DNA from: a phage
Reading direction: 5' to 3' (one strand)
Sequence record: PZ534511.1
Length of the DNA stretch: 64,000 nucleotides
Positions 1-64,000 of this stretch are shown here, in pieces. The position numbers were made by a program, and so were the translations under genes. How positions within the stretch are numbered: the stretch's first letter is position 1; the number at the start of each line of letters is the position of its first letter. Below the pieces are notes generated by a model that was given only the letters and a program-made list of their open reading frames with translations, made no database searches and was not told the DNA's origin.

Positions 1-298
1 TTTCTGTCACCTTAAAAGTTTTGCCGTGGTTTGTCCACGAAAACTGGTTAGGTTGGTAGACAATCTTTCTTATAGTGTCTGGGTATTTAGGGTGGGATTT
101 CCTGTTTAGTGTGGCAAACCCAGATGCCAGCATACCCATCGTGCCATCTCCTCTAGCTTCCCTGTAGATATTGCATGCCAGAATGTTTTCCTTAGTATCT
201 GATGGCTTGCAAGTATGATATACTTTTTGTTTTGGTGCTGCAACAACAGGCAGCGATAAAAGTGCGCTCAAAATAATAGCAAAGATCTTAATTTTCAC
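1..298 (-). CDS. Secreted cell-wall hydrolase, SleB/Hydrolase_2-like (partial; 3' end beyond window start)
   Basis: Own minus-strand translation: GTG start at 298-296 after GGAG; frame open to position 1; signal peptide MKIKIFAIILSALLSLPVVAAP; motifs IYREARGDG, ATLNR, YPDTI, QPNQFSW. Absent from track because no stop in window. Confidence 0.6.
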   Translation of the reverse strand, partial: MKIKIFAIILSALLSLPVVAAPKQKVYHTCKPSDTKENILACNIYREARGDGTMGMLASGFATLNRKSHPKYPDTIRKIVYQPNQFSWTNHGKTFKVTE

Positions 299-307
299 AA
301 TGACTCC

Positions 308-334
308 AAATAGAAAATCCCCGCCGAAGCGGGG
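308..334 (-). terminator. Rho-independent terminator
   Basis: Hairpin CCCCGC-cgaa-GCGGGG (319-334) followed on minus strand by ATTTTCTATTT. Confidence 0.5.
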
Positions 335-347
335 GAGGTCTTAGAAA

Positions 348-728
348 TTAATCGTAGTGTGCCAAAATCTCTCCATCGTTGCAAGTTCCCTCTACAAAGT
401 TATGAAGATTCATGCACTCATCTTGATAGAAGAATTTACCGCTTTTCAGCCGTAGGCCAAACAACTCCGCATCTCCACGATGGCAAGCCTCTACAAGTTC
501 ATAGATTTCATACGGCAACTCTCCGTCGTCATGGAAGAATCCAGCCTTATCGTTGACATAAATGAAGAAATAATCACTGCTATCGCAAGCGTCCAATATT
601 TTAAACCAGACTTCATCTACATCTTTTTCTCGGATATCGATCACGCAAGTGGAGCTGCATTCGTACTCCTTCTCCGGCTCCTCGGTCAATACCACCAGGT
701 AGTTTCCCCGCTTACCTACTTTAGCCAT
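348..728 (-). CDS. Hypothetical protein
   Basis: Track ORF 348..776; start moved to internal ATG (MAKVGKRGNY) preceded by G-rich RBS, removing overlap with ATPase gene. Confidence 0.5.
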   Translation of the reverse strand: MAKVGKRGNYLVVLTEEPEKEYECSSTCVIDIREKDVDEVWFKILDACDSSDYFFIYVNDKAGFFHDDGELPYEIYELVEACHRGDAELFGLRLKSGKFFYQDECMNLHNFVEGTCNDGEILAHYD

Positions 729-738
729 ACAACCCCCC

Positions 739-1923
739 TTAAGCTTTAGCCAAAATGGCGCTAAACTCTTCACCAAACTCTTTTACAATCTTCATCAGGT
801 TTGGGTATGCTTTGATCAGCTGAGCAACAATCTTGTCACGCCCTTTACCGATAAGCAAGGCATTTCCTAAGGCATTAGGTTTCATCATCGCCATAAAGAC
901 TGAGAATACAAAATCTCGGTTCTCGTCCTTGAAGTTTTCCCAAAGGAAATCGAGGAAGTTTGCCACGCAGCTGACAAGATCTTCGTCTGAGATACTTGCA
1001 TTTTCCATCATATTGCGAATAGCGATACAACCTTCAGATCCAAGAATCCACAAAATGTCTGGCTGCTTAGGACCTACGTATTCTTTGCAGCCACCTGCCA
1101 TAATCCGACCGATTTCCGGTAAATTACGTTTCTTGGTGTGGTAAGTCCAGATCTCTACCGCTGCAGTGTGACCAATAGCACCTTGTAGAAGAACACGGGC
1201 CATAGCGTCAGAAATAATACCGCTGTCAAAATCGTGCAAGATGTCAGATGCAGCAACCCAAGATCGTGGTGTGGCAAAAGATGGACAATTAATCTCAGCC
1301 ATAGCCTCATAATTATCAATAGCTGATGGAACTCTTTTCAGATACCCAATTACAGAGGAGTGAACCCCGTTGAGGAATGCGTAGTCCTCAATAAACACCT
1401 CTGCATTGCTTGTAACCTCTACAATGATAAAACGGTTAGCCAGAGGGGCTTCGAGCGCCGAAAGAACCGCACCATCTGTAGAACGGTTACCCGCAGCCAC
1501 AAAAACAGAACCTTTAGGGAATGCATAGGTGCCGCACTTGTGGTCAAGCATAATTTGCATTGCAACCTTTTGCAGGTAGTTATCTGCATGAGTGAGCTCA
1601 TCCAGAAAGATAATTCCGCTCCAGTCAGGATCCGCAGGCCAAAATTCTGGAATTGCAAACACTGTACGTGTAGTTCCATCCGCTTCTACAGGGATAGGTA
1701 GCCCAGATAAGTCGGCAGGATCTTTATCTGACAGTCGCACGTCAACAAGGTTGTCATCTCGCTCACCGAACATATTATCAGCGATCTGCTTCATCACCTG
1801 GCTTTTACCCACACCCATTGGTCCCAAAATTAGGACAGATCGGCTATGACGTTGGGCAAACTGAATAATAGCTGGCAACTCACGGACAGTGATTTGACCA
1901 CTTTCGAATACGTTTCTTGACAT
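739..1923 (-). CDS. AAA+ ATPase, MoxR/CbbQ-like (AAA_5 type)
   Basis: Walker A GPMGVGKS, Walker B IIFLDEL, VFVAAGNRS sensor region; 394 aa. Confidence 0.8.
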   Translation of the reverse strand: MSRNVFESGQITVRELPAIIQFAQRHSRSVLILGPMGVGKSQVMKQIADNMFGERDDNLVDVRLSDKDPADLSGLPIPVEADGTTRTVFAIPEFWPADPDWSGIIFLDELTHADNYLQKVAMQIMLDHKCGTYAFPKGSVFVAAGNRSTDGAVLSALEAPLANRFIIVEVTSNAEVFIEDYAFLNGVHSSVIGYLKRVPSAIDNYEAMAEINCPSFATPRSWVAASDILHDFDSGIISDAMARVLLQGAIGHTAAVEIWTYHTKKRNLPEIGRIMAGGCKEYVGPKQPDILWILGSEGCIAIRNMMENASISDEDLVSCVANFLDFLWENFKDENRDFVFSVFMAMMKPNALGNALLIGKGRDKIVAQLIKAYPNLMKIVKEFGEEFSAILAKA

Positions 1924-2192
1924 TAGTAAAAGTCCTCTACTTGTGTGTAAGTGTTTTCAAAGTTTTCCAAAACAGATATCACATCGAATCTGTCAATATC
2001 ATACGTGACTCTCCAGTTGTACGCAACCCTTTCTGCTGTTGCCTCTTCTGGCGCTAGTCGTCTGCTGGCATAAAAGAGTGTTGGAGTACACTTTCTTGCT
2101 TGCCCTCTAACTTTCCCATAATAATATCTGTGAATATCTTTGTCAAAATTTAACTCTTTTTCTGCACGAAGTTCATATTGCTGGTATAACAT
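1923..2192 (-). CDS. Hypothetical protein
   Basis: Track ORF in tightly packed minus-strand operon; no recognisable motif. Confidence 0.5.
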   Translation of the reverse strand: MLYQQYELRAEKELNFDKDIHRYYYGKVRGQARKCTPTLFYASRRLAPEEATAERVAYNWRVTYDIDRFDVISVLENFENTYTQVEDFY

Positions 2193-2236
2193 CTCTACTA
2201 CTCCTTAAGCAGCATCCTTGCCGCCATTCCTGCCCA

Positions 2237-2617
2237 CTAAAATGCAGTCCGAATCCAGACAAGGTTCTTATCTGCCCAATCATAGAGGCAAGTCATTGCA
2301 CTATTGAATTGCTCACACGGAGGATAATCTTCTTCCATCTGGCGCATAGCAGAGCCTTGTGGGTAAAGCTCCCGTGCTGCAAACCACGCGTCGTAGTCAT
2401 CAACGGTGTCGAAGTAGTATACAACATCCTCTAACTCAGGATCGAACTTTGAACTATCAGGATCCAGTTGTTCAGGGAACTTGGAGCGTAACTTGCCAGC
2501 CACAATACTTGCCAACTCGCTAACATGCTTATTGTCCCACTCCACTAGCTTCCCGTCTTCAGTGATGCGTCCTAACCACTGATCATGAAGGTCAACTGTT
2601 GTCTTCCACTGAGCCAT
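2237..2617 (-). CDS. Hypothetical protein
   Basis: Track ORF, same operon; acidic; no motif recognised. Confidence 0.5.
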   Translation of the reverse strand: MAQWKTTVDLHDQWLGRITEDGKLVEWDNKHVSELASIVAGKLRSKFPEQLDPDSSKFDPELEDVVYYFDTVDDYDAWFAARELYPQGSAMRQMEEDYPPCEQFNSAMTCLYDWADKNLVWIRTAF

Positions 2618-2619
2618 TA

Positions 2620-2877
2620 TCAGTCCACCTCTTCTTCTCGTTGTAGTTCAAGATACCCGTAGGTCTGGACATCTTGAAGGGTGTGGAACTCCCCCTCTGC
2701 CGCTAAGGCACGAACAACTTGGCACAAAACCTTATGAGGAACTTCATCCAAACCTAGATTCAGTGCAGGAAACACCTTATCTAAGTCAACAAAATAAACG
2801 AACTGTAGCTCACCAGCTTCAAAAGGTGTATCTTCAATAAACATCTTCTCGGCATTAGTCAAGATCTGCACTTTCAT
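2620..2877 (-). CDS. Hypothetical protein
   Basis: Track ORF; start/stop abuts neighbours. Confidence 0.5.
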   Translation of the reverse strand: MKVQILTNAEKMFIEDTPFEAGELQFVYFVDLDKVFPALNLGLDEVPHKVLCQVVRALAAEGEFHTLQDVQTYGYLELQREEEVD

Positions 2878-3233
2878 TATTCTACCTCCTCTTCTTTTTC
2901 TTCGGCATTAGTTTCATGGCTACCCCACTCGGGAGTTTCCACCTCGATAGTAAACTCACGCACTACACGGTAATTGCCCATGAAGCGCTCTACTTCGTCA
3001 AGGCTTATGGAGAGGCCATTGGCAACCAGGTCTGCAGCACCCTCTTCTACCAGGTAGTCCAGATTGGCTTCCAGAGCCTTAGGTTCAAACCCTGTCAATG
3101 CAATCAGATAACCTTCCCCTTCATCAGGGAGGACAATACAGCCCAATTGATTTTCTTTAAAAAGGCAGTGACCATCATTATTGATTGGGTGTTCATTGCA
3201 GTAAATAGCTGCACGATAAGTAACTTTAGACAT
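2877..3233 (-). CDS. Hypothetical protein
   Basis: Track ORF 2877..3254 (TTG); likelier start is ATG at 3233 (MSKVTYRA...) 9 nt after AAGGAG; this start region is one copy of a 29-bp inverted repeat. Confidence 0.5.
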   Translation of the reverse strand: MSKVTYRAAIYCNEHPINNDGHCLFKENQLGCIVLPDEGEGYLIALTGFEPKALEANLDYLVEEGAADLVANGLSISLDEVERFMGNYRVVREFTIEVETPEWGSHETNAEEKEEEVE

Positions 3234-3238
3234 CGGTA
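3210..3238 (-). repeat. 29-bp perfect inverted repeat, copy A (TACCGATGTCTAAAGTTACTTATCGTGCA on minus strand)
   Basis: Covers ATG and first 7 codons (MSKVTYRA) of gene 2877..3233; identical to 5072..5100 on plus strand. Confidence 0.85.
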
Positions 3239-3246
3239 AGGTCTCC

Positions 3247-3525
3247 TTAGGCAATTGTCATTTTACATTCTTGAAATTTTAACACAAGACGGTGATTGTG
3301 TCTAGTGTCTAAAAAGATTTTTTCAACCATCAGGCACACGGTATAACCGTCCATCTTGTTGACAACAAAATCTCCAGGATGAGGGAGGATGTCTCCCGGA
3401 TTGGGGAAACATAGTCCACTCAGAAAGGCATCGTCAGTGGTGGACTTAATAGATTTCCACACACTGTCTGCCTGAACATGTTCACCGACGTAATATACAT
3501 TACCACATGCCTTCATCATAGTCAA
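3247..3525 (-). CDS. Hypothetical protein
   Basis: Track ORF; 4-nt overlap with upstream gene. Confidence 0.45.
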   Translation of the reverse strand: MTMMKACGNVYYVGEHVQADSVWKSIKSTTDDAFLSGLCFPNPGDILPHPGDFVVNKMDGYTVCLMVEKIFLDTRHNHRLVLKFQECKMTIA

Positions 3526-4421
3526 ACCCTCGCATAAATTAAACTTGTATCAGTATACTTCTTTAATGGGTAAATATCCTGTCCATAGATGCAATCATTA
3601 AACACCTCATCTACCCAAAGGCTACACTTATATCCCATCATTTCTAAAACACCCATCTCTTCTTCGGTAAACTTATCACCGCTCTTGCAAGATGTCAATA
3701 CCTCATTCTGAACTCTTGCTACCTCGAAGCGGTTATTGGCAATATCGCTATTGGCGATCAAATACTCACCTAGAGGGTGTGCGGCATTAAAGATGCACAG
3801 CGGACGGCTGACGTAATAGTCTCCAGGTGTATAAAAATTGTTGAGGTCTTTCACTAGAACATTCTTATCAGTCACTTCATTTATAACATCATGCATATCG
3901 CACATCTTTATATGTTTGAGGATTCCATCCCCCATCACAAAATAAAAACTTGCTGAGACACTTTCGGCATAGATCTTACTAGATCCGTTGTAGTTGTATT
4001 TTACTCGGATGCTAACGGGGGTTTTTCCTGTCGCGTTAGCCATCATCCAAAGAAATGGCAGCTCATACTTCTCCTCTGAGGAAACAAAAGGTGAGGTAGC
4101 CAGAGATCGAAAACCTCCAGAGAAGTTGAAAGTTACAGAACCGCTCCGGCGGTATGATACCGCGTATTCTACTTTTATATCGACATACCCATTGGAATAG
4201 GTGTGTCCTTCATTATCTAAATATGTCCACTTATCAGACCCAGATACCAATCTACGCTCAATAACCTTCATCACTATAGGAATTAATGGGTTGGTACAAA
4301 CCGCTTTTGAAGTAGCTTTATCATCTAAAGCCTCGTAAATTGCAGAAAGGATGTCCCCAGCTGAAAGATTGGTTGTTATGTCCTGTTTCCACCGCGTACT
4401 AAAACTGTTAAGATTTGCCAT
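3522..4421 (-). CDS. Hypothetical protein
   Basis: Track ORF, 299 aa, first gene of minus-strand operon. Confidence 0.5.
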   Translation of the reverse strand: MANLNSFSTRWKQDITTNLSAGDILSAIYEALDDKATSKAVCTNPLIPIVMKVIERRLVSGSDKWTYLDNEGHTYSNGYVDIKVEYAVSYRRSGSVTFNFSGGFRSLATSPFVSSEEKYELPFLWMMANATGKTPVSIRVKYNYNGSSKIYAESVSASFYFVMGDGILKHIKMCDMHDVINEVTDKNVLVKDLNNFYTPGDYYVSRPLCIFNAAHPLGEYLIANSDIANNRFEVARVQNEVLTSCKSGDKFTEEEMGVLEMMGYKCSLWVDEVFNDCIYGQDIYPLKKYTDTSLIYARV

Positions 4422-4503
4422 AAGTAAGTGCTCCTATGTTAGTTTTCTTTCGAATGGGTGCACTATATTGTGGAGTTAGAGTAAAGTCAACACGTTTTTG
4501 ATG

Positions 4504-4532
4504 TTGACATCTGTTGAGACAATTGATACGAT
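4504..4532 (+). promoter_or_regulatory. Sigma70-like promoter (TTGACA-17-TACGAT)
   Basis: In divergent intergenic region; would place TSS about 25 nt upstream of ATG 4564. Confidence 0.4.
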
Positions 4533-4563
4533 TTCTTCACTTACAGAGCACGAGAGACGACTC

Positions 4564-5541
4564 ATGAATCTTGAAAAATATTATACACCAGAAGAGTTAG
4601 AGCGCTTGCTCAAAAAATATAGACGCAAACAGAATAACGCACGGAAACGAGATATAGAGTTCGACCTGTCATGGGAAGAATACCTCCTATTTGGTAAAAA
4701 ACTTTTAGGAGATGGAGTATGCGACTATACCCTTATACCTTTTGACATGCACACAGATGAAAACGGGCTGGGGAATCCTTTCTACCCATCTCTGGAGCGG
4801 ATAGATGATGAAGGTCCTTATGCGGCTGATAACTGTTGTGTGGTGGGATTGAGATGCAACTCTCTAAAGGACTGTCTGGTAGATAAAAAGACTGCAGTCT
4901 TGATTAAAGACGAAACTGATCGAAAAATTGTCCAGCAGATGATGCTCCACCTGAGCGAAGAGCGTATGGAGAAATTGAAAGGTGATTATACTTTTGAAGA
5001 TTTCATCTTGCAATATGGAACGGAAGAGGATAAACTAGCACTCTTTGACGAAGAAGAGGAGGAAGATATGCTACCGATGTCTAAAGTTACTTATCGTGCA
5101 CCCAAGAAGCACATTTCCGACATTGTAAACGAGCCTATCACAGAAGAGATTGAAGAAATGACGCAACAGGTGCATGAAGAGGAAAAAGAGACTCAGGAGG
5201 TCGAAGAGGAGCTTACAGAAGAGGTTCCTGCACTACCTGATGATGTTGAGATTGCCAAAGCTTACACTTTCTATTGTCAAACGTTCTACGATGTAGGTAT
5301 GAAAGTTGATCTGTCATTCAGCCAATTTAAGAGTTCGTATATTCGCAAATGCTGTGCTTTAACTGGTGAACGTCTTGGAGCTGGACTTAAACCCCTGTTG
5401 GTGACCGACTGGAATAAAGGTTTCACTAAAGGAAACTTTATGGTAGTATCTCCAATTATGGAGAAAGCTATGACAGATCTTATGAAGACCACCCGCATGA
5501 CAATGACCGAGTTGGCAGGTATTTTCAAACACGTTAAATAA
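4564..5541 (+). CDS. Hypothetical acidic protein
   Basis: Track ORF 4498..5541; start placed at ATG 4564 downstream of promoter-like element; Glu-rich centre; internal in-frame ATG at 5077 lies in second copy of the 29-bp repeat. Confidence 0.5.
   Translation: MNLEKYYTPEELERLLKKYRRKQNNARKRDIEFDLSWEEYLLFGKKLLGDGVCDYTLIPFDMHTDENGLGNPFYPSLERIDDEGPYAADNCCVVGLRCNSLKDCLVDKKTAVLIKDETDRKIVQQMMLHLSEERMEKLKGDYTFEDFILQYGTEEDKLALFDEEEEEDMLPMSKVTYRAPKKHISDIVNEPITEEIEEMTQQVHEEEKETQEVEEELTEEVPALPDDVEIAKAYTFYCQTFYDVGMKVDLSFSQFKSSYIRKCCALTGERLGAGLKPLLVTDWNKGFTKGNFMVVSPIMEKAMTDLMKTTRMTMTELAGIFKHVK
5072..5100 (+). repeat. 29-bp perfect inverted repeat, copy B
   Basis: Inside ORF 4564..5541 in frame (LPMSKVTYRA), preceded by GAGGAGG; flanking bases differ. 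Confidence 0.85.
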
Positions 5542-5546
5542 TGACA

Positions 5547-5572
5547 GGGGCCAATGGCCCCTTCTGGAGTTT
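5547..5572 (+). terminator. Terminator-like hairpin (weak)
   Basis: GGGGCC-aat-GGCCCC after stop of 4564..5541; short T-run. Confidence 0.3.
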
Positions 5573-5574
5573 TA

Positions 5575-7035
5575 ATGGATAGCAGAAGTTCAGAAATCAT
5601 TGCCTCGCAGAAAGATGATGCCCTGAGAATGTTGCAGGCTGCACGTATGTATCTCCTTGAAAAGCTGCCGTTTTATGGCACACTACTGTCAGGGTTGCAG
5701 TTCGTAGAAAACCACACATGGTGCTCCACCATGGCAACCGACCATAAACGCATCTACTACAGCCCTGAGTTCATTATGGGGTTGGCGGATGAGCGTAAAA
5801 CCATTCTTAAAGCATCTCTGACTGACAAGCAGTTTGAGATGGCTGAGGTTTTCTATTCCCCAAAATCTGTGAAAGAGGTGGCCTTTCTTCTGTCACATGA
5901 GGTGGGGCATATTATCTGTGATCATCTGGTCCGTGGTAAAAGCTTTGAGCCGGAACTGTTCAATATTGCTTGTGATCACGTTATCAACACAGGTCTTGTG
6001 GTTGACTTTAGCAAGCCTCCTTGTGTTTTCTTCCCGAAGGGGAAAAGCACTGAGTTCGTAAAAGGTAAGCCTTTTGGCTTCTTAGCTAATTGCTACTGCG
6101 ACATGAGGTTTCATGGATGGATTGCTGAGAACGTCTATGCAGTTCTTGATAAACAAAGAGATCAGAATGGCGGTAAAAGTAAGAACGGTAAAGGTGAGAA
6201 CTCCCAAGGAGATAAACGACAAACCGATGATCACATGAGCGGGAACGGTGGCACTAGTGATGATCTTGGAAAGGCTATGGGGTATGATCAGCCGCAACCA
6301 GTAATCAGTCAATCTGACAAAGATCAGGCCATGCAGGACTCTGGTGACATGTTGGAAGCAGCAATGCAAGCTTCAGGAGGTCGTTGCCCCGAGGCGGTGC
6401 GCGAGTTTGTCAAAAACAGAGGCAAGCCTGTAATCAATTATATAGATATTATTAAGCAACGTATGTTATCTAAAAGAAAGGCTGAGTTAACCTACAGAAA
6501 ACCTGGTCGCCGATCTGGGTCTTTGACCACCACAATGCGAAAAGTTGGAGCTATAAACAAGAATCAACACGTTATTGTTCCTGGTCGTAATCCGGAAAAC
6601 ACTATAGATATTGTAGTGGCTTTAGACGTTTCTGGGTCGATCTCACAAAGAACTTTAAAGAAAATGTTCAATGAGATCACCGGGTTGTGCAATTTGTATA
6701 AAGAGTTTAAGGTTACTATGTTCTGTTGGTCAACGGAGGTTGGAGAGGTTAAAGTATACACTCGCGGTAACATCGATGAGATGATTAACTATGAGGTCCA
6801 CTCAACATGGGGCACAACAGCCGCCTGCGTGTTCGAGTATCTGGATGCTAACATACCGAATGCAAAAGATGTCATCGTCCTTACCGACCTCTACTTTGAG
6901 CATAACTTTGAACAAAAGGCTGTTGACAACAAGTGGAAAAAGTACGATACTTTATGGGTTCTCACCGAAGGGTATAATAAAAATTATATCCCGAGCTTTG
7001 GGAAAACTGTGGAATTAATCGAGTACGCTAAGTAA
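5575..7035 (+). CDS. VWA-domain protein with N-terminal HExxH metallopeptidase-like motif
   Basis: HEVGHIICDH near residue 115; MIDAS-like VVALDVSGSIS near residue 350; start moved to ATG 5575 after GGAG (track start 5554 sits in a hairpin). Confidence 0.7.
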   Translation: MDSRSSEIIASQKDDALRMLQAARMYLLEKLPFYGTLLSGLQFVENHTWCSTMATDHKRIYYSPEFIMGLADERKTILKASLTDKQFEMAEVFYSPKSVKEVAFLLSHEVGHIICDHLVRGKSFEPELFNIACDHVINTGLVVDFSKPPCVFFPKGKSTEFVKGKPFGFLANCYCDMRFHGWIAENVYAVLDKQRDQNGGKSKNGKGENSQGDKRQTDDHMSGNGGTSDDLGKAMGYDQPQPVISQSDKDQAMQDSGDMLEAAMQASGGRCPEAVREFVKNRGKPVINYIDIIKQRMLSKRKAELTYRKPGRRSGSLTTTMRKVGAINKNQHVIVPGRNPENTIDIVVALDVSGSISQRTLKKMFNEITGLCNLYKEFKVTMFCWSTEVGEVKVYTRGNIDEMINYEVHSTWGTTAACVFEYLDANIPNAKDVIVLTDLYFEHNFEQKAVDNKWKKYDTLWVLTEGYNKNYIPSFGKTVELIEYAK

Positions 7036-7050
7036 GAGAGGATGGTATTT

Positions 7051-7308
7051 ATGGCAACAGAGGTAGTAATTAAAGCTGAACGCCCAGTTAAAAAAGCTAT
7101 CAACACGTTCCCTGTAGGAACCATTGTGAGCATGATTACAGAGTCAGGCCGTGTATCTACACTGCTAATCGTGAAATCTGCATGCTCATCTTGTGTGTGG
7201 GCATACGATCTTGACGAGAAAGAACTGAAAGATTTTGTTGGGGAGCTGAAAGCAACAGAGCTTGACGCTCGTATCGAAGTATTTGGTGAAACTATGAAGG
7301 AAGAGTAA
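7051..7308 (+). CDS. Hypothetical protein
   Basis: Track ORF 7042..7308; second ATG has better RBS spacing. Confidence 0.45.
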   Translation: MATEVVIKAERPVKKAINTFPVGTIVSMITESGRVSTLLIVKSACSSCVWAYDLDEKELKDFVGELKATELDARIEVFGETMKEE

Positions 7309-7571
7309 TGACTACAAAAATCACTATTGCAGAACCAAAAGCTAACACGCAACCTATCGAAAAGTTTAAATGCGGTGAGGTGGTAACATTCACACCGGAT
7401 AATGAAGATGCTAAGATTTTTGCCATGGTCACAGCCGAGTGGATGTGTGACAATACCACACAGGTGCTGCGTTTTGACACCTATCTTACAGATGAAATCA
7501 GGAACGACAAGATTGTGACTGGTGTGGATACTGAGATTATTTTCTACAAGAGCTTTTTAGAGGGTTTCTGA
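7308..7571 (+). CDS. Hypothetical protein
   Basis: Track ORF; start overlaps upstream stop. Confidence 0.45.
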   Translation: MTTKITIAEPKANTQPIEKFKCGEVVTFTPDNEDAKIFAMVTAEWMCDNTTQVLRFDTYLTDEIRNDKIVTGVDTEIIFYKSFLEGF

Positions 7572-7572
7572 T

Positions 7573-7806
7573 ATGGCAAAAATTCGTAAATTATCCAGCA
7601 ATCAGGTTGTGAAAGACTTTGAATCTGGAGAGATTTTGTATGTTCGTGATGCAGATGATGAAGGTGAAGATCTTGTTATGCTGGTAGGGCACGCTGAAGA
7701 CGGATGCATACAGGCTGTTTTTCTTGAAACAGCTATGGTGCACTGGATAGAGCTGGACCTGAAAGCACGAAAACCTAAAGCAGAAATCCTGATTTACGAA
7801 GATTAA
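7573..7806 (+). CDS. Hypothetical protein
   Basis: Track ORF, 77 aa. Confidence 0.45.
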   Translation: MAKIRKLSSNQVVKDFESGEILYVRDADDEGEDLVMLVGHAEDGCIQAVFLETAMVHWIELDLKARKPKAEILIYED

Positions 7807-7822
7807 CAAAAAGGAGATAACC

Positions 7823-8272
7823 GTGTTGAGCAAACGTGAATGCGACAGCATTAGCCTGAATTCTTATAAGAAACAATGGTTTGGGGTGGAAGTTTGCCGA
7901 CTGCGGCTAGGATCCTACCTGAACTTCGTCTATTATGAGAGTGACAGTCGTATCGTTTCTTATGAAGTGTTCTACACTAAGAACACATTCGAACTGCGCC
8001 GTAAAGTAGATGGCGGGAGAACTACCGCTCAGAATAATTGGGAAACTATCCTACCTACAGATGTTATAGGAAGTCCCCTGAATGTATCTGAAGATGAAAA
8101 TCTTATGGTTCATGCTATGATGGGACTTGACAGCTTAGAGCTGGCAATCTATGATATGTCCATCGAAGCAGTTAAGCTGGACTACATCGAAAACACTTTA
8201 GAGGAAGGTATCAAGAAGTTTCTCAGTGAGAAATTAAAAGACCACTTTCATAAGGAGCTATACCTGTTATGA
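7823..8272 (+). CDS. Hypothetical protein
   Basis: Track ORF; GTG start 7 nt after AAGGAGA. Confidence 0.5.
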   Translation: MLSKRECDSISLNSYKKQWFGVEVCRLRLGSYLNFVYYESDSRIVSYEVFYTKNTFELRRKVDGGRTTAQNNWETILPTDVIGSPLNVSEDENLMVHAMMGLDSLELAIYDMSIEAVKLDYIENTLEEGIKKFLSEKLKDHFHKELYLL

Positions 8273-8514
8273 AGACCCGTAAAGAACGTAACAAAATTTT
8301 ACCTGGAGCTCTAGAACACCTGATGAAGTGCAGATCTATTTGGCACTCTGCCAAGGAAGGGCAGAAGGTGGTTGTGGTTAGTGACAATACCAACCCGTTT
8401 GGAGATTATACCACTATGATGGCCCCGTATGTCCGTGATGGTGTTGTGGAAGTGGTCCCTTACAACGGTCTGCATGAACGGCACTTTGAAAGCACTTTGC
8501 TAGTGGAGCTATAG
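8269..8514 (+). CDS. Hypothetical protein
   Basis: Track ORF; 4-nt overlap with upstream gene. Confidence 0.45.
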   Translation: MKTRKERNKILPGALEHLMKCRSIWHSAKEGQKVVVVSDNTNPFGDYTTMMAPYVRDGVVEVVPYNGLHERHFESTLLVEL

Positions 8515-8516
8515 TC

Positions 8517-9083
8517 ATGGCGGTCAATGTGGCTTACAACACAGGAAAGCTTGACAGAGACATTGGGTGTCTTGTCCTTTCAGATACAGAAGAGTATTGG
8601 GGTTATGGGTTGCTGTCAGACCCACACCCGAGCAACCTTGTATCAACAGTGCTATACCGCTACGACCCTGTGCCAACGGTACACGACAAAGACATTCACG
8701 ACCTTCGGATCAAGTGTCTGGAAGATCTGCTGAACAATGGTTGCAACGATCTGCGGGTAGCCAAAGAGAAGCTTACAAACATTCACAAAGAGGAAGTGAT
8801 GAGCACCCTCAGTAAGAGATCAGTGCACAAAAAGATGATGCTGAACTTTGCAATGGGTATCTACATGGACGGGTATAAGGGAGGTGATCCGGTCCTCAAG
8901 CTTCGCTGCCCGACACTGTGGGAAAGAGTGGTTGACAGTAAGGACGGCACTGCCCTGCTCGAACTCCACACCGCAGGTTGGATTTGGCGGTATGTAGACG
9001 GATACCCTCTGTGGGCATGTGGACCTGGGGAATTTGTTGACAGACCTAGCGCGGTAGTGGACTTGCTATTACAGTTTGAATAA
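8517..9083 (+). CDS. Hypothetical protein
   Basis: Track ORF, 188 aa. Confidence 0.5.
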   Translation: MAVNVAYNTGKLDRDIGCLVLSDTEEYWGYGLLSDPHPSNLVSTVLYRYDPVPTVHDKDIHDLRIKCLEDLLNNGCNDLRVAKEKLTNIHKEEVMSTLSKRSVHKKMMLNFAMGIYMDGYKGGDPVLKLRCPTLWERVVDSKDGTALLELHTAGWIWRYVDGYPLWACGPGEFVDRPSAVVDLLLQFE

Positions 9084-9142
9084 AAGGTGAGTTATAAGGT
9101 ATTCATGCACCTACCAACAACAATACAACAGGAGAGACTGAG

Positions 9143-9418
9143 ATGACGAAAGAAGAGGCCGACGTATTAGATTTTGCACTAGAGGCTACGCAGGAGGCTT
9201 TGGTGTTAGCTTGGAAAATGAACCAGCGTGCTGCAGAATGCAACCGTCGCATCAATGAGATTCTGGGCATGTCTATGTATGATTTCACTATGCATGCCGG
9301 AGAGATTCCTGAACTAACTGCAGAGATGAATGATCTTGACAATAAAATTAATATCATTCTGAAGACAGCAGAAACAACCCACCAAACCGCCCGTAAATTT
9401 ATCAACGAGAAGGTGTGA
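9143..9418 (+). CDS. Hypothetical protein
   Basis: Track ORF; GGAGAG RBS upstream. Confidence 0.5.
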   Translation: MTKEEADVLDFALEATQEALVLAWKMNQRAAECNRRINEILGMSMYDFTMHAGEIPELTAEMNDLDNKINIILKTAETTHQTARKFINEKV

Positions 9419-9894
9419 ATATGGACTACAGCTACTGCGGGGAAGAAGTTCCTTTTAACTACAGTAATCTTACCACAAGCAATCCATACGAGACTCGCCA
9501 CGGCACACACATCATTGCCATCGACTTTGATGGAACGTTTAATGCGAGCCCTTTCATCTTCTCCCGCCTGATCAGGGATCTGAAGAAGGAGGGGTGGACA
9601 GTCTACCTTGTGACTTTCCGATTCATTACTCAAGACAATGTAGACATTGAGTATTGGCGCAAGGAGCTCGATGTTGGTGTGTTCTACACAGGCGGTGTGC
9701 AGAAGGCAGCCTACTTGGCGCAGTTTGATATCTACCCAGATATCTGGATTGATGATTCTCCGGCATGTATTCCGGCTAAGAATCAGTTAGAGTTTGCAAT
9801 GAAGGAGATTGAGTACAAGTCTGAGGCTAAGCGGAACGGATGGCCCTTTATTATTGAAGATTACCCAGATCCTGAACCGGAGAAAGAGCCATGA
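9415..9894 (+). CDS. HAD-like hydrolase candidate
   Basis: IAIDFDGTF resembles HAD motif I (DxDGT); function otherwise inferred. Confidence 0.4.
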   Translation: MNMDYSYCGEEVPFNYSNLTTSNPYETRHGTHIIAIDFDGTFNASPFIFSRLIRDLKKEGWTVYLVTFRFITQDNVDIEYWRKELDVGVFYTGGVQKAAYLAQFDIYPDIWIDDSPACIPAKNQLEFAMKEIEYKSEAKRNGWPFIIEDYPDPEPEKEP

Positions 9895-10061
9895 GGCGAA
9901 GATATCATTACCTGATGTGGAAGTTATATCATGGTGCTGCTAAAGCTTACCGCACCGTGTTTGGTAATGACAATCACTGCATTATGTTACACCTTACCGC
10001 CATTGAACATCACAATGAGTGGATTCGTGCAATCGTAATAGGTGACAAAGATTTTAAGTAA
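9891..10061 (+). CDS. Hypothetical small protein (56 aa)
   Basis: Own translation; ATG overlaps upstream TGA (ATGA coupling); below track length cutoff. Confidence 0.35.
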   Translation: MRRRYHYLMWKLYHGAAKAYRTVFGNDNHCIMLHLTAIEHHNEWIRAIVIGDKDFK

Positions 10062-10091
10062 AGTATTGCTTTCTAGATGGAGACTGATTAA

Positions 10092-10472
10092 ATGTGCAAG
10101 TGTAAATCCTATAATTGGAAAGTGAAAGGTGCCAAGCATCAAAATGTTATCGTTGATGTGCCTAAAAAGCTCCGTGACGGCAAAAAACGTGTGTGCCTTG
10201 ATAAGTGCATGGCTAAGCCTATCATGAGTCTATGGGCGGCAGGATTGAAAACTCTAAACTGCTGCTGTGGTCATAACAAAGATGTTCCAAGTATCATTAT
10301 CCCAGAGGATGCAGACCCTAAAGCTTATGCCAAAATACTGACCCGCTACCCCAGCACCTTCCTGATCGGAAAATGGTGTCACGATGAACTTCAATGGTGG
10401 GTAGCATACGGTAGTATAGGTACTGCTTTTGGCTTCCCAGCTTTGTCAGAGCGCTACGTCAAAGCGTCATAA
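10092..10472 (+). CDS. Cys-rich hypothetical protein
   Basis: Track ORF; CKCKS, CLDKC, NCCCGHN clusters; GGAG RBS. Confidence 0.5.
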   Translation: MCKCKSYNWKVKGAKHQNVIVDVPKKLRDGKKRVCLDKCMAKPIMSLWAAGLKTLNCCCGHNKDVPSIIIPEDADPKAYAKILTRYPSTFLIGKWCHDELQWWVAYGSIGTAFGFPALSERYVKAS

Positions 10473-10577
10473 CCTATTTTAAGGCCTCAAACGAGGCCTG
10501 TGCCTTCATAAATTGCCCTACCCTGTGTGATTACCCTCCTGAACAAAATACCCCCCCAGAATCGCTTAAAATTAAAC

Positions 10578-10606
10578 TTGACACCAACACCAGATCTATG
10601 TATGAT
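10578..10606 (+). promoter_or_regulatory. Sigma70-like promoter (TTGACA-17-TATGAT)
   Basis: Consensus -35 and near-consensus -10 with 17-nt spacer upstream of gene 10637..11044. Confidence 0.5.
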
Positions 10607-10636
10607 TATCTCACCAACCGAACAGAGGAGATCGTC

Positions 10637-11044
10637 ATGGATAATCTTGCGGATGTAAATGTCGAAATTGTTAAACTAAAGTTCTTAGGCTTTCGAGACC
10701 CTTATTCTTTAACAGCTATACTAATGGACACTCACTTCACACCAGGTAAAGAGTACACTGCCTTCCGTTATATTTGCGGAGATCACGAATCAGCTTATAG
10801 TGTGAATACAAACCTCGGTGAGGGATATTTCATCAGAGATATCGCAGATCACTTGTGGGGTATGTGGGAGTTGGTGGAGGAAGAGAATAAATCCCTTCCT
10901 AAAGAGATTTGGGTGCACACCTTCCACACAGGTAAGTTTGGAGGTACGGAACATAAATCTATCCACTATGATGAAGAAAGTGCCATTAAACAACAAGCTG
11001 TGCTTGGTGGATCTGTAGAAAAATTTGTTAAATGCGAGGACTGA
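10637..11044 (+). CDS. Hypothetical protein
   Basis: Track ORF 10598..11044; track ATG lies inside -10 hexamer of promoter; start placed at ATG 10637 after GAGGAG. Confidence 0.5.
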   Translation: MDNLADVNVEIVKLKFLGFRDPYSLTAILMDTHFTPGKEYTAFRYICGDHESAYSVNTNLGEGYFIRDIADHLWGMWELVEEENKSLPKEIWVHTFHTGKFGGTEHKSIHYDEESAIKQQAVLGGSVEKFVKCED

Positions 11045-11047
11045 GAA

Positions 11048-11248
11048 ATGGCTGATTTTTGCAAAGATTGTTCTGAAGAGTTGTTTGGTCGTGACTGCGG
11101 AGATCTGAAAGGACTGATCACAGAGGACCAGTGGAAGGAAGGTTATGCGGCCCCTGTTATCTGTGAAGGCTGTGGTTACACCTATGTCGATCATGAAGGT
11201 AAGCGTGTCCAGCCGTCTGAAGATGGGTCGTGTTGGGAATATTACTAA
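11048..11248 (+). CDS. Small zinc-ribbon-like protein
   Basis: Two CxxC pairs (CKDC, CEGC); 66 aa. Confidence 0.45.
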   Translation: MADFCKDCSEELFGRDCGDLKGLITEDQWKEGYAAPVICEGCGYTYVDHEGKRVQPSEDGSCWEYY

Positions 11249-11252
11249 TTAT

Positions 11253-11286
11253 AAAAAGAAAGGGGCCGTCTGGCCCCTTTTTATTT
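11253..11286. terminator. Bidirectional rho-independent terminator at convergent junction
   Basis: Hairpin GGGGCC-gtct-GGCCCC flanked by A-run upstream and T-run downstream. Confidence 0.6.
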
Positions 11287-11294
11287 GCCTCCTG

Positions 11295-14200
11295 TTAACT
11301 AGGGAAGTTTGTATAAGCTTCGAGATGGTATTGCTGGTTACCAGGTAGCATAACACCTATGCTTGCAACACCTAATGTTCTACCACCAGGGTTCCACTGA
11401 AACTTAAATCCAATCCAACCCGAGCTTCTGGCTGCATCAATGTTGTCACTGTACCCAAAAGTGGCTAGACCATCAACACCTGCTCCGAAAAGCAGTTGTA
11501 TCTGGTTCCTTGGTAGGCCAATAATTTCAGGTATGTAAGCACCAAAAAATGTAGGGTTGGTGGTTGTGGTCGGATTGTTCATGACCGGACCGGTAAAGAC
11601 CCTCATATTGGACGTTCCTGCAGGTCTAGGGTAAGCCCCGTCAAGAGGATTTCCTTCCCAAATAAACCACTGAGGTGCCATCTGTCTGACAGTAAACGAT
11701 GTTGAAGACGTTTTGCGGCCTGCATCATCTCTAACTACAAACTTTATGGTGACATTCCCAGTAGCTTTAAATGTTACCAGCCCTGTGGTGGCATCCACTG
11801 TTGCAATGTTGGTATTACTACTTTCCCAAGTCTTTCTAATCCCGGATACGTTGGAAGGGGTGATAGAAGGTTCCTGCATCTGCAGTTTACCGCCCACAAT
11901 CCCTATGCCGTTGCCCGGATTATACAGCACACCGACCTCGTCTATAATGTTCCCTGCTTTGAGACTATACTTCCTTGAGAAGTTGTAAGTTCCGTTATAA
12001 GTGTGTGTCCCTGAGAATGTGACATCTGCCTTCCCGTAAGAGATGCAAACCAACGCATACTTCCTGTCAGGCAACGTTTCTCCAGTCTCTGGGTGAGTTT
12101 TACCTACCTGGAACACACTCGGGTCAGTAGAGTCGTGACTATCACTAACGGAGCTTGGACCGCCCATCAACTGTGACAAACAATTCCTTACCCATGTCCA
12201 GTTATTATCGCTGGAGAAGTCCACAGTCAAATCAAACACAACCCACTCATTTGGCTTCCACACAGGTGTTGCAATGGACTTGCCTACACCGCCTCCTTGG
12301 AGTGTTGCCGACTGTTCGGTGATCAGTGCCGCATAGGCCAGAGTTCCTAAACTCAGAGTCTGGCTTGCTGTCCTCACTACCTTAGAATCAGCATCTGTGA
12401 AGTTGTTGATGATTTGGAATGTGCCATAAGTGTTTTTACAGGTAATTCTGGCGTTCAGCGTGTCAATCTTCCTCACATCTGCCATAGCAGTGTTAGACAC
12501 AGAGAAGTCAGAAGCTTTAGCTGAGTTTGCCGCAACAGCAGGATCAACGTTAAGAGTTGCGTTGAACTGACAGGCAGGGGTAACCAGCAGCTTGTTATCA
12601 CCTATTTGCTTCCATGAAATACTTTGGACAGGTAGATTCCATTTAATACCTGAGAAAACTTTAGCAACCCTTGGCCCCAAAGCTCCAGTCCTGTTGTCTT
12701 TACAGCACATAGACATGGTGATCGTTGACGGAGTTGCCTGACCGAACAATTCCTGTGCTTTTGCAGAGGACATGGTGTAGAAATTGTCCTTAACAAACTC
12801 ATCAGCGGCTAAAGATCCATCAGCCCTCCACCACTGGACCTGATACCCTGTTTTATCCCAGCCTCCAACCTGCTTCAAGTCCTCCCAAGAGATTTCCAGA
12901 TCCCCCGTGGTAGGGTTGATTGCAGCAGTTCCTGGTGTACCGGATGACCACAATGGGATATCAAACCACGCAGGTTTAACAGATTGCACTGCATTAGGAC
13001 CTATTGCAGCAGCAAGTTGTTGACCCATCAGCACGCGAGCATCTTTCACCAGGCCCCATTCTATCATAGACCCAGAGTAACCTTCTTTCTTGTAGGCAGA
13101 GGATCCGTTCAAATGGATGAGCCTGCTGCAGTCGAAGCCATACGCTCCACCACCGTTAGGATCTGCAAAGTTGGTTATGATTCTATCCCTAATATTTTTC
13201 CATGCCCTACCTCCAATCTCGTAGTCATGGTCATAACATCTTTGCAACGTTGTCCAGCAAATGATTGCCATTCTTCTGCCGCCTGTGAACCCGAAAGCGC
13301 CGTCATTCAGCTCTTTCCACAGGTAACAGTTGGTTGTCCACATAGCCCTGTGGATATTGAACCAGTTTATAGATTTGGCTGAGTTGTTCCACTGAGTCCC
13401 AGGTAATTCAGGCCACACTGCATTGACTAGCATGTCCTCTGTACCGGCATCTATTAAGAAGCCTCTTACCTTCTTGCCCATACCTACCCTGTCTTTAGCA
13501 ATCCAATTGCCAAACAGTCTCAGTTTTGGACCATAAACAACATCCTCTGGGTGCTCAAAAGAGACATACTTTAAGTAGATTGTTGGGTCACCGTAGGTGC
13601 CATCACAAACACTTTTGTGCATGTTTTCGCCAAGGTCTAGACGAAGCCCCGTCACTACTTTAGACGTGTCGGTGAATTTGTCTGTTAAGTCAAATTCATA
13701 CCACCACCACCCACCACCTAGCATAAATTTCTTGCATCGCACAGCGTCTGTGTCAGATATTCTCTTATCCCCTGCAAAAGGTGAATCAGCAAACTGATAG
13801 TGCAGAGCAGTCTCAAATAGGTGGGTGGAAGTTCCGTTCTCTGCAAGAACTTGCTTACCTATCAGATCGCACTTAATGATCATCACAACACGCTTGTATC
13901 CGTTTGTTACCGGAACTTGCATAGATATGGATGTTCCATCCATGTTCGATCTTAGATCACTCATGATGATATAGGGGTCGACAGCGTTGCCTAAAGTTTC
14001 AGGCCCTGGAATTATCTTGTATTTCTTGACCTGGCCCATAAATCTGTCACTGGCGTAAGTTGCAGCCTCAAAACAAGAGCCACCACCAGGTAATTCTCCA
14101 GGTCCCCAGAAAAATGCCCCATAGCAGTTATAGAACCACTTATTAGGGTCGTATTTGTTCTTGAAGGTCTGGACCTCGTTGGCCTGTTTTGTCAAGAAAA

Positions 14201-16922
14201 CCTGCGTGTCTGTGAAGATTGCAGGGTTTACTCTCGCCTGTCTTGGAGGGTAACCTGTAGTTTGGTTAAACCACAAATTACAAGAGTAATCCCTCATATA
14301 GTCATAATCAGAGTATTTGTTTACATCTTCGTTCCAACACATGTTTAGGTTGGTACCGCCCATGCATACAATATATTCTGCGACATACTTATCACTTCTG
14401 GTAGGAATACCTATGAACCATCTGTTAACAGGCTCATCCCAAGCTGTGCGCTCATCTTTAACGCAGATAGCAATCCAGTCATGTGTTCCTGTTTTCTTGC
14501 ACACATCTCGCTTCATACCATAGTAGAACTCTTTAGTATTCGGCTCAGGTGCATTTATCAGGTAACTCCATGCCTGATTTGCATAAGTTCCATTGGTGCG
14601 TGGATCATGATCAAAGGCATACATGATGATCCTTTCCCCACCAAGATGTTCGCCAAGAGTAACTTTGACATTCACATCGCCGTAACCATTGCGAACAACA
14701 TCCATATTATCAATAGAGATACCTCTGGGCGTGTAGGCAATTTTCAGCGAGTTATCTTCACTAGTGCCGCCAAGTGTAATCCCTATGTTGTTTGTTGTCC
14801 CGTCGACATATCTTACTGTAGCTTCCCAGCGTATTCCGAAATACCCTGCATCATGGCTGACAATTTTCAGTGTACGAGCTCCTGGGTGAGGTTTTCCAGG
14901 ATCAGGCCAAGGGTCTGGGTGTTCGTGAACAGTCAACGACGTTCCGTTCTGCTCATTAACCTGCAACATTTTACCACCCTTGCCATTAGGATTGAACTCC
15001 CACAAGGCTTGTGTTTTCACAATATTGTCATACGTGGCGCGTCTTTGATCGTAGATCTCTTGGGTCACATCATAAGTGACTGATCCAGCATCCATTCTGT
15101 GGAGTCTGACCATATACGATGTATCCCCTTCTACTGCAGGCTGGGTCCCATTCAGCCCAAAGTATACAGTATCATTAACATGGAACTGTTTGTTTCTACC
15201 GACAGTATGCCATTTACCATCAGACGGGTACGCAGGAACTATGGTGTTCCAGTTCAAAGTCCTTGTCGTATGGGTTCTGCCTGTGCCATGCTTGTCATGA
15301 TAGGTTATTTTTACAGAGTACAGGCCACGTCTGTTAACATTTCTGTTATACTGGGTGACAACAACTTCATTGGCCCCTCCGTGGTTCCAGTTGGTGGAGA
15401 ATTGGTAATTTGCATCTGTAACAACCGTGCCTGCAGCATTTACCAGTTCAATCTTGTCAATAATGAACGTAGCCCCCTCTGGCTGAGGCTTCAATTTCAT
15501 CTTGACCGTGTCACCAATGTAAATATTGCTAACGCTGCTAACACCGTTAACGTCGAAAATATCCTCAACACCCCAACTGTCTACCGGGACATTTTTATAC
15601 CAATTCTCCGGAATCTCTGTGAACCCTTGGCTGTTAAGTCTGCCGCCAAAGAGGTTATTAGATCCTGTAAAACTTCCCCTTGGGATACCTGACCACCAAA
15701 GTTTACCATTAACAACAGTAAAGGTACCTAAGAAACCTTCTCTGTGGATGCCTTGGAAATAAACACTCTCTGTCCAGCTGACTGGCAGGCGTTGCTCAAC
15801 ATATTTAGCTGTAGCAAGAGCTTGATAGTGGATAAAATCGGCCCTAGGACTATTGTTTGCAGATTGTGCACCAATATCATTACATAAGTTGCGAGAGAAC
15901 CCACGATACTGCTTAGTGCCATTATTGAAGAAAATGCCACTTGTGCCGTACCCACGAGCCATCATTACCTCATGGGTGTAGGTGATATTCAGTTCCCGCC
16001 ATGTATCATCTCCCCAAATGTTTTGACCATAAAATACGTTAACAAGCTGCTGGTCATCGGGTCTATGCATCCTCTGTGTAGCAATTACTGCCCCGTTAGG
16101 ACCACACATAAACCCTTTCCACTCCTCATCTGCAGGAATGCCCCTCAAATCGTTACGAGTAATCTGCACAGGAGGCCAAACAAGGTCGTTTCTACTGTTA
16201 TTTCTCAGAAAGTCGTAACCTGCAATCCAGAATCCGTTAGGACCACCAAAAATAACCGAGTTGTCATGAACTTCACAATTAATTCTTGGATTTTTCCAAG
16301 GACCTGTCTCTGGACTTTCAGATGTTTCACCGATCTTAACTGGAGTAGCGTGTTGACTTTTGTCAACATGAAGAGAGCCGTAAGTATTATTGCCAGAGCC
16401 GTACAGGTGAAGCATACCATCAGCCTCTGGTGCAGCAATTACCCACACGGTATTGTTTACGCCACCCATTACTTCAACAAGTCTCTCAGGATGGGTGTCC
16501 AAATGCAACCCTGTTACGATCTGTTCCGGCAAAGGTGTCCACTCTCTGACACAAACATCGTTTCCACCTGCTGCCTCCGATCCGATAAGACCAGCTGTGC
16601 AACCAATATAGAAAAATTTATTATCGAATGTGCGGATTACAAATGCACGGTCAGCTCTCCAAACATGGTCTACGTTCCAAGCTGCCTCATTAGGATAGTT
16701 TATTGTATCAAGATCTCCAGTCCGACACTCTCCGAACCTATTATAGCCAGTAATATTAAGCTGACCATCATCAAAAAGTATAGCTAAGCTATTTACATAG
16801 GATACTGTGTTGCTTGTACCATCACTGTTGTCTATTGGGTATGACAGAACAGCAAGTTCCTTAATTCCACCCCTCTTATCGAGGAAATGACGACCAAGTT
16901 TTAGCAAAGGGATTGGAAGCAT
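11295..16922 (-). CDS. Giant virion-associated fibre/adhesin-like protein (1875 aa) with N-terminal RCC1-like repeats
   Basis: Single uninterrupted ORF; N-terminal repeats GYNRFGECRTG / YGSGNNTYGSLHVD; last gene of structural block. Confidence 0.6.
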   Translation of the reverse strand: MLPIPLLKLGRHFLDKRGGIKELAVLSYPIDNSDGTSNTVSYVNSLAILFDDGQLNITGYNRFGECRTGDLDTINYPNEAAWNVDHVWRADRAFVIRTFDNKFFYIGCTAGLIGSEAAGGNDVCVREWTPLPEQIVTGLHLDTHPERLVEVMGGVNNTVWVIAAPEADGMLHLYGSGNNTYGSLHVDKSQHATPVKIGETSESPETGPWKNPRINCEVHDNSVIFGGPNGFWIAGYDFLRNNSRNDLVWPPVQITRNDLRGIPADEEWKGFMCGPNGAVIATQRMHRPDDQQLVNVFYGQNIWGDDTWRELNITYTHEVMMARGYGTSGIFFNNGTKQYRGFSRNLCNDIGAQSANNSPRADFIHYQALATAKYVEQRLPVSWTESVYFQGIHREGFLGTFTVVNGKLWWSGIPRGSFTGSNNLFGGRLNSQGFTEIPENWYKNVPVDSWGVEDIFDVNGVSSVSNIYIGDTVKMKLKPQPEGATFIIDKIELVNAAGTVVTDANYQFSTNWNHGGANEVVVTQYNRNVNRRGLYSVKITYHDKHGTGRTHTTRTLNWNTIVPAYPSDGKWHTVGRNKQFHVNDTVYFGLNGTQPAVEGDTSYMVRLHRMDAGSVTYDVTQEIYDQRRATYDNIVKTQALWEFNPNGKGGKMLQVNEQNGTSLTVHEHPDPWPDPGKPHPGARTLKIVSHDAGYFGIRWEATVRYVDGTTNNIGITLGGTSEDNSLKIAYTPRGISIDNMDVVRNGYGDVNVKVTLGEHLGGERIIMYAFDHDPRTNGTYANQAWSYLINAPEPNTKEFYYGMKRDVCKKTGTHDWIAICVKDERTAWDEPVNRWFIGIPTRSDKYVAEYIVCMGGTNLNMCWNEDVNKYSDYDYMRDYSCNLWFNQTTGYPPRQARVNPAIFTDTQVFLTKQANEVQTFKNKYDPNKWFYNCYGAFFWGPGELPGGGSCFEAATYASDRFMGQVKKYKIIPGPETLGNAVDPYIIMSDLRSNMDGTSISMQVPVTNGYKRVVMIIKCDLIGKQVLAENGTSTHLFETALHYQFADSPFAGDKRISDTDAVRCKKFMLGGGWWWYEFDLTDKFTDTSKVVTGLRLDLGENMHKSVCDGTYGDPTIYLKYVSFEHPEDVVYGPKLRLFGNWIAKDRVGMGKKVRGFLIDAGTEDMLVNAVWPELPGTQWNNSAKSINWFNIHRAMWTTNCYLWKELNDGAFGFTGGRRMAIICWTTLQRCYDHDYEIGGRAWKNIRDRIITNFADPNGGGAYGFDCSRLIHLNGSSAYKKEGYSGSMIEWGLVKDARVLMGQQLAAAIGPNAVQSVKPAWFDIPLWSSGTPGTAAINPTTGDLEISWEDLKQVGGWDKTGYQVQWWRADGSLAADEFVKDNFYTMSSAKAQELFGQATPSTITMSMCCKDNRTGALGPRVAKVFSGIKWNLPVQSISWKQIGDNKLLVTPACQFNATLNVDPAVAANSAKASDFSVSNTAMADVRKIDTLNARITCKNTYGTFQIINNFTDADSKVVRTASQTLSLGTLAYAALITEQSATLQGGGVGKSIATPVWKPNEWVVFDLTVDFSSDNNWTWVRNCLSQLMGGPSSVSDSHDSTDPSVFQVGKTHPETGETLPDRKYALVCISYGKADVTFSGTHTYNGTYNFSRKYSLKAGNIIDEVGVLYNPGNGIGIVGGKLQMQEPSITPSNVSGIRKTWESSNTNIATVDATTGLVTFKATGNVTIKFVVRDDAGRKTSSTSFTVRQMAPQWFIWEGNPLDGAYPRPAGTSNMRVFTGPVMNNPTTTTNPTFFGAYIPEIIGLPRNQIQLLFGAGVDGLATFGYSDNIDAARSSGWIGFKFQWNPGGRTLGVASIGVMLPGNQQYHLEAYTNFPS

Positions 16923-16930
16923 TGTGTTCT

Positions 16931-16962
16931 CCAGATAAGAAAACCGCCCCGTCAGGAGCGGT
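16931..16962 (-). terminator. Terminator-like hairpin
   Basis: ACCGC..GCGGT stem followed on minus strand by TTTTCTTATCT. Confidence 0.35.
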
Positions 16963-16972
16963 TAGATATATA

Positions 16973-18718
16973 TTAACGTTGTGCAATTACTACGTCTACG
17001 ATATCACCAACACCACAATATGTTAATTGCAGCAAGGTAACACTATTAGCCTTGTTATTAATAACAGGCGTTGCCGACAGGATAGCATACTTATCGTGCA
17101 AAGTCACGTTGTGACCTACAGCATCCTGAATGACATAGATAACCGCAGTGAATGGATAAGGTTTATCTTCCGCTGATGTACCAGGCCATTGTCCTATTGT
17201 AAAATCCCCTTTCGCGTGGACAACATACATACTGGCCTGCCCGTTAGGTGTCCATGTCCCACTGGACGCGTCAACCTCCTCTAAATCAAAATCTACCTTT
17301 CCTGCGTGGAAAGTAGGGGCAGTAATGGTTTTACCCGCCTCAATTTCTTGAGAGGTGGTTATCTTGCCACTGGAGTTAATGCCATTACAAACAAAGTTGA
17401 CATTAGAGAAGTCTGGCAGCCACCCAGTCACTGTGCCGGATATTTCAAGGTTGTGAAGGTAGGTGGTGCCCGTCCCTGCTGCGTTTAAACTAACATCTCC
17501 ATTTACCTGCAAGTTTCTGGTAACGTTGCAGTTTTCAGAGTTTGCAGTTGTTGCAGTTAAAGTAGTGGTTGTCAGCTCGGTAATTACACCTTTGTTGGCT
17601 GTAAGCCCTTCCCCTTCAAAAGTTGCACGCTCATTGACTCTTAGGGTATTCAGAGCTATGTTTTGGATAGAGGCTGTACCTCGAATAACTACAGATCCGC
17701 CAACTTCTAAATCACCATTTATTAATGCGTCCCCCGTGCTTTCAATATAGCTAGGGTAAATCATGGTGCCATCGACAGAGTAGGTTATCCCTGTAACAGT
17801 GCCTGTCACCTCAAGGTTCTTAACCCTGGTGGTTCCATCTACCTGCAATGTCGGTTCGGTTGCTGCCTTCATGGCATTACCACGAATGTACACGTAGTCA
17901 AAAAAGTTATTACCTAGACCATCAAAATGCACATCGTTATTATTAGCCACTGGTTTCCCAGAAGTTATAGTGTCAGCTATAACCCTGTGGGTGGACACTT
18001 CATGAGGTTGCAGCTCTGTGCTTCTCCAGTCTGCATGCTTAGGATCACTCCACGCAAAAGTAAGTGTAGAAGTATTTGCCGTGAGGATTAGGTTCCTGAA
18101 GCGTGCAGTAGAATCTGCTCCATTAACAGGCCCATGTAAGGTGAGTGTGCCACCAACTATAGTGTTAGCAAGTTCTGTAAGACCTTTTACCACCAAAGAT
18201 CCTACAGTAACTTTCATTCCCTCCATGGCTTCAAATATGCTATCCACATAGTCAACAACAAACTCTGTGTTTGCTATAGACTCGGATTTGTCGTCCATTG
18301 GAGGCGTAGGTACTCGCGGGTCACCTTCGAACCTCGGACTGTTAAGTTTTGCGTAGTATTTTGCCATTACTGCAGAATCGGTATATAATCTCCAGTTTGG
18401 AGATTGTGAAGGATCTGCTGGCATTCTAACCGGGTTAGATTTTGATGCTGCGGGAGCGTACCACCACTGAGGGCCTGTGTCCCCTTTAAACTCGTACAGC
18501 TGGTTAAAAACTGTTGTGGATGCACCATACGCCCAAGGGATCGGTGGCGTTTTAAAATAAAGGGTGTCAAGCATGGCTTTTCGTACCGTAGGGATGGTGG
18601 TCCCATCCTCTACGACAACTTCATCCACAGCGTTACCGTTGACAATCAGGTGCAAACGTTCAGAATCAACAATTACTTGATCTACCGCCTGCTCAAAGCT
18701 TGTCATGTCTTGCGCCAT
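16973..18718 (-). CDS. Tail fibre/tailspike-like protein (581 aa)
   Basis: Position in fibre cluster; Thr/Gly/Asn-rich repeat-like composition. Confidence 0.45.
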   Translation of the reverse strand: MAQDMTSFEQAVDQVIVDSERLHLIVNGNAVDEVVVEDGTTIPTVRKAMLDTLYFKTPPIPWAYGASTTVFNQLYEFKGDTGPQWWYAPAASKSNPVRMPADPSQSPNWRLYTDSAVMAKYYAKLNSPRFEGDPRVPTPPMDDKSESIANTEFVVDYVDSIFEAMEGMKVTVGSLVVKGLTELANTIVGGTLTLHGPVNGADSTARFRNLILTANTSTLTFAWSDPKHADWRSTELQPHEVSTHRVIADTITSGKPVANNNDVHFDGLGNNFFDYVYIRGNAMKAATEPTLQVDGTTRVKNLEVTGTVTGITYSVDGTMIYPSYIESTGDALINGDLEVGGSVVIRGTASIQNIALNTLRVNERATFEGEGLTANKGVITELTTTTLTATTANSENCNVTRNLQVNGDVSLNAAGTGTTYLHNLEISGTVTGWLPDFSNVNFVCNGINSSGKITTSQEIEAGKTITAPTFHAGKVDFDLEEVDASSGTWTPNGQASMYVVHAKGDFTIGQWPGTSAEDKPYPFTAVIYVIQDAVGHNVTLHDKYAILSATPVINNKANSVTLLQLTYCGVGDIVDVVIAQR

Positions 18719-18727
18719 GATTTCTCC

Positions 18728-18994
18728 TTAAGCTTTTTGCTCTTCGTTTTTAACGTGGTCAGGGTGCTGGCAACCCCACCGGAGCGAGATGAATTTGCTA
18801 ATAAGCTGGGGGCAAGCTACTGAAGGCGCGTATATCCACGCATACCATTCAGGAAGCGTATCATTATACCCCATATGAATAAACACCCCAGTCATCACCG
18901 CCATGCCTATGTTCGACCATAGCTTAGATTGGGACACTTTCGTAGGGTCATCAGATGCCGCAACCAGTCCCCATAAAAACTGAGTTAGTTTCAT
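18728..18994 (-). CDS. Small membrane protein (88 aa)
   Basis: Hydrophobic segment LWSNIGMAVMTGVFIHMGY; immediately downstream of fibre paralog B. Confidence 0.4.
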   Translation of the reverse strand: MKLTQFLWGLVAASDDPTKVSQSKLWSNIGMAVMTGVFIHMGYNDTLPEWYAWIYAPSVACPQLISKFISLRWGCQHPDHVKNEEQKA

Positions 18995-19005
18995 TTACCC
19001 TCTTT

Positions 19006-20052
19006 TTAAGCATAAGATATAGTGATCCATTGACCATTTACAAGTTTTTGGATAGCACCTGTCCAGTAATCACCTTGATAAGGGTGTTTATAAGCGTAGT
19101 TACCAGAGCACATCACATGTCCAGGGTAGACTCTTGACTCTCTGTAGGTGGTTTTAAAACGGTTTGCTATCCTTACATCATCAACCCCTCTGCTAGGCAT
19201 AGGGATAGTAAGGTTACCGCTACTGTCTGCGCCGTTACCATTTACCCTGCGGACCACGTTTCTTCCACCAACTGTTGCATATTGGCCCCTGACGGTTTCA
19301 TCGTTACAATCAACTCTTCCACCTATTTGAGCGCTTCCGCAGGATTGTTGTCCATTAACAGTGGCTCTTGGTATCGTGACCGCATTGGCATTTGCAGAGG
19401 AACTTTTTGCATCGTTGCATTCAAGATTTCCTTGGATAGCCAGTCTTGCACGGTTGGCAGTTATAGCATTGAGCTTCATAGCTGAAAACACAGGCTGCCC
19501 ACCAGAAGGTTGAAATCTCCAACGGAACCCATCTATTTGGTGAGAAGGATCATCAAGGTCTGTGCCGTCAGCACCACCGATGTTGTCCATAATCCAGAAA
19601 TCCATCGTCGTCTTGTCTGGAGTTATGGTGGTATATATTGCCGCACTGTCTGTTGACGCAGATGCAAACTCGATTCTTTGAAGACCTAAAGTTTGAGTCT
19701 GAGTCATTATGTCTCCAGACTTGTCAACATATAGATCGTCCATTTCTTCAGGTGAGTATACATTGAGAACTTGACGTGCAGCAGCTTTGTCTGGAACGTC
19801 TGCTAGATTATTAGTGACCCTTAAGAATCTATTATCCCATCCTGGGACAACATCTTCTGTTAAATGCTTCAACCACGCAGAAAGCATGTGAAGTTCAAAG
19901 TTAACAACTTCACATGCCATTCTTTGTGTCATATCCCAACCTTTCAATCTCTCTTCTTTTTTTGGTTGAGATTTATTCAACTCTCCCGTATTTTCAAGCA
20001 CAACATCCTGATTGGCCCAAATATCAAGAGGGATAACTGGTTTAGTCATCAC
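19006..20052 (-). CDS. Tail fibre protein, paralog B
   Basis: Homologous along its length to 21064..22104; GDIMTQTQTLGLQRIEF collar-like motif; shared C-terminus QKLVNGQWIT. Confidence 0.6.
   Translation of the reverse strand: MMTKPVIPLDIWANQDVVLENTGELNKSQPKKEERLKGWDMTQRMACEVVNFELHMLSAWLKHLTEDVVPGWDNRFLRVTNNLADVPDKAAARQVLNVYSPEEMDDLYVDKSGDIMTQTQTLGLQRIEFASASTDSAAIYTTITPDKTTMDFWIMDNIGGADGTDLDDPSHQIDGFRWRFQPSGGQPVFSAMKLNAITANRARLAIQGNLECNDAKSSSANANAVTIPRATVNGQQSCGSAQIGGRVDCNDETVRGQYATVGGRNVVRRVNGNGADSSGNLTIPMPSRGVDDVRIANRFKTTYRESRVYPGHVMCSGNYAYKHPYQGDYWTGAIQKLVNGQWITISYA
19021..19050 (-). repeat. 30-bp identical box at 3' end of fibre paralog B
   Basis: AGTGATCCATTGACCATTTACAAGTTTTTG also at 21079..21108; encodes QKLVNGQWIT. 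Confidence 0.8.
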
Positions 20053-20138
20053 GTTCTCCTGAGAAAATTCCTTAGGACTATTTTAACACTTTAGAGAACA
20101 AAATGCAAGAACGGAGTCCTTTCCGTTCTGACCTTTGT

Positions 20139-20453
20139 TTACCTTTTACTATGCTCTACGAGCATGTGCAAAATCTTTTGTACATCAGCTCGGATGCCGG
20201 AGACATCTGTCCTGACATCCTGCTTAAGGTCGTTAATATCGGCCTCTAGCTTGCTTAACCGAGTCTCGATAACGGAATCAAGTCTATCTTTTGTAACCAT
20301 ACTGTTTTTCACTAAGATGAGGTCTTTCTCCAGCTCATCCAACCTCTTGGAAATGCCTTTCCATTTGGTGTGCCACTGGTTGAAAGCCCATACACAGATC
20401 GGGACAACGGTACCCATGCAGATACCGTACAATGCCGCCAAATCCAACTCCAC
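20139..20453 (-). CDS. Membrane-anchored coiled-coil protein (104 aa)
   Basis: N-terminal hydrophobic helix LAALYGICMGTVVPICVWAF followed by heptad-like region. Confidence 0.4.
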   Translation of the reverse strand: MELDLAALYGICMGTVVPICVWAFNQWHTKWKGISKRLDELEKDLILVKNSMVTKDRLDSVIETRLSKLEADINDLKQDVRTDVSGIRADVQKILHMLVEHSKR

Positions 20454-20464
20454 AACACCTCCTC

Positions 20465-21049
20465 TTAGAGGGTAGGTCGCTCCGGGAAGAAAATGTCAGG
20501 GGCTTTAGATGTATCTATTTCAAGAAGTTTTACCCTGTACATTTTCAAATCTCTGATGTTACGTTTCTGGTCATCAGTAAGATCATATTCAAGGTCAATC
20601 ATGTCTTGATAGGCACCAATTCTAGCAGTAGCCCAAGCAAGTTCTGTCTCTATGACACCCTCTGCCTGTTGAACAAAGAATTCATTGTCTGTGACAAATT
20701 CATCACCAACTAAACGCAAAGCGTCGTGGTGAAGCATAATGTTTTCTGGTACCTCTTCTTTTTTGGCGATAACCACACGAAGACCTGGAGCAGGCCATAA
20801 GGCATCAGGTTCTTCTGTAGATGTCTTAAGAATTCCCTTCTCGTCAACAAGTAGGAAGATACACCCTGGATTTTCTTGTCGTAATGTTCGTGACTGCACA
20901 TACCAATCACCATCATCATTACGTAAAAAATACCCAGTGTATGCGGTGTAATCCTCGACCTCTTGAGGGGTCAGCTCCTTGGTTTCCTTGTTGGAGTAGT
21001 ATTCGCCAGATCCCGGTTGGTAAAGTTTAAACTCTTGAAGTATTTTCAT
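20465..21049 (-). CDS. Tail fibre assembly chaperone (Tfa-like)
   Basis: C-terminal MYRVKLLEIDTSKAPDIFFPERP matches Tfa-family signature; directly downstream of fibre paralog A. Confidence 0.6.
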   Translation of the reverse strand: MKILQEFKLYQPGSGEYYSNKETKELTPQEVEDYTAYTGYFLRNDDGDWYVQSRTLRQENPGCIFLLVDEKGILKTSTEEPDALWPAPGLRVVIAKKEEVPENIMLHHDALRLVGDEFVTDNEFFVQQAEGVIETELAWATARIGAYQDMIDLEYDLTDDQKRNIRDLKMYRVKLLEIDTSKAPDIFFPERPTL

Positions 21050-21063
21050 GCTAGTCCTCCGAT

Positions 21064-22104
21064 CTATGCATAATTAACAGTGATCCATTGACCATTTACA
21101 AGTTTTTGTAAAGGTCCTGCCCAGTAGGTTGAACCACGCATCTCTTTTTTGTCACCGAAATGCCAGCCTGTGACAACGTAGCCGTTGCGGATTGGAGATT
21201 CAGAAACGCCGTCCACAAGTCTTGCACCGATTCTGATGTCTTGCACACCTGTCTGCGGGATAGTGATCGTTACATCACCGTTACCGTTAGCCGTCACTCC
21301 ATTCACGGAGCGCACCACATTTCTGTTACCGACAACACAGTGCTGGCTTCTTACAACCATACTGTCACAACTTGCACCACCATTAACATATACTGACCCA
21401 GCCGTCAACTGACTAGCCACATTACAGTTGGTGAATGTTGCTGTATTGCTGATAGTAAGGTTATTGCACCTCATGTTATCGACAACTTCAACATTGCCTA
21501 CCACTTTCAACAGCGCACGATTAGCCGTGATCGCGTTAAGGTACATCAAAGTGAACTCTGGATTAATATCCGGCTGAGTTGGCTGGAATCTCCAACGAAA
21601 CGCATCTACTGTAGATGTACCACCATCATCAAACGACCCGGTATTATCACTTAACCCAAAGTCGAGAGTTGTCTTATCTGGGCCAATAGTTGTCTCTATC
21701 CAAGCCTTATCTGTCTCGGCAGCTTTAAAGTTGATACGTTGCAACCCCAAGGGGCCTGTCATTGTATCACCTGTAACTTTTACATACCTGGCGTCTGCCT
21801 CTTCCTTAGTGATAATCCCAAGGTTTCTACGGGCAACAGGGATGTTCAAAAGATCGCTCAAGTTATTATCACGTACCAGATAACGGCCTTCTTGAGCGGG
21901 GATCTGCTCGTCAGCAATGTATTTTGCCCAAGTTCCGAGCATATTGAAAATATAGTTAAGTTCTTCACAGGATGGCTTTTGACCAAGATCCCAACCTTTT
22001 CTCCACAAATCATCAATCGGGCGTAGCCTGTTCTGTCTGTGGGTGTTAGGCAGAACCTGATCCTCCTCTGCCCAAATCTCTAATGGAAAACTAGGTTTTG
22101 ACAT
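21064..22104 (-). CDS. Tail fibre protein, paralog A
   Basis: GDTMTGPLGLQRINF motif; C-terminus QKLVNGQWIT identical to paralog B. Confidence 0.6.
   Translation of the reverse strand: MSKPSFPLEIWAEEDQVLPNTHRQNRLRPIDDLWRKGWDLGQKPSCEELNYIFNMLGTWAKYIADEQIPAQEGRYLVRDNNLSDLLNIPVARRNLGIITKEEADARYVKVTGDTMTGPLGLQRINFKAAETDKAWIETTIGPDKTTLDFGLSDNTGSFDDGGTSTVDAFRWRFQPTQPDINPEFTLMYLNAITANRALLKVVGNVEVVDNMRCNNLTISNTATFTNCNVASQLTAGSVYVNGGASCDSMVVRSQHCVVGNRNVVRSVNGVTANGNGDVTITIPQTGVQDIRIGARLVDGVSESPIRNGYVVTGWHFGDKKEMRGSTYWAGPLQKLVNGQWITVNYA
21079..21108 (-). repeat. 30-bp identical box at 3' end of fibre paralog A
   Basis: Exact copy of 19021..19050; flanking bases differ. Confidence 0.8.
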
Positions 22105-22116
22105 TTTATCTCCTGA

Positions 22117-24189
22117 TTATGAGAAGTCTGGAGGGACAACATCTTCTACATACCCTTTCAGAGCAACCTGCCCCATATGAAGCACGGTAGAATCTCTGGC
22201 TGTAACAGTGATGCTGTCAGACATTACTTGCGGGTATGCCCACACATACTGTTTTACCTCAGGGTATCTATACTCTATGGTTGCCATGTTTCCGCAGATA
22301 CATCTCCATAAAAATTCTTGGTAATTCCTGGTTGGGTCGTAGCCATATACCGGAGCAAGCTCTTTACTAGGAACGAACCCTGCAAGGTATTGTATTTCAG
22401 ACGGTTGCCAACCTAACTTAACGATAGGTATGTTTACAGACTCTTTTGCCTTTTCAATACCTCCCTGCATCACCCAATCGTAGCACTCGGTGCAGAAGAA
22501 ATCAAGAGCACCTGCTTCTTTTTTATATTGGTCAGCAAGGTTCAGCTTTTGCGTAAGCTCTGTTTCCATAATGGTTGGGAAAAACAGCAGAGCTGTCATC
22601 TGAGCTGATGCAGCGTGTGCCTTTATTGCCTTTGAAATGGCCGCAATACGAGCGCCAAGCTTACCACGACAAAATGCTACATACTTGTCGTAAACACCGC
22701 CAGTTTTAGGATCGTCAATAGTCCCAATATCTAATGCATACTCACCTGTCTCATCATAAAACGCCTGCTTTGTAGGGTAATCATAAATACAAGGTCTACG
22801 AGTATCGGTATTGTACCACCACCACGGTTCACCAACCTGCATAATCACTGGCAGGTTGTTTCTCATAGCGGCTGATGCAAAATTCTTAAATACTGCAGTA
22901 AGGAAATTCATACCCTCTTCAATGGTTGGAGACAGGAGGTAGCTACAGGGTGTATACCCTGTTTTAGCGTAGTTATCGTTCCAGTCTCTTTGGGTCCATT
23001 CCAACGGGCAGGCATCGCTGAAAAGCTCAAAACTTACAGATTGCATAACGTCGAAGTTATGTCGTTTGGCATTGTACATAAAATCATCATGCCATTTATA
23101 AGCTGCAGCGTTTAGCGCCCCTGTTCTGTTTATAGACCATTGGGTTCCTGACCATGTGTAGTCATAATAATGACTCATACCAACATAATGGTTTATGGTT
23201 CCGGTATAGCCCAGACGCTTGATATTGTTCAACACCCTTAAAGGAGATACGTTCCACATATCGTCATATGCGGTGCAGATCCCAACGTCGTGCTCTTTAA
23301 CCTGAATATTGTTAAGTTGCATCATTTTCCAGCCTGTGTCTGGCTGGAGCAGATCTAGGCGCAACTCACACTCTACATTTTCCGTTCTCGGGTCTGTGCT
23401 ATTACTTACCCAGTCTTTAGGCATAAGCGGTATTAAAATCCTTCTCACCTGTCGAGGATCAACACCCATCATGTTGTTGTTCTGATCCATCCCGACGCAG
23501 TCCTCGAAATCAATATGAATCTCTGCAACATTCTTATCCTCTGAGATGCTGACAGCATATTGAGCTAAAGGAACATAGATGATTGTGCCATCAACAAGGT
23601 CTACAGTCATAATCATCTTTTCAGGGGTGGAGAAGTTGCTGGCATTGGTTATTGACATTCTGAACCAAAGCTTGGTGTTTCTCATCTCATAGTGATCATC
23701 AAACCCAATACCGAAATGGTCATACTTGTCAACTGTTTCCCAAATGCACCCAGCCATACCTCCATATGTTCTTGACACTAAACGGTTAATACAACAGTTG
23801 TTATCTGCAACAATACAGGTACTTTCAGTCTGCTGAGTAGTTGTAACCCAATACCTTGGGTGAAACATTCTCTCCTCAACAGTATCCCAAGATATCCTGT
23901 CAAGATTCTCATCTGAAACTATTGTACATTTCGCCCTTTGTGTTCCAATCATCACCCCTTGAGATTTTGATGAAAACTCCATAAAGAAGCTTCTTGGCAA
24001 CCTGTTGGGTAATTTGTCAACAATTTCCACTGGGATCTCAATACTGGTTGCCCCAATTGGGATAGTTACATCACCCTCAACATGATTATAATCCCTACCA
24101 GGAACGGCAGTATCCTGAACTGTGCGGTAATGAAACCGTGCAGCCATTGTAGAGTAATCACGGTAAGGTTTAAAAATAGCTGTTGCCAT
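22117..24189 (-). CDS. Baseplate-associated fibre/spike protein (690 aa)
   Basis: Position between gpI-like gene and fibre paralogs; no firm motif. Confidence 0.4.
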   Translation of the reverse strand: MATAIFKPYRDYSTMAARFHYRTVQDTAVPGRDYNHVEGDVTIPIGATSIEIPVEIVDKLPNRLPRSFFMEFSSKSQGVMIGTQRAKCTIVSDENLDRISWDTVEERMFHPRYWVTTTQQTESTCIVADNNCCINRLVSRTYGGMAGCIWETVDKYDHFGIGFDDHYEMRNTKLWFRMSITNASNFSTPEKMIMTVDLVDGTIIYVPLAQYAVSISEDKNVAEIHIDFEDCVGMDQNNNMMGVDPRQVRRILIPLMPKDWVSNSTDPRTENVECELRLDLLQPDTGWKMMQLNNIQVKEHDVGICTAYDDMWNVSPLRVLNNIKRLGYTGTINHYVGMSHYYDYTWSGTQWSINRTGALNAAAYKWHDDFMYNAKRHNFDVMQSVSFELFSDACPLEWTQRDWNDNYAKTGYTPCSYLLSPTIEEGMNFLTAVFKNFASAAMRNNLPVIMQVGEPWWWYNTDTRRPCIYDYPTKQAFYDETGEYALDIGTIDDPKTGGVYDKYVAFCRGKLGARIAAISKAIKAHAASAQMTALLFFPTIMETELTQKLNLADQYKKEAGALDFFCTECYDWVMQGGIEKAKESVNIPIVKLGWQPSEIQYLAGFVPSKELAPVYGYDPTRNYQEFLWRCICGNMATIEYRYPEVKQYVWAYPQVMSDSITVTARDSTVLHMGQVALKGYVEDVVPPDFS

Positions 24190-24875
24190 TAACCCTCCTG
24201 TCTAGTTGCGTTTACTGTAATACTTTCACAATAAATGGTTGTGGTGTCCCAATCAGGTCTTACGTCAGGAACATACAGCAAAGTAGCCAGCCCACCAACT
24301 CCGAATTGGTTTTCTTCCCACACTGATCCGAAGCCAAGAGCTGTAGAGTCCCCTTCAAAACCAAAAGCTTGCCCTTGCGATTCTGTAAGACGCAAATGAC
24401 AAGGTAATGGTAGCATATCTAAGATCTGATCGATAGACTGCAATATGTCAAAGCAAGTTTTTCTAATATTTATGTCAAACCTGAAGTTGTCTCCTTTCCA
24501 CGTATCGAAATTGTCTCTTCCGAACAATTGTCGCAAGGTGGAGATGACATCTTCGCGAGTCCCGCCCCTTGATGCTGCGGCCTGCTGAATAATTAGTGTG
24601 GCACGAAAATCAGCATCTGAAAGTCCATTCCTAAGAATACCAAGTTGATTACCAACTTCGTCAAGGTATCTTCCGCTGGCATTGTTAAGCAATCTTCCTT
24701 CAGCCAAACCTACCAGCATCTTATCAACATCCTCCAACCTTTTAAGGTATACGGTTAAGAATGTGACTAAATTAACCTTCTCAGCCAGAAAATCTCCAGG
24801 CAGGTAGTCAAGACCTCCCTGAACAAAATCTGGCAGAGTGTGGATGTGGTTAACATCCGACTTAATCTCTGCCAT
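24189..24875 (-). CDS. Baseplate protein, gpI-like
   Basis: Follows baseplate J-like gene with start/stop overlap; assignment by position and size. Confidence 0.4.
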   Translation of the reverse strand: MAEIKSDVNHIHTLPDFVQGGLDYLPGDFLAEKVNLVTFLTVYLKRLEDVDKMLVGLAEGRLLNNASGRYLDEVGNQLGILRNGLSDADFRATLIIQQAAASRGGTREDVISTLRQLFGRDNFDTWKGDNFRFDINIRKTCFDILQSIDQILDMLPLPCHLRLTESQGQAFGFEGDSTALGFGSVWEENQFGVGGLATLLYVPDVRPDWDTTTIYCESITVNATRQEG

Positions 24876-24886
24876 ATCTCGCCGCC

Positions 24887-26377
24887 TTAAATAGTTTGTT
24901 GGAAAGTTATATTACTTTCGTCGAGGTCAAACACCTCGGTCATGTTCGCAACAATATCGTTTGTAGTGTAAGCTTCATCAGAAGCTCCTACGGATTTAAC
25001 TTGAATTACCAGCCTATTAAATCTGCCTATTGACACAGCAGCAGATGCAGCACCTACCAATTGGATATTATACAACGTATCTGCAACATCCAGTCCGTTA
25101 ACAACCTGCAAAAGAGCCTCTATAATGGCATCTTTTTCGGTTGTAGAAAGCGCAGCACCGGAGTAGGTAATTCTTACATCTAGGCGGTAGGTGTTTGCCT
25201 TGGAGTAATAAATTCTTTCAGTTTGACCGTCAGATGTAGTGACATCGTAGAAAATATTACCATAAGTCCTGTTCGTACAGGCTATAGTTTGGTAAAGTGC
25301 TTGGCAAATGTCTTCCGTTGCACCACCAAACACAACCACTTGGAACTTGTAAGGGGGTATACCTTTAGCATCAGTTTTATCGGTGTTATTGGAGAACACT
25401 CTCACTTTCTCAACACCTTTCACCTCGCTTACAGCGCTAAGGATTGCAGGACGGGTAGCCTTAGATGTTAACTGTTTTGTGCTGGAAGCTCTTAAGCGAT
25501 ACTCTGAGTCTTTCTCAACATCCCTGCCCTCATTGAATCTTTCTCGGTTGGTAAGCTTGATAAATCCACTGGGAGTAGGTGACATTGTTGTCACGGTTTC
25601 TGCCTCTCTTGACAACTCACCCGCCTCGTTAGCGATAACATCCAGTGTGATAGTTCTTTCCCCTACAATCGGGGATACTCTGAAATCTACTCTACTATTA
25701 AGTCCAACTTGATCAAGATTCGAATTGTACCCTATCCACAACGTTCCTGTCAACATATCTATCTGAATCAAATCGTCGTTCAACAGGGTTGTATTATCGA
25801 CAATGAACTGCTTAATCTCTCCGTAAAAGCTTGGCAGATCAGAAGAGTCCAGAGACTTATCTGTTAAAACCAGACTTTTTGTTTTGATACTTCCATCTGT
25901 CTGGTTGGTAATTTGAAAGTTGTATTTACCAATCCTTAGGTCTGGGGCATTTATTCTGTGAGCAATAAGATTCCCTGCTACTTGCACATCGTTGCTAAGA
26001 ACAAAGTTGCCACTGTCCAGCGTATAAGTTTTGGAATCATAAATCATATTGTACGGCACAGTTGTGTTGATTGTCAACTGGCAGGTACCTGATGATTTAG
26101 AACGGCCTCTTCGGTAAATACCTTGTCTTCCAAGAAGCTCATCTAGGTAAATACCTTCTGCCCCATACAGCGTCTGTGATGCGTATACAGATGCTGCCAT
26201 AAGAATAAGTTGATACTCTCGCTCGTTGAAGATAGTGGTCAGCTTATCTGCAACGGAGTTACTCTGTACGTTGAAGTTTTCGCCAAAAGCACGGATCAGG
26301 CTTTGCTTAGTTTCAACGATTAGGTCATTTAGGGTTGGTATAACGAAACCAGCCTCTGTCAATCCATACTTAGCCAC
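24887..26377 (-). CDS. Baseplate J-like protein
   Basis: N-terminal pattern resembles Baseplate_J family (YGAEGIYLDELLGRQGIYRRG); GTG start after GGAGGAG. Confidence 0.5.
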   Translation of the reverse strand: MAKYGLTEAGFVIPTLNDLIVETKQSLIRAFGENFNVQSNSVADKLTTIFNEREYQLILMAASVYASQTLYGAEGIYLDELLGRQGIYRRGRSKSSGTCQLTINTTVPYNMIYDSKTYTLDSGNFVLSNDVQVAGNLIAHRINAPDLRIGKYNFQITNQTDGSIKTKSLVLTDKSLDSSDLPSFYGEIKQFIVDNTTLLNDDLIQIDMLTGTLWIGYNSNLDQVGLNSRVDFRVSPIVGERTITLDVIANEAGELSREAETVTTMSPTPSGFIKLTNRERFNEGRDVEKDSEYRLRASSTKQLTSKATRPAILSAVSEVKGVEKVRVFSNNTDKTDAKGIPPYKFQVVVFGGATEDICQALYQTIACTNRTYGNIFYDVTTSDGQTERIYYSKANTYRLDVRITYSGAALSTTEKDAIIEALLQVVNGLDVADTLYNIQLVGAASAAVSIGRFNRLVIQVKSVGASDEAYTTNDIVANMTEVFDLDESNITFQQTI

Positions 26378-26410
26378 GTCACTCCTCCGGTATGAAAATC
26401 TCTACAAGGT

Positions 26411-26439
26411 ATTTTACCAAATTTTGTAACAATAGTCAA
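26411..26439 (-). promoter_or_regulatory. Sigma70-like promoter (TTGACT-17-TAAAAT)
   Basis: Just downstream of fibre-gene terminator and upstream of baseplate J-like gene. Confidence 0.45.
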
Positions 26440-26445
26440 TCTGAG

Positions 26446-26473
26446 CATAAAAATAAACCCCGCCGAAGCGGGG
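26446..26473 (-). terminator. Rho-independent terminator
   Basis: CCCCGC-cgaa-GCGGGG then TTTATTTTTATG on minus strand; same stem-loop as at 319-334. Confidence 0.6.
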
Positions 26474-26482
26474 CTTTAAAGG

Positions 26483-29400
26483 TTAGTCGTGAGACTCGTT
26501 CCAAGGTCCCTGGAAGCTAGAGTTTGAACGACTTACTATCACAGTAGGACAGGATATTGTAACACCTGTTATAGCTGAGGTGGACCAGCGTGTGTAAATT
26601 TCAACAATAATGTCTATGGTCTGTTCACCCAGCCCTGTTATCCCGACTGCACACATACCATCGTTGTCGTTACCATACTTCTTGCCAGCGAGCAACTGGT
26701 GCCCCGCTATCCACACATTCAACTGGGAGCCTCCTAGAGTTCCGTTAAGCTTAAAGAAGAATGTTACGTTCTTACCTTGTCCTTGAACGTTATCCACGTA
26801 TCTCCATCTCCAACGGCAAACCTGCTGCTGAGAGTTGTATACTGGAGGACAGTCACCGTAGGTCTTGTGTGCAACTATTGCACCTTCGAACTGGTTAGCA
26901 CGAATAACAGAAGCCTCTACACGCCCACGGAAGGTACCTCCGGTTGCATCTATGGTGCCCCTAAAGCTACCGTTATTGGCATAAACATCCCCACGGAAGG
27001 TACCACTGGTGGCGTTAACTGCCCCTGTGAAGTTACCAGAACTGGCGTTGATGTTGCCTTTCACCCATACATCCATAAATTGGGCGTGCCCGTTCTTGTT
27101 AATATACCAACCGTATTTATGGTACCCGTTGCCATCGTAGTTGTTTGACGAAATTTCTTGTGCGATCTTGGCAGAAGAGATCGTGCCATTCTCTATAAAA
27201 GCGTCTTTCAAGAACGCTTGGTTGTTCTTGATTGCGAAAGCAAGGGTTGCTGTTCCATTTCCGGGGTTGTATACCGCAAAGTTGTTTGCACTAACCATGA
27301 AGTAGGATTGAACTTGGCCCCCAGACCCTTCCATCCCCAACTGGATACCTGCAACATATTTATTCCCTGCGGAGTCTACCTGTATTTTTGTGCCCCATTG
27401 AGCATTTACTTTACCCTCTAAGTCGGTTACAGCCTTAGATGTTGTAGCTACTGCAGCCCTAAGCTCAGATACATCCCCAACATCATTGATGATCTCCTGC
27501 TTAGCGACAGCAAGTTCTTGACGAATAGCTGACGCTGTGCCGTTGATAAGGTCCACAGTGGCTTTGTTGGTATCGGAAATTGTAGCATCCAGCGCTGTTT
27601 TTGTGGAGGTCAGTTTTCCATCCAAAGCATCAATCGCTTGCTTGTTGGTAGAGATCTCCCCACGTGCAGAAGTTATTTGCTCTGACAGTGCAGATGTTTT
27701 CTGATTCAACAAGTCAGTGGTGGCCTTGTTGGTATTGGCAATCAAGGTGTTGAGGTCAGTTTTTGCGGTAGTTATCTTGCCGTCAAGGGTGGTATAGTTT
27801 TTAGATACCGTCGCGTTTGTCTGACTAATCTTTTGATCCAGAGTTTCAGATGTCCTGTTCAAAAGATCTACAGTGGCTTGGTTAGTGCTCAAGATGCTTG
27901 CGTCAAGTTCTGTTCTCTGAGTATTGATCTTACCATCCAGAGTTTTATCTCCGGCTAAATACCCGCTCTCAACTCCCCCTATCTGCTCTACCAGCTCACC
28001 TTTGGCGGCAACCAATTTCTCATCTAAAGCCTCTGTCTTTTTGTTCAGAAGATCAGTAGTTGCTTTATTGGTTGTCTCGATTAGAGATGCCAGTCTGCCA
28101 CTTTCAGTGTTCAGATCGTTGGTGAATTTGTTCTGTGCAGCAACAAGTTTCCTATCCAGCGCTGTAATGTTACCATTGACATCTTCAAACTTCTGAGTTG
28201 TTTCTGTAACTACCGCACCTATTCTGTCCCCAAGTTGCTGGAACGCTTCATCTACCCTACCATCCATGTACCTGTTAAGTTCTGTGACACGATTTTCAAC
28301 CTCTTCAATAGAGGAATCCAAAGTGCTCATCAACTCTTTATAAGTTTCTGTCTTTTTGAATTCAGCATCTATCTGAGGCATCAAATCCTCAATAGAGGTG
28401 TAGCAGCGTGCAGCGCATTCTACAAACTGAGAACTACCAAAAGCGTTTGTGGTTCGAATATACCAATAATAAACCTTATCGTTCTGCAGACCTTCAGATG
28501 TCCAAGTTGAACCAACACCCATACGGGTGGCGTTTGAAGTAACGGTTGCATCACTGGTGTCTGGCAACCTTGTCATACCGGATGTCCAAAAGTCATACTG
28601 GGTGCTAACACTTGCTAAATCCCTACTATGCGGAATCAAGGTGATAGCAAAGTATCCTTGCTTAACCTCTACAGAAACCGGAGCTTCAGGTGCCTGAATG
28701 TTAAACTCACAATACGCTTCTGGAGATACACCACCTTTATAAGATGTTGCAACCACGGTTGCTGTGTATGACCCTTTGGTCAAACCTTCTACTCTGACAA
28801 ACTGCTCAACTGTCTGTGCTGTCCAAACAATCTCTCCGTTCTTTCTTACCTGCACAATATTTTGAGCGTAAGTCCCAACGTTGTCCCAAGCCAAAACACC
28901 GTGAGTTACTTCCCCAGCTTGGAGAACGGAGTATCTGAAGTTTTGCGGTTGAGCTACACCAGATGGAGATATCGGAATATCTACATTGCCAGAATCCGGA
29001 AGTTGCCCTGTGGCATCATTCCACTCTTTAGCATCTTGACGAAGTTTTACCTTGACACCACCCTTTTTGGTAAACTCCCATTCAAGAACCCTCATTTCTT
29101 GGCCCACTATACCTATACTTGGAAGGTTCATTGTAACGTAACGACCAGGTTTAAATTTAAAACCTCGCATATTGCAGGTGACTTCAATAATCCTGCCAGC
29201 TCTCGCGCGTCTTAAGAAGATTGCAGAAACACGCTGAGCTTGATAAGGGCTGGTAACAAAGCGATAGTCTATATCGATTATCTTTCTTTCTCCATCCTTC
29301 TCTATCCACTCTGGGACAAACACTGATGGAAAATCTGTTTCAGAATACCCTTTGGTCGGACTAGTGAATCTGCCGGTTATTGTGTTGGATCTTTTGTCAA

Positions 29401-30322
29401 ATGAGGCTTCCGGGTAGATCTTGACCTCACCACAGACACAATCCTCACTCAGTGTCATTGTTGCCGGGCCATAGTATGCACCAACCAGCAAACCATACTT
29501 ACCAGCTACATAGCTGAGATCTGCGCCACAAGCTTTCAGCATTTCTGCCATAATACTTGCTGGGGCCTCATCCATATCGAACTCGCCATTAATTGTGTAA
29601 CGACGCTCGCTGGTTCCGTCTGCGTTTCTTACAGCCTCGTCGCATATGTTGGCAGCCTCCTTGAAGGACTCCCAGTTGATGGTTTCGTCAGGACATTTAA
29701 GGTACGTTCTTAAATAGTCCAGAATCACCAAGGCAGCGTTATTGGTATACACCTCTTTACTAGTGCGAGGATCATAGCATTTTTTACCAACCTTGACGAG
29801 TGTGACGTTTGGCAACCCAAAAGGAAACTTGTTAGGGTCAAACCTAAAGCTGACCCGTAGCCAACTGATCCCTCTACCTATCATGTCCGGTGACCACGAT
29901 GGGCAGTGTGTGCCCATGAAAGGATCAGAGGTTTTTCTATCGTTATGTAGCTCCCACGATACCAAATCCCCATACGAAGAAATAGGATTACCGTCGATAA
30001 GTATATCTTCTATACCTTCCAGAGGGTGATTGGCAAGAACAATAGCACAATGAAGGGTTCTGTCCCTGTCCTGCTCCAAAAACGCAAGCAATCCAGATGT
30101 ACGTGTCTTCCCATACACTACAGAGCAAGGTGCAGCAGAAGATCTGAGAAGCTTTTGTCTATCTTGCTGACTTCTGTAAGATTTGTTTCCCTCGAAAATC
30201 TTATCCAGAGTTCTGGTGGTAACAGTGTTCAGGCTGTCAGCCAGAGCTGCCTTGGATGCGTTCCAGTCATAACTTGAAGATCTTGCAGAAGCAACGATGT
30301 TATCAATCATTGCAATTGGCAT
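26483..30322 (-). CDS. Long tail fibre protein with FN3-like region and repeated coiled-coil shaft (1279 aa)
   Basis: Tandem ~50-aa repeats (NKATTDLLNQKT variants); C-terminal G-x-F-x-G repeats. Confidence 0.55.
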   Translation of the reverse strand: MPIAMIDNIVASARSSSYDWNASKAALADSLNTVTTRTLDKIFEGNKSYRSQQDRQKLLRSSAAPCSVVYGKTRTSGLLAFLEQDRDRTLHCAIVLANHPLEGIEDILIDGNPISSYGDLVSWELHNDRKTSDPFMGTHCPSWSPDMIGRGISWLRVSFRFDPNKFPFGLPNVTLVKVGKKCYDPRTSKEVYTNNAALVILDYLRTYLKCPDETINWESFKEAANICDEAVRNADGTSERRYTINGEFDMDEAPASIMAEMLKACGADLSYVAGKYGLLVGAYYGPATMTLSEDCVCGEVKIYPEASFDKRSNTITGRFTSPTKGYSETDFPSVFVPEWIEKDGERKIIDIDYRFVTSPYQAQRVSAIFLRRARAGRIIEVTCNMRGFKFKPGRYVTMNLPSIGIVGQEMRVLEWEFTKKGGVKVKLRQDAKEWNDATGQLPDSGNVDIPISPSGVAQPQNFRYSVLQAGEVTHGVLAWDNVGTYAQNIVQVRKNGEIVWTAQTVEQFVRVEGLTKGSYTATVVATSYKGGVSPEAYCEFNIQAPEAPVSVEVKQGYFAITLIPHSRDLASVSTQYDFWTSGMTRLPDTSDATVTSNATRMGVGSTWTSEGLQNDKVYYWYIRTTNAFGSSQFVECAARCYTSIEDLMPQIDAEFKKTETYKELMSTLDSSIEEVENRVTELNRYMDGRVDEAFQQLGDRIGAVVTETTQKFEDVNGNITALDRKLVAAQNKFTNDLNTESGRLASLIETTNKATTDLLNKKTEALDEKLVAAKGELVEQIGGVESGYLAGDKTLDGKINTQRTELDASILSTNQATVDLLNRTSETLDQKISQTNATVSKNYTTLDGKITTAKTDLNTLIANTNKATTDLLNQKTSALSEQITSARGEISTNKQAIDALDGKLTSTKTALDATISDTNKATVDLINGTASAIRQELAVAKQEIINDVGDVSELRAAVATTSKAVTDLEGKVNAQWGTKIQVDSAGNKYVAGIQLGMEGSGGQVQSYFMVSANNFAVYNPGNGTATLAFAIKNNQAFLKDAFIENGTISSAKIAQEISSNNYDGNGYHKYGWYINKNGHAQFMDVWVKGNINASSGNFTGAVNATSGTFRGDVYANNGSFRGTIDATGGTFRGRVEASVIRANQFEGAIVAHKTYGDCPPVYNSQQQVCRWRWRYVDNVQGQGKNVTFFFKLNGTLGGSQLNVWIAGHQLLAGKKYGNDNDGMCAVGITGLGEQTIDIIVEIYTRWSTSAITGVTISCPTVIVSRSNSSFQGPWNESHD

Positions 30323-30759
30323 TAATACCTCCAGACATCAACAACGATAGAATCTTTCATGTCGAACATAAAGACCCCTTTATCACCTTTAGCCCAAATC
30401 TGGTTGTTCCAGAACACACCAGCGGTGAGCCCGTTCAGACCTTCGAAAATGACAATATCTCCACGCTGAGCCTGTTTAGGAGTATCCAGCCGAGTCATAA
30501 AGAGATCAAAAATAGTAGGCAGGTGTGTGGTTTTGAAACGAAGCATGCACCATCTTTTGCTTTCCAACTCTGTTTTATACGTTCCTTCAAAGTTAGAAAG
30601 AAAATCTGTTCCGTATTGGGCATCAACACACTTAGCCGCAAAGGTGCAACAATCGTGGAATCCCCATTCAAAAGGTATGGTGGCCTCTTCGTCAAACACT
30701 TTCCACAATCTTTCTTGCCAATCCACTAAACGAGGATGTGTGCTCATTAAACCTCCCAA
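30322..30759 (-). CDS. Tail-associated protein, possible NlpC/P60-like fold
   Basis: EWGFHDCCTF Cys/His cluster; position before long fibre gene; weak. Confidence 0.3.
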   Translation of the reverse strand: MGGLMSTHPRLVDWQERLWKVFDEEATIPFEWGFHDCCTFAAKCVDAQYGTDFLSNFEGTYKTELESKRWCMLRFKTTHLPTIFDLFMTRLDTPKQAQRGDIVIFEGLNGLTAGVFWNNQIWAKGDKGVFMFDMKDSIVVDVWRY

Positions 30760-31313
30760 ATGATCGGGCGGCTCGCCACCTGATCCACATATTTAAAAAA
30801 TCTGTCGTTATCGTTTCTTGAGCTGTGGCTTTCCTCCGTGTACCGATAAGGAAAACCTCTTAACCAGCTGTTGAAGATGGAGGAGATGGATATGGACAAA
30901 GCACTATTCTCGCCTGTCTGAATAGCCATATCTGTTATAAGGCCGTCAAACAAGCCATTAGTTGTAACAGGCAGACCATTCTCCATAGCGGTAATGTACA
31001 ACGTGGCACGACAACCAGAATACTCCGTCTTCAGCAGATCACCCACATACTTAGGATCAAACCCGTTCAATGTCGCTACCACAGATCCGAAGTTGGTGGC
31101 ATCTTTCTCAGACACAGCAGTTAACGTTGCTGATCCACCTATCCCTATAAAATGTTGCCCCTCAATTACTACAACACCAGTGCCTGAGCACACCCTGACA
31201 GTTCCTGTCGGTAGCTCCAGCTTTGCAGCAATTAAGATCTCAACACCATCAAGCTCCAGCTTTTCAAGAAATAAATTATCTAATGGCGCTCTGATCATCT
31301 TAGAAATCCTCAA
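30747..31313 (-). CDS. Tail/baseplate structural protein
   Basis: Track ORF overlapping neighbours by 13-14 nt. Confidence 0.4.
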   Translation of the reverse strand: MRISKMIRAPLDNLFLEKLELDGVEILIAAKLELPTGTVRVCSGTGVVVIEGQHFIGIGGSATLTAVSEKDATNFGSVVATLNGFDPKYVGDLLKTEYSGCRATLYITAMENGLPVTTNGLFDGLITDMAIQTGENSALSISISSIFNSWLRGFPYRYTEESHSSRNDNDRFFKYVDQVASRPIIWEV

Positions 31314-31890
31314 AGAAGTTGATAACTATATTATCACCTTTTTGCATAGCATCGACTTTTTGCTTAATTTTATAAATATCTCTGATATGAAACCTACCCT
31401 TCGGAGATTGAGTTATTATCTTCATGGTGTCCCCTGCGGCAATAGGCTTTCTAAGTCTTGGAGATATGCCTATAACAGCAGACCCAACACCATCACTACG
31501 CACTGGAGCTGTTACCACTTTCAATTCATCATTGACAGATATTTTATCCCCAGCTCTAGCTATGTCTCTGTTTGGCTCCCATCCGACCGTCTTCAAAAAA
31601 TCGTCGTTACCAGTAGGCCCAAGGGCGATTGGCTCATTAGTTGTTACTGAGTGACCGTAAGTTTTAATAAGAAAGATGTTTCCATCTTTATACACCTGAT
31701 CAACAAAGCTCTTAAGCTCTAGCAACTGTGACTCGCTGATATTGGAGACCGTCAAAGTGCCTTTCCAGTTAGGTGTGGCATAGGTTACTTTTTGCGTTTT
31801 ACCTGTAAATGGACTTTTAAACGTAACAATATCTGCCAGCAGCTCCAATCTAATATCTGGAAGATATCTAGGCCTTTCCCATAAAAACAT
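31300..31890 (-). CDS. Tail/baseplate structural protein
   Basis: Track ORF; first gene after terminator. Confidence 0.4.
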   Translation of the reverse strand: MFLWERPRYLPDIRLELLADIVTFKSPFTGKTQKVTYATPNWKGTLTVSNISESQLLELKSFVDQVYKDGNIFLIKTYGHSVTTNEPIALGPTGNDDFLKTVGWEPNRDIARAGDKISVNDELKVVTAPVRSDGVGSAVIGISPRLRKPIAAGDTMKIITQSPKGRFHIRDIYKIKQKVDAMQKGDNIVINFFEDF

Positions 31891-31950
31891 TGTGCCTCCG
31901 GGTTAAACAATCATGATAGCTATTTTACCAGATTTTAAGTTAATACGCAA

Positions 31951-31982
31951 TACAAACAAAAAGCCCCCGCCGAAGCGAGGGC
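31951..31982 (-). terminator. Rho-independent terminator
   Basis: Hairpin GCCCCCGCcgaaGCGAGGGC (one mismatch) then TTTTTGTTTG. Confidence 0.5.
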
Positions 31983-31989
31983 AAAACAG

Positions 31990-34900
31990 TTACTTCAGTT
32001 TCTCTTGCAACCCAGTAACAACCTCTGTCAATTTTTTAACCTGCTCCTCAAGGGCGGTTATTTTATCATCTTGTTCTCTGCAAACCTGAACAAGCAATCC
32101 TGTTACAGCCGCATAGTCAACATTATAGAATCTTTCCTCGGTCATCAGAGGAATACCATCTTGAGTAGGACCAGGAACCTCTTTCCTTTTCACGAAAGAA
32201 CCAACCGCTTCAGGCAATGCTTCCATAACCTCTTGAGCAATTACCCCCGCGTGAGGCATACCATTCTCTTTTAGAGTGTAGGTATAGCCTTTCATCTTAC
32301 GGATAGCTTCCAACGCGTTAGGAATAACCTCTATGTTATCCTTCAGGTCACGGTCAGAGCTCTGGCTGACAGCGGTGCACTCTACTACGCCGTTGACAGC
32401 AAAGTACCTTGACTTGGCCTCATCTGTCTTAGCACCACAATGCCATACCCAACTGGCAGATGTAGCGTTGTCGTTTATCTGAAACTCAAGCACGTTCTTC
32501 CTGTCTGCGCCATTACCCCAGTAGTACATTCTGCCTGTATTAGAAGGCATGTTGGAAGTGTTGGTAACATCGGTCCCACCACCTGTATGTATCATGAACT
32601 CTGGGTCAAGATTGGAACCTGCGGTTTTAAGAGTAATTCCCTTACCACCAAGCTGCTGCCAAGGTCCCCATGTGAAAACACTACCTATTGTTGTTCCATA
32701 ACGCAGGAATTTTTCCCCAAGATATGATATATACTCCTGTACGCAACTCTCTGGAACATTGGCGTAGTTCCTGTACACGATAAGCGTACCTGCCCGGGAG
32801 CATGGGTAGTTTCTATCAGGTGTGGCTTGAGCATTGGCCTCCTGATGATAAAAACCTTCCCTATCCCCTTTGTAGTCGTTAAGGTCATTAATCCCCAGAC
32901 CTTGCCCTCTGTGTTGTATGACCTTGTTCCACGCTCTATGGTTACCACCCTCGATAGATCTGGTGTATAACTGATCAAGGCGTCCAGCCATTTGGAAAGC
33001 ATAGTTTCCAGAGAACGCCACAGACAGTCCACCAACAACCATCGAGCCTTCTGGTCCGTTAACATTACCCGCCATTATTTTTGACGGGTTATTAGACCCA
33101 AACTGGTTGTTCCAGTCTCCACCAGTATGACATACAAAACCACCAGGGGCCGAGAAAGTACCGTCTTTGTTGAAATTGTAGAATCTGTGAGCTGTGCCCA
33201 CAACATCGCGAACAATAACTTGACCAGCTTCTGGGGTAGATCTGAACTCTGCCTGACCTTTGAGGCCAGCACCATTACCGCATTTAGAGGTAAACGTACC
33301 GTTAGTTAGATCCTCTGTTCCATCTGATGCACACTGGAATCCTGCATTAGAGAATAACGCCTTTCTAGGGCTGCCATAGCACAAATAGTCAATACCGTCA
33401 GCCCATAGTTCGACTTTAGGCATGTTCATTTTGCTCATCACCGCATAGCGTTCAGCAGTGCCTATATAGTGCCACTGTGTGCCGCCGCCAGTGTAGAACC
33501 CAGAGGTACCTTTGAAGTCAACAATAGGTCTGGTGTTGGTATTGTTATCTCCAAGAACAGCAAGATTCAAATCTGCTGACTGGAGAGGCGCAACAAACTT
33601 AACACCGTCCTGATTGTCTGTTACAGCTCCGACCTGGTAATCTTGCTCTCTGGTAAACACTTCTACAACATTTCTACTTGCGTATACGCTGACAGGGAAA
33701 GCACGAGCCTCTACATAGAAAGCAACATACTCTTGTTTACCCCTTGTTGGAGCAACCATCCCAAGAAGTGCTTTTTCATTCTGGTAGAAATTTACTACCC
33801 CGTAGAAAGAGTCTCCTCTGTCTGTCCAGCCCCCAGTTCTGTAATGGCACTGCAGAGTAGCGCAGTTCATAGGGTCACTGCCGGATGACGATCTGGTAAC
33901 TATGGTAATATCAGTACCAGTTGCTGGAGCATAGTACGGATCTGTTCTAACGATGATTGGGTAGTATTTCCCATCTTCCATCCCTGCAGTTCTTGGCAGT
34001 GTTAAGAAATCTTTGACACCCGCAGCTATAGGAACTTTGAACAGATTCTGAGCATCTGCCAGGGTTGTAGCCCCAGTGCCACCTGCGGCGTGAGATAAAG
34101 GTTCCCACTTGGCCTTCCGGTTGTTATAAACACCCCATTCCAGAGTGCCGTTACCGGACTCATCCATCCCACCATCCCAGACGACCATCTTGGCGGCTTT
34201 CTTGGACCCCCAGAAGCCTCTTTCTGCTCCTGAACTACGAATCCACTCTCCAAGTCCCCAGTTTGTCAGCTGACCAGTAAGATCCCCAACCTGCATGTAT
34301 TTAGGGCAGTCTAACACGCCGTCTTCGCGTAAACCTAAATATCTATGAGTTTCAGATCCTTTTGCACCTTTGTGCAGGTGGATTGTCAACCAAGCCTTAT
34401 TGTCGTTTCTTACCTCAGAATAGATCCTATATCCATGCTCAAGGACACCGTCAGTATTATATTTATCTCCATGGAGAATACCTGAGGCCGATTTAACATC
34501 TCCCGAGTATTGAGCTAAGTAAAGGTGCCCGAAGGCTGGCGAGTTGTTTTTACCAAGGCCAATATGAGATCTGAAGGTATCATCGTTACGAGGTCTGACC
34601 ATCGGCTGCCATGCAGTCCACTGATTTGTGTTGGCCTGATAGGTTCTCAAATACCAAACATCTACGTTAGAGAATGGATAGTATTCCTGACGACAACCTG
34701 TACCGCCGTTAGCATTGTTCTGCCAAACAATCAAGTGACCAGCACCAGAACCTGCAGGGTAACCATTTGCCTCAGTTGCATTAGCAGTCATCGGCTGGTA
34801 GTATATACCATCCTGATTACCAGTCAAATTATTGATATTGAAATTTGCATCAAGCGCAGCACGCTGCTTATAGAAAGCACCGATATTGATACGGACTCCA

Positions 34901-35790
34901 GCGGCATCTCTAGCCCCTGTGCCGCCTTGCTCTATAGCAAGAGGTTGCCACGAAGCTGTTTGTTGGTTCCACATACCCCAACGGCCTGTTGCATCAAGCT
35001 GCAAGTACCCTGCCGTATTTAAATCATCTCCAGCACGGATAACTGTTCTTGTTGGGTTATTTGTCTCTAGGCGTTTAAATTCATCACGAAGTGCTATTCT
35101 TTTTGTTGTTGCTACACCGTTGGTTACTGCAATGGTGTACATAGCTCCGGTGGTAGCGCCACGGAAAATACCATCAACAGTTGTAGTATCACGACGAGAT
35201 ACCACACCGTTCAGAAATTTTTCACCAGCTGCTACAGAAGGGTAGTTGGTAGTTCTTCCCTCTTCAATAACTGCAGGGCCAACAAAGTTATCAAGGTGAA
35301 TAACATCGCCTACAGTGTGCACTGTACCAAAATCTACACGCTGTGCAAGTGCTTTAGCATCGTTAGCTGTCTGAACAGTAACATCCATTACATCCTGGAC
35401 AGACTGCCCTTCGGCTGTCATGATCATAGATGCGCCAATGGTAGATTCCAGCTCCTCCCTTAGGGACGGGTCAGTATATACCATCCATGCAGCGTCAGTA
35501 ATCCCACCATCAGCGTACGGTGAAGACAGTGCAGGAACAGTGTGTGGAAATTCGCCTTTCCAACGCAGGTAGAGGTCTTCCTCTTCGAAGTAGGCAAAAT
35601 CCATTGGGCCGTTTAACTTACCACCTTCCTTAAAGGAGATTACATGAGAAACAGTCCCATCCACATGGACAACATCGCCAATTTTTACACGACGAGTCAG
35701 GTCTGGTTGTTGAACAACCAGGTAATCATCCTCTGTCACTGCGGTAGTGGCAGGAAGAGATTCAATTCTGACAACTTTAATATCAGCCAT
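31990..35790 (-). CDS. Tail fibre/tailspike with C-terminal intramolecular chaperone (peptidase S74-like) domain
   Basis: C-terminal SSDRDLKDNIEV motif and trailing coiled coil; N-terminal anchor domain shared with 38425..39093. Confidence 0.6.
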   Translation of the reverse strand: MADIKVVRIESLPATTAVTEDDYLVVQQPDLTRRVKIGDVVHVDGTVSHVISFKEGGKLNGPMDFAYFEEEDLYLRWKGEFPHTVPALSSPYADGGITDAAWMVYTDPSLREELESTIGASMIMTAEGQSVQDVMDVTVQTANDAKALAQRVDFGTVHTVGDVIHLDNFVGPAVIEEGRTTNYPSVAAGEKFLNGVVSRRDTTTVDGIFRGATTGAMYTIAVTNGVATTKRIALRDEFKRLETNNPTRTVIRAGDDLNTAGYLQLDATGRWGMWNQQTASWQPLAIEQGGTGARDAAGVRINIGAFYKQRAALDANFNINNLTGNQDGIYYQPMTANATEANGYPAGSGAGHLIVWQNNANGGTGCRQEYYPFSNVDVWYLRTYQANTNQWTAWQPMVRPRNDDTFRSHIGLGKNNSPAFGHLYLAQYSGDVKSASGILHGDKYNTDGVLEHGYRIYSEVRNDNKAWLTIHLHKGAKGSETHRYLGLREDGVLDCPKYMQVGDLTGQLTNWGLGEWIRSSGAERGFWGSKKAAKMVVWDGGMDESGNGTLEWGVYNNRKAKWEPLSHAAGGTGATTLADAQNLFKVPIAAGVKDFLTLPRTAGMEDGKYYPIIVRTDPYYAPATGTDITIVTRSSSGSDPMNCATLQCHYRTGGWTDRGDSFYGVVNFYQNEKALLGMVAPTRGKQEYVAFYVEARAFPVSVYASRNVVEVFTREQDYQVGAVTDNQDGVKFVAPLQSADLNLAVLGDNNTNTRPIVDFKGTSGFYTGGGTQWHYIGTAERYAVMSKMNMPKVELWADGIDYLCYGSPRKALFSNAGFQCASDGTEDLTNGTFTSKCGNGAGLKGQAEFRSTPEAGQVIVRDVVGTAHRFYNFNKDGTFSAPGGFVCHTGGDWNNQFGSNNPSKIMAGNVNGPEGSMVVGGLSVAFSGNYAFQMAGRLDQLYTRSIEGGNHRAWNKVIQHRGQGLGINDLNDYKGDREGFYHQEANAQATPDRNYPCSRAGTLIVYRNYANVPESCVQEYISYLGEKFLRYGTTIGSVFTWGPWQQLGGKGITLKTAGSNLDPEFMIHTGGGTDVTNTSNMPSNTGRMYYWGNGADRKNVLEFQINDNATSASWVWHCGAKTDEAKSRYFAVNGVVECTAVSQSSDRDLKDNIEVIPNALEAIRKMKGYTYTLKENGMPHAGVIAQEVMEALPEAVGSFVKRKEVPGPTQDGIPLMTEERFYNVDYAAVTGLLVQVCREQDDKITALEEQVKKLTEVVTGLQEKLK

Positions 35791-35794
35791 TCTT

Positions 35795-35821
35795 TCTCCT
35801 GAAAGGGGGCAAACAGCCCCC
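35795..35821 (-). terminator. Terminator/attenuator-like hairpin
   Basis: GGGGGC-aaaca-GCCCCC with short T-run overlapping next gene RBS. Confidence 0.35.
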
Positions 35822-35825
35822 TATG

Positions 35826-38423
35826 TTAAAGGTACAATCCACGGTATTGAGCATAAAGACCCAGACCGCGAAGGATTTCGCCAGAGTGATAGCCAACCGG
35901 ATCAGAAACTGCCCAGCAGCCGTTTAAAATATTATCCCCATTAATGAAGTGGTGCTTTTGCAGTAGCTTCACACAGGCTTCTACAACAATATCTATTTGA
36001 GGTATTGTCTCTGAATACCCGCACAGACCTAGCCAGCAGCAACCTGCAAGCCATTCACCTACCACCCACATCCTGTCCCCTCTGTCTTGATAAGAGTATC
36101 CCCCAGAGGTGTTAAAGTCTGTAGGCAGATTTCCTGAATGAGATGACTGGAATCTGTTGAGGAACCATGCCCATTTCTGGCAGAACAGGAACAGTCTTTC
36201 ATCAACAGGTTCTTTATGTTTCTTGAGCTCATATATTGTGCGGCACGCAGCAACAAAAGATCTTGACTGGAGCTTAGAGTTATCTACCATCTCCCACCAA
36301 CCAGTCAACCCTTCATTGCCTCTCTGCCATACATAACGTGAGGCAACTGGACCCTCTGTCCTAAATGTATTATTATACCAGACTTGAGCGTCATACAGAA
36401 AGCCTATTGTATTTGACAATCTATGGCGATCTATGTTTTCTGCACCCATGCAGTAGACTGCTGGGTATTGCATGCCAGGGTAGGGCCAATTTGGCTTTTC
36501 CTCTAAGAGATAGTTTTCCTTATCTATCACCTTTCCGGCAGGGAACACACCCGGTGTGTGCCTGTATGCACCTTGCTTGTAGTTTCTGACATAGCAATCG
36601 CCAACCTTAGCGGTTGATTCTGTCTTGCTTGCCATCCACACGCTAAACCAGATTAGATAAGCATCCCTATCTGCAATATAGAATTGCGGCAGCGTGTTGA
36701 CGCAATACAGATCAAACAAGCCATTACCTATCTGCCTGTCGCTTAGACTGAAATCTACAGAGGTTAGTCCCTTAGGATTAGCAAAGAAAGGTTTAATCTC
36801 TTCTTCGGTGTGATGAGGTTGTGTCGGATCTAGTTTGAAATCTCCTAGAGTAAGAGTTTCTGTTATCCATTGTCCATTGGTGGCATATAGATCAGCATAC
36901 CATAACCACCTGTCTTTGTCAAGAAATTTGACCCTTACCATCTCATCATCTGATCGATAAGTTACTGAGTTTAAAGAAATCTCTCTTCCAAAATTGAAAG
37001 TTACTTTACCTCTTGCTATATTACAACGGGTGAAGTTGTCAGAGTGGTTGTAAATGTCGGTATCATACTGCATACTAACACTAGCACCACCGCTTACGGC
37101 AATGTTTTCCTCTTTAGGTAAGAGATACGGATTACCGTCTTTACCAACCACCTCTACGAAATCGGTAACCTTGGCAACTATTTCTGTTACCTCTGCCCTT
37201 CCAAAAGGAACCCCTATCCTGTACTGTTTTTTGTTATTGTTGCCATCATTAAGGATGAAATGTGGCTGGAACAGAACCCCCTCTCCTCCGAAATTCATAA
37301 CAATTTCAGCATCTCTGCCTATTTTGTATGTAGTCCCTTTTTGGATTATTTCGCAAGGCTGGCGTGCGTTCATTCTAAAATTGATATACCCGTCACTGTC
37401 CCTGCTCATGACAGGAACTGTTCCTGCAACAAGACAAGTACCATCTGTAAACGGTGCCTTAATCAACGTGGTCTTTCTAAACAATTTGTCGTAGGCGTTT
37501 ATATCACTGAAATTAAGCAGTTTGTTGTAAGACTGTTCAAACGCGGTGTAATACTTTTCCTCACCTGTCAAGGTGTAGAGTTGATAACAAGCGTCACACC
37601 ACATTTCTTCCCCGTCCAACTCTGGGGCCTGATTATCTGCAACCACGTTTATAGGATTTACAATTACAGGGGATCCTGCAGGTATCACCGATCCACCCTG
37701 CTCCTGAGGTAATCTTACACAATAGGTCACCTTGTGGCTGCCTGTAACACCCTTATCTTGTAATTGGATTGTGCCGAACTCTACAGACGTATGACCACTG
37801 TCGGCTATGCTACCGTTAGCCCAATAGCGGTTACCATCCCATGCTATGTACCACTCAACCCACCAACTTAATCCGGATGTTGTCCAATCTGGGTTAGCAT
37901 CTGTGCCACCGTAAACATCAGAGTCTACAGTGTTTCTTCCTAACACACCGTTATACGCTTGGAATGCCTTGTCCAGGTATTCCCCCCATGTCGGAGATCC
38001 AGCTGGGATTTTTCCTCTACCGTTGGTAAAAGACACCACCACATCTTTAAACCCACCGTGTGATGGAACCCCATCTGTGGATAGAGGGTAGTGGGACAAT
38101 CTTTGCATTTTACTTTCTACGGCATATGCACCCAGAAGATGACTATTGTAAGCTTCCCAAGCATCTTTTGCCCTATCCAGATAGAAATCGCTTTTCGATG
38201 CCCTGTATGCTTCAATGTATCCCAGAATCAACACAGCTTGGGACTCATGCATTGCCCAATCGTTATTTATCTTATTACCTGCCCACCCTGCAGCTATAAG
38301 ACCATCAGGGTTTACTAGCTTATTTTGTGTAGGTGTGTTGGTAATACCTGTGTTGTTATCGAGGCACTTCCTGTGCCCCTCAATCATCTGAAATACGTTA
38401 TCAATGTTGTGTTGAATACGCAT
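35826..38423 (-). CDS. Tail-associated protein (865 aa), possible glycan-degrading domain
   Basis: Large ORF in baseplate/fibre region; aromatic-rich; enzymatic function is speculation. Confidence 0.4.
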   Translation of the reverse strand: MRIQHNIDNVFQMIEGHRKCLDNNTGITNTPTQNKLVNPDGLIAAGWAGNKINNDWAMHESQAVLILGYIEAYRASKSDFYLDRAKDAWEAYNSHLLGAYAVESKMQRLSHYPLSTDGVPSHGGFKDVVVSFTNGRGKIPAGSPTWGEYLDKAFQAYNGVLGRNTVDSDVYGGTDANPDWTTSGLSWWVEWYIAWDGNRYWANGSIADSGHTSVEFGTIQLQDKGVTGSHKVTYCVRLPQEQGGSVIPAGSPVIVNPINVVADNQAPELDGEEMWCDACYQLYTLTGEEKYYTAFEQSYNKLLNFSDINAYDKLFRKTTLIKAPFTDGTCLVAGTVPVMSRDSDGYINFRMNARQPCEIIQKGTTYKIGRDAEIVMNFGGEGVLFQPHFILNDGNNNKKQYRIGVPFGRAEVTEIVAKVTDFVEVVGKDGNPYLLPKEENIAVSGGASVSMQYDTDIYNHSDNFTRCNIARGKVTFNFGREISLNSVTYRSDDEMVRVKFLDKDRWLWYADLYATNGQWITETLTLGDFKLDPTQPHHTEEEIKPFFANPKGLTSVDFSLSDRQIGNGLFDLYCVNTLPQFYIADRDAYLIWFSVWMASKTESTAKVGDCYVRNYKQGAYRHTPGVFPAGKVIDKENYLLEEKPNWPYPGMQYPAVYCMGAENIDRHRLSNTIGFLYDAQVWYNNTFRTEGPVASRYVWQRGNEGLTGWWEMVDNSKLQSRSFVAACRTIYELKKHKEPVDERLFLFCQKWAWFLNRFQSSHSGNLPTDFNTSGGYSYQDRGDRMWVVGEWLAGCCWLGLCGYSETIPQIDIVVEACVKLLQKHHFINGDNILNGCWAVSDPVGYHSGEILRGLGLYAQYRGLYL

Positions 38424-38424
38424 C

Positions 38425-39093
38425 TTAGATAGCTCCTGCGATAATCAGTGCCCCGTACCAAGTTAACCCGTTGTCGTAGGTTTCCAACTTGAAAATATCT
38501 GTTGCACCAGCTGTAAATGTTAGGATAGGATCTCTTCCGTAGGACCATTTAACATTACCAGGCCAATAGACTTTGTTGCCGCCAGAGGTCTGAGTAATGC
38601 ATACGGTTATAGTCCTCGCCACCCCTTCAAGACCTTCTGTTTGATTTTCAAAAGAGATTGTGGTATTTGAAGTTAGTCGAACCTTAAAGGTATCCGCAAC
38701 TTCAAGATCCATATCAAGCTGACCACCGATAGATCCGTAATCAACTATTCTGCCAGAAGAAGTTGCAGCAAGCTCACCAAAAACAGACCAGGCATTTGCA
38801 GACACACCCCCAGCACCCTCTACAGTGGAGTCTGGGAGGATTATTTTAGGATAATCCCCGTTCCACGTGTAGTAGCGCTTAGTTTCTGGATCATAAGCAA
38901 AGTCCTTCTTGCTCTTAAGATAACCACCCTCTGTGAAATAGACTATCTTAGTGATGCTAAGATCGTTGACAACATCGTCAATCTTAGCCTTTCTTGTCCC
39001 ATCAGTCTGGTTGACAACCAAGAAGTCATCACTCAGGACTGTTTCTGCATCTTCAAGATCTGGAATTGGTATTGTAGGATAAGCTACAGCCAT
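38425..39093 (-). CDS. Short fibre/adaptor protein with tailspike-type N-terminal anchor domain
   Basis: N-terminus (DFLVVNQTDGTRKAKIDDVV..FTEGGYLKSKKDFAY) parallels N-terminus of 1266-aa fibre. Confidence 0.45.
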   Translation of the reverse strand: MAVAYPTIPIPDLEDAETVLSDDFLVVNQTDGTRKAKIDDVVNDLSITKIVYFTEGGYLKSKKDFAYDPETKRYYTWNGDYPKIILPDSTVEGAGGVSANAWSVFGELAATSSGRIVDYGSIGGQLDMDLEVADTFKVRLTSNTTISFENQTEGLEGVARTITVCITQTSGGNKVYWPGNVKWSYGRDPILTFTAGATDIFKLETYDNGLTWYGALIIAGAI

Positions 39094-39102
39094 GATTTCT
39101 CC

Positions 39103-39819
39103 TTAGTTAACATCAATAGCACGACCAGACTGGTTGGCAATAGCCTCATCATTGGAGGTAGCAATAACACCAGAGTATTCGCGCTCATCTGGAGCAAGCG
39201 TCCAGGTATTGCGGTTAATGGTTTGTTCTGCCTCAGTCATCAGCAGATCTTTATCCTGAGTCAACAGAGAGCCTACAGGGATCGGGTTTTCCATCTCAGG
39301 ACCAGCATACTGGTTCCACCATGTGGCATCTCCGGTTCTAGGCAATCTGAAGTTGATCAGATAGTACAGTTTATTAGCCCACTTAATCCAACCCTCATCA
39401 TCACAGAGGGAGGTTGTCCCAGAATCAGGCTGTGGGTAGGTGAACTGATCAAGACCTACAAAAGCCAGCCTTACAATCTCGTTCTCTTTGGTAACAACCT
39501 CAAAGAACGCTTGGTATGTTCTCGATCTTCTATCCATGGTGGATTGGAAGTTTATGATGTTTAGCACATCCGGCTCTTGTCTTGCCACTTCCATAATCTT
39601 GTTATCAAGAACAGTCTTCATGACCTTCTTGCTGAGAAAGTCCATATAAGGGAAGCCAAACAGCTCGTCAAAGTACCAGCTCCCCTTCCACGTATTAAAT
39701 CTCATCCACAAGCGCTGGCGCAGACTTACCTGGTTTGAATCTATCAACTCAAGACCTTTGTCTATCGCCAAATCGCCTGTCTGTGGGTCCATCAATATAT
39801 CACTATAAAGCGTAGCCAT
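39103..39819 (-). CDS. Baseplate wedge protein with gp25/GPW-like N-terminal domain
   Basis: DPQTGDLAIDKG...WMRFNTWKGSWYFDELFGFP pattern. Confidence 0.5.
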   Translation of the reverse strand: MATLYSDILMDPQTGDLAIDKGLELIDSNQVSLRQRLWMRFNTWKGSWYFDELFGFPYMDFLSKKVMKTVLDNKIMEVARQEPDVLNIINFQSTMDRRSRTYQAFFEVVTKENEIVRLAFVGLDQFTYPQPDSGTTSLCDDEGWIKWANKLYYLINFRLPRTGDATWWNQYAGPEMENPIPVGSLLTQDKDLLMTEAEQTINRNTWTLAPDEREYSGVIATSNDEAIANQSGRAIDVN

Positions 39820-39831
39820 GAAAGCCCTCTA

Positions 39832-40509
39832 TTAGTGCGGTCCACTTGTCTCGCCATCAGGGCAAGAGTGGGTATGACCTTTATATTCTGCATAGAATGA
39901 ATCCAAATCCACGCCAGCAGCAGTTATAATTCTACCAGATGGGTCTATTGTGGCACCATTCATTCTGATATTTCCATCCACAGCAGCTCGCAAATTGGCA
40001 GCACCGTTAGTGAAAGAAAACTCCCCGCTGCTGTCGCACCGTAATGTTCCACCCGGTGTCTGAAGCTCAAAATCGCCAGAAGGTGTCAGTTTAAAATAAA
40101 CCCTATCATTCCATAACTCTACGTTATCAGGATCGATCTGTAAAGCGTTTGAGTCTGAATGAACGGAGGTGATTGCCCACCCTGGAAACAGGCCGTGAGT
40201 TTGTTGATCGTCGTTATTGTTTTCATTCCTCTCTGAAAACTGCAATCCTACAACATCTCCGGCCTTAATAGGAAGTGTTAACCTTGCCTTTCCGCTGTTT
40301 GCAGACATCACCTGAATTGGAACGTCATAGATAAGGGGGTATCTCTCCACATCTCCGTCATCAAACGTGGTTTCAGCTATTGGCTGCACAGATGCAGAAG
40401 GGATACTGTAGTCTACACTGACAACTCTGGCCCTGATACTGGTGTGGTAGTCCCTCATTATTTTTTCTATGAAGGATCTTACAGCAGCATCTTTCCTATT
40501 TATTGCCAT
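39832..40509 (-). CDS. Baseplate central spike protein, gpV-like
   Basis: Size 225 aa; C-terminal HTHSCPDGETSGPH resembles metal-binding spike tip. Confidence 0.5.
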   Translation of the reverse strand: MAINRKDAAVRSFIEKIMRDYHTSIRARVVSVDYSIPSASVQPIAETTFDDGDVERYPLIYDVPIQVMSANSGKARLTLPIKAGDVVGLQFSERNENNNDDQQTHGLFPGWAITSVHSDSNALQIDPDNVELWNDRVYFKLTPSGDFELQTPGGTLRCDSSGEFSFTNGAANLRAAVDGNIRMNGATIDPSGRIITAAGVDLDSFYAEYKGHTHSCPDGETSGPH

Positions 40510-41513
40510 TATACCTCCTCAGTTTTGTCAACAACTCCACCCACTGTTTCCCCAAGGCCAAGCTCTGTAGTGTAATCACCTCCTTCTATGGTGCCCTTAT
40601 GATGCACCGTGATCACCTTATAGAATCCTGTATATTGCTTGCTTTTAAGATAAATAGTGGACTCTGGGAGGATAGCTCCGTTAAGGCATGTGGTTACAGT
40701 AAGGCCAACATCCTCTCTCGGGTTTTTCTTTTTCTTTTTAGATGTCGAACCGCCTTTGGCAGCAGCTTTAGCTTTTCGTTTTTTAGCAGGTTCTGGGTTT
40801 TTAGGGGTAGGCGATCCGTGCATCCCAGACTCTGCACTTATTTCAAACACAGAGTCTTTGAACCTTTTTCCAACCTTGGTCCAATACAAAGCTCCATCCT
40901 GAACGCTAAATGTGGAGTTGGTCAGCCTTGCAAACCTGCGGAGGTTCTCTGCAGTGTTTCCAGAGAAAGCCATAGAGTATTGCAAAGTCTGGTTTCCAAA
41001 ACCCACAACCCTACCTTTTGGCAAGTTCATATCCTTCAGCAGGTCATTAAGCACAGAGTTCAGAGGTGTACCTTTCTGATAAGATCTTGTGCTTTGGCAC
41101 TTAATAATGTTCTCAGTACCATCTCCAAAGATGAACTTAGTTTTTCTGGTCGGACCTTCCCATCTGTCTTCAACAAACTCTACAGTTCCGGAGAATATTA
41201 ACTGGTTCTCATCATCATATCCAGCTTCAAACATAACTGCAAGGGCATCAGCCTGATGCATATCCAGATAGTTAACTGTATCGTCAGACAGGTTGTAAAC
41301 TGTCACATAACCTTTGTTTGGCTCTTTGGTATTATCCTTTTGTATGTCAAACTCTATATTGGCAGCACCAGTGTCAGAGCTAACTTCATAAACTCCGGAA
41401 TCACTCTCCCCTTTCTTTTCAACAGATTTTGGGATATTGGTTTTTGATTTACCGCCATGTTCTACAGGACGACCAAACAATAATCGCCATGTTCTACGTC
41501 TGTACTCCGCCAT
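40509..41513 (-). CDS. Baseplate hub-like protein
   Basis: Position upstream of spike; internal Lys/Ala-rich linker; weak. Confidence 0.35.
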   Translation of the reverse strand: MAEYRRRTWRLLFGRPVEHGGKSKTNIPKSVEKKGESDSGVYEVSSDTGAANIEFDIQKDNTKEPNKGYVTVYNLSDDTVNYLDMHQADALAVMFEAGYDDENQLIFSGTVEFVEDRWEGPTRKTKFIFGDGTENIIKCQSTRSYQKGTPLNSVLNDLLKDMNLPKGRVVGFGNQTLQYSMAFSGNTAENLRRFARLTNSTFSVQDGALYWTKVGKRFKDSVFEISAESGMHGSPTPKNPEPAKKRKAKAAAKGGSTSKKKKKNPREDVGLTVTTCLNGAILPESTIYLKSKQYTGFYKVITVHHKGTIEGGDYTTELGLGETVGGVVDKTEEV

Positions 41514-41893
41514 TATTCTAACCCTTGCTGTTCCTTGTAAAGATCAACCGGGGTGCCGTATACAAGTTGTAGCTCAGATCTCGCCCCAAGGTTATATCTT
41601 CCAACCCTGCCCCAATATTGATCGTCTTTAAACGACAGCGCCATCAGTCTACCTTTCGGTAAATCATCTCGGTAATGCAGTCCGTCTAAAATATCTTGAC
41701 AAGCTGTTACTTTTCTGGTTACTAAAGGGCTGTCACCTACCGGACCAAGAGATAACCACCAGGACTCATCCCTCTCATTCCATTGCATACGCATTTCATA
41801 CGTTTCGTTGTCTAAAACAACACGCATGGTTTGATCAGGAAAGCCGTCAATGTCCCACACAAAGGTGATTATGCACCAATCTTTAAGCTCCAT
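41513..41893 (-). CDS. Tail/baseplate protein
   Basis: Track ORF; start/stop coupled to downstream gene. Confidence 0.4.
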   Translation of the reverse strand: MELKDWCIITFVWDIDGFPDQTMRVVLDNETYEMRMQWNERDESWWLSLGPVGDSPLVTRKVTACQDILDGLHYRDDLPKGRLMALSFKDDQYWGRVGRYNLGARSELQLVYGTPVDLYKEQQGLE

Positions 41894-41905
41894 TATACGC
41901 TCCCC

Positions 41906-42817
41906 TTATTTCCCGTTAACTTTGTTGTAGTTCCCCTGCTCAGATGGGACTATGGTAGAAGGTCTTCCATATTCCTGATAATACCAATCCGCAGCCGATT
42001 GGGTAACACCGTTTTCATCTGTCCACATCATGGATTTGTATGGCTGCCACTCCTCTGCAGCATTTGTGGATGCAGTGTCTGCGAATGCTCCTGTGTCCCT
42101 CTTGTTACCTACGTTACTACCATTCTTACAGTCGTTGACAGCACCTTTTTGTTGGGTCTTGCCTACTTTCTTAGGATTGCTGTATACAGTTGCATTAACA
42201 ACCTTGTTCAAGTAGAATGTGCGGAACTCTGTAAGTTCTACATCAAAAACCATTGCAGCACCTTCACCAACAGACTTGCTGGCAGAAAGGCTGGTTATAA
42301 TGTAGTTCTCAAGGAGTCTTTCCTCGGTAACCAAAGAAACCAATTGGCGCTTATTAATGATCTCAGTCAAAGCCTCCAGTGCAGCGCCCGGTCGCATAGA
42401 TGCTGCAGGGTTTTTAGAGTCAGTATTCCTGTCAATGTAGTTTTGCTCATAGATTATATGTGGTGATGTATTTACCCTACCAGTAAAAGAAAATACACCA
42501 TCTTTAATTACAGCGTGGTCTGACAGGGTAGACTTATCTTCCACTGCAAAACTAGTTTTATCAACAGAATGTTTGAAAGAATAGTTCTCAACCTGGTCGA
42601 AGATAATGGCAAGATCGTTAGTAAAGTTTTTACCCTTCATCTCCGTATTGCGACCACCATAGTTAAGACCGCTGACAAACATAGTGTACTTTACATCGCT
42701 TTCAGTTTGCTGCTCTGCCTTTTCAGCCTTTGGAGATTTAACCTCTTGAGGCTTGTACAGGTCTTTTTCATCAACTATATTGCTTGGCATAACCTCTCCA
42801 GGACACTCCGATACCAT
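41906..42817 (-). CDS. Tail/baseplate protein (303 aa)
   Basis: First gene after tape-measure terminator; true start may be internal ATG (MPSNIVDE) after GGAGAGG. Confidence 0.4.
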   Translation of the reverse strand: MVSECPGEVMPSNIVDEKDLYKPQEVKSPKAEKAEQQTESDVKYTMFVSGLNYGGRNTEMKGKNFTNDLAIIFDQVENYSFKHSVDKTSFAVEDKSTLSDHAVIKDGVFSFTGRVNTSPHIIYEQNYIDRNTDSKNPAASMRPGAALEALTEIINKRQLVSLVTEERLLENYIITSLSASKSVGEGAAMVFDVELTEFRTFYLNKVVNATVYSNPKKVGKTQQKGAVNDCKNGSNVGNKRDTGAFADTASTNAAEEWQPYKSMMWTDENGVTQSAADWYYQEYGRPSTIVPSEQGNYNKVNGK

Positions 42818-42823
42818 CTAGAT

Positions 42824-42852
42824 ATTGTATCATAAAATAGCCGTTTTTACAA
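42824..42852 (-). promoter_or_regulatory. Sigma70-like promoter (TTGTAA-17-TACAAT)
   Basis: Immediately after tape-measure terminator, upstream of baseplate genes. Confidence 0.35.
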
Positions 42853-42855
42853 CAC

Positions 42856-42883
42856 CGATAAAATAAAGGGGGCCGGAGCCCCC
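42856..42883 (-). terminator. Rho-independent terminator
   Basis: GGGGGC-cgga-GCCCCC then TTTATTTTAT on minus strand. Confidence 0.6.
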
Positions 42884-42896
42884 CCTGCACAGTTTA

Positions 42897-45233
42897 TTAC
42901 CAAAGGTCGGTAGACATGAAGTTGATATCTTTATTGTTCTCCCACTCAAGTTTTGCATCAAATATTTTGTTAAACTCACCCTCATCTATTGAAATCGTGA
43001 TTTTCCCATCACTGATCTCTAAAGGTAGCATTTCCATAGTTCTTAATTGAGAAGCAAAACCAGGGCCACCCGGCAACGGAAGAGTCCCGCCCGGTAAGGT
43101 GTCCAAAGGATTAACAAACCCGTTACCTCCCGATATGATATCTTTGCGAATCATATCGCTGATAGTATCCAGCTGCTGATTTCTTTCACTTAGTGGGTTG
43201 TAACGGTCATTAAATAATTCCCCGGCGCTTAGTATTGTACCGATAATGCCCAGCTTACCGAGCAGACCAACTTTGCCACCAGGTGTCTTGAGGCCACCTC
43301 CACCTTTTCCTGCCGGAGCTCCACCACCAGATCCTTCTGTAGTAGCGGCACCCGCTGCTCCAGCTGCACCCCTTAGAGAGTTAAGGAATTTAAAGGTTTT
43401 TACAAGCATAGATGCCATGACAAAACCTTTTGTTAGGGCGTTGACGACCAGCATGATGGCAGCAGCAAACCCTGCCCATTTAGCATAGCTAAAGGTGTCA
43501 TGAAGCTCTTCAGAATATTCCTTCGTCTTGGCTGTTATGAACCCCCATTTAATCCCCCATTCAAGGAAAAACATGCGGATCTTGACTATAGTGTTGTTTA
43601 GTTCACCAACTACCCAGTTAAGGCCTCTCACAAACCCGCTAACAAAATCACCAGAGGCATCCCACACAAATTGCAGAGTCTCACCCGTGCGGATCAGTGT
43701 ATAATAGAACTCTGTTAGTTCGTCAGACCAACGGGTGAACAGTTTCTGACGAGTCAGTTCGATGAAGGTTTTCAGTCTGTTTTCTGCCAGCACGTTAGAC
43801 TTCTGCATTCTTTCATAACCAGCTGCAGATGCCTCGTTCATGTACTTAGCCACATACTTCATGATCTTGGCTGTTTTAACCTCACCTTTCTTCATCATGT
43901 CCATGAACTGATCCATGGAGAGTTCAGAAAGACCAAAAGCCTCTTTGGTGGCCTTGATAAAAGGTTCGTATGCACCAGGCAATGCTTCAGCAAGTTGTTG
44001 CTTCAGTTCTTCGGACATTACTTGCCCTTTACCGAGCATTTGCTGGATTGCCATAATACCGCGCTGGTATTTTACCTCATCGGCACCATAAGCAGCAGCA
44101 TACTGGGAGTATGCAGAAAACAGCTCATGCACTTCCTGATTTGTCATCTGGTTTTTGGCGTTTACCGACATCTGGGCGTAACCTTGAAGACCAGATTTGA
44201 GATCAAAACCAAGACGCATAGCCTCTTGCTGGACAAACGCAACCTCACTGTTAGCTTTGTTTGGATCTCCAGTAACAGCAGTAAGAGCAGCACTTGCCCC
44301 CTCCATCATGTGACCGGATCTATTAACTGCAGCAAATCCAGAAAAAGCTGTATACGCAGCTGTTGCATTAATAACAGATCTACGTAAGTCTCTCATGGCA
44401 TCGCCTAGTGTAAGCGTTTGGCTGGTGGCGCTTTTAAACCCAGACTGCAGCGCTGACAGGTGGGCGTTAAAGGTTGACTTCTTCATCTCCCCGCGAGCAA
44501 ACCTGGACTCTAACTCTGAGTATCCTGGCAAGCTTCCACGGAATCCGGCCCCATACTTGGCAGAAAGTCTTATCGCGGAGTTGTAGAGGTGGGTTCTCCT
44601 TGCCTCACGATCCGACATAAGCCTATTATCCATACCAGCTTTACTGTCTCTTCTTAGCTGTCTATGATAACGATTCATGGCAGCGGTCTGGGCTTTCACA
44701 AGATTAGGATCTGAAGCCACTCCACCCATGTTCGGGTTGCCTGGAATATATCTGAAAGACTTGGCGTTAGCAAGAACTCTTGCCTTAGGTGCCTTATAAC
44801 CCCCATAGGATACTGGTGCAGATTTGGCAGCTTTTTTAGCCTCTTTAGCTTGCTGCTGGTAGAACTTACGCATCCTAGCCATCTCTGGGTTTTTGGCGGT
44901 AAGATTGCCTACAGCTTGCCTACGTCTTGCATTCTCCCTACGCTCTATTGCAGCCTTTACTGCAGCCTCTTTCTTAGCCTGAGCAACGCTCTCCCTGTGC
45001 AGTTTAGCATTTGCTTGAGATTGTTGTCTGGCAACACGTTGCATTGTCTGCTGAGTTTTAACCGCCACTGCCTGCCATCTACTCATGGGGTTGGCTGAGT
45101 TAAAATCCTCGCCCAGTTTCCTGAACTCCCTCCCAATACTGCGAATTTTCTCTACAGCTTTTTTGTAGGAGGAGTTCTCTATCTCAAAGCCAATCTTGTT
45201 GACTGTTGTGGCAACTATTTTGTTTGTAGCCAT
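42897..45233 (-). CDS. Tail tape measure protein
   Basis: 778 aa, follows chaperone pair; helical Ala/Lys/Gln-rich N-terminus; Gly-rich GAAGAAGAATTEGSGGG and hydrophobic segments. Confidence 0.65.
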   Translation of the reverse strand: MATNKIVATTVNKIGFEIENSSYKKAVEKIRSIGREFRKLGEDFNSANPMSRWQAVAVKTQQTMQRVARQQSQANAKLHRESVAQAKKEAAVKAAIERRENARRRQAVGNLTAKNPEMARMRKFYQQQAKEAKKAAKSAPVSYGGYKAPKARVLANAKSFRYIPGNPNMGGVASDPNLVKAQTAAMNRYHRQLRRDSKAGMDNRLMSDREARRTHLYNSAIRLSAKYGAGFRGSLPGYSELESRFARGEMKKSTFNAHLSALQSGFKSATSQTLTLGDAMRDLRRSVINATAAYTAFSGFAAVNRSGHMMEGASAALTAVTGDPNKANSEVAFVQQEAMRLGFDLKSGLQGYAQMSVNAKNQMTNQEVHELFSAYSQYAAAYGADEVKYQRGIMAIQQMLGKGQVMSEELKQQLAEALPGAYEPFIKATKEAFGLSELSMDQFMDMMKKGEVKTAKIMKYVAKYMNEASAAGYERMQKSNVLAENRLKTFIELTRQKLFTRWSDELTEFYYTLIRTGETLQFVWDASGDFVSGFVRGLNWVVGELNNTIVKIRMFFLEWGIKWGFITAKTKEYSEELHDTFSYAKWAGFAAAIMLVVNALTKGFVMASMLVKTFKFLNSLRGAAGAAGAATTEGSGGGAPAGKGGGGLKTPGGKVGLLGKLGIIGTILSAGELFNDRYNPLSERNQQLDTISDMIRKDIISGGNGFVNPLDTLPGGTLPLPGGPGFASQLRTMEMLPLEISDGKITISIDEGEFNKIFDAKLEWENNKDINFMSTDLW

Positions 45234-45240
45234 GGTTTCC

Positions 45241-45282
45241 TCATAATAAAAAGGGCCAGATCCCAGAAAAGGAATCCGGCCC
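45241..45282 (-). terminator. Terminator/attenuator between chaperone and tape-measure genes
   Basis: Imperfect 9-bp hairpin GGGCCAGAT..ATCCGGCCC then TTTTTATTATG. Confidence 0.4.
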
Positions 45283-45287
45283 TTAGA

Positions 45288-45536
45288 TTATCCTCTCCTG
45301 CGCTTAGCTTTCGCAGCAGCTGCGGCAGCCTTCTGCTCCCGCTCCATTTCCCTGTTTTGGACGGTATCTAGGAATTCTTCGATATCAAGATACTCACATA
45401 GCTTCAGGAAATACGCCATATCTGCAAGATTTAGCGATTCAAAATTTTCCCCTTTGAAATTCTTGAGCACCCTGCACCAAAGAAAGTCGAACCAGTTTAG
45501 TGAACTGTTCTTGGCTGCCCACTCACTGGCCCTCAC
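45288..45536 (-). CDS. Tail assembly chaperone, downstream frame (gpT-like)
   Basis: Frame stays open about 42 codons upstream of GTG, overlapping 45548..46021 in -1 frame. Confidence 0.4.
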   Translation of the reverse strand: MRASEWAAKNSSLNWFDFLWCRVLKNFKGENFESLNLADMAYFLKLCEYLDIEEFLDTVQNREMEREQKAAAAAAKAKRRRG

Positions 45537-45547
45537 AACAACCTTGC

Positions 45548-46021
45548 TTATTCCTGCTCTTCCGGAGTCTGATCCAGATTGTTCACCTGCTGAATCATAC
45601 CCATCTGCTGTAACATCTCCAGAAGGCTTCCTAAACCGTCTTGTGTGAAAAAACAGCCGTAGTTAACCTCCAGAACCTTACCTGCCAGCTTAATCATCTC
45701 CAGCAGATGCCCTGCAAACACAACATCCGGGTTAAGCCTATCCACACCATCTACGGTAATATCTTCGAACAAGATTTTAAATAGCTCTTCAATGGAGTTA
45801 TCATCAAGTTCTTGGAACAGGTAAGCCAGGGCTGTAGGAAGGACCTCTGCCATATTCTGACCACCTGAGAGAATAGATCCACCGATAGCACCTAGCGGGA
45901 CAGCCACAATCTTACCGATTTTAGGCATGTTTTTCATTGCTTTCATCGGCCCCCAGTGGGTGATCACAAAGTTGTGCCCTGCTAAATCAATCTCTGTTGT
46001 AGGTCTAAAGTTTATAGCCAT
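45548..46021 (-). CDS. Tail assembly chaperone (gpG-like)
   Basis: Position between tube and tape measure genes; 157 aa acidic. Confidence 0.45.
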   Translation of the reverse strand: MAINFRPTTEIDLAGHNFVITHWGPMKAMKNMPKIGKIVAVPLGAIGGSILSGGQNMAEVLPTALAYLFQELDDNSIEELFKILFEDITVDGVDRLNPDVVFAGHLLEMIKLAGKVLEVNYGCFFTQDGLGSLLEMLQQMGMIQQVNNLDQTPEEQE

Positions 46022-46064
46022 TTTATAGCATCCTTATTAGTCATGTTGTGCACCATATTTGTGT

Positions 46065-46093
46065 ATTTTACCATGATTATGGTGCATTGTCAA
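46065..46093 (-). promoter_or_regulatory. Sigma70-like promoter (TTGACA-17-TAAAAT)
   Basis: Consensus hexamers after tube-gene terminator, upstream of chaperone/tape-measure genes. Confidence 0.5.
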
Positions 46094-46130
46094 TTTAACC
46101 TTTCAAGCAATTCAAGAACGTGTGTCAAAA

Positions 46131-46164
46131 CCATAAAAGCAAAAAGCCCCACCCGAAGGTGAGG
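46131..46164 (-). terminator. Rho-independent terminator
   Basis: Hairpin GCCTCACC-ttcg-GGTGGGGC (one mismatch) then TTTTTGCTTTT. Confidence 0.5.
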
Positions 46165-46183
46165 CTTATGCTAAAGTGTGCCC

Positions 46184-46657
46184 TTAAATAATACCTGCAA
46201 GACCTGCGAGGCCAGTAAGAGCACCAGTGATGTTATCACGGTTGAGCCATGCATCCAGAATACCGATATCCCAGTCCAGTTGACCTACTTCGGTTCCGTA
46301 AGTCAGGTCAGGCTGTTTCTGGATCCAACCGATTGTGGAAATACCAGGGCCCTGGCTACCTTCCAGCAGAACCGGGAAGAATACCAGGCCAGTAATAGAT
46401 GCCTGTTTCTGCCAGTCAGAAAGGTAAGCGTTCCATACAGAAGTGTTCTGCAAAGATACAGTCATAACACCGGATTGGTTACGGGACAGAGCCGCAGACA
46501 TTTCACCATCCACACCGACGTGAGGATAAATGTTGTCTTCGTTTCTTGAAACAACAATCTTGGTGTCAGCAGCGAAGCCAGTGACACGCTGCTGCATCAG
46601 ATACAGTTTGACCTTTTTAGGGTCATACGCATAAGGAGTTAAAATTTGAGTTTCCAT
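46184..46657 (-). CDS. Tail tube protein
   Basis: 157 aa directly downstream of sheath candidate; terminator follows. Confidence 0.45.
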   Translation of the reverse strand: METQILTPYAYDPKKVKLYLMQQRVTGFAADTKIVVSRNEDNIYPHVGVDGEMSAALSRNQSGVMTVSLQNTSVWNAYLSDWQKQASITGLVFFPVLLEGSQGPGISTIGWIQKQPDLTYGTEVGQLDWDIGILDAWLNRDNITGALTGLAGLAGII

Positions 46658-46667
46658 CTAGGCTTCC

Positions 46668-48044
46668 TTATTCAGTCATTGCAACAGCATTGGTGGATTT
46701 AGAACCAACTTTGTCCAGAAGGACGTTGATCCGGATACGGACGAAGTGCAGGGCGTTGTTATACACCAGTTCTACTTTCACACCTTCCAGAACACGAGCA
46801 GCCAACTGATTGGTTGGGATTTCTGCACGTTTAGGAACTGTGATGATCGGGTCGTAGAATACATTATTGTCTTCGTCGAAACCTGTCAGGATCGCACCAT
46901 TCTTAATGCCAGTGTTGATTGGGTTGTTCATCAGGACAGACTTGATAACCGGAAGATCATCATCAGACATCTTCATGCTTAAACCCATGTTGGAGCGACG
47001 ATGCATGTACCCAAACATAGATTCTTCAGATCTGAACTTGATCCAGTGTGCAAAACGAATAGCGTCTGCATACTGACCTGAAGCACACTTACCTTCCCAG
47101 AAAGCGCCAACACCGTTAATCATTCTGTAGAAGTTAACGTGGTTTTCCCAAATAGCCATACGCTGAGTTAAAGTCAGAGACGGTGCAATCACACCTGGCA
47201 TCTGTTTTAAGTGCAAGCTGTCGCCGTAAGACGGATCGTTGGATGCCATAGCACCTATGATACCACCCTCCGGGAAGTCCTTATCTGCACGAGGATCGTA
47301 CATGCCAACACTGTCATATTGTGCAGCCATCAGTTTGGTGGCGATGTTATTATCTTTGCCAGTCACATCTTCTGCAGTAGAGTAGACATGCAGCTTGTAG
47401 TTAGCCTGAGCCCACTTCGCACATGCTTCAATGTCGGTGTGGTCTTCATGGCACAGGAAGTACCAATTGTCACGCTCAGCATTGATCTTATCAACTACTG
47501 TAGAAGGTTTTTCAGCATTGGCGATATTTTTGATTGTATAGTTACCAGTATGATAACCAACAGTACAGTCACCCGTGATGGTGAGAACACCGTCTTCAGC
47601 CGCTACAGTGATATCGTCCAAGTTATCATCTGCTTCGATTTTAGTCTTCATGGACTCTGCAATCTGAGTTGCACCTGTTCCACCAGAGATAGGCACTATC
47701 AGAGAAGTATTGTAGCCACCTTTTGCAATAGTCATTACGACATCGGTATCAGCTGCGGCAGCAATACCTTTAAAATCTACAGTGGTTTTTTCTTTTGCCT
47801 GTCTGCCGATCATAACATACTGCGGAGGGAATACACCGCCGAAAGCTTTTGCTGCAAACTCATAAGCTGCAGAGCCTTGTGCGAAACCGTCTTCCACCAT
47901 CTGATCCAGCTCAGCATATACACGAGCTCGCTCAGTAAAGTTGTTGTGGATAGCGATGAACAGCGGAGTTTCGAAACCTACAGTGTCAATAGGCTGGGTT
48001 CCGAGGTTAACTGTAACATCTACCACTTTATCTAAATATGGCAT
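46668..48044 (-). CDS. Tail sheath protein
   Basis: 458 aa; C-terminal VNFYRMINGVGAFWEG pattern resembles sheath core; position. Confidence 0.5.
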   Translation of the reverse strand: MPYLDKVVDVTVNLGTQPIDTVGFETPLFIAIHNNFTERARVYAELDQMVEDGFAQGSAAYEFAAKAFGGVFPPQYVMIGRQAKEKTTVDFKGIAAAADTDVVMTIAKGGYNTSLIVPISGGTGATQIAESMKTKIEADDNLDDITVAAEDGVLTITGDCTVGYHTGNYTIKNIANAEKPSTVVDKINAERDNWYFLCHEDHTDIEACAKWAQANYKLHVYSTAEDVTGKDNNIATKLMAAQYDSVGMYDPRADKDFPEGGIIGAMASNDPSYGDSLHLKQMPGVIAPSLTLTQRMAIWENHVNFYRMINGVGAFWEGKCASGQYADAIRFAHWIKFRSEESMFGYMHRRSNMGLSMKMSDDDLPVIKSVLMNNPINTGIKNGAILTGFDEDNNVFYDPIITVPKRAEIPTNQLAARVLEGVKVELVYNNALHFVRIRINVLLDKVGSKSTNAVAMTE

Positions 48045-48116
48045 TTGTTTCCTCTTAATATCTGTGCACGGATATCAAACACGCAGTGTAATCATTACAC
48101 TACACAATTATAACGA

Positions 48117-48668
48117 TTACTGACCACTGTCTGTAACCGCTTTACCAGAATTGGGTGAAGGGAAGTGTGTGGTTATTTCAGCCTTAATTCCCTGAAGATC
48201 CTCAAAAGCCCCAATGTCTGTTTCAACAAACCTTACGTTAAATGTCAGCATCACAGTGGCTCTATTTTCATACGTCTGCTTATTCAACGGCACTCTTTGA
48301 GGTGAGATTGTTGAATTGTTAGAGTAGGCAAAGCACGATCCCAGAGGGAAATACTTGTCATAAAACATTGGAAGGTTTATTGCTTGCAATACTCTGCTAA
48401 GTGCAGCATATGCTCTGCCACGATAAGCTGTTAACAGATAAGTAACAGTGTAACTGTGGGTGACGTAAGCATTACCCTCTGCATCTTGAAACTCATTATC
48501 TTCCCAAGTTGTGGGATTGATCGCCAAGGTTTGTAAAAGTACAAACTCACCTTCCGGCTTCGGTATGGTAGAGCTTTCTGCCAGAACTACAGTTCTTCCT
48601 GTGGCAACCTTGACGAGCTTAGCAATGGTTGTTTCAAGATCAGAAAAAACTTTTTCGAAAGCTTCCAT
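48117..48668 (-). CDS. Tail completion/neck protein
   Basis: Position between head and sheath genes. Confidence 0.4.
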   Translation of the reverse strand: MEAFEKVFSDLETTIAKLVKVATGRTVVLAESSTIPKPEGEFVLLQTLAINPTTWEDNEFQDAEGNAYVTHSYTVTYLLTAYRGRAYAALSRVLQAINLPMFYDKYFPLGSCFAYSNNSTISPQRVPLNKQTYENRATVMLTFNVRFVETDIGAFEDLQGIKAEITTHFPSPNSGKAVTDSGQ

Positions 48669-49093
48669 CAGTTTTCTCCTTCAGGCTCTTCTACTACAAA
48701 AAATCTATATCTCCCACCACCAGAGGTAACATATGCATCGCATTTTAAAACGGTAAACCATTTCAAGTCACCACGAATGTCAGGAAGTTGAATTTGATCA
48801 GCCATTGCATATGTCCCTTCATCCGGACTATACAACTTGGTTGAAGAGTAAACTGTAAAAGCCTCGTACTGTCTGTCACCTTCAGGGTTTATTTGAGAGG
48901 AGTAATCTTTAGCTGCCCTTCCTGTCAACGGCTGCACAACACACTCTAAGACATCAAACTCTTCATACTCAAGTTCTAACCCCTCGTTGGCAAAAGGGCC
49001 ACCAACTGTTTTGTTATACACTCTGTGGCGACCTTTGAATGTTTTACGAGGTATTAGTCTGTTCTTTCCTATCAGCTTATAACCTGCTGCCAC
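48668..49093 (-). CDS. Tail completion/neck protein
   Basis: Position; coupled start/stop. Confidence 0.4.
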   Translation of the reverse strand: MAAGYKLIGKNRLIPRKTFKGRHRVYNKTVGGPFANEGLELEYEEFDVLECVVQPLTGRAAKDYSSQINPEGDRQYEAFTVYSSTKLYSPDEGTYAMADQIQLPDIRGDLKWFTVLKCDAYVTSGGGRYRFFVVEEPEGEN

Positions 49094-49108
49094 TCAACCC
49101 CCTTATTT

Positions 49109-49579
49109 TTACTGTCCGATTTTAAAGGTTGCAGATTCAAGCAGCACATCGTAATGCCGCATAGCCTCGTTGAAGCCCTTTTCTTGTGCCCACTGCTCAC
49201 TAACAGTAGGATTACTAAACTGCCCAGCCTCAATAACAAACTGGATAGCTTTGGCCCCTGTGTCCCCCATCTGCTTAAGAATAGCCTCTGCACTTGATCC
49301 TCTAGCCATAGCTCTCAACAATTTTTCTGTCAAGGTCTGTAGTTGAGTACTATGAAATGCAAAGGCTGTCTCCATGAAATTGCGAACAGGCAGCCCGTTC
49401 CAACCGAAGTTGTGAATGGCTGCCAATGTTGCCATATTTAAGCCTGACGGGTGAGGTTCGTCATAAAAGCCGTAGGTTATTGTTTTACTTTCAAGTCTCA
49501 CAAGTTCTTTGTAGAAGCGATCTAAACGCTTTAGGTTGAACCTTGTTTGACATTTAACCTTTAGCATTATATCCCTCAC
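49109..49579 (-). CDS. Head-tail connector/neck protein
   Basis: Position; 156 aa. Confidence 0.4.
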   Translation of the reverse strand: MRDIMLKVKCQTRFNLKRLDRFYKELVRLESKTITYGFYDEPHPSGLNMATLAAIHNFGWNGLPVRNFMETAFAFHSTQLQTLTEKLLRAMARGSSAEAILKQMGDTGAKAIQFVIEAGQFSNPTVSEQWAQEKGFNEAMRHYDVLLESATFKIGQ

Positions 49580-49620
49580 TAATGTATTTTACCACAAAGA
49601 TACATCAAAAGCAACAATTT

Positions 49621-50298
49621 TTAAAAACTGCGTTTGCGTCTTGGGTGGCGAGGAGGTTGGTTATTTAGACCACTGATAGGTGTAATCCCCTGGACATCGA
49701 ACGGTCCGTTGCTGTTTTCATTAAATTTAACCCGAATTCCTTCGTCTACACGAACACCACCAATGATAATCATTCTGCTGTAAGCATCTAGCTCAGAATC
49801 TACATAGTCTGGGTGTGCCAGCAGCCAATCAAGGAAATCCTTCCATTGGGCGTAGGAAGATCCACCACGAATCTCTATGGTCTCATCACCTATTTTTTCC
49901 AGACGGGAAGTTATACTTGCATTACCACTGGACACTTCCTGCATCATCAGCCACCGCACAAGCTGCACAAGCACATTGTACTTAAGCAGGGGCAGCTTAT
50001 CAGGATCTGCCGGATAATTTAGTTTCAACTTCTCCATGTCAAGGAATGTTTTAATTACCTCATCAGGGAGGGTTTCCTCATCAACATTGCCAAGTAACAA
50101 CCTCATAATATTAATAAGAGGTTGGTCTGGATCAGGTTCCGGAGGTACAGGATCTTCTTTTGGTGGTTCTTCTGGGGTATCGACTACACCATCATGGTTA
50201 GGCGGTGACGGGATAATCTCTTCATCTTCATACCATGCCATTTGAAAATACCTCGTAAAAATAAAGCCCCATTCCTGATTTGGAAGGGGCCTTAACAA
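49621..50298 (-). CDS. Virion structural protein with Pro/acidic-rich N-terminal region
   Basis: Track ORF; PPKEDPVPPEPDPDQP; true start may be internal. Confidence 0.4.
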   Translation of the reverse strand: MLRPLPNQEWGFIFTRYFQMAWYEDEEIIPSPPNHDGVVDTPEEPPKEDPVPPEPDPDQPLINIMRLLLGNVDEETLPDEVIKTFLDMEKLKLNYPADPDKLPLLKYNVLVQLVRWLMMQEVSSGNASITSRLEKIGDETIEIRGGSSYAQWKDFLDWLLAHPDYVDSELDAYSRMIIIGGVRVDEGIRVKFNENSNGPFDVQGITPISGLNNQPPRHPRRKRSF

Positions 50299-50300
50299 AA

Positions 50301-51128
50301 TTATGCCAGTGCAGCCTCAAAATCTTTCATCATATTTTGGAAAGTTTTTGCCTTACTTAAGGTAACACCGTACTCTTTAGCGAAGGCTTGAAGTGCATCT
50401 TTTGAACCACTTTTGTCATCTTCGTTGTTAAGAGCTGCGGCCTGTTTAAGGATTTCATCCTTATTCTCAATGGCTACAAATGAGGAAGAGGATACAGTCA
50501 CATCTTGCGGATCTGCTACAGTAACTTCACCGTCACCACCAGGTTCAGTAGGACCTACAGGCGGCTCCGGCTCTGGTTCAGGCGGTGGAGCTATCGTAGA
50601 GACCAGTCCAAGATTTACAACCTGAGAACGTTTCTTAGGCCACTCAATGGTGAAAGTTTGGGTATCTTCTTCATAAACAATGTTGCATTGCTCATCGTTT
50701 ATGGTCACTTTTTTAGGCATCCCTACAGGGTCCCATAGATGGCCCTCTGCCACGGAAACTTGGAAAGCAGCATCTACCTCTTTAAACACTGAAGGAGTTA
50801 GTGTGATATTGACATCCCCGCTTTGCAGTGTTAAAGTGCTTTCATCAAGGTTCTCTGTGAAGAACAGAAGAATAACACCCATACGGATAGTTGAAATACC
50901 AGTATCAATTGGCAGGCCTGTGTGTTTTGCAATCTTCTGGAAGAAGTCTACAATCGTTCTGCATGGATAGTGAACACTGCCAATAACGAATTCTGTTGGT
51001 GGCAGAAGAGCTGATAAACCAACATTGATTTCTGGATTGTATTGTGCTAAAAATTGATAAAAACTTAACTGATTGTTGAAAACTCTTAATAGAGGATCAT
51101 ACTCAACTGGATATACGGCTCTCTTCAC
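50301..51128 (-). CDS. Virion structural protein with (PE)n linker
   Basis: PPPEPEPEPPVGPTEPGG linker; follows major capsid terminator. Confidence 0.4.
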   Translation of the reverse strand: MKRAVYPVEYDPLLRVFNNQLSFYQFLAQYNPEINVGLSALLPPTEFVIGSVHYPCRTIVDFFQKIAKHTGLPIDTGISTIRMGVILLFFTENLDESTLTLQSGDVNITLTPSVFKEVDAAFQVSVAEGHLWDPVGMPKKVTINDEQCNIVYEEDTQTFTIEWPKKRSQVVNLGLVSTIAPPPEPEPEPPVGPTEPGGDGEVTVADPQDVTVSSSSFVAIENKDEILKQAAALNNEDDKSGSKDALQAFAKEYGVTLSKAKTFQNMMKDFEAALA

Positions 51129-51149
51129 GGGACACTCCTGTTAAACCCT

Positions 51150-51184
51150 AATAAATAAAAAGGGGAGGGGAGAACCCCCTCCCC
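51150..51184 (-). terminator. Strong rho-independent terminator after major capsid gene
   Basis: 9-bp GC stem GGGGAGGGG/CCCCTCCCC then TTTTTATTTATT on minus strand. Confidence 0.7.
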
Positions 51185-51208
51185 GTATGGGATGAATCAC
51201 CTTAGTGA

Positions 51209-52219
51209 TTAGCCACCGTTTTTCAGAGTTACTTTAACAACCAGCTCCGGACGGGTGTTAACTGCCAGCATAGAAGTTTCAGATTCAATCTTCTCTTCAC
51301 GCAGGTATGCAGAGTGTTTATACCACATATACAGTTCCTGTGCTGGAGTATTTGCTTCGTTAACATCGTCTGCCGGAGCAAAGTGCAGCTGGAACATCTG
51401 ATCAATACCCATCGGCAGAATGCGAGCTTCTTTCTTAGGAATATTGCCAGAGATATCTTCGATAAAGGTGATACCTTTATGTTCGAACACACGATAAACG
51501 CTGTCCTGACCGCCAGCACCCAGACGACGACGCAGAGGTTCCTGAGCAGAGCCGTAGTAGGTGTATGCCAGCTCTACCAGAGGGTGGTGAGTGATTGCAC
51601 TGAAGAACTCAGGAGAGCACAGAGCCACGATACGGTAGCCAGCAGCGTTGTCACCAGCTTGCAGGGCGATATGCAGACGAGCGTCTTCCAGAACTTCCAT
51701 CGGGTCCTGATCTGCTTTTGCTGGATCGATTTCTACAGATTTCTGATCTACGCCCCACAGAGTGTAGTAGTCATACTGACAGGTTGTGTCACCAGGTGCA
51801 TAGGATTTACCCAGAATAGCCTGGAACAGCGCTTTCTCACGCAGTGCTTCATGAGAAACACGGATACGGCGAACAACGCGGGTTACTACGTCCTGAACAG
51901 TTTTCGGAGCATCAGGGGTGAAGTAACGACGGAAGTTCTGAACATCTGCTGCGGTGATGCCTTTGTCCAGAGGGAAGAACGGGATGTTCAGGTTTTTAAC
52001 CTGAGCACGTTCACTACCAACGTAGTTACGCTCACCACCACGACGGCGTGCCGGAATGTCGGTTACAACTTCATCAACACGCTCAATCTGAGCAATTGTT
52101 GAGGTGCCGAGACGGGTTTCGAACAGATCCATACCAGTAATCAGGCGGAATTGACGTGGAACAAGGTCCAGAGTAGCACCTAAATCAACAATGCCAAATT
52201 CATCTTTACGAGTAATCAT
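51209..52219 (-). CDS. Major capsid protein
   Basis: 336 aa after decoration and scaffold genes, followed by strong terminator; lambda gpE-like size. Confidence 0.65.
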   Translation of the reverse strand: MITRKDEFGIVDLGATLDLVPRQFRLITGMDLFETRLGTSTIAQIERVDEVVTDIPARRRGGERNYVGSERAQVKNLNIPFFPLDKGITAADVQNFRRYFTPDAPKTVQDVVTRVVRRIRVSHEALREKALFQAILGKSYAPGDTTCQYDYYTLWGVDQKSVEIDPAKADQDPMEVLEDARLHIALQAGDNAAGYRIVALCSPEFFSAITHHPLVELAYTYYGSAQEPLRRRLGAGGQDSVYRVFEHKGITFIEDISGNIPKKEARILPMGIDQMFQLHFAPADDVNEANTPAQELYMWYKHSAYLREEKIESETSMLAVNTRPELVVKVTLKNGG

Positions 52220-52267
52220 TTATTTCTCCAAAGTAAAACTTAAATATTTTCCCGAACAATTTAGGAC

Positions 52268-52657
52268 TTACTCTTCACCAAGAGTCTGGACGTGAACTTT
52301 GTTACCCAGAGCTTCCAGCTTTTCAAGAACAGCCTGCTTAGCTGCTTCACCGTTAGACCCCAGCAGCTTATCTTTTGCAAAGGTAACACCGTGAACTGCA
52401 ACAACCAGTTTATATTTCTGACCTGTTTGCAGAGGCTCAGCAAGATGAACTTTTCCTGCATCTTTTACCAAAGCTCGGTCTACAAGAACACCATAAACGT
52501 CTGAGCCATCATCGTTAGCGATAGTGCCAGTTTTTGTTACAACAGTACCCGCATGGTGGTGCTCTGTCAGTGTAATTTCCATCTCTTTAAAATTGTAGCC
52601 AGCATCGCTAGAATCAACTTTGCCGAGCACGATATCAGAATATTGAGCGGTAATCAT
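52268..52657 (-). CDS. Head decoration protein
   Basis: 129 aa immediately upstream of major capsid gene. Confidence 0.55.
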   Translation of the reverse strand: MITAQYSDIVLGKVDSSDAGYNFKEMEITLTEHHHAGTVVTKTGTIANDDGSDVYGVLVDRALVKDAGKVHLAEPLQTGQKYKLVVAVHGVTFAKDKLLGSNGEAAKQAVLEKLEALGNKVHVQTLGEE

Positions 52658-52677
52658 TTATTTCCCCCGTTAATGTC

Positions 52678-53655
52678 TTATTTGTTAGATTCTGCACGTG
52701 CACGAGCAAGTGCTTTTGCAACGTTTTCAGCAAGAATTTCTTCTGCGGATTTCGCAATATCATCCACAACAGGTTCGCCATCATTACCATGTTCAGTGGT
52801 GGCAAACTCTTCTTTAGTTTTATGCACCTCTGCTTCCAGCTCTTCAATTTTTGCTTGAGCTTTCTCCAGCATAGCTACGATAGGTTCGTTAGCTTTTTCC
52901 AGCATGAAGTTAACCAGGGTTGCGTGATCTTCTTCACCAACAAAGCTTAAAGCTTGAGCCTTAGTCAGCATTTTAGCTTTTTCAACTTCAACCTGGGCCT
53001 TGATGATTTCTTCAGCTTTACTCTGGGTTGCTTTCAGCTCTTCTACTTGCTTCAGCAGATCCAGATACTCTTTAGTTTTGGTTACGTCCACCGGATTCTC
53101 CTCGGTATTTGCGGATTTTGCAACATCATCCACCTCGGTAGTTTTATCCACCTCAGCAGGTTCCTGTACCGCCTTGATCAGGTTCCCTTCTTTATCGAAG
53201 AGATCAGCGGTTACTTGTTCAAAAATCTGTTGTGTTTTTAACAGGCTGTATTGATCTACCACACTAAGCTGCTTGCCTTCTTTTGCAGCTTTATGAATGG
53301 TCACGTTATCACAACGCTCTTCCAGCCATGCAATACAAGACTCTGCGTCAGCTTGCGCCCATTCCCAATCAGGATGCTCTTTAGCCCAAGCCTCCTCTTC
53401 AATCTCAAAACCAAGCATGTGTGCAAGTGCTTTAGCATCATCATACCACATATCGAAGAAACGACGCAGGTATTCTTCAAAACTAAGCTCCACAGTAACT
53501 TGGCGAAGTGCCTTAACAATGTCGTCTGTTAACTGCTCAGGCTTAAGATCACTCTTCATTAAAAGAGATACAGGTCTGTTGTTAGCGCTATAGCCTTGCG
53601 CCTTATGGCACAGGGCAATCCCCTTCTCTTTAATAGTAATCGTTTTTTCAGACAT
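52678..53655 (-). CDS. Scaffolding protein
   Basis: 325 aa, acidic, helical/coiled-coil character; between portal region and decoration gene. Confidence 0.5.
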   Translation of the reverse strand: MSEKTITIKEKGIALCHKAQGYSANNRPVSLLMKSDLKPEQLTDDIVKALRQVTVELSFEEYLRRFFDMWYDDAKALAHMLGFEIEEEAWAKEHPDWEWAQADAESCIAWLEERCDNVTIHKAAKEGKQLSVVDQYSLLKTQQIFEQVTADLFDKEGNLIKAVQEPAEVDKTTEVDDVAKSANTEENPVDVTKTKEYLDLLKQVEELKATQSKAEEIIKAQVEVEKAKMLTKAQALSFVGEEDHATLVNFMLEKANEPIVAMLEKAQAKIEELEAEVHKTKEEFATTEHGNDGEPVVDDIAKSAEEILAENVAKALARARAESNK

Positions 53656-54230
53656 TATTCATTGCCCTCTTCTACAACACTGATTCCGAAGTTTACGTTG
53701 GTAATTTCACCAGTTTCTTCATCAACATTACCTGTTGCCTGAATGCTTAGGCCACCAACAATGCCAGCCTTCTTAGCTTCCCATAGTTCAGGATTATTGT
53801 ATTTAACTTTAGCAACCCAAGAGCCAGCCTTGATGACCTGCTCAGTGCCAATTACTACAACATCAAACTCTTCTTGAATCCACGTCTTTTCAATAGTGAA
53901 AGCATCTGTAGAGGTCAAGTGAAAAAGGTTTTCAGAAACTAGGCCTGCGGCGTATGCTGCGTCCCAGTTATCTTTAGCCTTTTTGATGGTGTCTTTACTC
54001 ATCCACTCACCGTGAGCATCTTTAGTGTCAGGCTCGTAGATGATTTCGTAGGAAATCATTTCTTCCTGTGGCATCTTATTCCCCATGTGGATTATTTTAT
54101 CACGCCAAAGGAGGTTTTGCAACCCCCTGTGTTGATAATTTTTAATTTTCCATGTTGGATATGGAATTATCTCTGGTTGATGACATCTTAGAAGTGCCGT
54201 TACCAGTGGATCCTGCAGCCATTCCATCAC
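53655..54230 (-). CDS. Head morphogenesis/prohead protease candidate
   Basis: Position between portal and scaffold; N-terminus overlaps portal 3' end so start is probably internal. Confidence 0.3.
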   Translation of the reverse strand: MMEWLQDPLVTALLRCHQPEIIPYPTWKIKNYQHRGLQNLLWRDKIIHMGNKMPQEEMISYEIIYEPDTKDAHGEWMSKDTIKKAKDNWDAAYAAGLVSENLFHLTSTDAFTIEKTWIQEEFDVVVIGTEQVIKAGSWVAKVKYNNPELWEAKKAGIVGGLSIQATGNVDEETGEITNVNFGISVVEEGNE

Positions 54231-55698
54231 CAGCCCTACTGATGTCCTGGCCCAAGAGCTTCATCAGCTCTTCCTGATCCATGTCCTCGTCAAATCTTTC
54301 ATCAAACCCGCCTACTTCAAGAATCTTATTAATTACTGCAGGAGTTTTTGGCAAGTAACCTACAGCACCGATCCTCTGGACAAATTTGGAGAAGCTCTCC
54401 ATGTCCACCTCTTCAATCAGACCAGGTTTCAGTTTAGGCATATCATCATCTTCAAGGATGATACCATTCAATGCCAGAAGCTGTGGAATAAGATCCTTAT
54501 TGAAGGCTTCAGTGATAATATCTATATCACGCTGAACAAAATGACCATGGATAGACTGTTTTGACTCAGACAGAGAGAAGGATCCAACGTTATCGTTACC
54601 GAGGTTAATAAAGCCAGCACCGAAACGGTCAAGAATCGCCTTCTTACGGGCATCAATCAAATCTTTAGTCGAATACTGCTTACCCATACCATCAACCCCC
54701 TTCAGGGTCATGGAGTAAAGCTCTTTACCAGACTTATCTCTATCAGACGGAAGTATAAAGAAACTTTGCTCACCACTATGGGCGTTTGCTGCGTCAAGCA
54801 TAAGGTCTGCAACCATTCTCCCTTCCATTGAATTCGGGTCAATGCTGGCCTTGTTCAAAATATTGGAAGGAATTTTCAGCTCAAGCACGCCACCAAGGTC
54901 TTTGGAACAGCCAACAACCTCAAGGTTTTCAATCAGAACTTTCTCACGGAAAGATCTGTAGCAACCTATCATCGGTGACACACCTGCAGGGTTAGATTCT
55001 GTTCCTGACAGGGTCATGAGCATAAGCTTTTTAGCAGGGATGAAAATTTCAGGCTCATTAAAGCCTTTTGAAGGCATTGCAGCAAGAGGTCCAGCCCAGC
55101 GTGCATTCTGAGTGTTTAGAAATGCATTAGGTGACTGATAAATACCTGTCAGTGTTCTACTATTCTTGTCAAAAACAAACGGCTCTGATCTGGACAGGCT
55201 GGCCTGAGGTCGGAATGCAATTTTATCAATAAGAAGCATCCCGGCATATTTACCTTCTTTCTCTCTGCGGTATACTTTCTCAAACAGTGAAAAACCATAC
55301 TCGTTAAAGGTAGCTGCGCTTCTTGCAATATCTCGAAGAGTTTGTTGGTTTGCCAAATTACGCAAAGAATACTCTATAAGCTCGGCAGCTTTCTTAGAGT
55401 CTTCACTTTTAACATTATAAAGGATCTTAAAATCATTGAATGCTTTCGTGATGAAAACATATTTTGTATCTAAGGCAGTAGCAACTGTGGAATCACATTT
55501 CATAGTCTCCACTGTGGCAATCAGCTGAGGCCAACGCAATTCCTCAACCATCATAGATTGCGATTCTGCCATAATTTGGGAAAGTGCGCCAGAACCGATC
55601 TCACTCATACGAACATTATGAGTTGGTGCGCCTGCGTTCCCAGATTTATTCACAGTTTTGGCTGTGGCGTTGTGTTTCCTGCGGTTCTTTTTGGACAC
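54142..55698 (-). CDS. Portal protein
   Basis: 518 aa directly downstream of terminase. Confidence 0.65.
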   Translation of the reverse strand: MSKKNRRKHNATAKTVNKSGNAGAPTHNVRMSEIGSGALSQIMAESQSMMVEELRWPQLIATVETMKCDSTVATALDTKYVFITKAFNDFKILYNVKSEDSKKAAELIEYSLRNLANQQTLRDIARSAATFNEYGFSLFEKVYRREKEGKYAGMLLIDKIAFRPQASLSRSEPFVFDKNSRTLTGIYQSPNAFLNTQNARWAGPLAAMPSKGFNEPEIFIPAKKLMLMTLSGTESNPAGVSPMIGCYRSFREKVLIENLEVVGCSKDLGGVLELKIPSNILNKASIDPNSMEGRMVADLMLDAANAHSGEQSFFILPSDRDKSGKELYSMTLKGVDGMGKQYSTKDLIDARKKAILDRFGAGFINLGNDNVGSFSLSESKQSIHGHFVQRDIDIITEAFNKDLIPQLLALNGIILEDDDMPKLKPGLIEEVDMESFSKFVQRIGAVGYLPKTPAVINKILEVGGFDERFDEDMDQEELMKLLGQDISRAGDGMAAGSTGNGTSKMSSTRDNSISNMEN

Positions 55699-55798
55699 AA
55701 GCTTTACCCCTCAAAACAGTATAACAAAATAGCCCTCGTCAGAGGGCTAGTATCTCCAATTACTTTATTGTACCACATCTAATTAAGATTGGCAACAC

Positions 55799-56605
55799 TT
55801 AGATAAAACGCTTGAACATAGAAGGTGATGAGATTGATGGAATCACACAAGGAAGTGCTACCTCCTCTTTCTCCAGGAAATTAATCGCAGAAGCTACGCA
55901 GTCGGCCCAGTCGTCTTTTCTGTTAAATGTTGATCTTTCCCCGTTGAATTTTTCAAGTTCAGTCAGAAATGCTTCCAGAGTATCAGGATGGAAACTGGAT
56001 TTTACAATCCTCACCATTCCTTGTTGGGCAAGATTGGCAAAAGGTGAGAACCTTGTCAGTTTAGACTTGTTGGAAGGCATTGGGTCTTCTTCAACCCTGA
56101 ACCCTTCGGCAAGCAAGGATCTGGAGGAGGTTAAGAACTCACTCTTACCTGCCTGCCCTGGGTCCACAGAGAAGACGATTATGCAATCATCACCATCGAA
56201 CTGCGCCTGTTTCCTGATGATCACATCTCGTTCACCAGCCTTTTTACAGAACTTGCCTTCCAGACCTGTGGAATACCTCCCGTCATCCACGTTCTCAGGA
56301 CAATAATCACCGGACAGGTAATAAAAGCCGTCGCTATCTTTACTTACCTTAATACTGGCAGTAAAGTCAGGAAATTTATTACCGGAAGTTCTCTCGGTTC
56401 CTGCCTTATCCCATGCCCTGCAAGATACTGACCCAAGAGGTACTCTATCGGCATCACGAAGGAAAGATCTTTGAAAATAGTTTGCACCCTCAGGCTTTGC
56501 AAACCAGTTACCATGGAGAAGCTGAGCTTTTTCCAGCTCTGGTAGACCTTCAAGGAAAGCAAGGTATTCTGGGTTATCTCTCAGGCAGACAGGATTATCG
56601 AATCC
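55799..56605 (-). CDS. terL: Terminase large subunit, exon 3 (nuclease domain)
   Basis: Frame open from in-frame stop at 56606-56608; GFDNPVCLRD..LLHGNWFAKPEG..SVSCRAWDKAG..DDWADCVASAINFL; track ORF 55799..56290 is its 3' part. Confidence 0.7.
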   Translation of the reverse strand, partial: GFDNPVCLRDNPEYLAFLEGLPELEKAQLLHGNWFAKPEGANYFQRSFLRDADRVPLGSVSCRAWDKAGTERTSGNKFPDFTASIKVSKDSDGFYYLSGDYCPENVDDGRYSTGLEGKFCKKAGERDVIIRKQAQFDGDDCIIVFSVDPGQAGKSEFLTSSRSLLAEGFRVEEDPMPSNKSKLTRFSPFANLAQQGMVRIVKSSFHPDTLEAFLTELEKFNGERSTFNRKDDWADCVASAINFLEKEEVALPCVIPSISSPSMFKRFI

Positions 56606-57578
56606 TTATATTCAAAGGTGGTCGCAACACCACCTTCCGCACCTTTACGTGCTGCTGCATGTTACCATGCAGAGTAGACTATATCACCACCCATTTCAGG
56701 GTGCTTCGCTTTTCGAGCGCCATAAGCTTGCGCCCTACTCCCTCTCGGGATAGTCGTTGAACTACATTACCAATCGTAATTGTTTGAAATATAGGTGTAA
56801 GTCTTACGGTCTTTTATTCCTTTAACAACACTAAAACTTACTCCCCACTTCTTAGCTATTTTATTGACACACAAGACCTTATCACTAAGATCCTCGCAGA
56901 TACCTATTATCTTGTGCTCACTTATCCGATTAGAGGTTGGCACTTTTCTAAAGTTAAACTCTTTAGAAATATCTGGGTATACTGAGCCATTCTTTATACC
57001 ACTTACAAGTGGTTGATTGACACCGAACATTTCACAAATGTCTTTTACCCTTGCGCCTTGTTCTAACAGCCTACATATTTCAAGAGCAGTGGCATCATCC
57101 AGGGACCTGTATTTATTGACATAGTCCTTTTTAAGTCCCATTTCATGAGCGTGATGTGTGTTTTCCTCAGGCGTTGTCCACTCAAGGTTCCATGCGGCGT
57201 TATTCAACTTATTACCATCTAGGTGGTTTACTTGAGTTTTCACGCTGGGATTGTCATTATCAACAAAAGTCATAGCAATCACTCTGTGAACGAGCACTTG
57301 GAACTTTTTACCGTCCTCGCACAAAGTTACCATAGCATAGCCAGTCTTTTTCTGCACATTAGGATGGAGGAATTTATTAGAATACAGACTGTAAATTCTG
57401 CCATCGTATGTAGCACAATAATGATTGTAGCCTAAAAAGCCTAAATTTTTCATTTCAAACATCTCCCTACTACAGGTTCGGAAGGGTAATTATAGCTGCT
57501 GATTGTCCGTTTAGCAATCGGATTTCCCAGCAATTAACGAAGTTATTCGACGTGCATTTCTGCACGAAGCCACTATCA
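56606..57578 (-). mobile_element. Group I intron 2 in terL, with HNH endonuclease ORF
   Basis: P AATTGCTGGGAAA (~57523-57535), Q AATCAGCAGC (~57495-57504, compensatory to P), R GTTCAACGACTATCC (~56748-56762), S GATATAGTC (~56677-56685); boundaries approximate. Confidence 0.65.
56767..57462 (-). CDS. HNH homing endonuclease (HNH_3-like), intron-encoded
   Basis: NHLDGNKLNNAAWNLEWTTPEEN motif; C-terminal HTH-like region; between Q and R elements of intron 2. Confidence 0.75.
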   Translation of the reverse strand: MFEMKNLGFLGYNHYCATYDGRIYSLYSNKFLHPNVQKKTGYAMVTLCEDGKKFQVLVHRVIAMTFVDNDNPSVKTQVNHLDGNKLNNAAWNLEWTTPEENTHHAHEMGLKKDYVNKYRSLDDATALEICRLLEQGARVKDICEMFGVNQPLVSGIKNGSVYPDISKEFNFRKVPTSNRISEHKIIGICEDLSDKVLCVNKIAKKWGVSFSVVKGIKDRKTYTYISNNYDW

Positions 57579-57902
57579 TTTAATGGTTGCGCCTATAAAC
57601 GAGAATGACAACGGTCTTGGCTTGATCTCAACACCCAGTCCGTTAACCGTGGTGTATTTCTCTATCAACTCTTCTTTAGAGTCTCCCCAGATAAATTCAC
57701 CGTCGCGTCGGATAAAATATCTTTTCTTACCGCATTTCTCCGGATCTGGATACCCTTCATCGTCCAACCACCATCTAACCAGTTTGGCAAGCATGTGTTC
57801 TGAATCGGGGTTACAGCTGATAACCATTCTTGATGGATACTTTGACTGAGATCGCAGACGAGACATCAGATAGTCTATCTGCTCCCATTCGAATTGTGTC
57901 GT
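57576..57902 (-). CDS. terL: Terminase large subunit, exon 2 (ATPase C-terminal part)
   Basis: Frame open from stop near 57903-57905: TTQFEWEQIDYLMSRLRSQSKYPSRMVISCNPD; exact 3' end (5' splice site) probably just upstream of 57579. Confidence 0.55.
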   Translation of the reverse strand, partial: TTQFEWEQIDYLMSRLRSQSKYPSRMVISCNPDSEHMLAKLVRWWLDDEGYPDPEKCGKKRYFIRRDGEFIWGDSKEELIEKYTTVNGLGVEIKPRPLSFSFIGATIK

Positions 57903-58782
57903 TTATGTTCGGGCAAGGTCGCTAGTCTTGCCCCGCCATTTTCAGGCAGCTGCATGTCTCCATGCAGACCAGACTATATCTTATGAATGTGTAAATACTC
58001 TGCCGCTCTAAGAATAGTTTCCTCATCCTCTTGGAAGAAACCTAAAGCTCTGTTGCATTTATCACAAAGCAACCCTCTTACAGCACCAGTTTTATGGTCA
58101 TGATCAACACAAAAGAAATCTCTATACCCTTGCGTCCTATACTCATCAAGGGATATTCTACAAATGGCACACTTATGATCTTGATCTGAGAGTAGACGAT
58201 AGTATTCATCTTTTGTTATGTGAAATTTCTTCTCAATCTGATAAAACTTTTCACACATCTTACACCTGTTCGTAACCAGATATACTTTACCATAGTCACG
58301 TTTTGTGTAAAAACTATCAGCGAGCATACTTTCATGACAAGATTTGCATTCAAAAAGTTCACCTTTCTTCAGCAAGTCTTGAATAAACAATGCTGCGTCA
58401 TCTCTCTTAACCATATTTTTGTTTTTACGAGATCCACCCTTCCTGTAGTACATATAGCATTCCTTGCATGTACCTGAGTATCCATCCTTGCTCTTAGATG
58501 ATAAAAAGAAATCATCAATAGGTAGAACTCTTTGGCAATCCATACATTTTTTAGTATTACACATTCACCCTCCCGTTTCGAATCGCTTGATTCTACGTCT
58601 TTCGACTAGTCGTTGAACGTTCATCCTCTCGGATGCTTCGCTGCGGATTATCTAAATTAACACACTGTTACCATACCTTCGATCTCTCTTCGAAGCCTCT
58701 ATCATGTTACCATGACAGGTTGGTGGTGTCAATAATAAAGATTTCCCCGCAATTAGGGAGGTTTTACGAGAGCTACAAATTA
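57903..58782 (-). mobile_element. Group I intron 1 in terL, with HNH endonuclease ORF
   Basis: Minus-strand core elements: P AATTGCGGGGAAA (~58742-58754), Q AATCCGCAGC (~58640-58649), R GTTCAACGACTAGTC (~58604-58618), S AAGATATAGTC (~57972-57982); boundaries approximate. Confidence 0.7.
57974..58564 (-). CDS. HNH endonuclease (endonuclease VII-like) with CxxC zinc fingers, intron-encoded
   Basis: CVDHDHKTGAVRGLLCDKCNRALG motif; several CxxC pairs; between R and S elements of intron 1. Confidence 0.75.
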   Translation of the reverse strand: MCNTKKCMDCQRVLPIDDFFLSSKSKDGYSGTCKECYMYYRKGGSRKNKNMVKRDDAALFIQDLLKKGELFECKSCHESMLADSFYTKRDYGKVYLVTNRCKMCEKFYQIEKKFHITKDEYYRLLSDQDHKCAICRISLDEYRTQGYRDFFCVDHDHKTGAVRGLLCDKCNRALGFFQEDEETILRAAEYLHIHKI

Positions 58783-59208
58783 ACCCTCATCGAAGCAAAC
58801 CATGGTATACTCAAGCCCTTGATGGTTAAGCTTATCTTGTACATACTCCATGTGGCAGTATTTTACAACAGCTCCCTTTTTGCTTCTATCCCACTTGCCG
58901 GTGTTCGGATCAAACCGTGGAAAAATGAACTTATGATCCTTCTCTCTGAACTTTGGCTTAATGTTTTCAGGCAGATCACTATAAATAGCTACTGCTTTAG
59001 GCCATAGTCCACCCTCACCTTCCAACTGTGGGGTTGTTCTTCGGAACATAACCACAGAGCTGTGGGGGTCATCAATAATTTTAAGTGGCATCAATTGCAA
59101 GAGGAACGACTTGCCAGACCCTGCGGCACCGCCGATTACCAAAATATCTGCATCGTTTTCAAGGATCATCTTCTGCTTTTCAGAACACGGTCCGTAAATC
59201 TTAGACAT
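58780..59208 (-). CDS. terL: Terminase large subunit, exon 1 (ATPase N-terminal part)
   Basis: Walker A GGAAGSGKS; Walker B MVCFDE just before stop at 58780-58782, followed by intron P element. Confidence 0.75.
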   Translation of the reverse strand: MSKIYGPCSEKQKMILENDADILVIGGAAGSGKSFLLQLMPLKIIDDPHSSVVMFRRTTPQLEGEGGLWPKAVAIYSDLPENIKPKFREKDHKFIFPRFDPNTGKWDRSKKGAVVKYCHMEYVQDKLNHQGLEYTMVCFDEG

Positions 59209-59495
59209 TAACCTCTCTCCTTTGGAAACAGTGTTCTAATATAGTCTTGCAAAATGATCAATTTAGCTCTATCATTGCTACAAGACAGATTATTATCCCT
59301 CATAATGCCAGAATTCACTGCATCTGGCGCACCTTTCTTCAAAGGCATAGCTTTAGCAGGTGGTTTCATGGCACCTTCCGGGGGTTTAACAATCAACCTT
59401 CCTACATCAGGAGGGTCAATCTTGTATTCTCTCTCAACGCTGGTTGCACACCCACATAATAACAAGCACACAATAAACAGTGCAGCAACTCTCAT
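59208..59495 (-). CDS. Outer-membrane spanin (o-spanin, Rz1-like lipoprotein)
   Basis: Signal peptide with lipobox-like LLLCGC; Pro-rich mature region; overlaps i-spanin by 4 nt. Confidence 0.55.
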   Translation of the reverse strand: MRVAALFIVCLLLCGCATSVEREYKIDPPDVGRLIVKPPEGAMKPPAKAMPLKKGAPDAVNSGIMRDNNLSCSNDRAKLIILQDYIRTLFPKERG

Positions 59496-59890
59496 CGACC
59501 CTCCTGATTAATACTCTCATTATAAATATCTATAAGCTGATCAGGGAGTGTTGACTTCTTACCCTCAGGTGATTGGAGGTAAATAATCTGCTTTTCTTTA
59601 CCTGCCCTCTCAGCTATATTTAATTTATCCTGCAGATCAGAAAGAGATTTTTCAAGGTTTTTAACCTCCTCTGCGTGGCCCATTTTAATCTTGTCGGCCT
59701 GCTTTTGTTGCTGATCAAGGATCCGTTCCCACTTTAACTCTGTTGCTGACACACCCTCCTGGTAGGCATCATTAAGCTTGGAGTTAAACCAATACACGGC
59801 CCCAAGATAAGCTGTACCTATCGCAGCTGCAAAAACTAAACCTTTTATGATCCCTTTATACCTACTCAGCCATGTTAAAACTGAAATCAT
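59492..59890 (-). CDS. Inner-membrane spanin (i-spanin, Rz-like)
   Basis: N-terminal TM helix IIKGLVFAAAIGTAYLGAVYWF plus coiled-coil periplasmic domain. Confidence 0.55.
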   Translation of the reverse strand: MISVLTWLSRYKGIIKGLVFAAAIGTAYLGAVYWFNSKLNDAYQEGVSATELKWERILDQQQKQADKIKMGHAEEVKNLEKSLSDLQDKLNIAERAGKEKQIIYLQSPEGKKSTLPDQLIDIYNESINQEGR

Positions 59891-59900
59891 TTTAAGGCTC

Positions 59901-59939
59901 CAGAAACGAAAAAACCCCGCAGCTATGCAGCTAACGGGG
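59901..59939 (-). terminator. Rho-independent terminator
   Basis: CCCCG...CGGGG stem enclosing CAGCTATGCAGCTG, then TTTTTTCGTTTC. Confidence 0.45.
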
Positions 59940-59995
59940 CGGGTTAAAATTGAGTAACCTAAATAGATCGAAACTAACTAAAAGGAGACTAATAC

Positions 59996-60265
59996 TTATC
60001 GAGGCACTCGGTGGATGATTCTAACAGTAACTGCATTTTCATTCATCAAGTATGCATCTACATCTCTGTAAATATAAAACTTCTGCTCACTATCAACAAC
60101 ACAAGCTACTGCCCCTTCAGAGTTGTCTTCAAAAAAGACCACCACTGCATCGCAGCTGAGTTCATGATATGACTCTCGAAGATTTACAGCCAGAGGATTG
60201 AAATCGTCACGAAAATCTACAGTATGGGTTGGATTTACACGCTCTACAATTTTAAGTGTATACAT
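59996..60265 (-). CDS. Hypothetical protein (89 aa)
   Basis: Track ORF 59996..60355 would overlap tRNA-Pro; start set at internal ATG 60265 after AAGGAA. Confidence 0.45.
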   Translation of the reverse strand: MYTLKIVERVNPTHTVDFRDDFNPLAVNLRESYHELSCDAVVVFFEDNSEGAVACVVDSEQKFYIYRDVDAYLMNENAVTVRIIHRVPR

Positions 60266-60311
60266 TTTAAAGGTTCCTTTTGTTTGTATATGTTTAAAGT
60301 ATAACTGAAAG

Positions 60312-60388
60312 TGGTCTCCACGGAGTGATTCGAACACTCGACCTCCTGATCCCAAATCAGGCGCTCTACCAAGCTGAGCTACGCGGAG
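60312..60388 (-). tRNA. tRNA-Pro (anticodon UGG)
   Basis: Hand-folded cloverleaf: 7-bp acceptor CUCCGCG/CGUGGAG, T-loop GUUCGAAUC, anticodon loop UUUGGGA, encoded CCA. Confidence 0.7.
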
Positions 60389-60399
60389 TATTTATTATT

Positions 60400-60474
60400 T
60401 GGTGGCCCTGGGTGGAATTGAACCACCGTCTGGCGATTATGAGTCGCTTGCTTGAACCTTCCAGCTACAGGGCC
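60400..60474 (-). tRNA. tRNA-Met or Ile2 (anticodon CAU)
   Basis: Acceptor GGCCCUG/CAGGGCC, anticodon loop CUCAUAA, T-arm GGUGG-UUCAAUU-CCACC, encoded CCA. Confidence 0.65.
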
Positions 60475-60475
60475 A

Positions 60476-60551
60476 TGGTGCTGATAGCAGGACTCGAACC
60501 TGCAACCTATTGATTACAAATCAATTGCACTACCAATTGTGCTACATCAGC
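60476..60551 (-). tRNA. tRNA-Thr (anticodon UGU)
   Basis: Acceptor GCUGAUG, D-arm GCAC-AAUUGGUA-GUGC, anticodon loop UUUGUAA, T-loop UUCGAGU, CCA. Confidence 0.7.
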
Positions 60552-60556
60552 AAAAA

Positions 60557-60655
60557 GGTGCTAGGTGATGGAATCGAACCACCTATGTATTCAACGACTA
60601 CCTCGTCTATTTTCAGGATTAAAAATCCTCGCCCTTGCCAAAGGGCTTACCTAGC
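60557..60655 (-). tRNA. Atypical tRNA-like gene (about 99 nt; possible UUU anticodon; about 30-nt variable region)
   Basis: Perfect acceptor GCUAGGU/ACCUAGC, D-arm GCCC-UUUGGCAA-GGGC, T-arm GGUGG-UUCGAUU-CCAUC, but anticodon arm non-canonical and extra hairpin ACGAGGUAGUCGU; 3' CC only. Confidence 0.4.
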
Positions 60656-60753
60656 TCAGTATGTTGACCATGTTGCTAGTCGGCGATGACGACTGTAACA
60701 TTTGATAATCCGGTTCTGCTTCCGGCTTTCGCTTAATTACAAGGTCAACAATA

Positions 60754-60844
60754 TGGCTGAGGGTAATGGAATCGAACCATCATCGAGTCATCCTCAACGG
60801 GACGGTTTTCAAGACCGCTTGAGCACCATTGCTCCCTACCCTCA
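60754..60844 (-). tRNA. tRNA-Ser (anticodon UGA), long variable arm
   Basis: Acceptor UGAGGGU/ACCCUCA, anticodon loop CUUGAAA, long variable arm, T-loop UUCGAUU, CCA. Confidence 0.65.
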
Positions 60845-60958
60845 TTTATAAACAATACTGATAATGACACTGATTTTCGAGCAGTTAGTGACTAGTATAA
60901 ACGACGATAAATATCAATGCCATTATCTGTATGATTTATGCATTTAAAAATGTAAATT

Positions 60959-61045
60959 TGGTGGGGAGTGGTGGAGTCGAACCACCCGAGTCGCAATGAC
61001 AATAGATTTACAGTCTACACCGCTACCTCTACGGGATAACTCCCC
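60959..61045 (-). tRNA. tRNA-Tyr (anticodon GUA), long variable arm
   Basis: Acceptor GGGGAGU/ACUCCCC, anticodon loop CUGUAAA, T-arm GGUGG-UUCGACU-CCACC, CCA. Confidence 0.65.
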
Positions 61046-61049
61046 AATT

Positions 61050-61124
61050 TGGCACCCCGTACTGGACTCGAACCAGTGTCAACGGCTTAGAAGGCCGCTG
61101 CTTTATCCACTAAGCTAACAGGGC
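61050..61124 (-). tRNA. tRNA-Arg (anticodon UCU)
   Basis: Acceptor GCCCUGU/ACGGGGU (G-U pairs), D-arm GCUU-AGUGGAUAA-AGC, anticodon loop CUUCUAA, T-loop UUCGAGU, CCA. Confidence 0.65.
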
Positions 61125-61182
61125 ACTGGGTGGCTTTCTTTTACACCTTAGCCGCCAGAAAAGGTGGGAGACCATGTTTACA

Positions 61183-61211
61183 ATATTACACTGTTAAGCA
61201 AAGTTTGTCAA
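61183..61211 (-). promoter_or_regulatory. Sigma70-like promoter (TTGACA-17-TAATAT) for tRNA cluster
   Basis: About 60 nt upstream of tRNA-Arg. Confidence 0.45.
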
Positions 61212-61220
61212 GAAAATATT

Positions 61221-61559
61221 TTAACTATTGCCAACAGGCTGTATTTCTGTGGTAAATGGCATAAAAGGTGCTGGTTTTTCAGCCTCTTCTACTACCACCT
61301 CTTCCTCTTCACCGAACATCTCATCATATTCTTCCTGCATTCGGTCTGCCTTATCAAGAACATACTCTGCAATGCTTTGACGAATATTTTGTTTGGTTTT
61401 CGGGTCCAACATCAGCTCTCTTAAAACTTTGTGAGCTTCTGGAACCATCGCTATAAAAGATTCCTTCATATCAAGGATGTTCTTCTCTAGCTGAATGGCG
61501 TTGGACTCCTCTTTCAGAGGTCTGCCTCTACGGCGACGCTTTTTAGTTGTATCCGCCAT
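61221..61559 (-). CDS. Basic DNA-binding protein candidate (AT-hook-like N-terminus)
   Basis: Start at internal ATG 61559 after GGAGG and consensus promoter; N-terminus TTKKRRRRGRP; acidic C-terminus. Confidence 0.45.
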   Translation of the reverse strand: MADTTKKRRRRGRPLKEESNAIQLEKNILDMKESFIAMVPEAHKVLRELMLDPKTKQNIRQSIAEYVLDKADRMQEEYDEMFGEEEEVVVEEAEKPAPFMPFTTEIQPVGNS

Positions 61560-61587
61560 GTTTCCTCCATTATCACGTGATAGGTGG

Positions 61588-61616
61588 ATTTTATCATAGC
61601 AAATACTGATTGTCAA
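61588..61616 (-). promoter_or_regulatory. Sigma70-like promoter (TTGACA-17-TAAAAT)
   Basis: Consensus hexamers about 30 nt upstream of ATG 61559. Confidence 0.45.
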
Positions 61617-61903
61617 GTTCGCCGCAGGGTGGTATTCCCTGCGACTTGTCCAGCGTCCTAGACCAGCAAGACCCAACAAGTGGGTTACCAGAGCCCATTA
61701 CCGCACTTTGGCTCGACCTTATTACAGGTTGGCTGGGGTCACATCGTCATGTGCTGGCTGCCCCTACCATTTTAAGTGTGGTGCACTATCAAGCCCTCTA
61801 AGGGGAACTCAGTCTTCTCCGAACCCTGTTTCAAAGCATCCGGAGATAAAGCCATCAAATTCATCTTTAAATTGGATATTCATCATGATACACGAAAACA
61901 ACC

Positions 61904-62146
61904 TCATTGTAAAGCACAAATAAATAAAACATACTTAATTTGTTTGTTATCAGGCTCAGGGTAGAAGTAGAAGATCTTGCTATCACCGATCTGAACACCA
62001 CCATCCCAACAGCATAGCCCATAACCCGTATTCATACAAGCTAAGTCGTTGGCAAAATCTATTGCATCATCCAGTGCACGAAATTCACCTTCATCTTCTA
62101 AATAATCCTCATTCATGGAACGAAAAACGAGCTTAACCTTAAACAT
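61904..62146 (-). CDS. Hypothetical protein
   Basis: Track ORF, 80 aa. Confidence 0.4.
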   Translation of the reverse strand: MFKVKLVFRSMNEDYLEDEGEFRALDDAIDFANDLACMNTGYGLCCWDGGVQIGDSKIFYFYPEPDNKQIKYVLFICALQ

Positions 62147-62222
62147 AGCATTACCTGTAGACCTCGTAAGTTAAAATTGTATCACATCATATTGCAGATC
62201 TTATCAGGTAACATTATTTTTG

Positions 62223-62432
62223 TCAACAGATTCCGGCCTTATCTCGCCTGTCTGCGTATTCTTTAATCGCAACCTCCTCTGCATTGGTGACTAAATCTTC
62301 AAAGTAACTCTCAAGCTCCTCGTCAATGTCAGGAAACCAACTCTTTTTCCTGTCAGTGTGAATCGCAGACTTGTTGAATTTATTACAGTTCTTTGCTACC
62401 GGATTATTCATTAATAGCCCCTCAGCGTTCAT
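62223..62432 (-). CDS. Hypothetical protein
   Basis: Track ORF, 69 aa, overlaps upstream gene stop. Confidence 0.4.
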   Translation of the reverse strand: MNAEGLLMNNPVAKNCNKFNKSAIHTDRKKSWFPDIDEELESYFEDLVTNAEEVAIKEYADRRDKAGIC

Positions 62433-63000
62433 AGTAAATCTTATTTAACATTACCTCATCCTTTGCAGAAAGAATACCGAGATATGCATCACCGAACCTG
62501 CCTGCAACAACCTCTACATGATACATCACTTCGTTAATATCGTCAAGAGTGATAACTGGATGACCGTATCTCTCTGAGTATTGTCTCAGAGTGCGATGTA
62601 GGGAATCATCATCGTAGGCAGACTTTTTAATATCACAAACACGACGAATAGCCTTGATGTCGAAAAACCCTGTGCGATACCAACCAAGAAAAAGGTTTCG
62701 TGCAGTGTCAACACCTACATCAACACCGTCAAGAACCTTATCTACAAGATAGCTGTCATCCTTTGGACCTGCTTCCTTAGTTCGAATGTAGTTGCCATCT
62801 TTTCCAGGTGACAGCTCCTTCTCATCACCAACCTGAATGCCATCATTTGGCGGTGTTAACCACTTATCCGGATGCTTACGATCACGAGCGTTAGAATGAT
62901 TACGCTGGAAACCTGGCTTCCACTTGAAAGTTTTCTCCATCTGTTCTTCATTCTGATAACGTTTTGCAATCTTTTCACGGTCATCTTTGCGTGGACTCAT
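62422..63000 (-). CDS. Hypothetical protein
   Basis: Track ORF, 192 aa; GGAGG RBS; downstream of iteron/AT-rich region. Confidence 0.45.
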   Translation of the reverse strand: MSPRKDDREKIAKRYQNEEQMEKTFKWKPGFQRNHSNARDRKHPDKWLTPPNDGIQVGDEKELSPGKDGNYIRTKEAGPKDDSYLVDKVLDGVDVGVDTARNLFLGWYRTGFFDIKAIRRVCDIKKSAYDDDSLHRTLRQYSERYGHPVITLDDINEVMYHVEVVAGRFGDAYLGILSAKDEVMLNKIYYER

Positions 63001-63359
63001 AGCTGCCTCCTCTTCAAGTTATAGAAAAACTCACTGTATCGCTTTGTAACGAGCTTTTCTATCAAACTGGTGCGATTGCCTTACCTGATATAGTTTATAT
63101 AGCTGTGGAGCGATTTAGGGGCCTTCTTGTCCGTTTCCACACATAAACTTCATCCAAGCTCGCGCGGGAGACTCTCAACCGACTCCTTCCGGCGCTGGCA
63201 AGCTTTCGTCGGTGGTCCACATCAGTGCTCGGCCTTTGGCCTGCGCTATCGCTTCGCTCCCACACATGTTAACAGACCTGCATGTATGCACTTCTGTTAT
63301 TGTGTGCACCAGAGAGGCCCGGCATCTCGCCCCTCGTAGGCGAGTGCCAATGAAGGGCC

Positions 63360-63500
63360 GACACTACCAATAGTAAGTAATAAATTTAAAACATGGTACT
63401 TAGGATCTAATATATTCTACATAAGTTAAGTATATGTACTTAGTACCATAAGTACTAGATCTTTTGTTTTTTATTATTTAGTTATTTTAGTTATATTCTT
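63360..63500. promoter_or_regulatory. AT-rich tract with short GTACT-type repeats next to iterons; origin/operator candidate
   Basis: Sharp drop in GC; repeats GGTACTTAGGATCT / GTACTTAGTACC / AGTACTAGATCT. Confidence 0.35.
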
Positions 63501-63504
63501 TATG

Positions 63505-63585
63505 TGTCCGTATCACGGACAGTTAGTGTCCGTATTACGGACAGATTTGTCCGCGTGACGGACAGTAGTGTCCGTATCACGGACA
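63505..63585. repeat. Four 17-bp palindromic iterons TGTCCGTATCACGGACA at 21-22 bp spacing
   Basis: Copies ~63505-63521, 63527-63543 (1 mismatch), 63548-63564 (3 mismatches in central spacer), 63569-63585; half-sites TGTCCG/CGGACA invariant. Confidence 0.8.
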
Positions 63586-63660
63586 GTTACTAACCTCTGT
63601 TCCAGAGCGAACATAAAACATACGAATCCTTATAGTACAGATATTTAAGTTTTTACTGGT

Positions 63661-63957
63661 CTAACCAGTTGTTGACATTCGAATAACTTCTTCTGGTGGC
63701 AAAACTTTGGAAAATGTGCATCTTTTACCTCTCCCTTGTGTGGATATTTCAACCACTCCCGCACATTCTAAAGTTTTAACGCACGCTGCTGCTTTTGTTT
63801 TCTTTATTCCAACATCTGCTGCAATTTTCCTTGTGCTGGGTGTGAAGCGTGAACTTCCTCCAAGCTTATACCAGTTGTGCAGGTAGCAGTATACGATCTT
63901 GTCATACAAGTCAAGAACAACAACCTCCCCAGTTGTGTCATTCAAAACTTTTGACAT
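63661..63957 (-). CDS. Winged-helix DNA-binding regulator candidate
   Basis: STRKIAADVGIKKTKAAACVKTLECAGVV resembles an HTH recognition region; iterons lie just downstream. Confidence 0.4.
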   Translation of the reverse strand: MSKVLNDTTGEVVVLDLYDKIVYCYLHNWYKLGGSSRFTPSTRKIAADVGIKKTKAAACVKTLECAGVVEISTQGRGKRCTFSKVLPPEEVIRMSTTG

Positions 63958-64000
63958 AGACAGTATTTCAAGGGGGACTTTAAGATATAGCAGCTTATCC

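Follow-up and report, generated by a model that had tools for sequence, protein, structure and literature searches.

An rV5-type coliphage tRNA cluster carries a conserved tRNA-shaped RNA and predicted RNA structures in its spacers

Introduction

The tRNA cluster of coliphage rV5 was reported together with its genome (Kropinski et al. 2013, PMC3606486), where six tRNAs, a codon-usage argument for their presence, and a predicted promoter, PtRNA (Table S4), were described. In Table S3 of that paper the tRNA names are given in reverse order relative to the coordinates, and the tRNA with the anticodon CAU is called 'Met' and considered 'seemingly unwarranted'. A comparable arrangement is the tRNA region of phage T4, with eight tRNAs and the stable RNAs C and D. 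Meanwhile, tRNAs have come to be seen as one of the main fields on which phages and bacterial immunity clash, e.g., PARIS AriB cuts the E. coli tRNAs for Lys (UUU), for Thr (UGU), and for Asn (GUU), and variants of tRNA-Lys, tRNA-Thr, and tRNA-Asn from phage T5 neutralise PARIS (PMC11464382; PMC12409363). Likewise, tRNA-Lys(UUU) is the target of a bacterial Schlafen nuclease (PMC13056530).

This study concerns the tRNA cluster in a phage DNA window of 64 kb (the whole stretch that was analysed). Judged by sequence, it is the published rV5-type coliphage tRNA cluster (Vequintavirus, rV5-like myovirus): the locus is the same, the identity is 99-100%, and the six tRNAs, PtRNA, and the codon rationale are shared, so that the cluster as found was already known. 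The cluster region is 100% identical to that of the rV5-like phages APECc02 and CM1, and at least 80% of it is present in 114 phage records. Three further RNAs, here referred to as X, Y, and Z, were not reported for rV5.

Results

Gene content of the cluster

A preliminary description of the window had listed six canonical tRNA genes and one atypical tRNA-like gene, all on the minus strand. When run on the whole 64-kb window, ARAGORN returned these seven genes at exactly the same coordinates, the atypical one as '???', and no tRNA gene in the rest of the window (Table 1). Rfam, applied to the whole window at gathering thresholds (cutoff for tRNA, RF00005, 29 bits), gave six RNA matches only, all within the cluster. 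The calls rest on two methods independent of each other. From Pro to Arg, the genes are separated by 11, 1, 5, 98, 114, and 4 nt.

Table 1. Coordinates of the tRNA genes, structured RNAs, and flanking elements in the window
Feature	Position	Strand	Evidence and remarks
Predicted sigma-70-type promoter (PtRNA)	61183..61211	-	Sequence and consensus scan (10/12); TTGACA 61211-61206, TAATAT 61188-61183, spacer 17 nt
Leader, promoter to first tRNA	61125..61182	-	Fold z = +0.86
tRNA-Arg (UCU)	61050..61124	-	ARAGORN; Rfam 67.8 bits; CCA encoded; reads AGA/AGG
tRNA-Tyr (GUA), class II	60959..61045	-	ARAGORN; Rfam 29.9 bits, barely over cutoff; A73; CCA encoded
Z, predicted 15-bp RNA hairpin	60860..60927	-	In Tyr-Ser spacer 60845-60958; fold z = -4.0
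tRNA-Ser (UGA), class II	60754..60844	-	ARAGORN; under Rfam tRNA cutoff; G73; CCA encoded
Y, predicted structured RNA, three-way junction	60663..60749	-	In Ser-X spacer 60656-60753; fold z = -2.6
X, tRNA-shaped RNA	60557..60655	-	ARAGORN 'tRNA-???'; Rfam tRNA 35.5 bits; family covariation
tRNA-Thr (UGU)	60476..60551	-	ARAGORN; Rfam 76.2 bits; CCA encoded
tRNA-Ile2 (CAU, ileX type)	60400..60474	-	ARAGORN 'Met'; Rfam 60.0 bits
tRNA-Pro (UGG)	60312..60388	-	ARAGORN; Rfam 66.4 bits; C1:G72, A73; 85% identical to T4 tRNA-Pro
Small ORF, 89 aa, phrog_8729	59996..60265	-	ORF list; phage ime annotation; PHROG match 8e-44
Putative terminator hairpin, then T-run	59917..59930	-	Consensus scan: CTGCATAGCTGCGG then GGTTTTTTCG

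The six canonical genes all encode CCA and form elongator-type cloverleaves with a 7-bp acceptor, D and T arms, a 5-bp anticodon stem, and a 7-nt loop containing U33 and a purine at position 37. Their discriminators, as read from the sequence, are consistent with the assigned identities (G73 for Ser; A73 for Tyr, Thr, Ile, and Pro, the latter with C1:G72). For tRNA-Ser, Rfam gave only a sub-threshold tRNA-Sec match, and in a comparison of eight phage genes for Ser(UGA), compensatory changes affect 18 of the 28 pairs of its cloverleaf, which supports the fold. The tRNA-Sec family (RF01852) was rejected for both Ser and Tyr, whose scores, 40.2 and 33.7 bits, stay below its cutoff of 47.

The CAU gene had been left as either Met or Ile; the Ile assignment held and that of Met did not. 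Full-length matches of 76-82% identity, all annotated as tRNA-Ile among those listed, occur in 5345 of 5426 E. coli genomes. With E. coli tRNA-Ile2 (ileX/ileY) the gene shares GGCCCU as the 5' strand of the acceptor, the anticodon stem-loop GCGACUCAUAAUCGC, which is identical in both, and A73, while the D arm and T stem differ. The acceptor pairs C4:G69 and C5:G68 and the ileX-type anticodon stem, which Ikeuchi et al. in 2005 reportedly found to act as TilS determinants separating tRNA-Ile2 from tRNA-Met, are likewise present when the gene is aligned with the E. coli and T4 tRNA-Ile. By sequence, the CAU tRNA is an ileX-type tRNA-Ile2, not a tRNA-Met, and is expected to read AUA after lysidine modification of C34, with modification by TilS being assumed.

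Codon usage and natural deletion variants

Codon usage in 50 window ORFs was compared with that in 39 E. coli ORFs, for which a single 50-kb sample served as reference. AGA accounts for 36% of the Arg codons in the phage and 2% in the E. coli sample, and AUA for 23% and 5% of the Ile codons, respectively. The corresponding shares are 35% and 11.5% for ACA and 30% and 14% for ACT (Thr), 48% and 14% for CCT and 27% and 19% for CCA (Pro), and 34% and 13% for TCT and 16% and 9.5% for TCA (Ser). The frequencies of AGA, AUA, and ACA in the window ORFs are 4-14 times those in this sample. The cluster tRNAs thus match codons that the phage overuses relative to E. coli, which supports the link to host-rare codons that had first been put forward as an inference.

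Two viable species, V18 and JES2013, are natural deletion variants in which the 5' half of tRNA-Tyr is fused to the 3' half of X, leaving X truncated and Ser and an intact Tyr missing; none of these three genes is therefore essential on laboratory hosts. Arg, Thr, and Ile2 are retained in both species, and Pro is also kept in JES2013. The three tRNAs retained in both decode AGA, ACA, and AUA, which are the codons with the strongest skew.

Promoter, leader, and downstream end

The promoter-like site TTGACA-17-TAATAT named in the preliminary description is present and was also found by the consensus scan. It combines -35 and -10 hexamers with a spacer in the 16-18 nt range typical of sigma-70 promoters and is placed upstream of the genes, 58 nt before tRNA-Arg, within the intergenic stretch that follows the stop codon of the ORF upstream. 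By itself, a 10/12 match is not rare, as 10 such sites occur in the region versus 6.9 +/- 2.5 in shuffled sequences, which is not above expectation. The putative promoter is credible because of its position, because the hexamers are intact in diverged relatives (L008, L009, V18, and JES2013), and because PtRNA in PMC3606486 is an independent prediction of the same promoter.

The leader is 98-100% conserved among rV5-like relatives and has no significant RNA structure. At the other end of the cluster, no terminator was found between tRNA-Pro and the small ORF, which is probably co-transcribed with the tRNAs; the first terminator-like hairpin downstream of the cluster that lies outside any gene is listed in Table 1. 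As clues to function, the flanking ORFs yielded only PHROGs without assigned function and Rz-like spanins.

Spacer RNAs Y and Z

Fold scores and compensatory changes indicate that the two long spacers hold conserved RNA structures that nobody has described. The stem of Z has two G.U pairs and so works only on the tRNA-sense strand. In relative L009, one of its pairs has changed in a compensatory way (C:G to U:A) and a G.U has become G:C, and in L008 a G.U has become A:U. Z is restricted to Vequintavirus and is a candidate processing site.

Ten pairs of Y carry compensatory changes. Its outer helix, GUUGACC/GGUCAAC, has the counterparts AGGAUC/GAUCCU in L009 and GUUGUGCUG/CAGCACAAC in phage lambda, and D6 and ST1UNAM have 14-bp helices in its place. 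With positions 44866-44934 of lambda, the core shares 87% identity. Of 5426 E. coli genomes, 426 contain Y, in all cases without an annotation. It is common to the lambda late-operon leader, P1-like phage-plasmids, and prophages, the latter in complete genomes of E. coli at a share of about 8%; Rfam gave no match. The Ser(UGA) gene and Y together form a module with a counterpart of about 80% identity in the P1-like phage D6. At blast level, neither Y nor Z has homologues in the Av-05, Seunavirus, and Mydovirus loci.

Structure and distribution of X

X has the acceptor, D, and T helices of an elongator tRNA, including the tertiary contact between D-loop and T-loop, combined with a long, class-II-like variable arm, a short anticodon arm, A73, and an encoded 3' end of CC only. 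Across the family alignment, 99% of the cells are paired, 11 of the 22 pairs have changed on both sides, and covariation extends to all four helices; the tertiary pair 19:56 is G:C in nine sequences and U:A in five. Folded individually, all homologues give one and the same cloverleaf with four arms. A covariance model of the family (R1) sharply separates its members, at 75-121 bits, from ordinary tRNAs, which reach at most 26.5 bits. A 6-bp D stem can be drawn, but its extra pairs never vary. The core is altered (A8, U14, and U15), with the invariant junction sequences GAAAAU and AAUACAUAGG. X occurs in three phage families, namely, Vequintavirinae, Stephanstirmvirinae, and an N4-like Schitoviridae phage. 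From one genus to another it varies less than the Thr, Arg, Tyr, and Ser genes beside it.

The anticodon arm is 15-16 nt long in all members, versus the canonical 17 nt (5 bp and a 7-nt loop), and no anticodon is conserved in it: seven loop sequences of 5-7 nt occur (UUUUA, UUAUA, CAUCCA, CAGCCA, CCUCCA, CCUCAA, and CAUCAAA), those of the Seunavirus type having 6 nt. The atypical tRNA-like gene of the preliminary description is thus real and conserved, but the fold that ARAGORN assigned to it (an AUUUU/AAAAU stem, an 8-nt loop, and the 4-base anticodon AUCC) is not the conserved one. That stem is missing in the Seunavirus, Henunavirus, and N4-like homologues, while AGGxx/xxCCU is the stem that covaries, and the minimum-free-energy fold of X also favours the conserved anticodon arm. 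ARAGORN rejects every member outside the rV5 type.

Other identities were considered for X. A tRNA-Sec was rejected on its 7/5 instead of 8/5 helices and on UCA appearing in some lineages only, together with A33. A suppressor tRNA was rejected as well, given that the window loop yields UUU, that UCA is confined to the CAUCAAA type with A33, and that loops of the Seunavirus type have 6 nt. In bacteria, blastn gave no match to X in 5426 E. coli genomes, and pattern scans (two of 185,579 species genomes and one of a metagenome collection) gave chance matches only, all of which fail the X model. Two hits from the first viral scan (L010 and L013) were chance matches too, and a degenerate copy in 'Salmonella phage 21' (13.9 bits) was left out of the analysis. 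Database labels for X are inconsistent (Lys, TERM, OTHER, Pseudo, '???', or none), and a literature search for a tRNA-like RNA or suppressor in Vequintavirinae found no paper.

Discussion

The reading favoured here, with a probability of roughly 85%, is that of an rV5-like tRNA operon that adds decoding capacity for codons overused by the phage and encodes X as a seventh product with a conservation of its own. Transcription by the host RNA polymerase most likely begins at the sigma-70 promoter and would produce a single precursor RNA in the order Arg(UCU), Tyr(GUA), Z, Ser(UGA), Y, X, Thr(UGU), Ile2(CAU), and Pro(UGG), probably continuing into the small ORF. Host enzymes would then free the tRNAs, with RNase P acting at the 5' ends and endo- and exonucleases at the 3' ends, six of the products already bearing CCA. 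The six canonical tRNAs would add decoding of AGA/AGG and AUA and, via U34 wobble, of ACA/ACU, CCA/CCU, and UCA/UCU; aminoacylation of the products is presumed. A phage tRNA cluster with a sigma-70-type promoter and a preference for host-rare codons, as first proposed, agrees with every test run and with PMC3606486.

Beyond the 2013 description of rV5, the cluster itself adds nothing except the correction of 'tRNA-Met' to a tRNA-Ile2 predicted to read AUA, which would remove the puzzle noted in PMC3606486 and strengthen the case for codon compensation. Worth following are X, which is conserved, inconsistently labelled, and, judged by comparison, no fixed decoder, and Y, which is unannotated and shared with lambda.

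Its alignment marks X as neither a pseudogene nor a standard decoder. In the best explanation X is most likely non-decoding, as fixed decoding would call for an anticodon arm that is longer and less variable. This would make it a non-decoding tRNA mimic, a tentative assignment to which we give slightly less than even odds. X would be an L-shaped seventh product, most likely acting through tRNA shape and not through codon reading, in the manner of a decoy or ligand of some tRNA-binding factor. The wider proposal, in which X represents an undescribed family of phage-borne mimics that moved horizontally among the tRNA clusters of three phage families and serve as decoys or ligands of host tRNA-binding factors, e.g., of a defence nuclease or a toxin, with Y as an unannotated RNA shared with lambda, P1-like phage-plasmids, and prophages, is also held just short of an even chance. 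Given the role of tRNAs in the conflict between phages and immunity, a mimic present in several families, if true, would be a testable candidate for a counter-defence or regulatory RNA. Model phages are available in the BASEL collection.

A different purpose for the whole cluster, unlikely in our estimate, would be counter-defence: its tRNAs would mainly stand in for host tRNAs that anticodon nucleases have cut or that become depleted during infection, with codon bias coming second. X(UUU) and the adjoining Thr(UGU) would then answer nucleases of the kind of PARIS AriB, in line with the published neutralisation of PARIS by T5 tRNAs and with tRNA-Lys(UUU) as the Schlafen target. In the majority of the lineages compared, the direct neighbour of X is either Thr(UGU) or Asn(GUU), though not in Justusliebigvirus, where X follows a tRNA-Leu, and P1-like phage D6 carries Asn and Thr as well as a Ser+Y module. 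However, the tRNA-Thr of the window keeps the E. coli AriB site U36AAUC|A41 and U16-U17, so that no escape variant is evident; a PARIS-escape signature was sought by comparison with the mapped determinants and is not present. Moreover, X of the rV5 type carries UAAUCC, which is the site in tRNA-Asn, a weakly cut tRNA, and the strong codon skew is enough to account for the set of anticodons. The same gene content is predicted by codon compensation and by replacement of host tRNAs that defence nucleases have destroyed, and does not separate the two.

More doubtful still is a decoding role for X with an anticodon that differs by lineage, namely, a tRNA-Lys(UUU) with a class-II body in rV5-like phages, UAU in Av-05, and an opal (UCA) suppressor in Henunavirus, Ithacavirus, and Justusliebigvirus. 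E. coli tRNA-Lys has the anticodon UUU and A73, and the window loop can be read as Lys-type UUUUUAA with U33 and A37 on a 4-bp stem; as A73 is found only in the rV5-like lineage, decoding is conceivable there. Yet the putative anticodon changes from UUU to UAU between close relatives with a body identity of 91%. The CAUCAAA loop of the Erwinia, UTK0002, and EmilieFrey members differs from the UGA-reading CUUCAAA only at position 33, but this is where A33 replaces the near-universal U33, and EmilieFrey has a normal tRNA-Lys(UUU) alongside X. In the phage, the frequency of Lys codons is raised about 1.5-fold, whereas AAA is not enriched (58% of Lys codons versus 80% in the E. coli sample). GenBank records do name X tRNA-Lys or tRNA-TERM; against this stand an arm that is 1-2 nt under the canonical length in every member, a 6-nt loop in the Seunavirus and Mydovirus members, the replaced core residues, and the rejection by ARAGORN of all members outside the rV5 type.

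Very improbable is a pseudogene reading, in which X would be a tRNA gene in decay and the spacers would be mere debris of rearrangement: one record tags the tRNA-Tyr of the cluster 'tRNA-Pseudo', several leave X unannotated, its full CCA is not encoded, and the Tyr-X chimeras attest to inter-tRNA recombination, but the compensatory pairs (including the tertiary one), a conservation exceeding that of the adjoining true tRNAs, the spread into three unrelated phage families, and the helices of Y and Z kept via compensatory changes all speak against decay, and 70-75% identity among the aligned X sequences argues against recent copies.

Comparison with known systems

Like the cluster described here, the T4 tRNA region is packed, co-oriented, and interspersed with non-tRNA RNAs, and both include Arg(UCU), Ile(CAU), Thr(UGU), Ser(UGA), and Pro(UGG). 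Apart from Pro, the shared tRNAs are only about 70% alike, and CCA, encoded by all six canonical genes here, is missing from several T4 genes. No homology of X to the T4 RNAs C and D was found: rnaC and rnaD match neither model R1 nor the sequences of Y and Z, with pairwise identity at background level.

With the PARIS-resistant tRNAs of T5, the cluster shares isoacceptor classes (Thr-UGU and a UUU-looped molecule), clustering, and dispensability in the laboratory, but in contrast to these its tRNA-Thr still has, at the determinants that have been mapped, the sequence of the sensitive E. coli tRNA. Nor is X a point-mutated tRNA-Lys, as it is differently built and has relatives without UUU.

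Non-decoding tRNA mimics include the tRNA-like domain of tmRNA, the YrlA Y-RNA module, and mascRNA, and tRNA-Sec and allo-tRNAs are odd class-II tRNAs. Models for YrlA, mascRNA, and permuted tmRNA gave only weak, chance-level matches, on the neighbouring tRNAs, and no sequence or model match for X. X differs from these comparators in its 7/5 acceptor/T helices, which are not 8/5 or 9/3, and in having neither an mRNA-like or Ro-binding module nor G3:U70. What it presumably has in common with them is the architecture, i.e., an elbow of acceptor and T arm held by canonical T-loop/D-loop contacts, a reduced or altered anticodon arm, and a long extra arm.

The tRNA cluster and its transcription unit

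Seven genes were called by ARAGORN across the whole 64-kb window, all on the minus strand and none outside the cluster (see the table). The preliminary description had proposed this seven-gene cluster with identical coordinates, including one atypical tRNA-like gene, here referred to as X, which ARAGORN called only as 'tRNA-???'. From tRNA-Pro to tRNA-Arg, the intergenic gaps are 11, 1, 5, 98, 114, and 4 nt, and CCA is encoded in all six canonical genes. At curated thresholds, Rfam gave six RNA matches in the whole window, every one in the cluster. tRNA-Ser fell under the Rfam tRNA cutoff of 29 bits and was seen only as a sub-threshold tRNA-Sec match; its class-II cloverleaf is nevertheless kept, with compensatory changes in 18 of 28 pairs across eight aligned phage Ser(UGA) genes.

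Features of the tRNA cluster region and of related loci
Feature	Coordinates	Strand	Basis or remarks
TTGACA-17-TAATAT, predicted promoter	61211-61183	-	sequence; 58 nt upstream of tRNA-Arg
tRNA-Arg (UCU)	61050-61124	-	ARAGORN; Rfam 67.8 bits
tRNA-Tyr (GUA)	60959-61045	-	ARAGORN; Rfam 29.9 bits
Z	60860-60927	-	spacer Tyr-Ser; 15-bp hairpin, two G.U pairs, z = -4.0
tRNA-Ser (UGA)	60754-60844	-	ARAGORN; below Rfam cutoff
Y	60663-60749	-	spacer Ser-X; three-way junction, fold z = -2.6
X, 'tRNA-???'	60557-60655	-	ARAGORN; Rfam 35.5 bits
tRNA-Thr (UGU)	60476-60551	-	ARAGORN; Rfam 76.2 bits
CAU tRNA	60400-60474	-	ARAGORN; Rfam 60.0 bits
tRNA-Pro (UGG)	60312-60388	-	ARAGORN; Rfam 66.4 bits
ORF	59996-60265	-	phrog_8729, unknown function; next after tRNA-Pro
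Terminator-like site	59930-59917	-	first outside any gene downstream of cluster
Tyr/X chimera, V18	L068:1451-1547
Tyr/X chimera, JES2013	L069:1311-1532
X-tRNA-Leu gap element	L003:2606-2796, L004:2606-2795, L014:1308-1489, L016:1297-1487, L017:1298-1488, L020:1297-1478

The predicted promoter was found where it had been claimed; V18, JES2013, and two diverged relatives from IMG/VR all keep its hexamers unchanged, whereas adjacent spacer sequence differs. Upstream, the same strand carries three further TTGACA/TTTACA-17 sites, which fits an early region made up of small ORFs. Between tRNA-Pro and the next ORF nothing resembling a terminator was found, and the first terminator-like site located outside a gene is followed by two Rz-like spanin genes. 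Judging from this anatomy and the T4 precedent, the tRNAs would be co-transcribed and processed by RNase P. A 95-aa ORF (59208-59495, minus strand) is named 'putative large terminase subunit' in the related records APECc02 and ime; since it matches an Rz-like spanin PHROG (1.3e-22) and adjoins the other spanin gene, this name is probably an annotation error.

Escherichia phage APECc02 and Shigella phage CM1 carry the 1.1-kb cluster region at 100% identity, and many other rV5-like phages (genus Vequintavirus) match it at 98.5-99.4%; at least 80% of it is present in a total of 114 phage records. In addition, 18 or 19 unannotated 'Campylobacter phage' records (MG0656xx, 128-143 kb) are 97-100% identical to the rV5-like E. 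coli phage region of the window; their host label is doubtful and possibly reflects contamination or mislabelling. The rV5 genome paper described six tRNAs (Arg, Tyr, Thr, 'Met', Pro, and Ser), set the usage of their codons in rV5 against that in E. coli O157, and listed the same promoter as 'PtRNA' in Table S4 (PMC3606486), so that cluster, predicted promoter, and codon rationale are all previously known. In Additional file 3 (Table S3) of that paper, the tRNA names are reversed relative to the coordinates, e.g., gene 61976-62052 is named Arg and corresponds to Pro (PMC3606486). One GenBank record marks tRNA-Tyr as a pseudogene. The cluster as first described is real and was correctly interpreted; beyond the published description are the assignment of the CAU tRNA to Ile2, a family of X without a fixed anticodon, and an unannotated structured RNA shared with lambda.

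Identity of the CAU tRNA and codon usage

The CAU tRNA gave full-length matches (76-82% identity) to tRNA-Ile-annotated genes in 5345 of 5426 complete E. coli genomes, at a median of two places per genome. In the alignment, the acceptor strand GGCCCU (with C4:G69 and C5:G68) is common to the CAU tRNA, one E. coli tRNA-Ile gene, and T4 tRNA-Ile, and the anticodon stem-loop GCGACUCAUAAUCGC and A73 are identical in the CAU tRNA and the aligned tRNA-Ile genes. C4:G69 and C5:G68 are the determinants by which TilS tells tRNA-Ile2 from tRNA-Met. By its sequence the gene is assigned to tRNA-Ile2, i.e., an ileX-type tRNA-Ile with a CAU anticodon, and with these acceptor determinants it should therefore read AUA after the predicted lysidine modification. 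Of the earlier designation 'Met/Ile', Ile is thus retained on the basis of the tRNA-Ile matches and shared elements, and Met is dropped. The reassignment removes the puzzle of the tRNA-Met that was called 'seemingly unwarranted' in the rV5 paper (PMC3606486).

Codon usage, expressed as the share among codons of the same amino acid, was compared between 50 long ORFs of the window (17,171 codons) and a small reference of 39 long ORFs from one 50-kb E. coli stretch (13,523 codons). Phage versus E. coli values were 36% versus 2% for AGA and 17% versus 1% for AGG (Arg), 23% versus 5% for AUA (Ile), 35% versus 11.5% for ACA and 30% versus 14% for ACU (Thr), 48% versus 14% for CCU and 27% versus 19% for CCA (Pro), 34% versus 13% for UCU and 16% versus 9.5% for UCA (Ser), and 47.5% versus 40% for UAC (Tyr). 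E. coli-type tRNAs with a modified U34 read U-, A-, and G-ending codons by wobble, and the phage set would cover most of the most enriched codons if U34 is modified as in E. coli. The proposed link to rare host codons is therefore supported, above all by AGA, AUA, and ACA, and the published rV5 and O157 figures run in the same direction (PMC3606486).

V18 and JES2013 represent two separate Vequintavirus species that each carry a tRNA-Tyr(5')/X(3') chimera, formed through recombination between tRNA genes. Ser, both spacers (with Y and Z), and the 5' half of X are lost in the chimera, which ARAGORN did not call in either phage; intact Tyr, Ser, and X are thus dispensable on the isolation hosts. 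The readers of the three most skewed codons, i.e., Arg, Thr, and Ile2, are kept in both phages, and Pro is kept in JES2013 as well.

A conserved family of tRNA-shaped RNAs

Blast found relatives of X in Vequintavirus, Avunavirus, Seunavirus, Mydovirus, and Henunavirus, five genera of the subfamily Vequintavirinae, and also in Justusliebigvirus (Stephanstirmvirinae) and an N4-like Ithacavirus (Schitoviridae); the family has spread horizontally across phage families. X is present in one copy per phage, always within a tRNA cluster and usually 2-6 nt from an adjoining tRNA. In most lineages examined it sits beside Thr(UGU) or Asn(GUU); the Justusliebigvirus copy comes after tRNA-Leu. Phage records hardly ever annotate it, and GenBank labels vary (tRNA-OTHER, tRNA-Lys, tRNA-TERM, '???(atcc)', or none). 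No counterpart was found in 5426 E. coli genomes, 185,579 species (one genome each), or the metagenome collection, and a literature search found no paper on such an RNA.

All homologues, folded singly, form a common cloverleaf of four arms in which the variable arm is long. In an alignment of 14 sequences, 99% of cells pair and 11 of the 22 pairs have changed on both sides, with no slid control near the observed pairing or covariation values, and the tertiary pair between D-loop and T-loop switches as a unit from G19:C56 (nine sequences) to U19:A56 (five). A covariance model built from this alignment sharply sets the family apart, with scores of 75-121 bits for its members and no more than 26.5 bits for any ordinary tRNA in 22 loci; T4 RNAs C and D gave no match to the model. 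Between the rV5-like type and Seunavirus or Av-05, X is 70-74% or 91% identical, respectively, versus 57-71% or 74-76% for the neighbouring Thr, Arg, Tyr, and Ser genes. Covariation and conservation above these neighbours therefore identify X as a selected L-shaped RNA rather than a pseudogene; the atypical gene noticed earlier belongs to a genuine family.

The core of X is unusual and invariant, with A8, U14, and U15 replacing U8, A14, and R15. The junction sequences GAAAAU and AAUACAUAGG hardly vary, and the variable arm between them exists in at least four unrelated versions, shuffled relative to body types. At the 3' end, U73-CCA is found in most members, and A73, CC, and then a U-run in the rV5 type. 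In the rV5 type, the T arm and 3' acceptor strand (60562-60585, minus strand) could alternatively form an 8-bp hairpin followed by CCUUUUU, a terminator-like element just before tRNA-Thr that other lineages do not conserve.

X as a possible tRNA mimic

X is probably not a standard decoder, and the favoured, still tentative reading is that it is a tRNA mimic (probability about 0.45). Its anticodon-arm helix is kept by compensatory changes (AGGAU/AUCCU, AGGUC/GACCU, GGGC/GCCC, and AGGC/GCCU), and the arm measures 15-16 nt versus 17 in every canonical tRNA. The loop takes seven forms, namely UUUUA (rV5 type), UUAUA (Av-05), CAUCCA (Seunavirus, Mydovirus), CAGCCA (4MG), CCUCCA (IMG/VR relative L023), CCUCAA (Seunavirus NINP13076), and CAUCAAA (Henunavirus, Ithacavirus, Justusliebigvirus). 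All members outside the rV5 type were rejected by ARAGORN. The ARAGORN fold of X in the window was discarded, as it uses a stem, AUUUU/AAAAU, that is not formable in other lineages.

A role as lineage-specific decoder is unlikely, even though opening the closing U:A of the rV5 type gives the loop UUUUUAA (U33, anticodon UUU, A37) on a 4-bp stem, and A73 occurs in this type alone. A UUU anticodon and A73 fit the E. coli lysine identity set, which is why several records name X tRNA-Lys. However, Av-05 X, 91% identical to the rV5 type, has UAU at the anticodon place, the phage shows no enrichment of AAA (58% of its Lys codons versus 80% in the host), and a related phage has a normal tRNA-Lys(UUU) besides X. 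The remaining probability falls to roles other than decoder or mimic.

Structured RNAs in the spacers

Y, the structured RNA between Ser and X, comprises about 85 nt in a closing helix and two hairpins. Its core (about 70 nt) is 87% identical to lambda 44866-44934 (L070:801-869), which lies unannotated between orf-64 and gene S, and about 80% identical to the sequence directly 3' of tRNA-Ser(UGA) in the P1-like phage D6 (L071:1287-1375); it also occurs in a Salmonella siphovirus (L072:701-767) and in 426 of 5426 complete E. coli genomes (332 chromosomal and 121 plasmid places), where it is never annotated. The lambda copy is placed in the late-operon leader. In the D6 record (L071:1200-1286), tRNA genes are annotated on the strand opposite to that given by ARAGORN and by homology to the window. 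The closing helix of Y differs wholly in sequence per lineage with pairing always kept, its U.G pairs are compatible only with the tRNA-sense or late-transcript strand, and one of the inner hairpins shows covariation (GUCG/CGAC versus GGCG/CGCC).

The G.U pairs of the hairpin Z are strand-specific, and relatives show one compensatory and two wobble-to-Watson-Crick changes; Z also overlaps a weak promoter-like sequence, ATGGCA-18-TATACT (60923-60894). Neither Y nor Z gave an Rfam match; they may serve as processing sites or represent stable RNA by-products comparable to T4 species 1 and 2. X is separated from tRNA-Leu(UAA) by about 185 nt in Seunavirus, Mydovirus, and Henunavirus. This gap folds with a closing helix of some 20 bp and shows compensatory changes in 15 of 35 predicted pairs, which suggests a further structured RNA, as yet undescribed; in some records, small CDSs labelled 'hypothetical protein' overlie this gap or X. 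The X family and the lambda-shared Y are worth experimental follow-up.

Comparison with tRNA-targeting defence systems

In published work, three E. coli tRNAs, Lys(UUU), Thr(UGU), and Asn(GUU), are substrates of the PARIS nuclease AriB, which cleaves at U36AAUC|A41 and makes a further contact at U16, and PARIS is neutralised by T5 variants of tRNA-Lys, Thr, and Asn (PMC11464382, PMC12409363); a bacterial Schlafen nuclease prefers tRNA-Lys(UUU) (PMC13056530). The proximity of X to Thr or Asn genes may hint at a counter-defence role. The tRNA-Thr of the window resembles the sensitive host tRNA-Thr, with the same UAAUCA and U16-U17, and is therefore not an evident PARIS escape variant; the equivalent of the AriB site in rV5-type X reads UAAUCC.

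Follow-up and report, generated by a model that had tools for sequence, protein, structure and literature searches.

A tRNA-shaped RNA with a lineage-variable anticodon-like loop in the tRNA clusters of Vequintavirinae phages

What kind of RNA is encoded by the aberrant 99-nt gene that follows tRNA-Ser among the clustered tRNA genes of an rV5-like coliphage (Vequintavirus)? The cluster was studied in a window of 64,000 nt, the whole stretch of DNA analysed (record PZ534511.1), to which all positions below refer, and was 100% identical to those of Escherichia phage APECc02 and Shigella phage CM1. Its co-oriented genes were ordered by ARAGORN as Arg-Tyr-Ser-element-Thr-Met(CAU)-Pro, the element itself being called tRNA-???. 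In public records the gene appears as tRNA-Pseudo, tRNA-OTHER, tRNA-Lys, tRNA-TERM, tRNA-???(atcc) or 'hypothetical protein', or has no annotation at all, and in some of them its homologue is called tRNA-TERM or tRNA-sup(tca). Six tRNAs are given in the rV5 genome paper, the element not being among them (PMC3606486), and a literature search found no paper describing it. An earlier note had proposed either a tRNA with an unusual variable arm, an interrupted or pseudo-tRNA, or a tRNA-like regulatory RNA.

The 99-nt tRNA-like sequence described in that note at 60557-60655 was confirmed, and its strand, which the note had not stated, was found to be minus (60655 to 60557). Read from 5' to 3', the RNA is GCUAGGU AA GCCCUUUGGCAAGGGC G AGGAUUUUUAAUCCU GAAAAUA GACGAGGUAGUCGUU GAAUACAUA GGUGGUUCGAUUCCAUC ACCUAGC A CC. 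The gene, its parts and a site upstream of the cluster are as follows.

60557..60655, minus strand: entire tRNA-like gene, with 99 encoded nt and the 5' end of the RNA at 60655; found by ARAGORN, the Rfam tRNA model and our model R1
60649..60655, minus strand: acceptor stem 5' strand GCUAGGU, pairing with 60560-60566; 7/7 pairs standard in 25 copies
60647-60648, minus strand: A8 and A9, directly before the D arm
60631..60646, minus strand: D arm GCCCUU-UGGC-AAGGGC, 6-bp stem and 4-nt loop in the minimum free energy (MFE) fold
60615..60629, minus strand: hairpin 1 (anticodon-arm-like), AGGA-UUUUUAA-UCCU or AGGAUU-UUU-AAUCCU, with invariant G flanks at 60630 and 60614
60608..60614, minus strand: 5' linker GAAAAUA, single-stranded, GAAAA being invariant in all copies
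60593..60607, minus strand: hairpin 2 GACGA-GGUAG-UCGUU, extra or 'variable' arm in the MFE fold
60584..60592, minus strand: 3' linker GAAUACAUA, in which AAUACAUA is invariant in all copies
60567..60583, minus strand: T arm GGUGG-UUCGAUU-CCAUC; 5/5 pairs standard in 25 copies
60560..60566, minus strand: acceptor stem 3' strand ACCUAGC, pairing with 60649-60655
60557..60559, minus strand: discriminator A73 and CC, followed by U in place of an encoded terminal A
61183..61211, minus strand: sigma70-type promoter-like site TTGACA-17-TAATAT, upstream of tRNA-Arg, with which the cluster begins; 10/12 matches in a consensus scan

The MFE structure was predicted at -34.2 kcal/mol (z = -3.66), and none of 200 shuffled sequences folded as well. 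The description of the stems as perfect held for the seven acceptor pairs and for the D arm, whereas the 5-bp T arm contains one G.U pair. Both folds suggested for the anticodon region were recovered, since hairpin 1 has 6 bp and a 3-nt loop in the MFE structure and 4 bp with the loop UUUUUAA in the Rfam tRNA alignment; the arm is readable as 4 bp with 7 nt or as 5 bp with 5 nt. The additional segment of about 30 nt proved to be a 31-nt stretch with a 5-bp hairpin, and the encoded 3' end was indeed limited to A-CC followed by U. Covariance-model scoring, advised in the note together with intron-containing models, gave 35.5 bits with the Rfam tRNA model (RF00005; gathering score 29), including a 26-nt insertion in the variable region, but no Rfam intron match at the element. 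Nucleotide 26 or 27 is absent. The predicted body is non-standard. It has a 6-bp D stem with a tetraloop like that of tRNA-Sec and allo-tRNAs, A8, a five-way junction and a 31-nt variable region in which a replaceable hairpin is framed by two invariant A-rich linkers. The adjacent spacer 60656-60753 was also considered as a second structured RNA and was left aside, its closing stem not being conserved in one relative (L007).

Analysis of the distribution of the element was performed by several routes. The window version was found by blastn in 126 phage records, 123 of them with full coverage, and the Seunavirus version in 189; all matched records were Vequintavirinae-type phages. Family members occurred in the genera Vequintavirus, Avunavirus, Seunavirus, Mydovirus and Henunavirus. 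A 25-nt pattern over the 3' linker and the T arm, which finds copies bearing exactly this pattern, was present in 12 viral and 18 metagenomic contigs, with 0 matches in 185,579 bacterial and archaeal species genomes. Covariance model R1, built from 15 copies, scored family members at 89-121 bits (window copy: 104.4 bits, E = 1.6e-23) and found one copy per genome, with ordinary tRNAs all at 30 bits or less and a deletion remnant in phage V18 at 34. In V18 the element is lost and the whole tRNA cluster is degraded; the element is retained in essentially all rV5-like genomes. Searches of the Seunavirus, Mydovirus and Avunavirus homologues against Rfam gave no match at E<0.01. As judged from these searches, the element is a member of an undescribed RNA family that appears confined to the subfamily Vequintavirinae, with one copy per genome. 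An origin by duplication of a tRNA from the same cluster was considered and not retained, as no clear donor emerged: the T arm was most similar to those of the Tyr, Ser and Met tRNAs of the cluster (15/17), and the acceptor stem was nearest to that of tRNA-Cys (5/7).

Covariation across these relatives was the strongest support for a real signal. The pair test covered 23 pairs (acceptor stem 7, D stem 6, hairpin 1 4, T stem 5 and the tertiary pair 19:56) in 25 distinct copies from at least five genera. Standard pairs filled 575 of the 575 cells, and 11 of the 23 pairs had changed on both sides. The covariation score was 0.436 versus 0.157 for shuffles, none of 500 shuffles reaching the observed value; in a control with slid 3' partners, pairing fell to 35-48%, and a MAFFT-only alignment of 15 copies gave the same picture. 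Changes on both sides affected acceptor pairs 1, 3, 4 and 6 and three of the six D-stem pairs (e.g. GCCCUU/AAGGGC, GCGGUU/AACCGC and GACCUU/AAGGUC), and two of the four pairs of the hairpin 1 stem covaried; changes in the T stem were G.U to G-C and U-A to C-G, in either direction. The elbow pair between D-loop G19 and T-loop C56 was GC in 16 copies and UA in 9, the D loop UGGC with the T loop UUCGAUU being replaced by UGUC with UUAGAUU. Because this tertiary pair switches from G:C to U:A, a true L-shaped fold can be argued.

Conservation was unevenly distributed around this fold. Hairpin 2 showed a compensatory A-U to G-C change in Av-05 and TH18 and was replaced by different hairpins of 13-25 nt in other genera, apparently freely, and the linkers around it (GAAAA and AAUACAUA) were invariant. 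The core, taken without the hairpin 1 loop and hairpin 2, had 85% identity across genera versus 78% for the adjacent bona fide tRNA-Thr. The 11 variant copies found within Vequintavirus differed only by structure-preserving changes or changes in loops (G.U to G-C or U-A to U.G and the reverse, A9G, the hairpin 2 loop, the 3' tail), and their UUU loop was constant. These comparisons identify the element as a selected RNA gene of the tRNA family with a predicted tRNA-shaped fold, in agreement with the earlier note insofar as it proposed an unusual variable arm or a tRNA-like RNA: the L-shaped fold is under selection and the 31-nt region lies between the anticodon-like arm and the T arm. The regulatory role also named in the note is neither favoured nor disfavoured by these comparisons. 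An antisense role of the invariant 3' linker was also considered and rejected: the only exact match in the window was the element gene, and complementary sites in the window were not in excess (13 9-mers versus 15.6 expected).

The anticodon-like loop and the 3' end, by contrast with the conserved body, were specific to lineages.

Vequintavirus (window): loop UUUUUAA; A73; CC only, or CA in two copies (L007 and L042)
Avunavirus: loop UUUAUAA; U73 or C73; ACA
Seunavirus and Mydovirus: loop CC[A/C/U][U/G]CCAG; U73; CCA
Henunavirus and three deeper metagenomic lineages: loop YAUCAAA (CAUCAAA in the Henunavirus copies); U73; CCA

The triplets in the anticodon frame of this one body were UUU, UAU, UCC, GCC and UCA, and neither isotype nor anticodon was conserved among orthologues. 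Outside the window lineage, the loops had 6-8 nt or carried A or C at position 33. Three Mydovirus-type copies were identical over 109 nt save for loop positions 33 and 34, and two further copies had changed independently at the same positions, the CCA at 35-37 being fixed. In Avunavirus, the combination of a UAU loop, U73 or C73 and a degenerate ACA end fits no identity set. The neighbouring tRNA gene in Seunavirus and Mydovirus likewise had loops of 6-8 nt without U33. On this reading of the loops, the family as a whole does not consist of normal decoders.

In the window copy, a canonical-looking Lys loop (U33, UUU, A37) is combined with A73. Lysine identity is determined by U34-U36 and A73 (PMC9976931), and on paper this copy would carry the LysRS identity set. 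A likeness of hairpin 1 to the host tRNA-Lys stem-loop ('10 of 11') was also examined as a case of mimicry and set aside. When hairpin 1 was compared with 42 E. coli tRNAs with the triplet excluded, Phe and Cys (11/14 each) and Leu(UAA) (10/14) matched better than Lys (8/14), and the scaffold GGAUU-NNN-AAUCC is generic; the stem-loop of the element differs from that of host tRNA-Lys at 6 of 14 non-anticodon positions, UUU and A73 being present, and the likeness is not Lys-specific. The 4-bp anticodon stem was not retained as proof of non-decoding either, as E. coli tRNA-Thr(CGU) has such a stem and allo-tRNA bodies translate.

The ends of the element coincide with tRNA-type processing boundaries. 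In the window, tRNA-Thr starts 5 nt past the ACC of the element (60557-60559), and in other genera G1 of the element sits 2-7 nt past the CCA of the preceding tRNA. Its place in the cluster varies by genus, after Ser in the window and after Thr or an aberrant tRNA elsewhere. The strong promoter-like site at 61183-61211 is probably the source of the transcript. The element would then be co-transcribed with the tRNA cluster and undergo tRNA-type processing, in which RNase P and 3' exonucleases would excise it and the host CCA-adding enzyme would complete its 3' end. Given a conserved body and an anticodon-like loop that changes from lineage to lineage, the element may be viewed as a tRNA-shaped scaffold whose anticodon arm serves as an exchangeable specificity module, represented in the window lineage by the Lys-type loop and A73.

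Cleavage of host tRNA-Lys(UUU) has been described for PARIS AriB, PrrC170 and RorSlfn5, and infection is rescued by tRNA-Lys genes of phages (PMC11464382, PMC11555353, PMC13056530). In the near-identical phage MaxTheCat, a polynucleotide kinase, a phosphoesterase and an RNA ligase are encoded at a distance of about 3.5-5 kb from the cluster. Since the window copy has the LysRS set, since tRNA-Lys(UUU) is a recurrent nuclease target and since MaxTheCat carries these three genes, we tentatively propose as the most likely mechanism, with low confidence, that the element replaces or imitates a host tRNA, as a non-standard stand-in, in a conflict over tRNAs. It could be either a surrogate tRNA-Lys(UUU) that decodes while being unseen by host anticodon nucleases, or a decoy for those nucleases. 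Two further points speak for such a stand-in: bodies resembling that of tRNA-Sec translate (PMC5389517), and an anticodon stem of 4 bp is found in a genuine E. coli tRNA. Several observations speak against it: hairpin 1 is not Lys-like in particular outside UUU, the loops of other lineages (6-8 nt, or A/C33) and the Avunavirus combination do not suit it, the MFE loop has only 3 nt, one nucleotide (26 or 27) is lacking and the CCA is not fully encoded. V18 has lost the element, albeit along with the degradation of its whole tRNA cluster, and no partner protein was found beside the cluster, all six flanking ORFs belonging to families of unknown function or encoding an HTH protein.

The main rival explanation, somewhat unlikely in our view, would be a non-translational tRNA mimic, processed and perhaps aminoacylated but kept from the ribosome. 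Such a mimic might act as an amino-acid donor, as a sponge for toxins modifying charged tRNAs (TacT/AtaT-type acetyltransferases) or as a regulator of a tRNA-binding factor. It is worth noting that G1-C72, C2-G71 and U73 occur together in most lineages, whereas of 42 E. coli tRNAs tRNA-Gly alone shows them jointly, and that the Seunavirus and Mydovirus loop keeps C35, C36 and A37 while position 33 (A/C/U) and position 34 (U/G) vary freely. GlyRS identity rests on U73, G1-C72, C2-G71, C35 and C36 (PMC9976931). All of these are fixed in the Seunavirus and Mydovirus type, and the freedom at 33 and 34, which matter to decoding but not to recognition by GlyRS, is the pattern expected if GlyRS identity were selected and U33-dependent decoding were not. 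Moreover, TacT reads U73 and G71 (PMC9976931), and the aberrant loops of the neighbouring Seunavirus and Mydovirus tRNA gene point in the same direction. However, the match to glycine identity is only partial (pair 3 is not G-C, one lineage, L040, has A1-U72, Henunavirus has A36 and Avunavirus fits nothing), the window copy has switched to A73 and UUU in a canonical 7-nt loop with U33, and the surroundings of the cluster yielded no tRNA-dependent transferase or comparable partner. That the gene is an ordinary, if odd-shaped, tRNA-Lys(UUU) supplementing the AAA/AAG codons of the phage seems quite improbable, and such plain codon supplementation is less likely than the stand-in proposed above. 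In its favour are the tRNA-Lys calls of tRNAscan-based public annotations in several records, the Rfam tRNA score above the gathering threshold, the 7-nt loop with U33, UUU, A37 and A73, and the ability of Sec-like bodies to work in translation (PMC5389517). The same body nevertheless bears different, mostly non-canonical loops elsewhere, and because of these differences on a conserved body the selected feature is presumably not Lys decoding. AAA is a major E. coli codon with an abundant host tRNA, so little would be gained by supplementing it. The CCA is also incomplete, and the gene is missing from the six-tRNA list of rV5 (PMC3606486).

Very improbable too is a purely cis-acting role, as a processing, punctuation or stability signal of the polycistronic pre-tRNA with no function as a free RNA. 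The element always lies inside the tRNA cluster, directly beside other tRNAs, and its intact acceptor/T minihelix would recruit RNase P; yet its position differs between genera, and the invariant linkers, the kept elbow pair and the CCA encoded in most genera exceed the needs of a cleavage signal. The labels tRNA-Pseudo and tRNA-OTHER, the non-canonical anticodon arm, the incomplete CCA and the loss in V18 might suggest a decaying pseudo-tRNA without function, one of the proposals of the earlier note. This reading is effectively refuted by covariation and was given hardly any weight: 100% of the pairs are kept in 25 copies from at least five genera, every helix being maintained by compensatory changes (11 pairs), the core is better conserved than the neighbouring tRNA-Thr, and 123 of 126 records have retained the element with full coverage. 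Decay can also be excluded because the changes within Vequintavirus keep the structure or sit in loops. Least credible of all are an intron-interrupted tRNA, a selenocysteine tRNA or a stop-codon suppressor. The interrupted tRNA of the earlier note was abandoned, as the additional 31 nt lie in the variable region, are partly invariant (the linkers) with a covarying hairpin, and are far shorter than bacterial group I introns; their excision would leave a non-standard core, and the bulge-helix-bulge context of archaeal introns is absent. For selenocysteine or suppression, the 6-bp D stem with a tetraloop is a hallmark of tRNA-Sec, and the Henunavirus loop CAUCAAA is close to the CUUCAAA of tRNA-Sec, which was also the best Rfam match of these copies. 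Their scores (39.0 and 37.6 bits) nevertheless did not reach the gathering score (47), the acceptor and T stems divide 7/5 and not 8/5, the discriminator is U or A and not G, position 33 is A where UCA occurs, and the window copy has no UCA.

The element family can be regarded as new and of a non-canonical tRNA or tRNA-mimic kind. An unlikely extension would be a dedicated class of Vequintavirinae tRNA mimics with a 7/5 scaffold resembling tRNA-Sec and allo-tRNAs, a five-way junction and a lineage-retargeted anticodon arm, charged by a synthetase of the host yet kept off the ribosome and acting as a decoy or sponge for tRNA-directed nucleases or toxins of the host. Retargeting would then have produced Gly-like forms with free positions 33 and 34 in Salmonella, Klebsiella and Cronobacter phages, Lys-like forms in coliphages and UCA-like forms in Erwinia phages. 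If true, this class would constitute an RNA-based anti-defence factor; phage tRNAs have recently been seen as a counter to tRNA-cleaving immunity, and so far only canonical tRNAs have been implicated. An exotic RNA of the tRNA family is in any case kept by an entire phage subfamily that includes phages used in therapy and typing (rV5 and PVP-SE1-like phages, and those of Klebsiella, Cronobacter and Erwinia). With its constant tRNA body and swapped anticodon arms, the family amounts to a natural experiment. It could be used to probe which tRNA features are read by host defences, synthetases and the ribosome, whether phages employ tRNA mimics as decoys, and whether there is a 7/5 relative of allo-tRNAs. 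A dedicated covariance model would end the mislabelling of the family in genome annotation.

Among known RNA classes, canonical tRNAs share with all 25 copies the 7-bp acceptor stem, the 5-bp T stem, the 7-nt T loop and the elbow pair; the core departs from them by A8 in all copies, a 6-bp D stem with a 4-nt loop and one nucleotide missing at 26/27. A standard core would have U8, a D stem of 3-4 bp with a loop of 7-11 nt (A14, R15, A21), nucleotide 26, and an anticodon stem of 5 bp with a 7-nt loop and U33. Class II tRNAs (Leu, Ser, Tyr) resemble the element in that a further hairpin separates the anticodon arm from the T arm. Their variable arms are about 13-21 nt long with linkers of 1-3 nt, whereas in the element family the variable region measures 31-40 nt, its linkers are long and invariant, the D arm is Sec-like and not of the class II type, and the loop triplets are not those of Leu, Ser or Tyr. 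A tmRNA was also considered and rejected: ARAGORN found none, pair 3:70 is U-A, C-G or A-U and not G3:U70, and the only tmRNA-related Rfam match in the region reached 17 bits and lay away from the element. The resemblance to tRNA-Sec (RF01852) is closer, with a 6-bp D stem, a 4-nt D loop, a large extra arm and a length of about 95-110 nt in common, and the Henunavirus loop is one base apart from that of E. coli tRNA-Sec. However, bacterial tRNA-Sec has a 13-bp acceptor/T branch split 8/5, G73 and U33 with UCA, whereas the family has 7/5, a discriminator A, U or C and an A at position 33 where UCA occurs; the window copy, with UUU, scores best on the general tRNA model and not on that of tRNA-Sec.

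Two further classes are known from phages. T4 species 1 and 2 (rnaC and rnaD) are small stable RNAs of a phage tRNA cluster with no assigned role, and rnaC resembles the element by a T-arm-like hairpin next to its terminal stem and by extra internal hairpins. They are, however, 139 and 119 nt long with a different architecture. Homology to them was rejected, as model R1 gave no match on rnaC/rnaD in L027 and blastn found no Tevenvirinae. Phage anti-defence tRNAs (T5 tRNA-Lys against PARIS; SP15 and other phage tRNA-Lys against PrrC170) are, like the window copy, cluster-borne with a Lys(UUU) loop and A73. They are canonical 76-nt molecules with few stem-loop substitutions, in contrast to the non-standard body of the element, whose homologues in other genera have no Lys loops. 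Changes in the anticodon arm are a known route to nuclease insensitivity (PMC11464382).

The closest described class is that of the allo-tRNAs (Mukai et al. 2017, PMC5389517). Their D stem, like that of the element family, is of the tRNA-Sec type and closed by a tetraloop, and they also have a long V-arm, G73 or U73 and highly variable anticodons, U73 being found in all family lineages except the Vequinta/Avuna clade. Like the element, allo-tRNAs occur in polycistrons and in phages. They are defined by an 8/4 or 9/3 split of the 12-bp acceptor/T branch, whereas the split is 7/5 in all 25 copies, and their anticodon stems are longer than the 4-5 bp of the family. Unlike allo-tRNAs, the family has invariant single-stranded linkers of 7-10 nt on both sides of the extra arm and is found in one enterobacterial phage subfamily only. 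C2-G71 is a SerRS anti-determinant (PMC9976931), and serine identity is therefore unlikely for the family, which carries this pair. Because of the missing 8/4 or 9/3 split, the long invariant linkers and C2-G71, the element was not filed as a member of the allo-tRNAs. In E. coli, translation is supported by tRNAs that combine a Sec-like D arm with a long V-arm (PMC5389517). Some allo-tRNAs form five-way junctions, do not function in translation, or are aminoacylated but unused (PMC5389517). The nearest likeness to the element is provided by the translation-inactive allo-tRNA(UAU) species with a five-stem junction and by the 'irregular' polycistronic tRNAs (PMC5389517).

In the Seunavirus and Mydovirus loci, the tRNA-like element is directly adjoined at its 5' side by another odd tRNA gene, which is absent from the window. 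Its coordinates, and those of a spacer in the window, are as follows:

L001, 1419-1494 (locus of the Seunavirus/Mydovirus set): odd-loop tRNA gene directly 5' of the element
L009, 725-801 (same set): odd-loop tRNA gene directly 5' of the element
L011, L014 and L015, 727-801 in each (same set): odd-loop tRNA gene directly 5' of the element
Window, 60656-60753, minus strand: 98-nt spacer between tRNA-Ser and the element

The body of this adjoining tRNA is conserved (G73, CCA and a normal T arm). Its anticodon loops comprise 7, 8 or 6 nt (ACGAUUC, ACAGAUCC and ACGAUA) and all lack U33, the ARAGORN labels being Ile(gat), ???(agat) and ???(ga). It looks like a second tRNA-like gene beside the element, apparently a non-decoding one. 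The window spacer contains two small hairpins enclosed by a 7-bp closing inverted repeat (GUUGACC...GGUCAAC) and may be the leftover of a lost tRNA-like gene. An Rfam search of this spacer returned no match, and its closing stem was not kept in the related contig L007.

Two further features were located in the window, one reaching from the 3' part of the element into the adjoining U run and one downstream of the element:

Window, 60562-60585 followed by a U run at 60552-60556, minus strand: terminator-like site
Window, 60400-60474, minus strand: tRNA called Met(CAU)

The terminator-like site was recovered by a consensus scan and consists of the T arm and the acceptor 3' strand of the element, followed by CACCUUUUU. 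The U run was found in the rV5 lineage only, and tRNA-Thr, tRNA-Met and tRNA-Pro come directly after this site. The anticodon stem-loop of the tRNA called Met(CAU), GCGACUCAUAAUCGC, is identical to that of E. coli tRNA-Ile2 (CAU, lysidine) and differs from those of both elongator and initiator Met. The gene is labelled tRNA-Ile, reading ATA, in the BASEL record, and is probably an Ile tRNA reading AUA rather than a Met tRNA.

Two loci of related phages complete this description:

L002 (Escherichia phage V18, KY683736), 1376-1760: degraded tRNA cluster
L017 (phage MaxTheCat), 4150-6158: phosphoesterase, polynucleotide kinase and RNA ligase

In V18, degradation extends broadly over the cluster. 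tRNA-Ser has been removed by a deletion of about 400 bp, which leaves the first half of tRNA-Tyr (5') fused to what remains of the element (its 3' part). The first G of tRNA-Met is missing, and tRNA-Pro has a replaced anticodon arm; the entire cluster appears to be dispensable for this isolate. Separately, 18 GenBank 'Campylobacter phage' records (MG0656xx; C12, C14, A142 and others), with Campylobacter jejuni as stated host, carry a tRNA cluster 99-100% identical to those of rV5-like coliphages. The probable explanation is mislabelling of the host or the organism in these records, or else contamination of the phage stocks.

The three MaxTheCat genes form a group separated from the tRNA cluster by about 3.5-5 kb, at approximately 64040-66050 in window coordinates, i.e. 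just past the right end of the window, and are followed by a gene for a sirtuin-domain protein. Together they correspond to a T4-like tRNA heal-and-seal gene set.

Follow-up and report, generated by a model that had tools for sequence, protein, structure and literature searches.

The genome segment and its two GC-rich islands

The window, the whole stretch of 64,000 nucleotides analysed here, belongs to a Vequintavirus (rV5-like) coliphage that is 99% identical to phage APECc02. Near its right end lie two islands, termed block 1 and block 2, around which the genes run on the minus strand; their features are listed in Table 1. A preliminary description had singled them out as GC-richer than their surroundings, and composition bears this out. 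In 200-nt windows, 61600–61799 and 63100–63299 hold 53% and 55% GC, respectively, against 35–44% in the flanks and a mean of 44.2% over the 64 kb. Just 7 stretches exceed 55% GC in 150-nt windows, and both blocks are among them. The two hairpins quoted at the time are present at 63326–63344 (CTCGCC-cctcgta-GGCGAG) and 63231–63241 (GGCC-ttt-GGCC), and the promoter that had been placed next to block 1 proved to be near consensus. It serves a gene for a 112-aa, K/R-rich protein (61221–61559).

Table 1. Features of the two blocks and their surroundings; positions are plus-strand coordinates of the window
Feature	Position	Strand	Remarks
Sigma-70-type promoter of the next gene	61588–61616	-	TTGACA-17-TAAAAT, 11/12 matches, upstream TG; bounds block 1
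Block 1 proper	61617–61808	-	Non-coding, template of a structured minus-strand RNA, from conservation, indels and covariation
3' hairpin CGCAGGG/CCCUGCG	61623–61643	-	
3' hairpin GUCYAG-GACG-CURGAC	61648–61663	-	Compensatory changes
3' hairpin ACCCA/UGGGU	61671–61685	-	Compensatory changes
Three-way-junction core (45-nt)	61686–61739	-	P4 / P2 / P3 and junction strand GGUAAUG; RNA CCAACCUGUAAUAAGGUCGAGCCAAAGUGCGGUAAUGGG
Hairpin P1	61735–61764	-	GGGG..CACAU-GACG-AUGUG..CCCC; directly 5' of the core
5' domain	61765–61808	-	GUUCCCCUUAGAGGGCUUGAUAGUGCACCACACUUAAAAUGGUAGG; invariant in the 8 rV5-like phages examined
Small ORF	61809–61886 (25 aa, ATG at 61886) or to 61919 (36 aa, TTG)	-	MMNIQFKDEFDGFISGCFETGFGED
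Block 2	~63113–63364	+ (better-supported single strand)	Non-coding structured element; ORFs broken, compensatory stems
Head	63162–63222	+	GCGCGGGAGACUC; helix H1 63179–63183/63208–63212, 24-nt loop, then UCCACAU
Junction motif, then variable long hairpin	63259–63266 (motif); 63261–63306	+	CCCACACA
Tail, three-tier hairpin	63316–63359	+	GGCCC-G-GCA-U-CUCGCC-loop-GGCGAG-UGC-loop-GGGCC; contains the CTCGCC hairpin quoted earlier
AT-rich stretch with large inverted repeats	63380–63500		35% GC; read from sequence
Four palindromic 17-mers	63505–63584		TGTCCGTATCACGGACA, 21-bp period; read from sequence
Winged-helix gene labelled "replication initiation protein"	63661–64000, runs off the window end	-	phrog_12838, E 8.5e-80

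The earlier statement that the islands contain no convincing ORF holds for 61617–61808 and for block 2, but it fails for 61809–61900, where a small minus-strand ORF had been missed. Because this right third of the first island overlaps the ORF, the non-coding island is taken as 61617–61808. Codon position 3 of the ORF holds five of its six variable sites, the sixth altering the last residue only, and its peptide KDEFDGF is retained in another genus as an 8-aa version in L128-type phages. It is annotated in phage AlexBoehm and is the only frame of the block 1 region that both stays open in relatives and shows third-position bias. The non-coding island itself is conserved at 93–99% across 119 Vequintavirus records, and single-nucleotide indels in relatives break every ORF spanning 61640–61705. 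In block 2 each candidate ORF is broken in at least one relative and shows no codon bias. The plus-strand frame at 63127–63339, rightly suspected of being a shadow, has in-frame stops in five of eight related phages and no third-position bias. It is extremely unlikely that the blocks encode small proteins from 63127–63339(+), 63095–63265(-), 61594–61698(-) or 61610–61801(+). These frames exist in the window, two are annotated as hypothetical in AlexBoehm, and several indels of block 2 are multiples of three. Yet every candidate has stops or frameshifts in 1–5 of 8 relatives, substitutions are spread evenly over codon positions, indels of one nucleotide fall inside 61640–61705, and the plasmid versions described below are unable to keep any reading frame.

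Folding of single sequences gave unremarkable z-scores (-0.8 to -2.35), so the case for structure beyond chance rests on comparison with relatives; G·U counts in minimum-free-energy folds were uninformative. The alignment for compensatory changes proposed in the preliminary description revealed compensated helices in both blocks, while the Rfam search proposed alongside it gave no meaningful match at either island. With Rfam 15, only tRNAs passed the gathering thresholds in the whole window, and the region 61100–64000 produced three chance-level matches at E ≤ 10, none of them meaningful. The blocks had been handled as one kind of object. They are two different elements, and no similarity was found between them or from either to the rest of the window. 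An exact-pattern scan of genome contigs returned chance matches only, in unrelated MAGs, and IMG/VR yielded one rV5-like contig and no satellites. The preferred reading, to which we give about an even chance, is that these are two unrelated, conserved, non-protein-coding structured elements, block 1 a small-RNA module and block 2 an origin-proximal cis element. Neither is an intron remnant; the mechanisms set out below are those we infer for them.

Structure and distribution of block 1

On the minus strand, block 1 consists of a 5' domain, hairpin P1, a three-way junction and three 3' hairpins. The 5' domain, without substitution in the rV5-like phages, is near-identical in four L126-type relatives. 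More broadly, block 1 is better conserved than the flanking proteins: 61740–61808 is invariant, whereas the neighbouring 192-aa protein is 83% identical. Both stems of P1 are exchanged with compensation in L126-type phages (GGAAC/GUUCC and CUACG-GACG-CGUAG), and further compensatory variants occur in T4 (GGGAA/UUCCC) and in L055 (GGGAG/CUCCC). The 3' hairpins carry double compensatory changes in L011, GCUCAG/CUGAGC and UCCCA/UGGGA. RNAalifold found 7 pairs of block 1 changed on both sides. The helices covary and their G·U pairs are confined to the minus strand; the window, L024 and L028 have one U·G pair each there, which would be a C·A mismatch on the plus strand.

The junction core, whose P2 is ACCU-GUAAUA-AGGU, was aligned across 21 distinct homologues, drawn from some 11 phage lineages (alignment A2). 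In this alignment 89% of cells are paired, and covariation scores 0.227, compared with 0.086 in shuffled alignments (0/500) and no more than 0.054 in slid controls. Two pairs occur as three Watson-Crick types and are never broken, 8–46 (CG14/GC5/AU2) and 29–36 (CG16/UA3/GC2), and position 7–47 is a G·U pair in 6 sequences. Two sets of unpaired nucleotides are near-invariant, the GUAAUA hexaloop of P2 and the GGUAAUG junction strand. P2 never varies, an invariance that, like that of CGGUAAUGG, is partly due to ascertainment since the search patterns required both. By the generic test for a structured RNA, block 1 has compensatory and G·U-tolerant helices on the minus strand. The earlier suggestion of a non-coding RNA fits this block: its helices are kept through compensatory changes and its core island holds no conserved protein.

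The junction reaches far beyond the rV5-like phages. About 686 non-Vequintavirus phage records, T4-like and others, match 61694–61736 at 90–97% identity, and the carriers include rV5-like, T4-like, jumbo and other phages of several families. The covariance model R1 has a single match in the window (75 bits) and exactly one per genome, and a search of 5,426 complete E. coli genomes for a host origin of block 1 found no match. The junction usually adjoins co-oriented tRNA genes and/or sits upstream of terminase genes, with same-strand tRNA genes within 600 nt of the core in 7 of 11 lineages. In the jumbo contig L030 the core comes after three tRNA genes, and the terminase operon of L094 and L115 comes within 0.5–1.1 kb after it, with a terminator directly before terS in L094. 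An intrinsic terminator stands 16 nt past the core in L091. The 5' domain of L128 lies about 6 nt past the end of a TTGACA-17-TATACT promoter, and the next promoter comes just downstream of the element. In the window, the element lacks both a consensus promoter directly upstream and a terminator after it. In T4 the junction lies between denV and vs.8. Conservation, fold, strand and genomic association of block 1 are all direct observations.

Judged by Rfam, which has no match for it in five lineages, the junction is a previously uncatalogued motif; in T4, L128, L030 and L073 nothing lay over the core at E ≤ 5. ARAGORN and Rfam called the 7 neighbouring tRNAs of the window and nothing tRNA-like at its core, and ARAGORN called nothing at the core of 9 other loci. 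A search of the literature on a denV/vs.8 RNA found nothing relevant. The T4 junction is hidden within the annotated 5' end of vs.8. A coding role for the core was considered and rejected: the core shares the reading frame of the annotated vs.8 start in T4 but is out of frame in L063, it is absent from the HY01 annotation, and unrelated sequence follows it elsewhere. A leader specific to vs.8 was likewise rejected, as most lineages have no vs.8.

Candidate roles of block 1

In the reading of block 1 as a small-RNA module, the element would be transcribed on the minus strand along with its neighbouring genes, and would yield a small stable RNA produced alongside the phage tRNAs; in a sister genus the element comes with a sigma-70 promoter of its own. 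The GUAAUA hexaloop and the GGUAAUG strand would together be the surface on which a conserved host machine docks, with the effect of a decoy or a modulator; they would not be a coding or DNA signal. That this phage makes the RNA as a discrete species, and that it binds such a partner, are both predictions. The nearest likeness is to the T4 species 1/2 RNAs (rnaC, rnaD), which are also small stable non-coding RNAs tied to a tRNA cluster. They are encoded in and co-transcribed with the phage tRNA cluster, and their function is unknown. No sequence similarity between them and block 1 was found, however, and the T4 junction motif lies 6 kb away at denV/vs.8, outside the tRNA cluster. In T4-like phages the core abuts vs.8 rather than tRNA genes, an observation that speaks against a free small-RNA module.

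Because the window provides no promoter or terminator of its own for the element, block 1 could be merely a 3'UTR or a leader. It is possible, though we hold this as a tentative alternative, that block 1 acts in cis only, as a leader or intercistronic module of a tRNA-lysis-terminase unit and not as a free small RNA. The nascent junction would either bind the elongating host RNA polymerase, giving antitermination as in HK022 put, or set RNA processing or stability. The put element measures about 70 nt, forms two stem-loops just downstream of the early promoters, and acts on the zinc-binding domain of beta', a conserved host machine, without any phage protein (PMC9378689). Block 1 resembles it as a compact folded RNA which, in L128, sits near a sigma-70 promoter. 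A target of this type would explain both the near-identity of the unpaired nucleotides across unrelated coliphages and the constant co-orientation with downstream genes. Several layouts favour action in cis: the element is invariably co-directional with the genes downstream; in L128 it stands right after a strong promoter and ahead of the next operon; in L094 and L115 it precedes the terminase operon at short range, and L094 has the terminator directly before terS; in L091 a core followed by a terminator has the layout of regulated read-through; the copy in the window has no terminator of its own; and a conserved host target could account for near-identity across phage families. Against it, any homology to put in sequence or architecture is hypothetical: the put RNA is a V-shaped pair of stems with a triplex, whereas block 1 is a hairpin plus a three-way junction. 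Antitermination is a candidate activity here. The core of L030 follows three tRNA genes and not a promoter, and the core plus terminator of L091 is what a free small-RNA gene classically looks like as well. Read-through is not known to be required at denV/vs.8 of T4. The terminase genes found downstream in several lineages are equally compatible with a cis-acting leader.

A bolder combination, which we consider unlikely, is that the junction represents a new and widespread class of small phage RNAs, travelling with the tRNA genes, that neutralise or reprogramme a conserved host machine, with block 2 a handle by which an undescribed family of 13-kb plasmid-borne satellites would seize the replication or packaging of rV5-like lytic phages. 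In one version, the CUGUAAU loop would mimic the anticodon loop of tRNA-Tyr (CUGUAAA) and serve as a decoy against tRNA-cleaving defence nucleases. In the other, the RNA would be a put-like modifier of RNA polymerase.

Two other phage RNAs invite comparison. The phi29 pRNA is likewise a phage RNA built on a small three-way junction, and block 1 is upstream of terminase genes in several lineages, but it has no complementary loops for ring formation and no sequence relation to pRNA, so that this remains an analogy only. T4 packages its DNA in vitro without RNA. Pseudo-ToxI, a non-coding RNA locus carried by the rV5-like phage PhiTE, counters a host defence by molecular mimicry (PMC3475682) and sets a precedent for decoy RNAs in Vequintavirinae-type phages. 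It is, however, a tandem 36-nt repeat mimicking an antitoxin, whereas neither block is tandemly repeated, and Rfam gave no antitoxin RNA match for either. If functional, the junction RNA would be a conserved non-coding gene that even T4, among the best-studied of phages, possesses. It would also be a new player in explaining the tRNA clusters of phages, and it would bear on how host defences directed at tRNA or transcription are countered.

Block 2, its origin-like setting and the 13-kb plasmids

Block 2 is conserved in 119 Vequintavirus records only, and pieces of it are common to a group of 13-kb plasmids. In the head, the arms of H1 are CCGAC/GUCGG in rV5, GACGGC/GCCGUC in an L128-type phage, and GCUGCC/GGCAGC or GUCCGGAU/AUCCGGAC in plasmids, Watson-Crick in every case. 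Two phages have the variable hairpin shortened by 18 nt, and L011 has a compensated remodelling of it. The tail is kept by plasmid CP020521 with two compensatory pairs (GCA/UGC to UCA/UGA, and CUCGCC/GGCGAG to CUCUCC/GGAGAG). Over the listed helices, whose stems were picked by eye, 201 pairs are Watson-Crick and 1 is G·T. Eight GNA triloops occur on the plus strand and none on the minus strand; loops of this type stabilise DNA rather than RNA hairpins. The CCACA repeats were tried as protein-binding sites or DnaA boxes and rejected, because two of three copies are lost in L011 and the spacing is unphased.

The element lies in a setting that resembles an origin. An initiator-like gene, repeats, an AT-rich stretch and the element are syntenic in rV5, the L128-type phage and the plasmids; the L128-type phage keeps the identical feature order with different repeats. 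The winged-helix gene (116 aa in relatives) matches Pfam HTH_36 at 8e-5, below the family cut-off, and "replication initiation" is the PHROG family name only. Searches of PDB sequences with the initiator-like proteins gave generic winged-helix matches only. The palindromic 17-mers may be plain operators.

Among 5,426 complete E. coli genomes searched for a host origin, block 2 matched 13-kb plasmids only. In these circular E. coli plasmids the head and tail recur beside the iterons, with compensatory changes in their stems, and block 2 is the sole non-coding DNA that phage and plasmids have in common. Among the products of the plasmids are a major capsid protein, without a match in the window, and three proteins with 25–50% identity to window proteins: a tape measure, a neck-like protein and a baseplate-like protein. 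Terminase, portal, sheath and tube were not detected. CCCACACA(CA) separates interchangeable hairpin cassettes in the plasmids, half of which (head type 2, tail D) do not have the phage's 24-nt loop and tail. No relevant publication was found on satellites of rV5 or Vequintavirus or on the plasmids themselves, which apparently form an unreported class and, by gene content, look satellite-like.

The earlier proposal of a replication or packaging cis-element, made for both islands, is the leading reading for block 2; block 1 reads as a non-coding RNA instead. The order is constant: initiator-like gene, putative initiator sites, AT-rich stretch, element, and then the first promoter of the next operon. 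Block 2 would act as a folded single plus strand once the AT-rich stretch has opened; it might, for example, signal priming or helicase loading, or set a boundary for the phage replisome. The satellite-like plasmids would carry head and tail by their own iterons as a means of having the helper's machinery act on them. This order recalls iteron-type origins (lambda ori, RK2 oriV), with an initiator gene, four sites, an AT-rich and a GC-rich segment, but the repeats beside block 2 are palindromes downstream of the gene and the origin here is putative. The Watson-Crick hairpins and strand-biased GNA triloops also resemble, in form, single-strand DNA initiation (ssi) signals (G4-type, RSF1010 ssiA/B). 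A role of this kind would make the replication origin of Vequintaviruses, phages in wide therapeutic and biocontrol use, accessible to experiment for the first time. It would equally give a handle on plasmid-like satellites parasitising a strictly lytic myovirus.

Since terminator-like hairpins lie downstream of the element on the plus strand in phage and plasmids alike, a plus-strand RNA suggests itself. Block 2 would then be the template of an RNA running toward the AT-rich stretch, either an origin-activating or primer transcript, on the models of T4 ori(uvsY)/ori(34) and T7, or a copy-control RNA. Satellites would copy block 2 to couple their replication to helper infection. This reading is doubtful. 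In its favour, the plasmid array ends in a plus-strand intrinsic terminator (module D), and folding of the plus strand places a Y-shaped hairpin followed by a U-run in the AT-rich stretch of the phage, between element and repeats. In addition, the few wobbles (H1 ends; CAC/GUG in L011) are G·U on the plus strand only, and the motif CGATTTAGRGG is found upstream of the head in phage and plasmids. However, no upstream plus-strand promoter of sigma-70 type was found in phage or plasmid, the L128-type phage has no plus-sense terminator between element and repeats, and the helices are almost purely Watson-Crick with triloops of the DNA-favouring GNA type.

Helper and satellite are classically linked by the cos or pac sites they share (P2/P4), and pac usually lies in or next to terS. 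The plasmids resemble known helper-satellite pairs with shared cis sites (P2/P4 cos, PLE/ICP1, PICIs) in having few structural genes, no terminase and one shared segment. Unlike these, they are free 13-kb plasmids with iterons of their own, and the shared segment keeps its structure over its exact sequence. Vequintaviruses are reported to be circularly permuted and to package by headful (PMC8407724, PMC13211470), which makes a pac site shared with a satellite an obvious alternative. Block 2 would then be or contain the headful pac site, mimicked by satellites for packaging by the helper terminase. That no other non-coding DNA is common to phage and plasmids fits this idea, as does the combination in the plasmids of capsid and tail genes with no detectable terminase. 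We nevertheless judge it improbable. The stems differ between helper and satellite yet their pairing is kept, which would be needless for a copied double-stranded protein site, and the phage's 24-nt loop and tail are missing from those plasmids with head type 2 and tail D. Furthermore, terL starts at 59208, about 4 kb from block 2 and with the tRNA cluster between them, and block 2 tracks iterons and the AT-rich region in three different replicons.

A last alternative covers both blocks and is very improbable: they would be functionless GC-rich debris, left by mobile mini-hairpin cassettes, by recombination or by the decay of genes or introns. The triple-mini-hairpin modules of the plasmids do behave as insertions, with 6–10-bp duplications of CA-rich targets and presence/absence polymorphism, and the variable hairpin of block 2 is deleted in two phages. 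Group-I-like introns also occur elsewhere in the window, as sub-threshold RF00028 matches at 57950–58792 and 56655–56893, inside the terminase gene and 3–5 kb away. The preliminary description had named intron or ribozyme remnants, but Rfam 15 is empty of them for both islands even at E ≤ 10; neither island has an RF00028 signal or interrupts a gene. Debris is also at odds with the invariance of 61740–61808 beside a more variable protein, and with a block 1 core that holds above 90% identity and compensatory changes across unrelated phage families. It is the outside relatives, T4-like phages for one block and satellite-like plasmids for the other, that give the blocks their meaning, and across phage genera and plasmids block 2 keeps its head and tail with compensatory changes.

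Two different GC-rich islands

Over 3 kb around both islands, the window is 99% identical to the Escherichia phage APECc02 and 97–99% identical to more than 100 further Vequintavirus (rV5-like) genomes. The islands, blocks 1 and 2, reach 53% and 55% GC in 200-nt windows, against 35–44% around them and a window mean of 44.2%, and are two of the seven stretches exceeding 55% GC in the 64 kb. The preliminary description had noted both islands, the short hairpins in them and a promoter beside block 1; all are present, the promoter reading TTGACA-17-TAAAAT on the minus strand. This observation is real, its boundaries need re-drawing, and the blocks, described there as one kind, are different things: both are genuine GC-rich islands, but comparison found no similarity between them. 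Single-sequence folding energies are only mildly better than those of shuffles (z -0.8 to -2.35), and structure is therefore not proven by sequence alone. In this region, genes are encoded by the minus strand. The order on it begins with an RNA ligase (divergent, just outside the window), polynucleotide kinase, a phosphoesterase, a winged-helix gene and block 2, and continues with three small ORFs and block 1; after these come the promoter and a basic protein of 112 aa, then the tRNA cluster, genes of lysis type and the terminase large subunit.

Positions of the features discussed (window coordinates unless a comparison sequence is named)
Feature	Position	Strand	Remark
Block 1, non-coding part	61617-61808	-	
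P1 hairpin	61735-61764	-	
Junction core (P4/P2/P3)	61686-61739	-	covariance model match, 75 bits
Block 2	~63113-63364	+ (better-supported strand)	
Head	63162-63222		strongly conserved
Middle	63225-63266		strongly conserved
Tail	63316-63359		strongly conserved
Seven tRNA genes	60312-61124	-	
tRNA-like gene	60557-60655	-	97-99 nt
112-aa protein	61221-61559	-	directly downstream of block 1
Split terminase large-subunit gene	55799-59208	-	exon-like ORFs 58780-59208, 57576-57866, 55799-56290
Group I intron matches	57950-58792; 56655-56893		sub-threshold
Endonuclease-type ORFs	57974-58564; 56767-57462		one with each intron match
Extended promoters	62198-62226; 61588-61616	-	
Extended promoters, L017	4140-4168; 4331-4359	-	metagenome contig
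Mini-hairpin modules, L017	4480-5330		equivalent regions in L003, L007-L010, L019, L067-L069

A three-way-junction RNA in block 1

Block 1 had been said to contain no convincing ORF. This holds for 61617-61808, where crossing ORFs are interrupted in relatives by single-nucleotide indels, but not for 61809-61900. Among eight related phages, 61809-61919 has six variable positions; five are third codon positions in the minus-strand frame MMNIQFKDEFDGFISGCFETGFGED, and the sixth alters the last residue only. In the sister genus (L126, L128, L133, L090) this small ORF is shortened to MKDEFDGF and has a good ribosome-binding site. Judged by this pattern of variation, 61809-61900 is coding, which restricts the truly non-coding island to 61617-61808.

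The base changes in block 1 show it to be a structured RNA of minus-strand sense. Positions 61740-61808 are without change among rV5-like phages, in which the adjoining 192-aa protein falls to 83% identity. Two 3' hairpins are compensated in rV5-like relatives (GUCCAG-GACG-CUGGAC to GCUCAG-GACG-CUGAGC, and ACCCA/UGGGU to UCCCA/UGGGA), and three variants have a U.G pair, a wobble in minus-strand sense that would be mismatched as C.A in plus-strand sense. The element has an unchanged architecture and other stems in the sister genus, P1 changing from GGGG..CACAU-GACG-AUGUG..CCCC to GGAAC..CUACG-GACG-CGUAG..GUUCC; RNAalifold gives seven pairs altered on both sides. Of the explanations offered in the preliminary description, a non-coding RNA is of the right family here, and an intron or ribozyme remnant is unsupported for either block. 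Near-consensus promoters bracket the element in the sister genus, TTGACA-17-TATACT ending ~6 nt upstream and TTGACA-17-TAAACT immediately downstream; with no ORF between them, they point to the element being a transcription unit of its own, ~170 nt long. The upstream promoter has decayed in the window, where the block 1 RNA would be the tail of the small-ORF transcript.

The core extends far beyond this genus. Around 686 non-Vequintavirus phage records match 61694-61736 at 90–97% identity, mostly in stretches without an annotated feature; the hosts of the matching Tequatrovirus and relatives are Escherichia, Shigella, Klebsiella, Salmonella and Yersinia. A 359-kb jumbo contig, contigs of 33–140 kb and others came in through pattern scans of IMG/VR, and an alignment was built of 21 distinct core sequences from ~11 lineages. 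It supports three helices, P4, P2 and P3, with 89% of its cells paired. P4, the helix that closes the junction, has G.U six times at pair 7-47, and its pair 8-46 (CG in 14, GC in five, AU in two) is intact in all sequences, as is P3 pair 29-36 (CG in 16, UA in three, GC in two). Covariation scores 0.227, compared with 0.086 for shuffled alignments (0/500) and at most 0.054 with the partners slid. P2 (ACCU-GUAAUA-AGGU) and CGGUAAUGG were demanded by the search patterns, and their invariance is partly built in. P1 always lies 5' of the junction, with lineage-specific, compensated stems. The covariance model of the core finds exactly one copy per genome. The Rfam covariance search that had been proposed returned no family for the core in five lineages (E<=5-10), nor does ARAGORN recognise a tRNA there. 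Judged against Rfam 15 and the searchable literature, the junction is an undescribed phage RNA motif of wide distribution.

The T4 match (~64,860-64,899) lies immediately 3' of the denV stop codon and inside the annotated 5' end of vs.8, whose annotated start falls within the conserved junction (L066 4853-4913, corresponding to NC_000866 ~64,852-64,912). This start is probably annotated too far upstream, because in HY01 vs.8 is annotated from a downstream ATG, which leaves the motif intergenic, and in L063 the AUG of the motif and the conserved Vs.8 N-terminus are in different frames. In two 46-kb contigs (L073 5100-5340 and 5400-5700; equivalent in L117), repeated long hairpins of the form CACAACAGGUAAUGRC...GYCAUUUCCGUUGUG surround the core and reuse its GGUAAUG string.

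In 7 of the 11 lineages, tRNA genes co-oriented with the core lie within 600 nt: in the jumbo contig the core lies 42 nt after three tandem tRNAs, and it precedes four tRNA genes in L073 and two in L117. The unpaired nucleotides are near-identical across unrelated phage families, which suggests that they contact a conserved host partner. In our preferred reading, at less than an even chance, block 1 would be a small stable RNA that is made together with tRNAs and binds such a partner. The sequence of the P2 loop, GUAAUA, is also, we assume, that of the hexaloop of 23S rRNA 1093-1098, and CUGUAAU of the core presumably resembles the tRNA-Tyr anticodon loop. Terminase genes also recur downstream: a terminase operon begins 0.5–1.1 kb from the core in L094 and L115, terL starts 2.5 kb away in rV5, and in T4-likes the next gene is vs.8, with a weak terminase-ATPase-like match. 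In L091, an intrinsic terminator stands 16 nt 3' of the core. The main rival, a cis-acting leader of a put-like kind or a processing/stability module, is only slightly less probable than the small stable RNA; the properties of put RNA used in the comparison are those in PMC9378689.

Block 2 and the 13-kb plasmids

Each candidate ORF of block 2 is broken by stops or frameshifts in one or more of eight phages, with substitutions spread evenly over codon positions; by these measures, block 2 is non-coding. The ORF at 63127-63339(+), earlier taken for a probable shadow, behaves as one, with stops in five of the eight. Between the conserved segments lies a variable hairpin, with an 18-nt deletion in two phages.

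Among phages, block 2 matches only Vequintavirus records. In complete E. coli genomes it occurs solely on circular plasmids of 13.2–13.7 kb (7 of 5,426 genomes, one record being a trimer); one further 13.2-kb plasmid came from a plasmid collection, and block 2 is matched by two metagenome contigs too. The family (13.2–13.9 kb) comprises NZ_CP020521.1 (L005; 13,689 bp), CP035869, CP043822 (the trimer), CP178698, CP148565, JBUCKS010000006, AP045055 and CP074841, plus the metagenome contigs L017 and L019. The plasmids encode a major capsid protein (phrog_29) with no match in the window, tape measure, neck-like and baseplate-like proteins (25%, 45% and 50% identical to window proteins), and HTH proteins that match replication initiators weakly; their iterons are direct repeats. 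No matches to terminase, portal, sheath or tube were obtained in them. Beyond the structural genes, only the head and tail of block 2 are shared with the phage. These plasmids resemble satellites of rV5-type phages and are apparently unreported; literature searches found no published description. Through block 2, a lytic phage is connected with a group of satellite-like plasmids that is apparently undescribed.

The arms of the head helix H1 are of four types, all fully complementary: CCGAC/GUCGG in rV5, GACGGC/GCCGUC in the L128-type phage, and GCUGCC/GGCAGC and GUCCGGAU/AUCCGGAC in plasmids. The tail retains three tiers, and two of its pairs are compensated in plasmid CP020521. Compensatory changes, which the preliminary description had proposed to look for, are found in H1 and the tail as well as in the block 1 hairpins. 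The listed helices, with stems chosen by eye, hold 201 Watson-Crick pairs and one G.T. G.U pairs are few in block 2 and common in block 1, and the few wobbles of block 2 are also plus-strand G.U(T). GNA loops are found in eight perfect plasmid hairpins with three-base loops on the plus strand and in none on the minus.

Three kinds of replicon (rV5, the L128-type phage and the plasmids) share one order: initiator-like gene or iterons, AT-rich stretch, block 2 element, first promoter of the next operon. The rV5 repeats are four palindromic 17-mers with a 21-bp period, those of the L128-type phage four different palindromes. The name 'replication initiation' on the phage winged-helix protein is that of its family only. 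Because of this shared layout and the Watson-Crick, strand-biased hairpins, we prefer, at slightly less than an even chance, to see block 2 as a cis element linked to the origin, acting as a folded plus strand and copied by satellites; the fold would serve as a priming, loading or boundary signal. In both plasmids and phage, terminator-like structures follow downstream on the plus strand; they would suit a plus-strand origin-activating or primer RNA, a reading that the failure to find a consensus promoter helps to make unlikely. A pac site, conceivable since Vequintaviruses are reported as headful packagers, is more improbable still: what is conserved is the structure and not the sequence, and the element goes with the iterons. 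A replication or packaging cis-element, as first suggested, is in any case the right family of explanation.

Two to four interchangeable modules, with CCCACACA(CA) as joints, come after the head in the plasmids: up to three cassettes and, last, a terminator-like hairpin or a phage-type tail. Many cassettes are modules of ~45 nt that consist of three abutting perfect mini-hairpins (for example CCTTC-GTA-GAAGG TTTGAG-ATGAG-CTCAAA TCAC-CATAT-GTGA), with further copies elsewhere in the plasmids. Present or absent at several sites and flanked by CA-rich duplications of 6–10 bp (CCACAA.., GACTAACAAA, CCCACACA), these modules behave like tiny mobile or recombining cassettes. An extended promoter style (TTGACA-17-TAAGAT or TAAAAT, with an upstream TG) is common to phage and plasmids before small early-type genes.

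Neighbouring genes

The tRNA-like gene, to which ARAGORN gives a 4-base anticodon, scores 35.5 bits in Rfam, barely over threshold, and is annotated as tRNA-Lys in phage AlexBoehm; it may contain an intron or be an unusual tRNA in some other way. The 112-aa protein, of unknown function in PHROG, has an N-terminal K/R-rich GRP motif (KKRRRRGRPLKE) and resembles small 'GNPNGRP' proteins located before the large terminase gene in L115 (1185-1517) and downstream in L091 (10210-10659). It might be an unrecognised small terminase subunit. The terminase large-subunit gene is apparently split into at least three exon-like ORFs, with group I intron matches of 48.5 bits (cut-off 50, E 2e-10) and 35.7 bits between them. 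In L126, a full-score group I intron lies ~3 kb downstream of the junction core, at a site that may be equivalent to the terminase intron position in the window.
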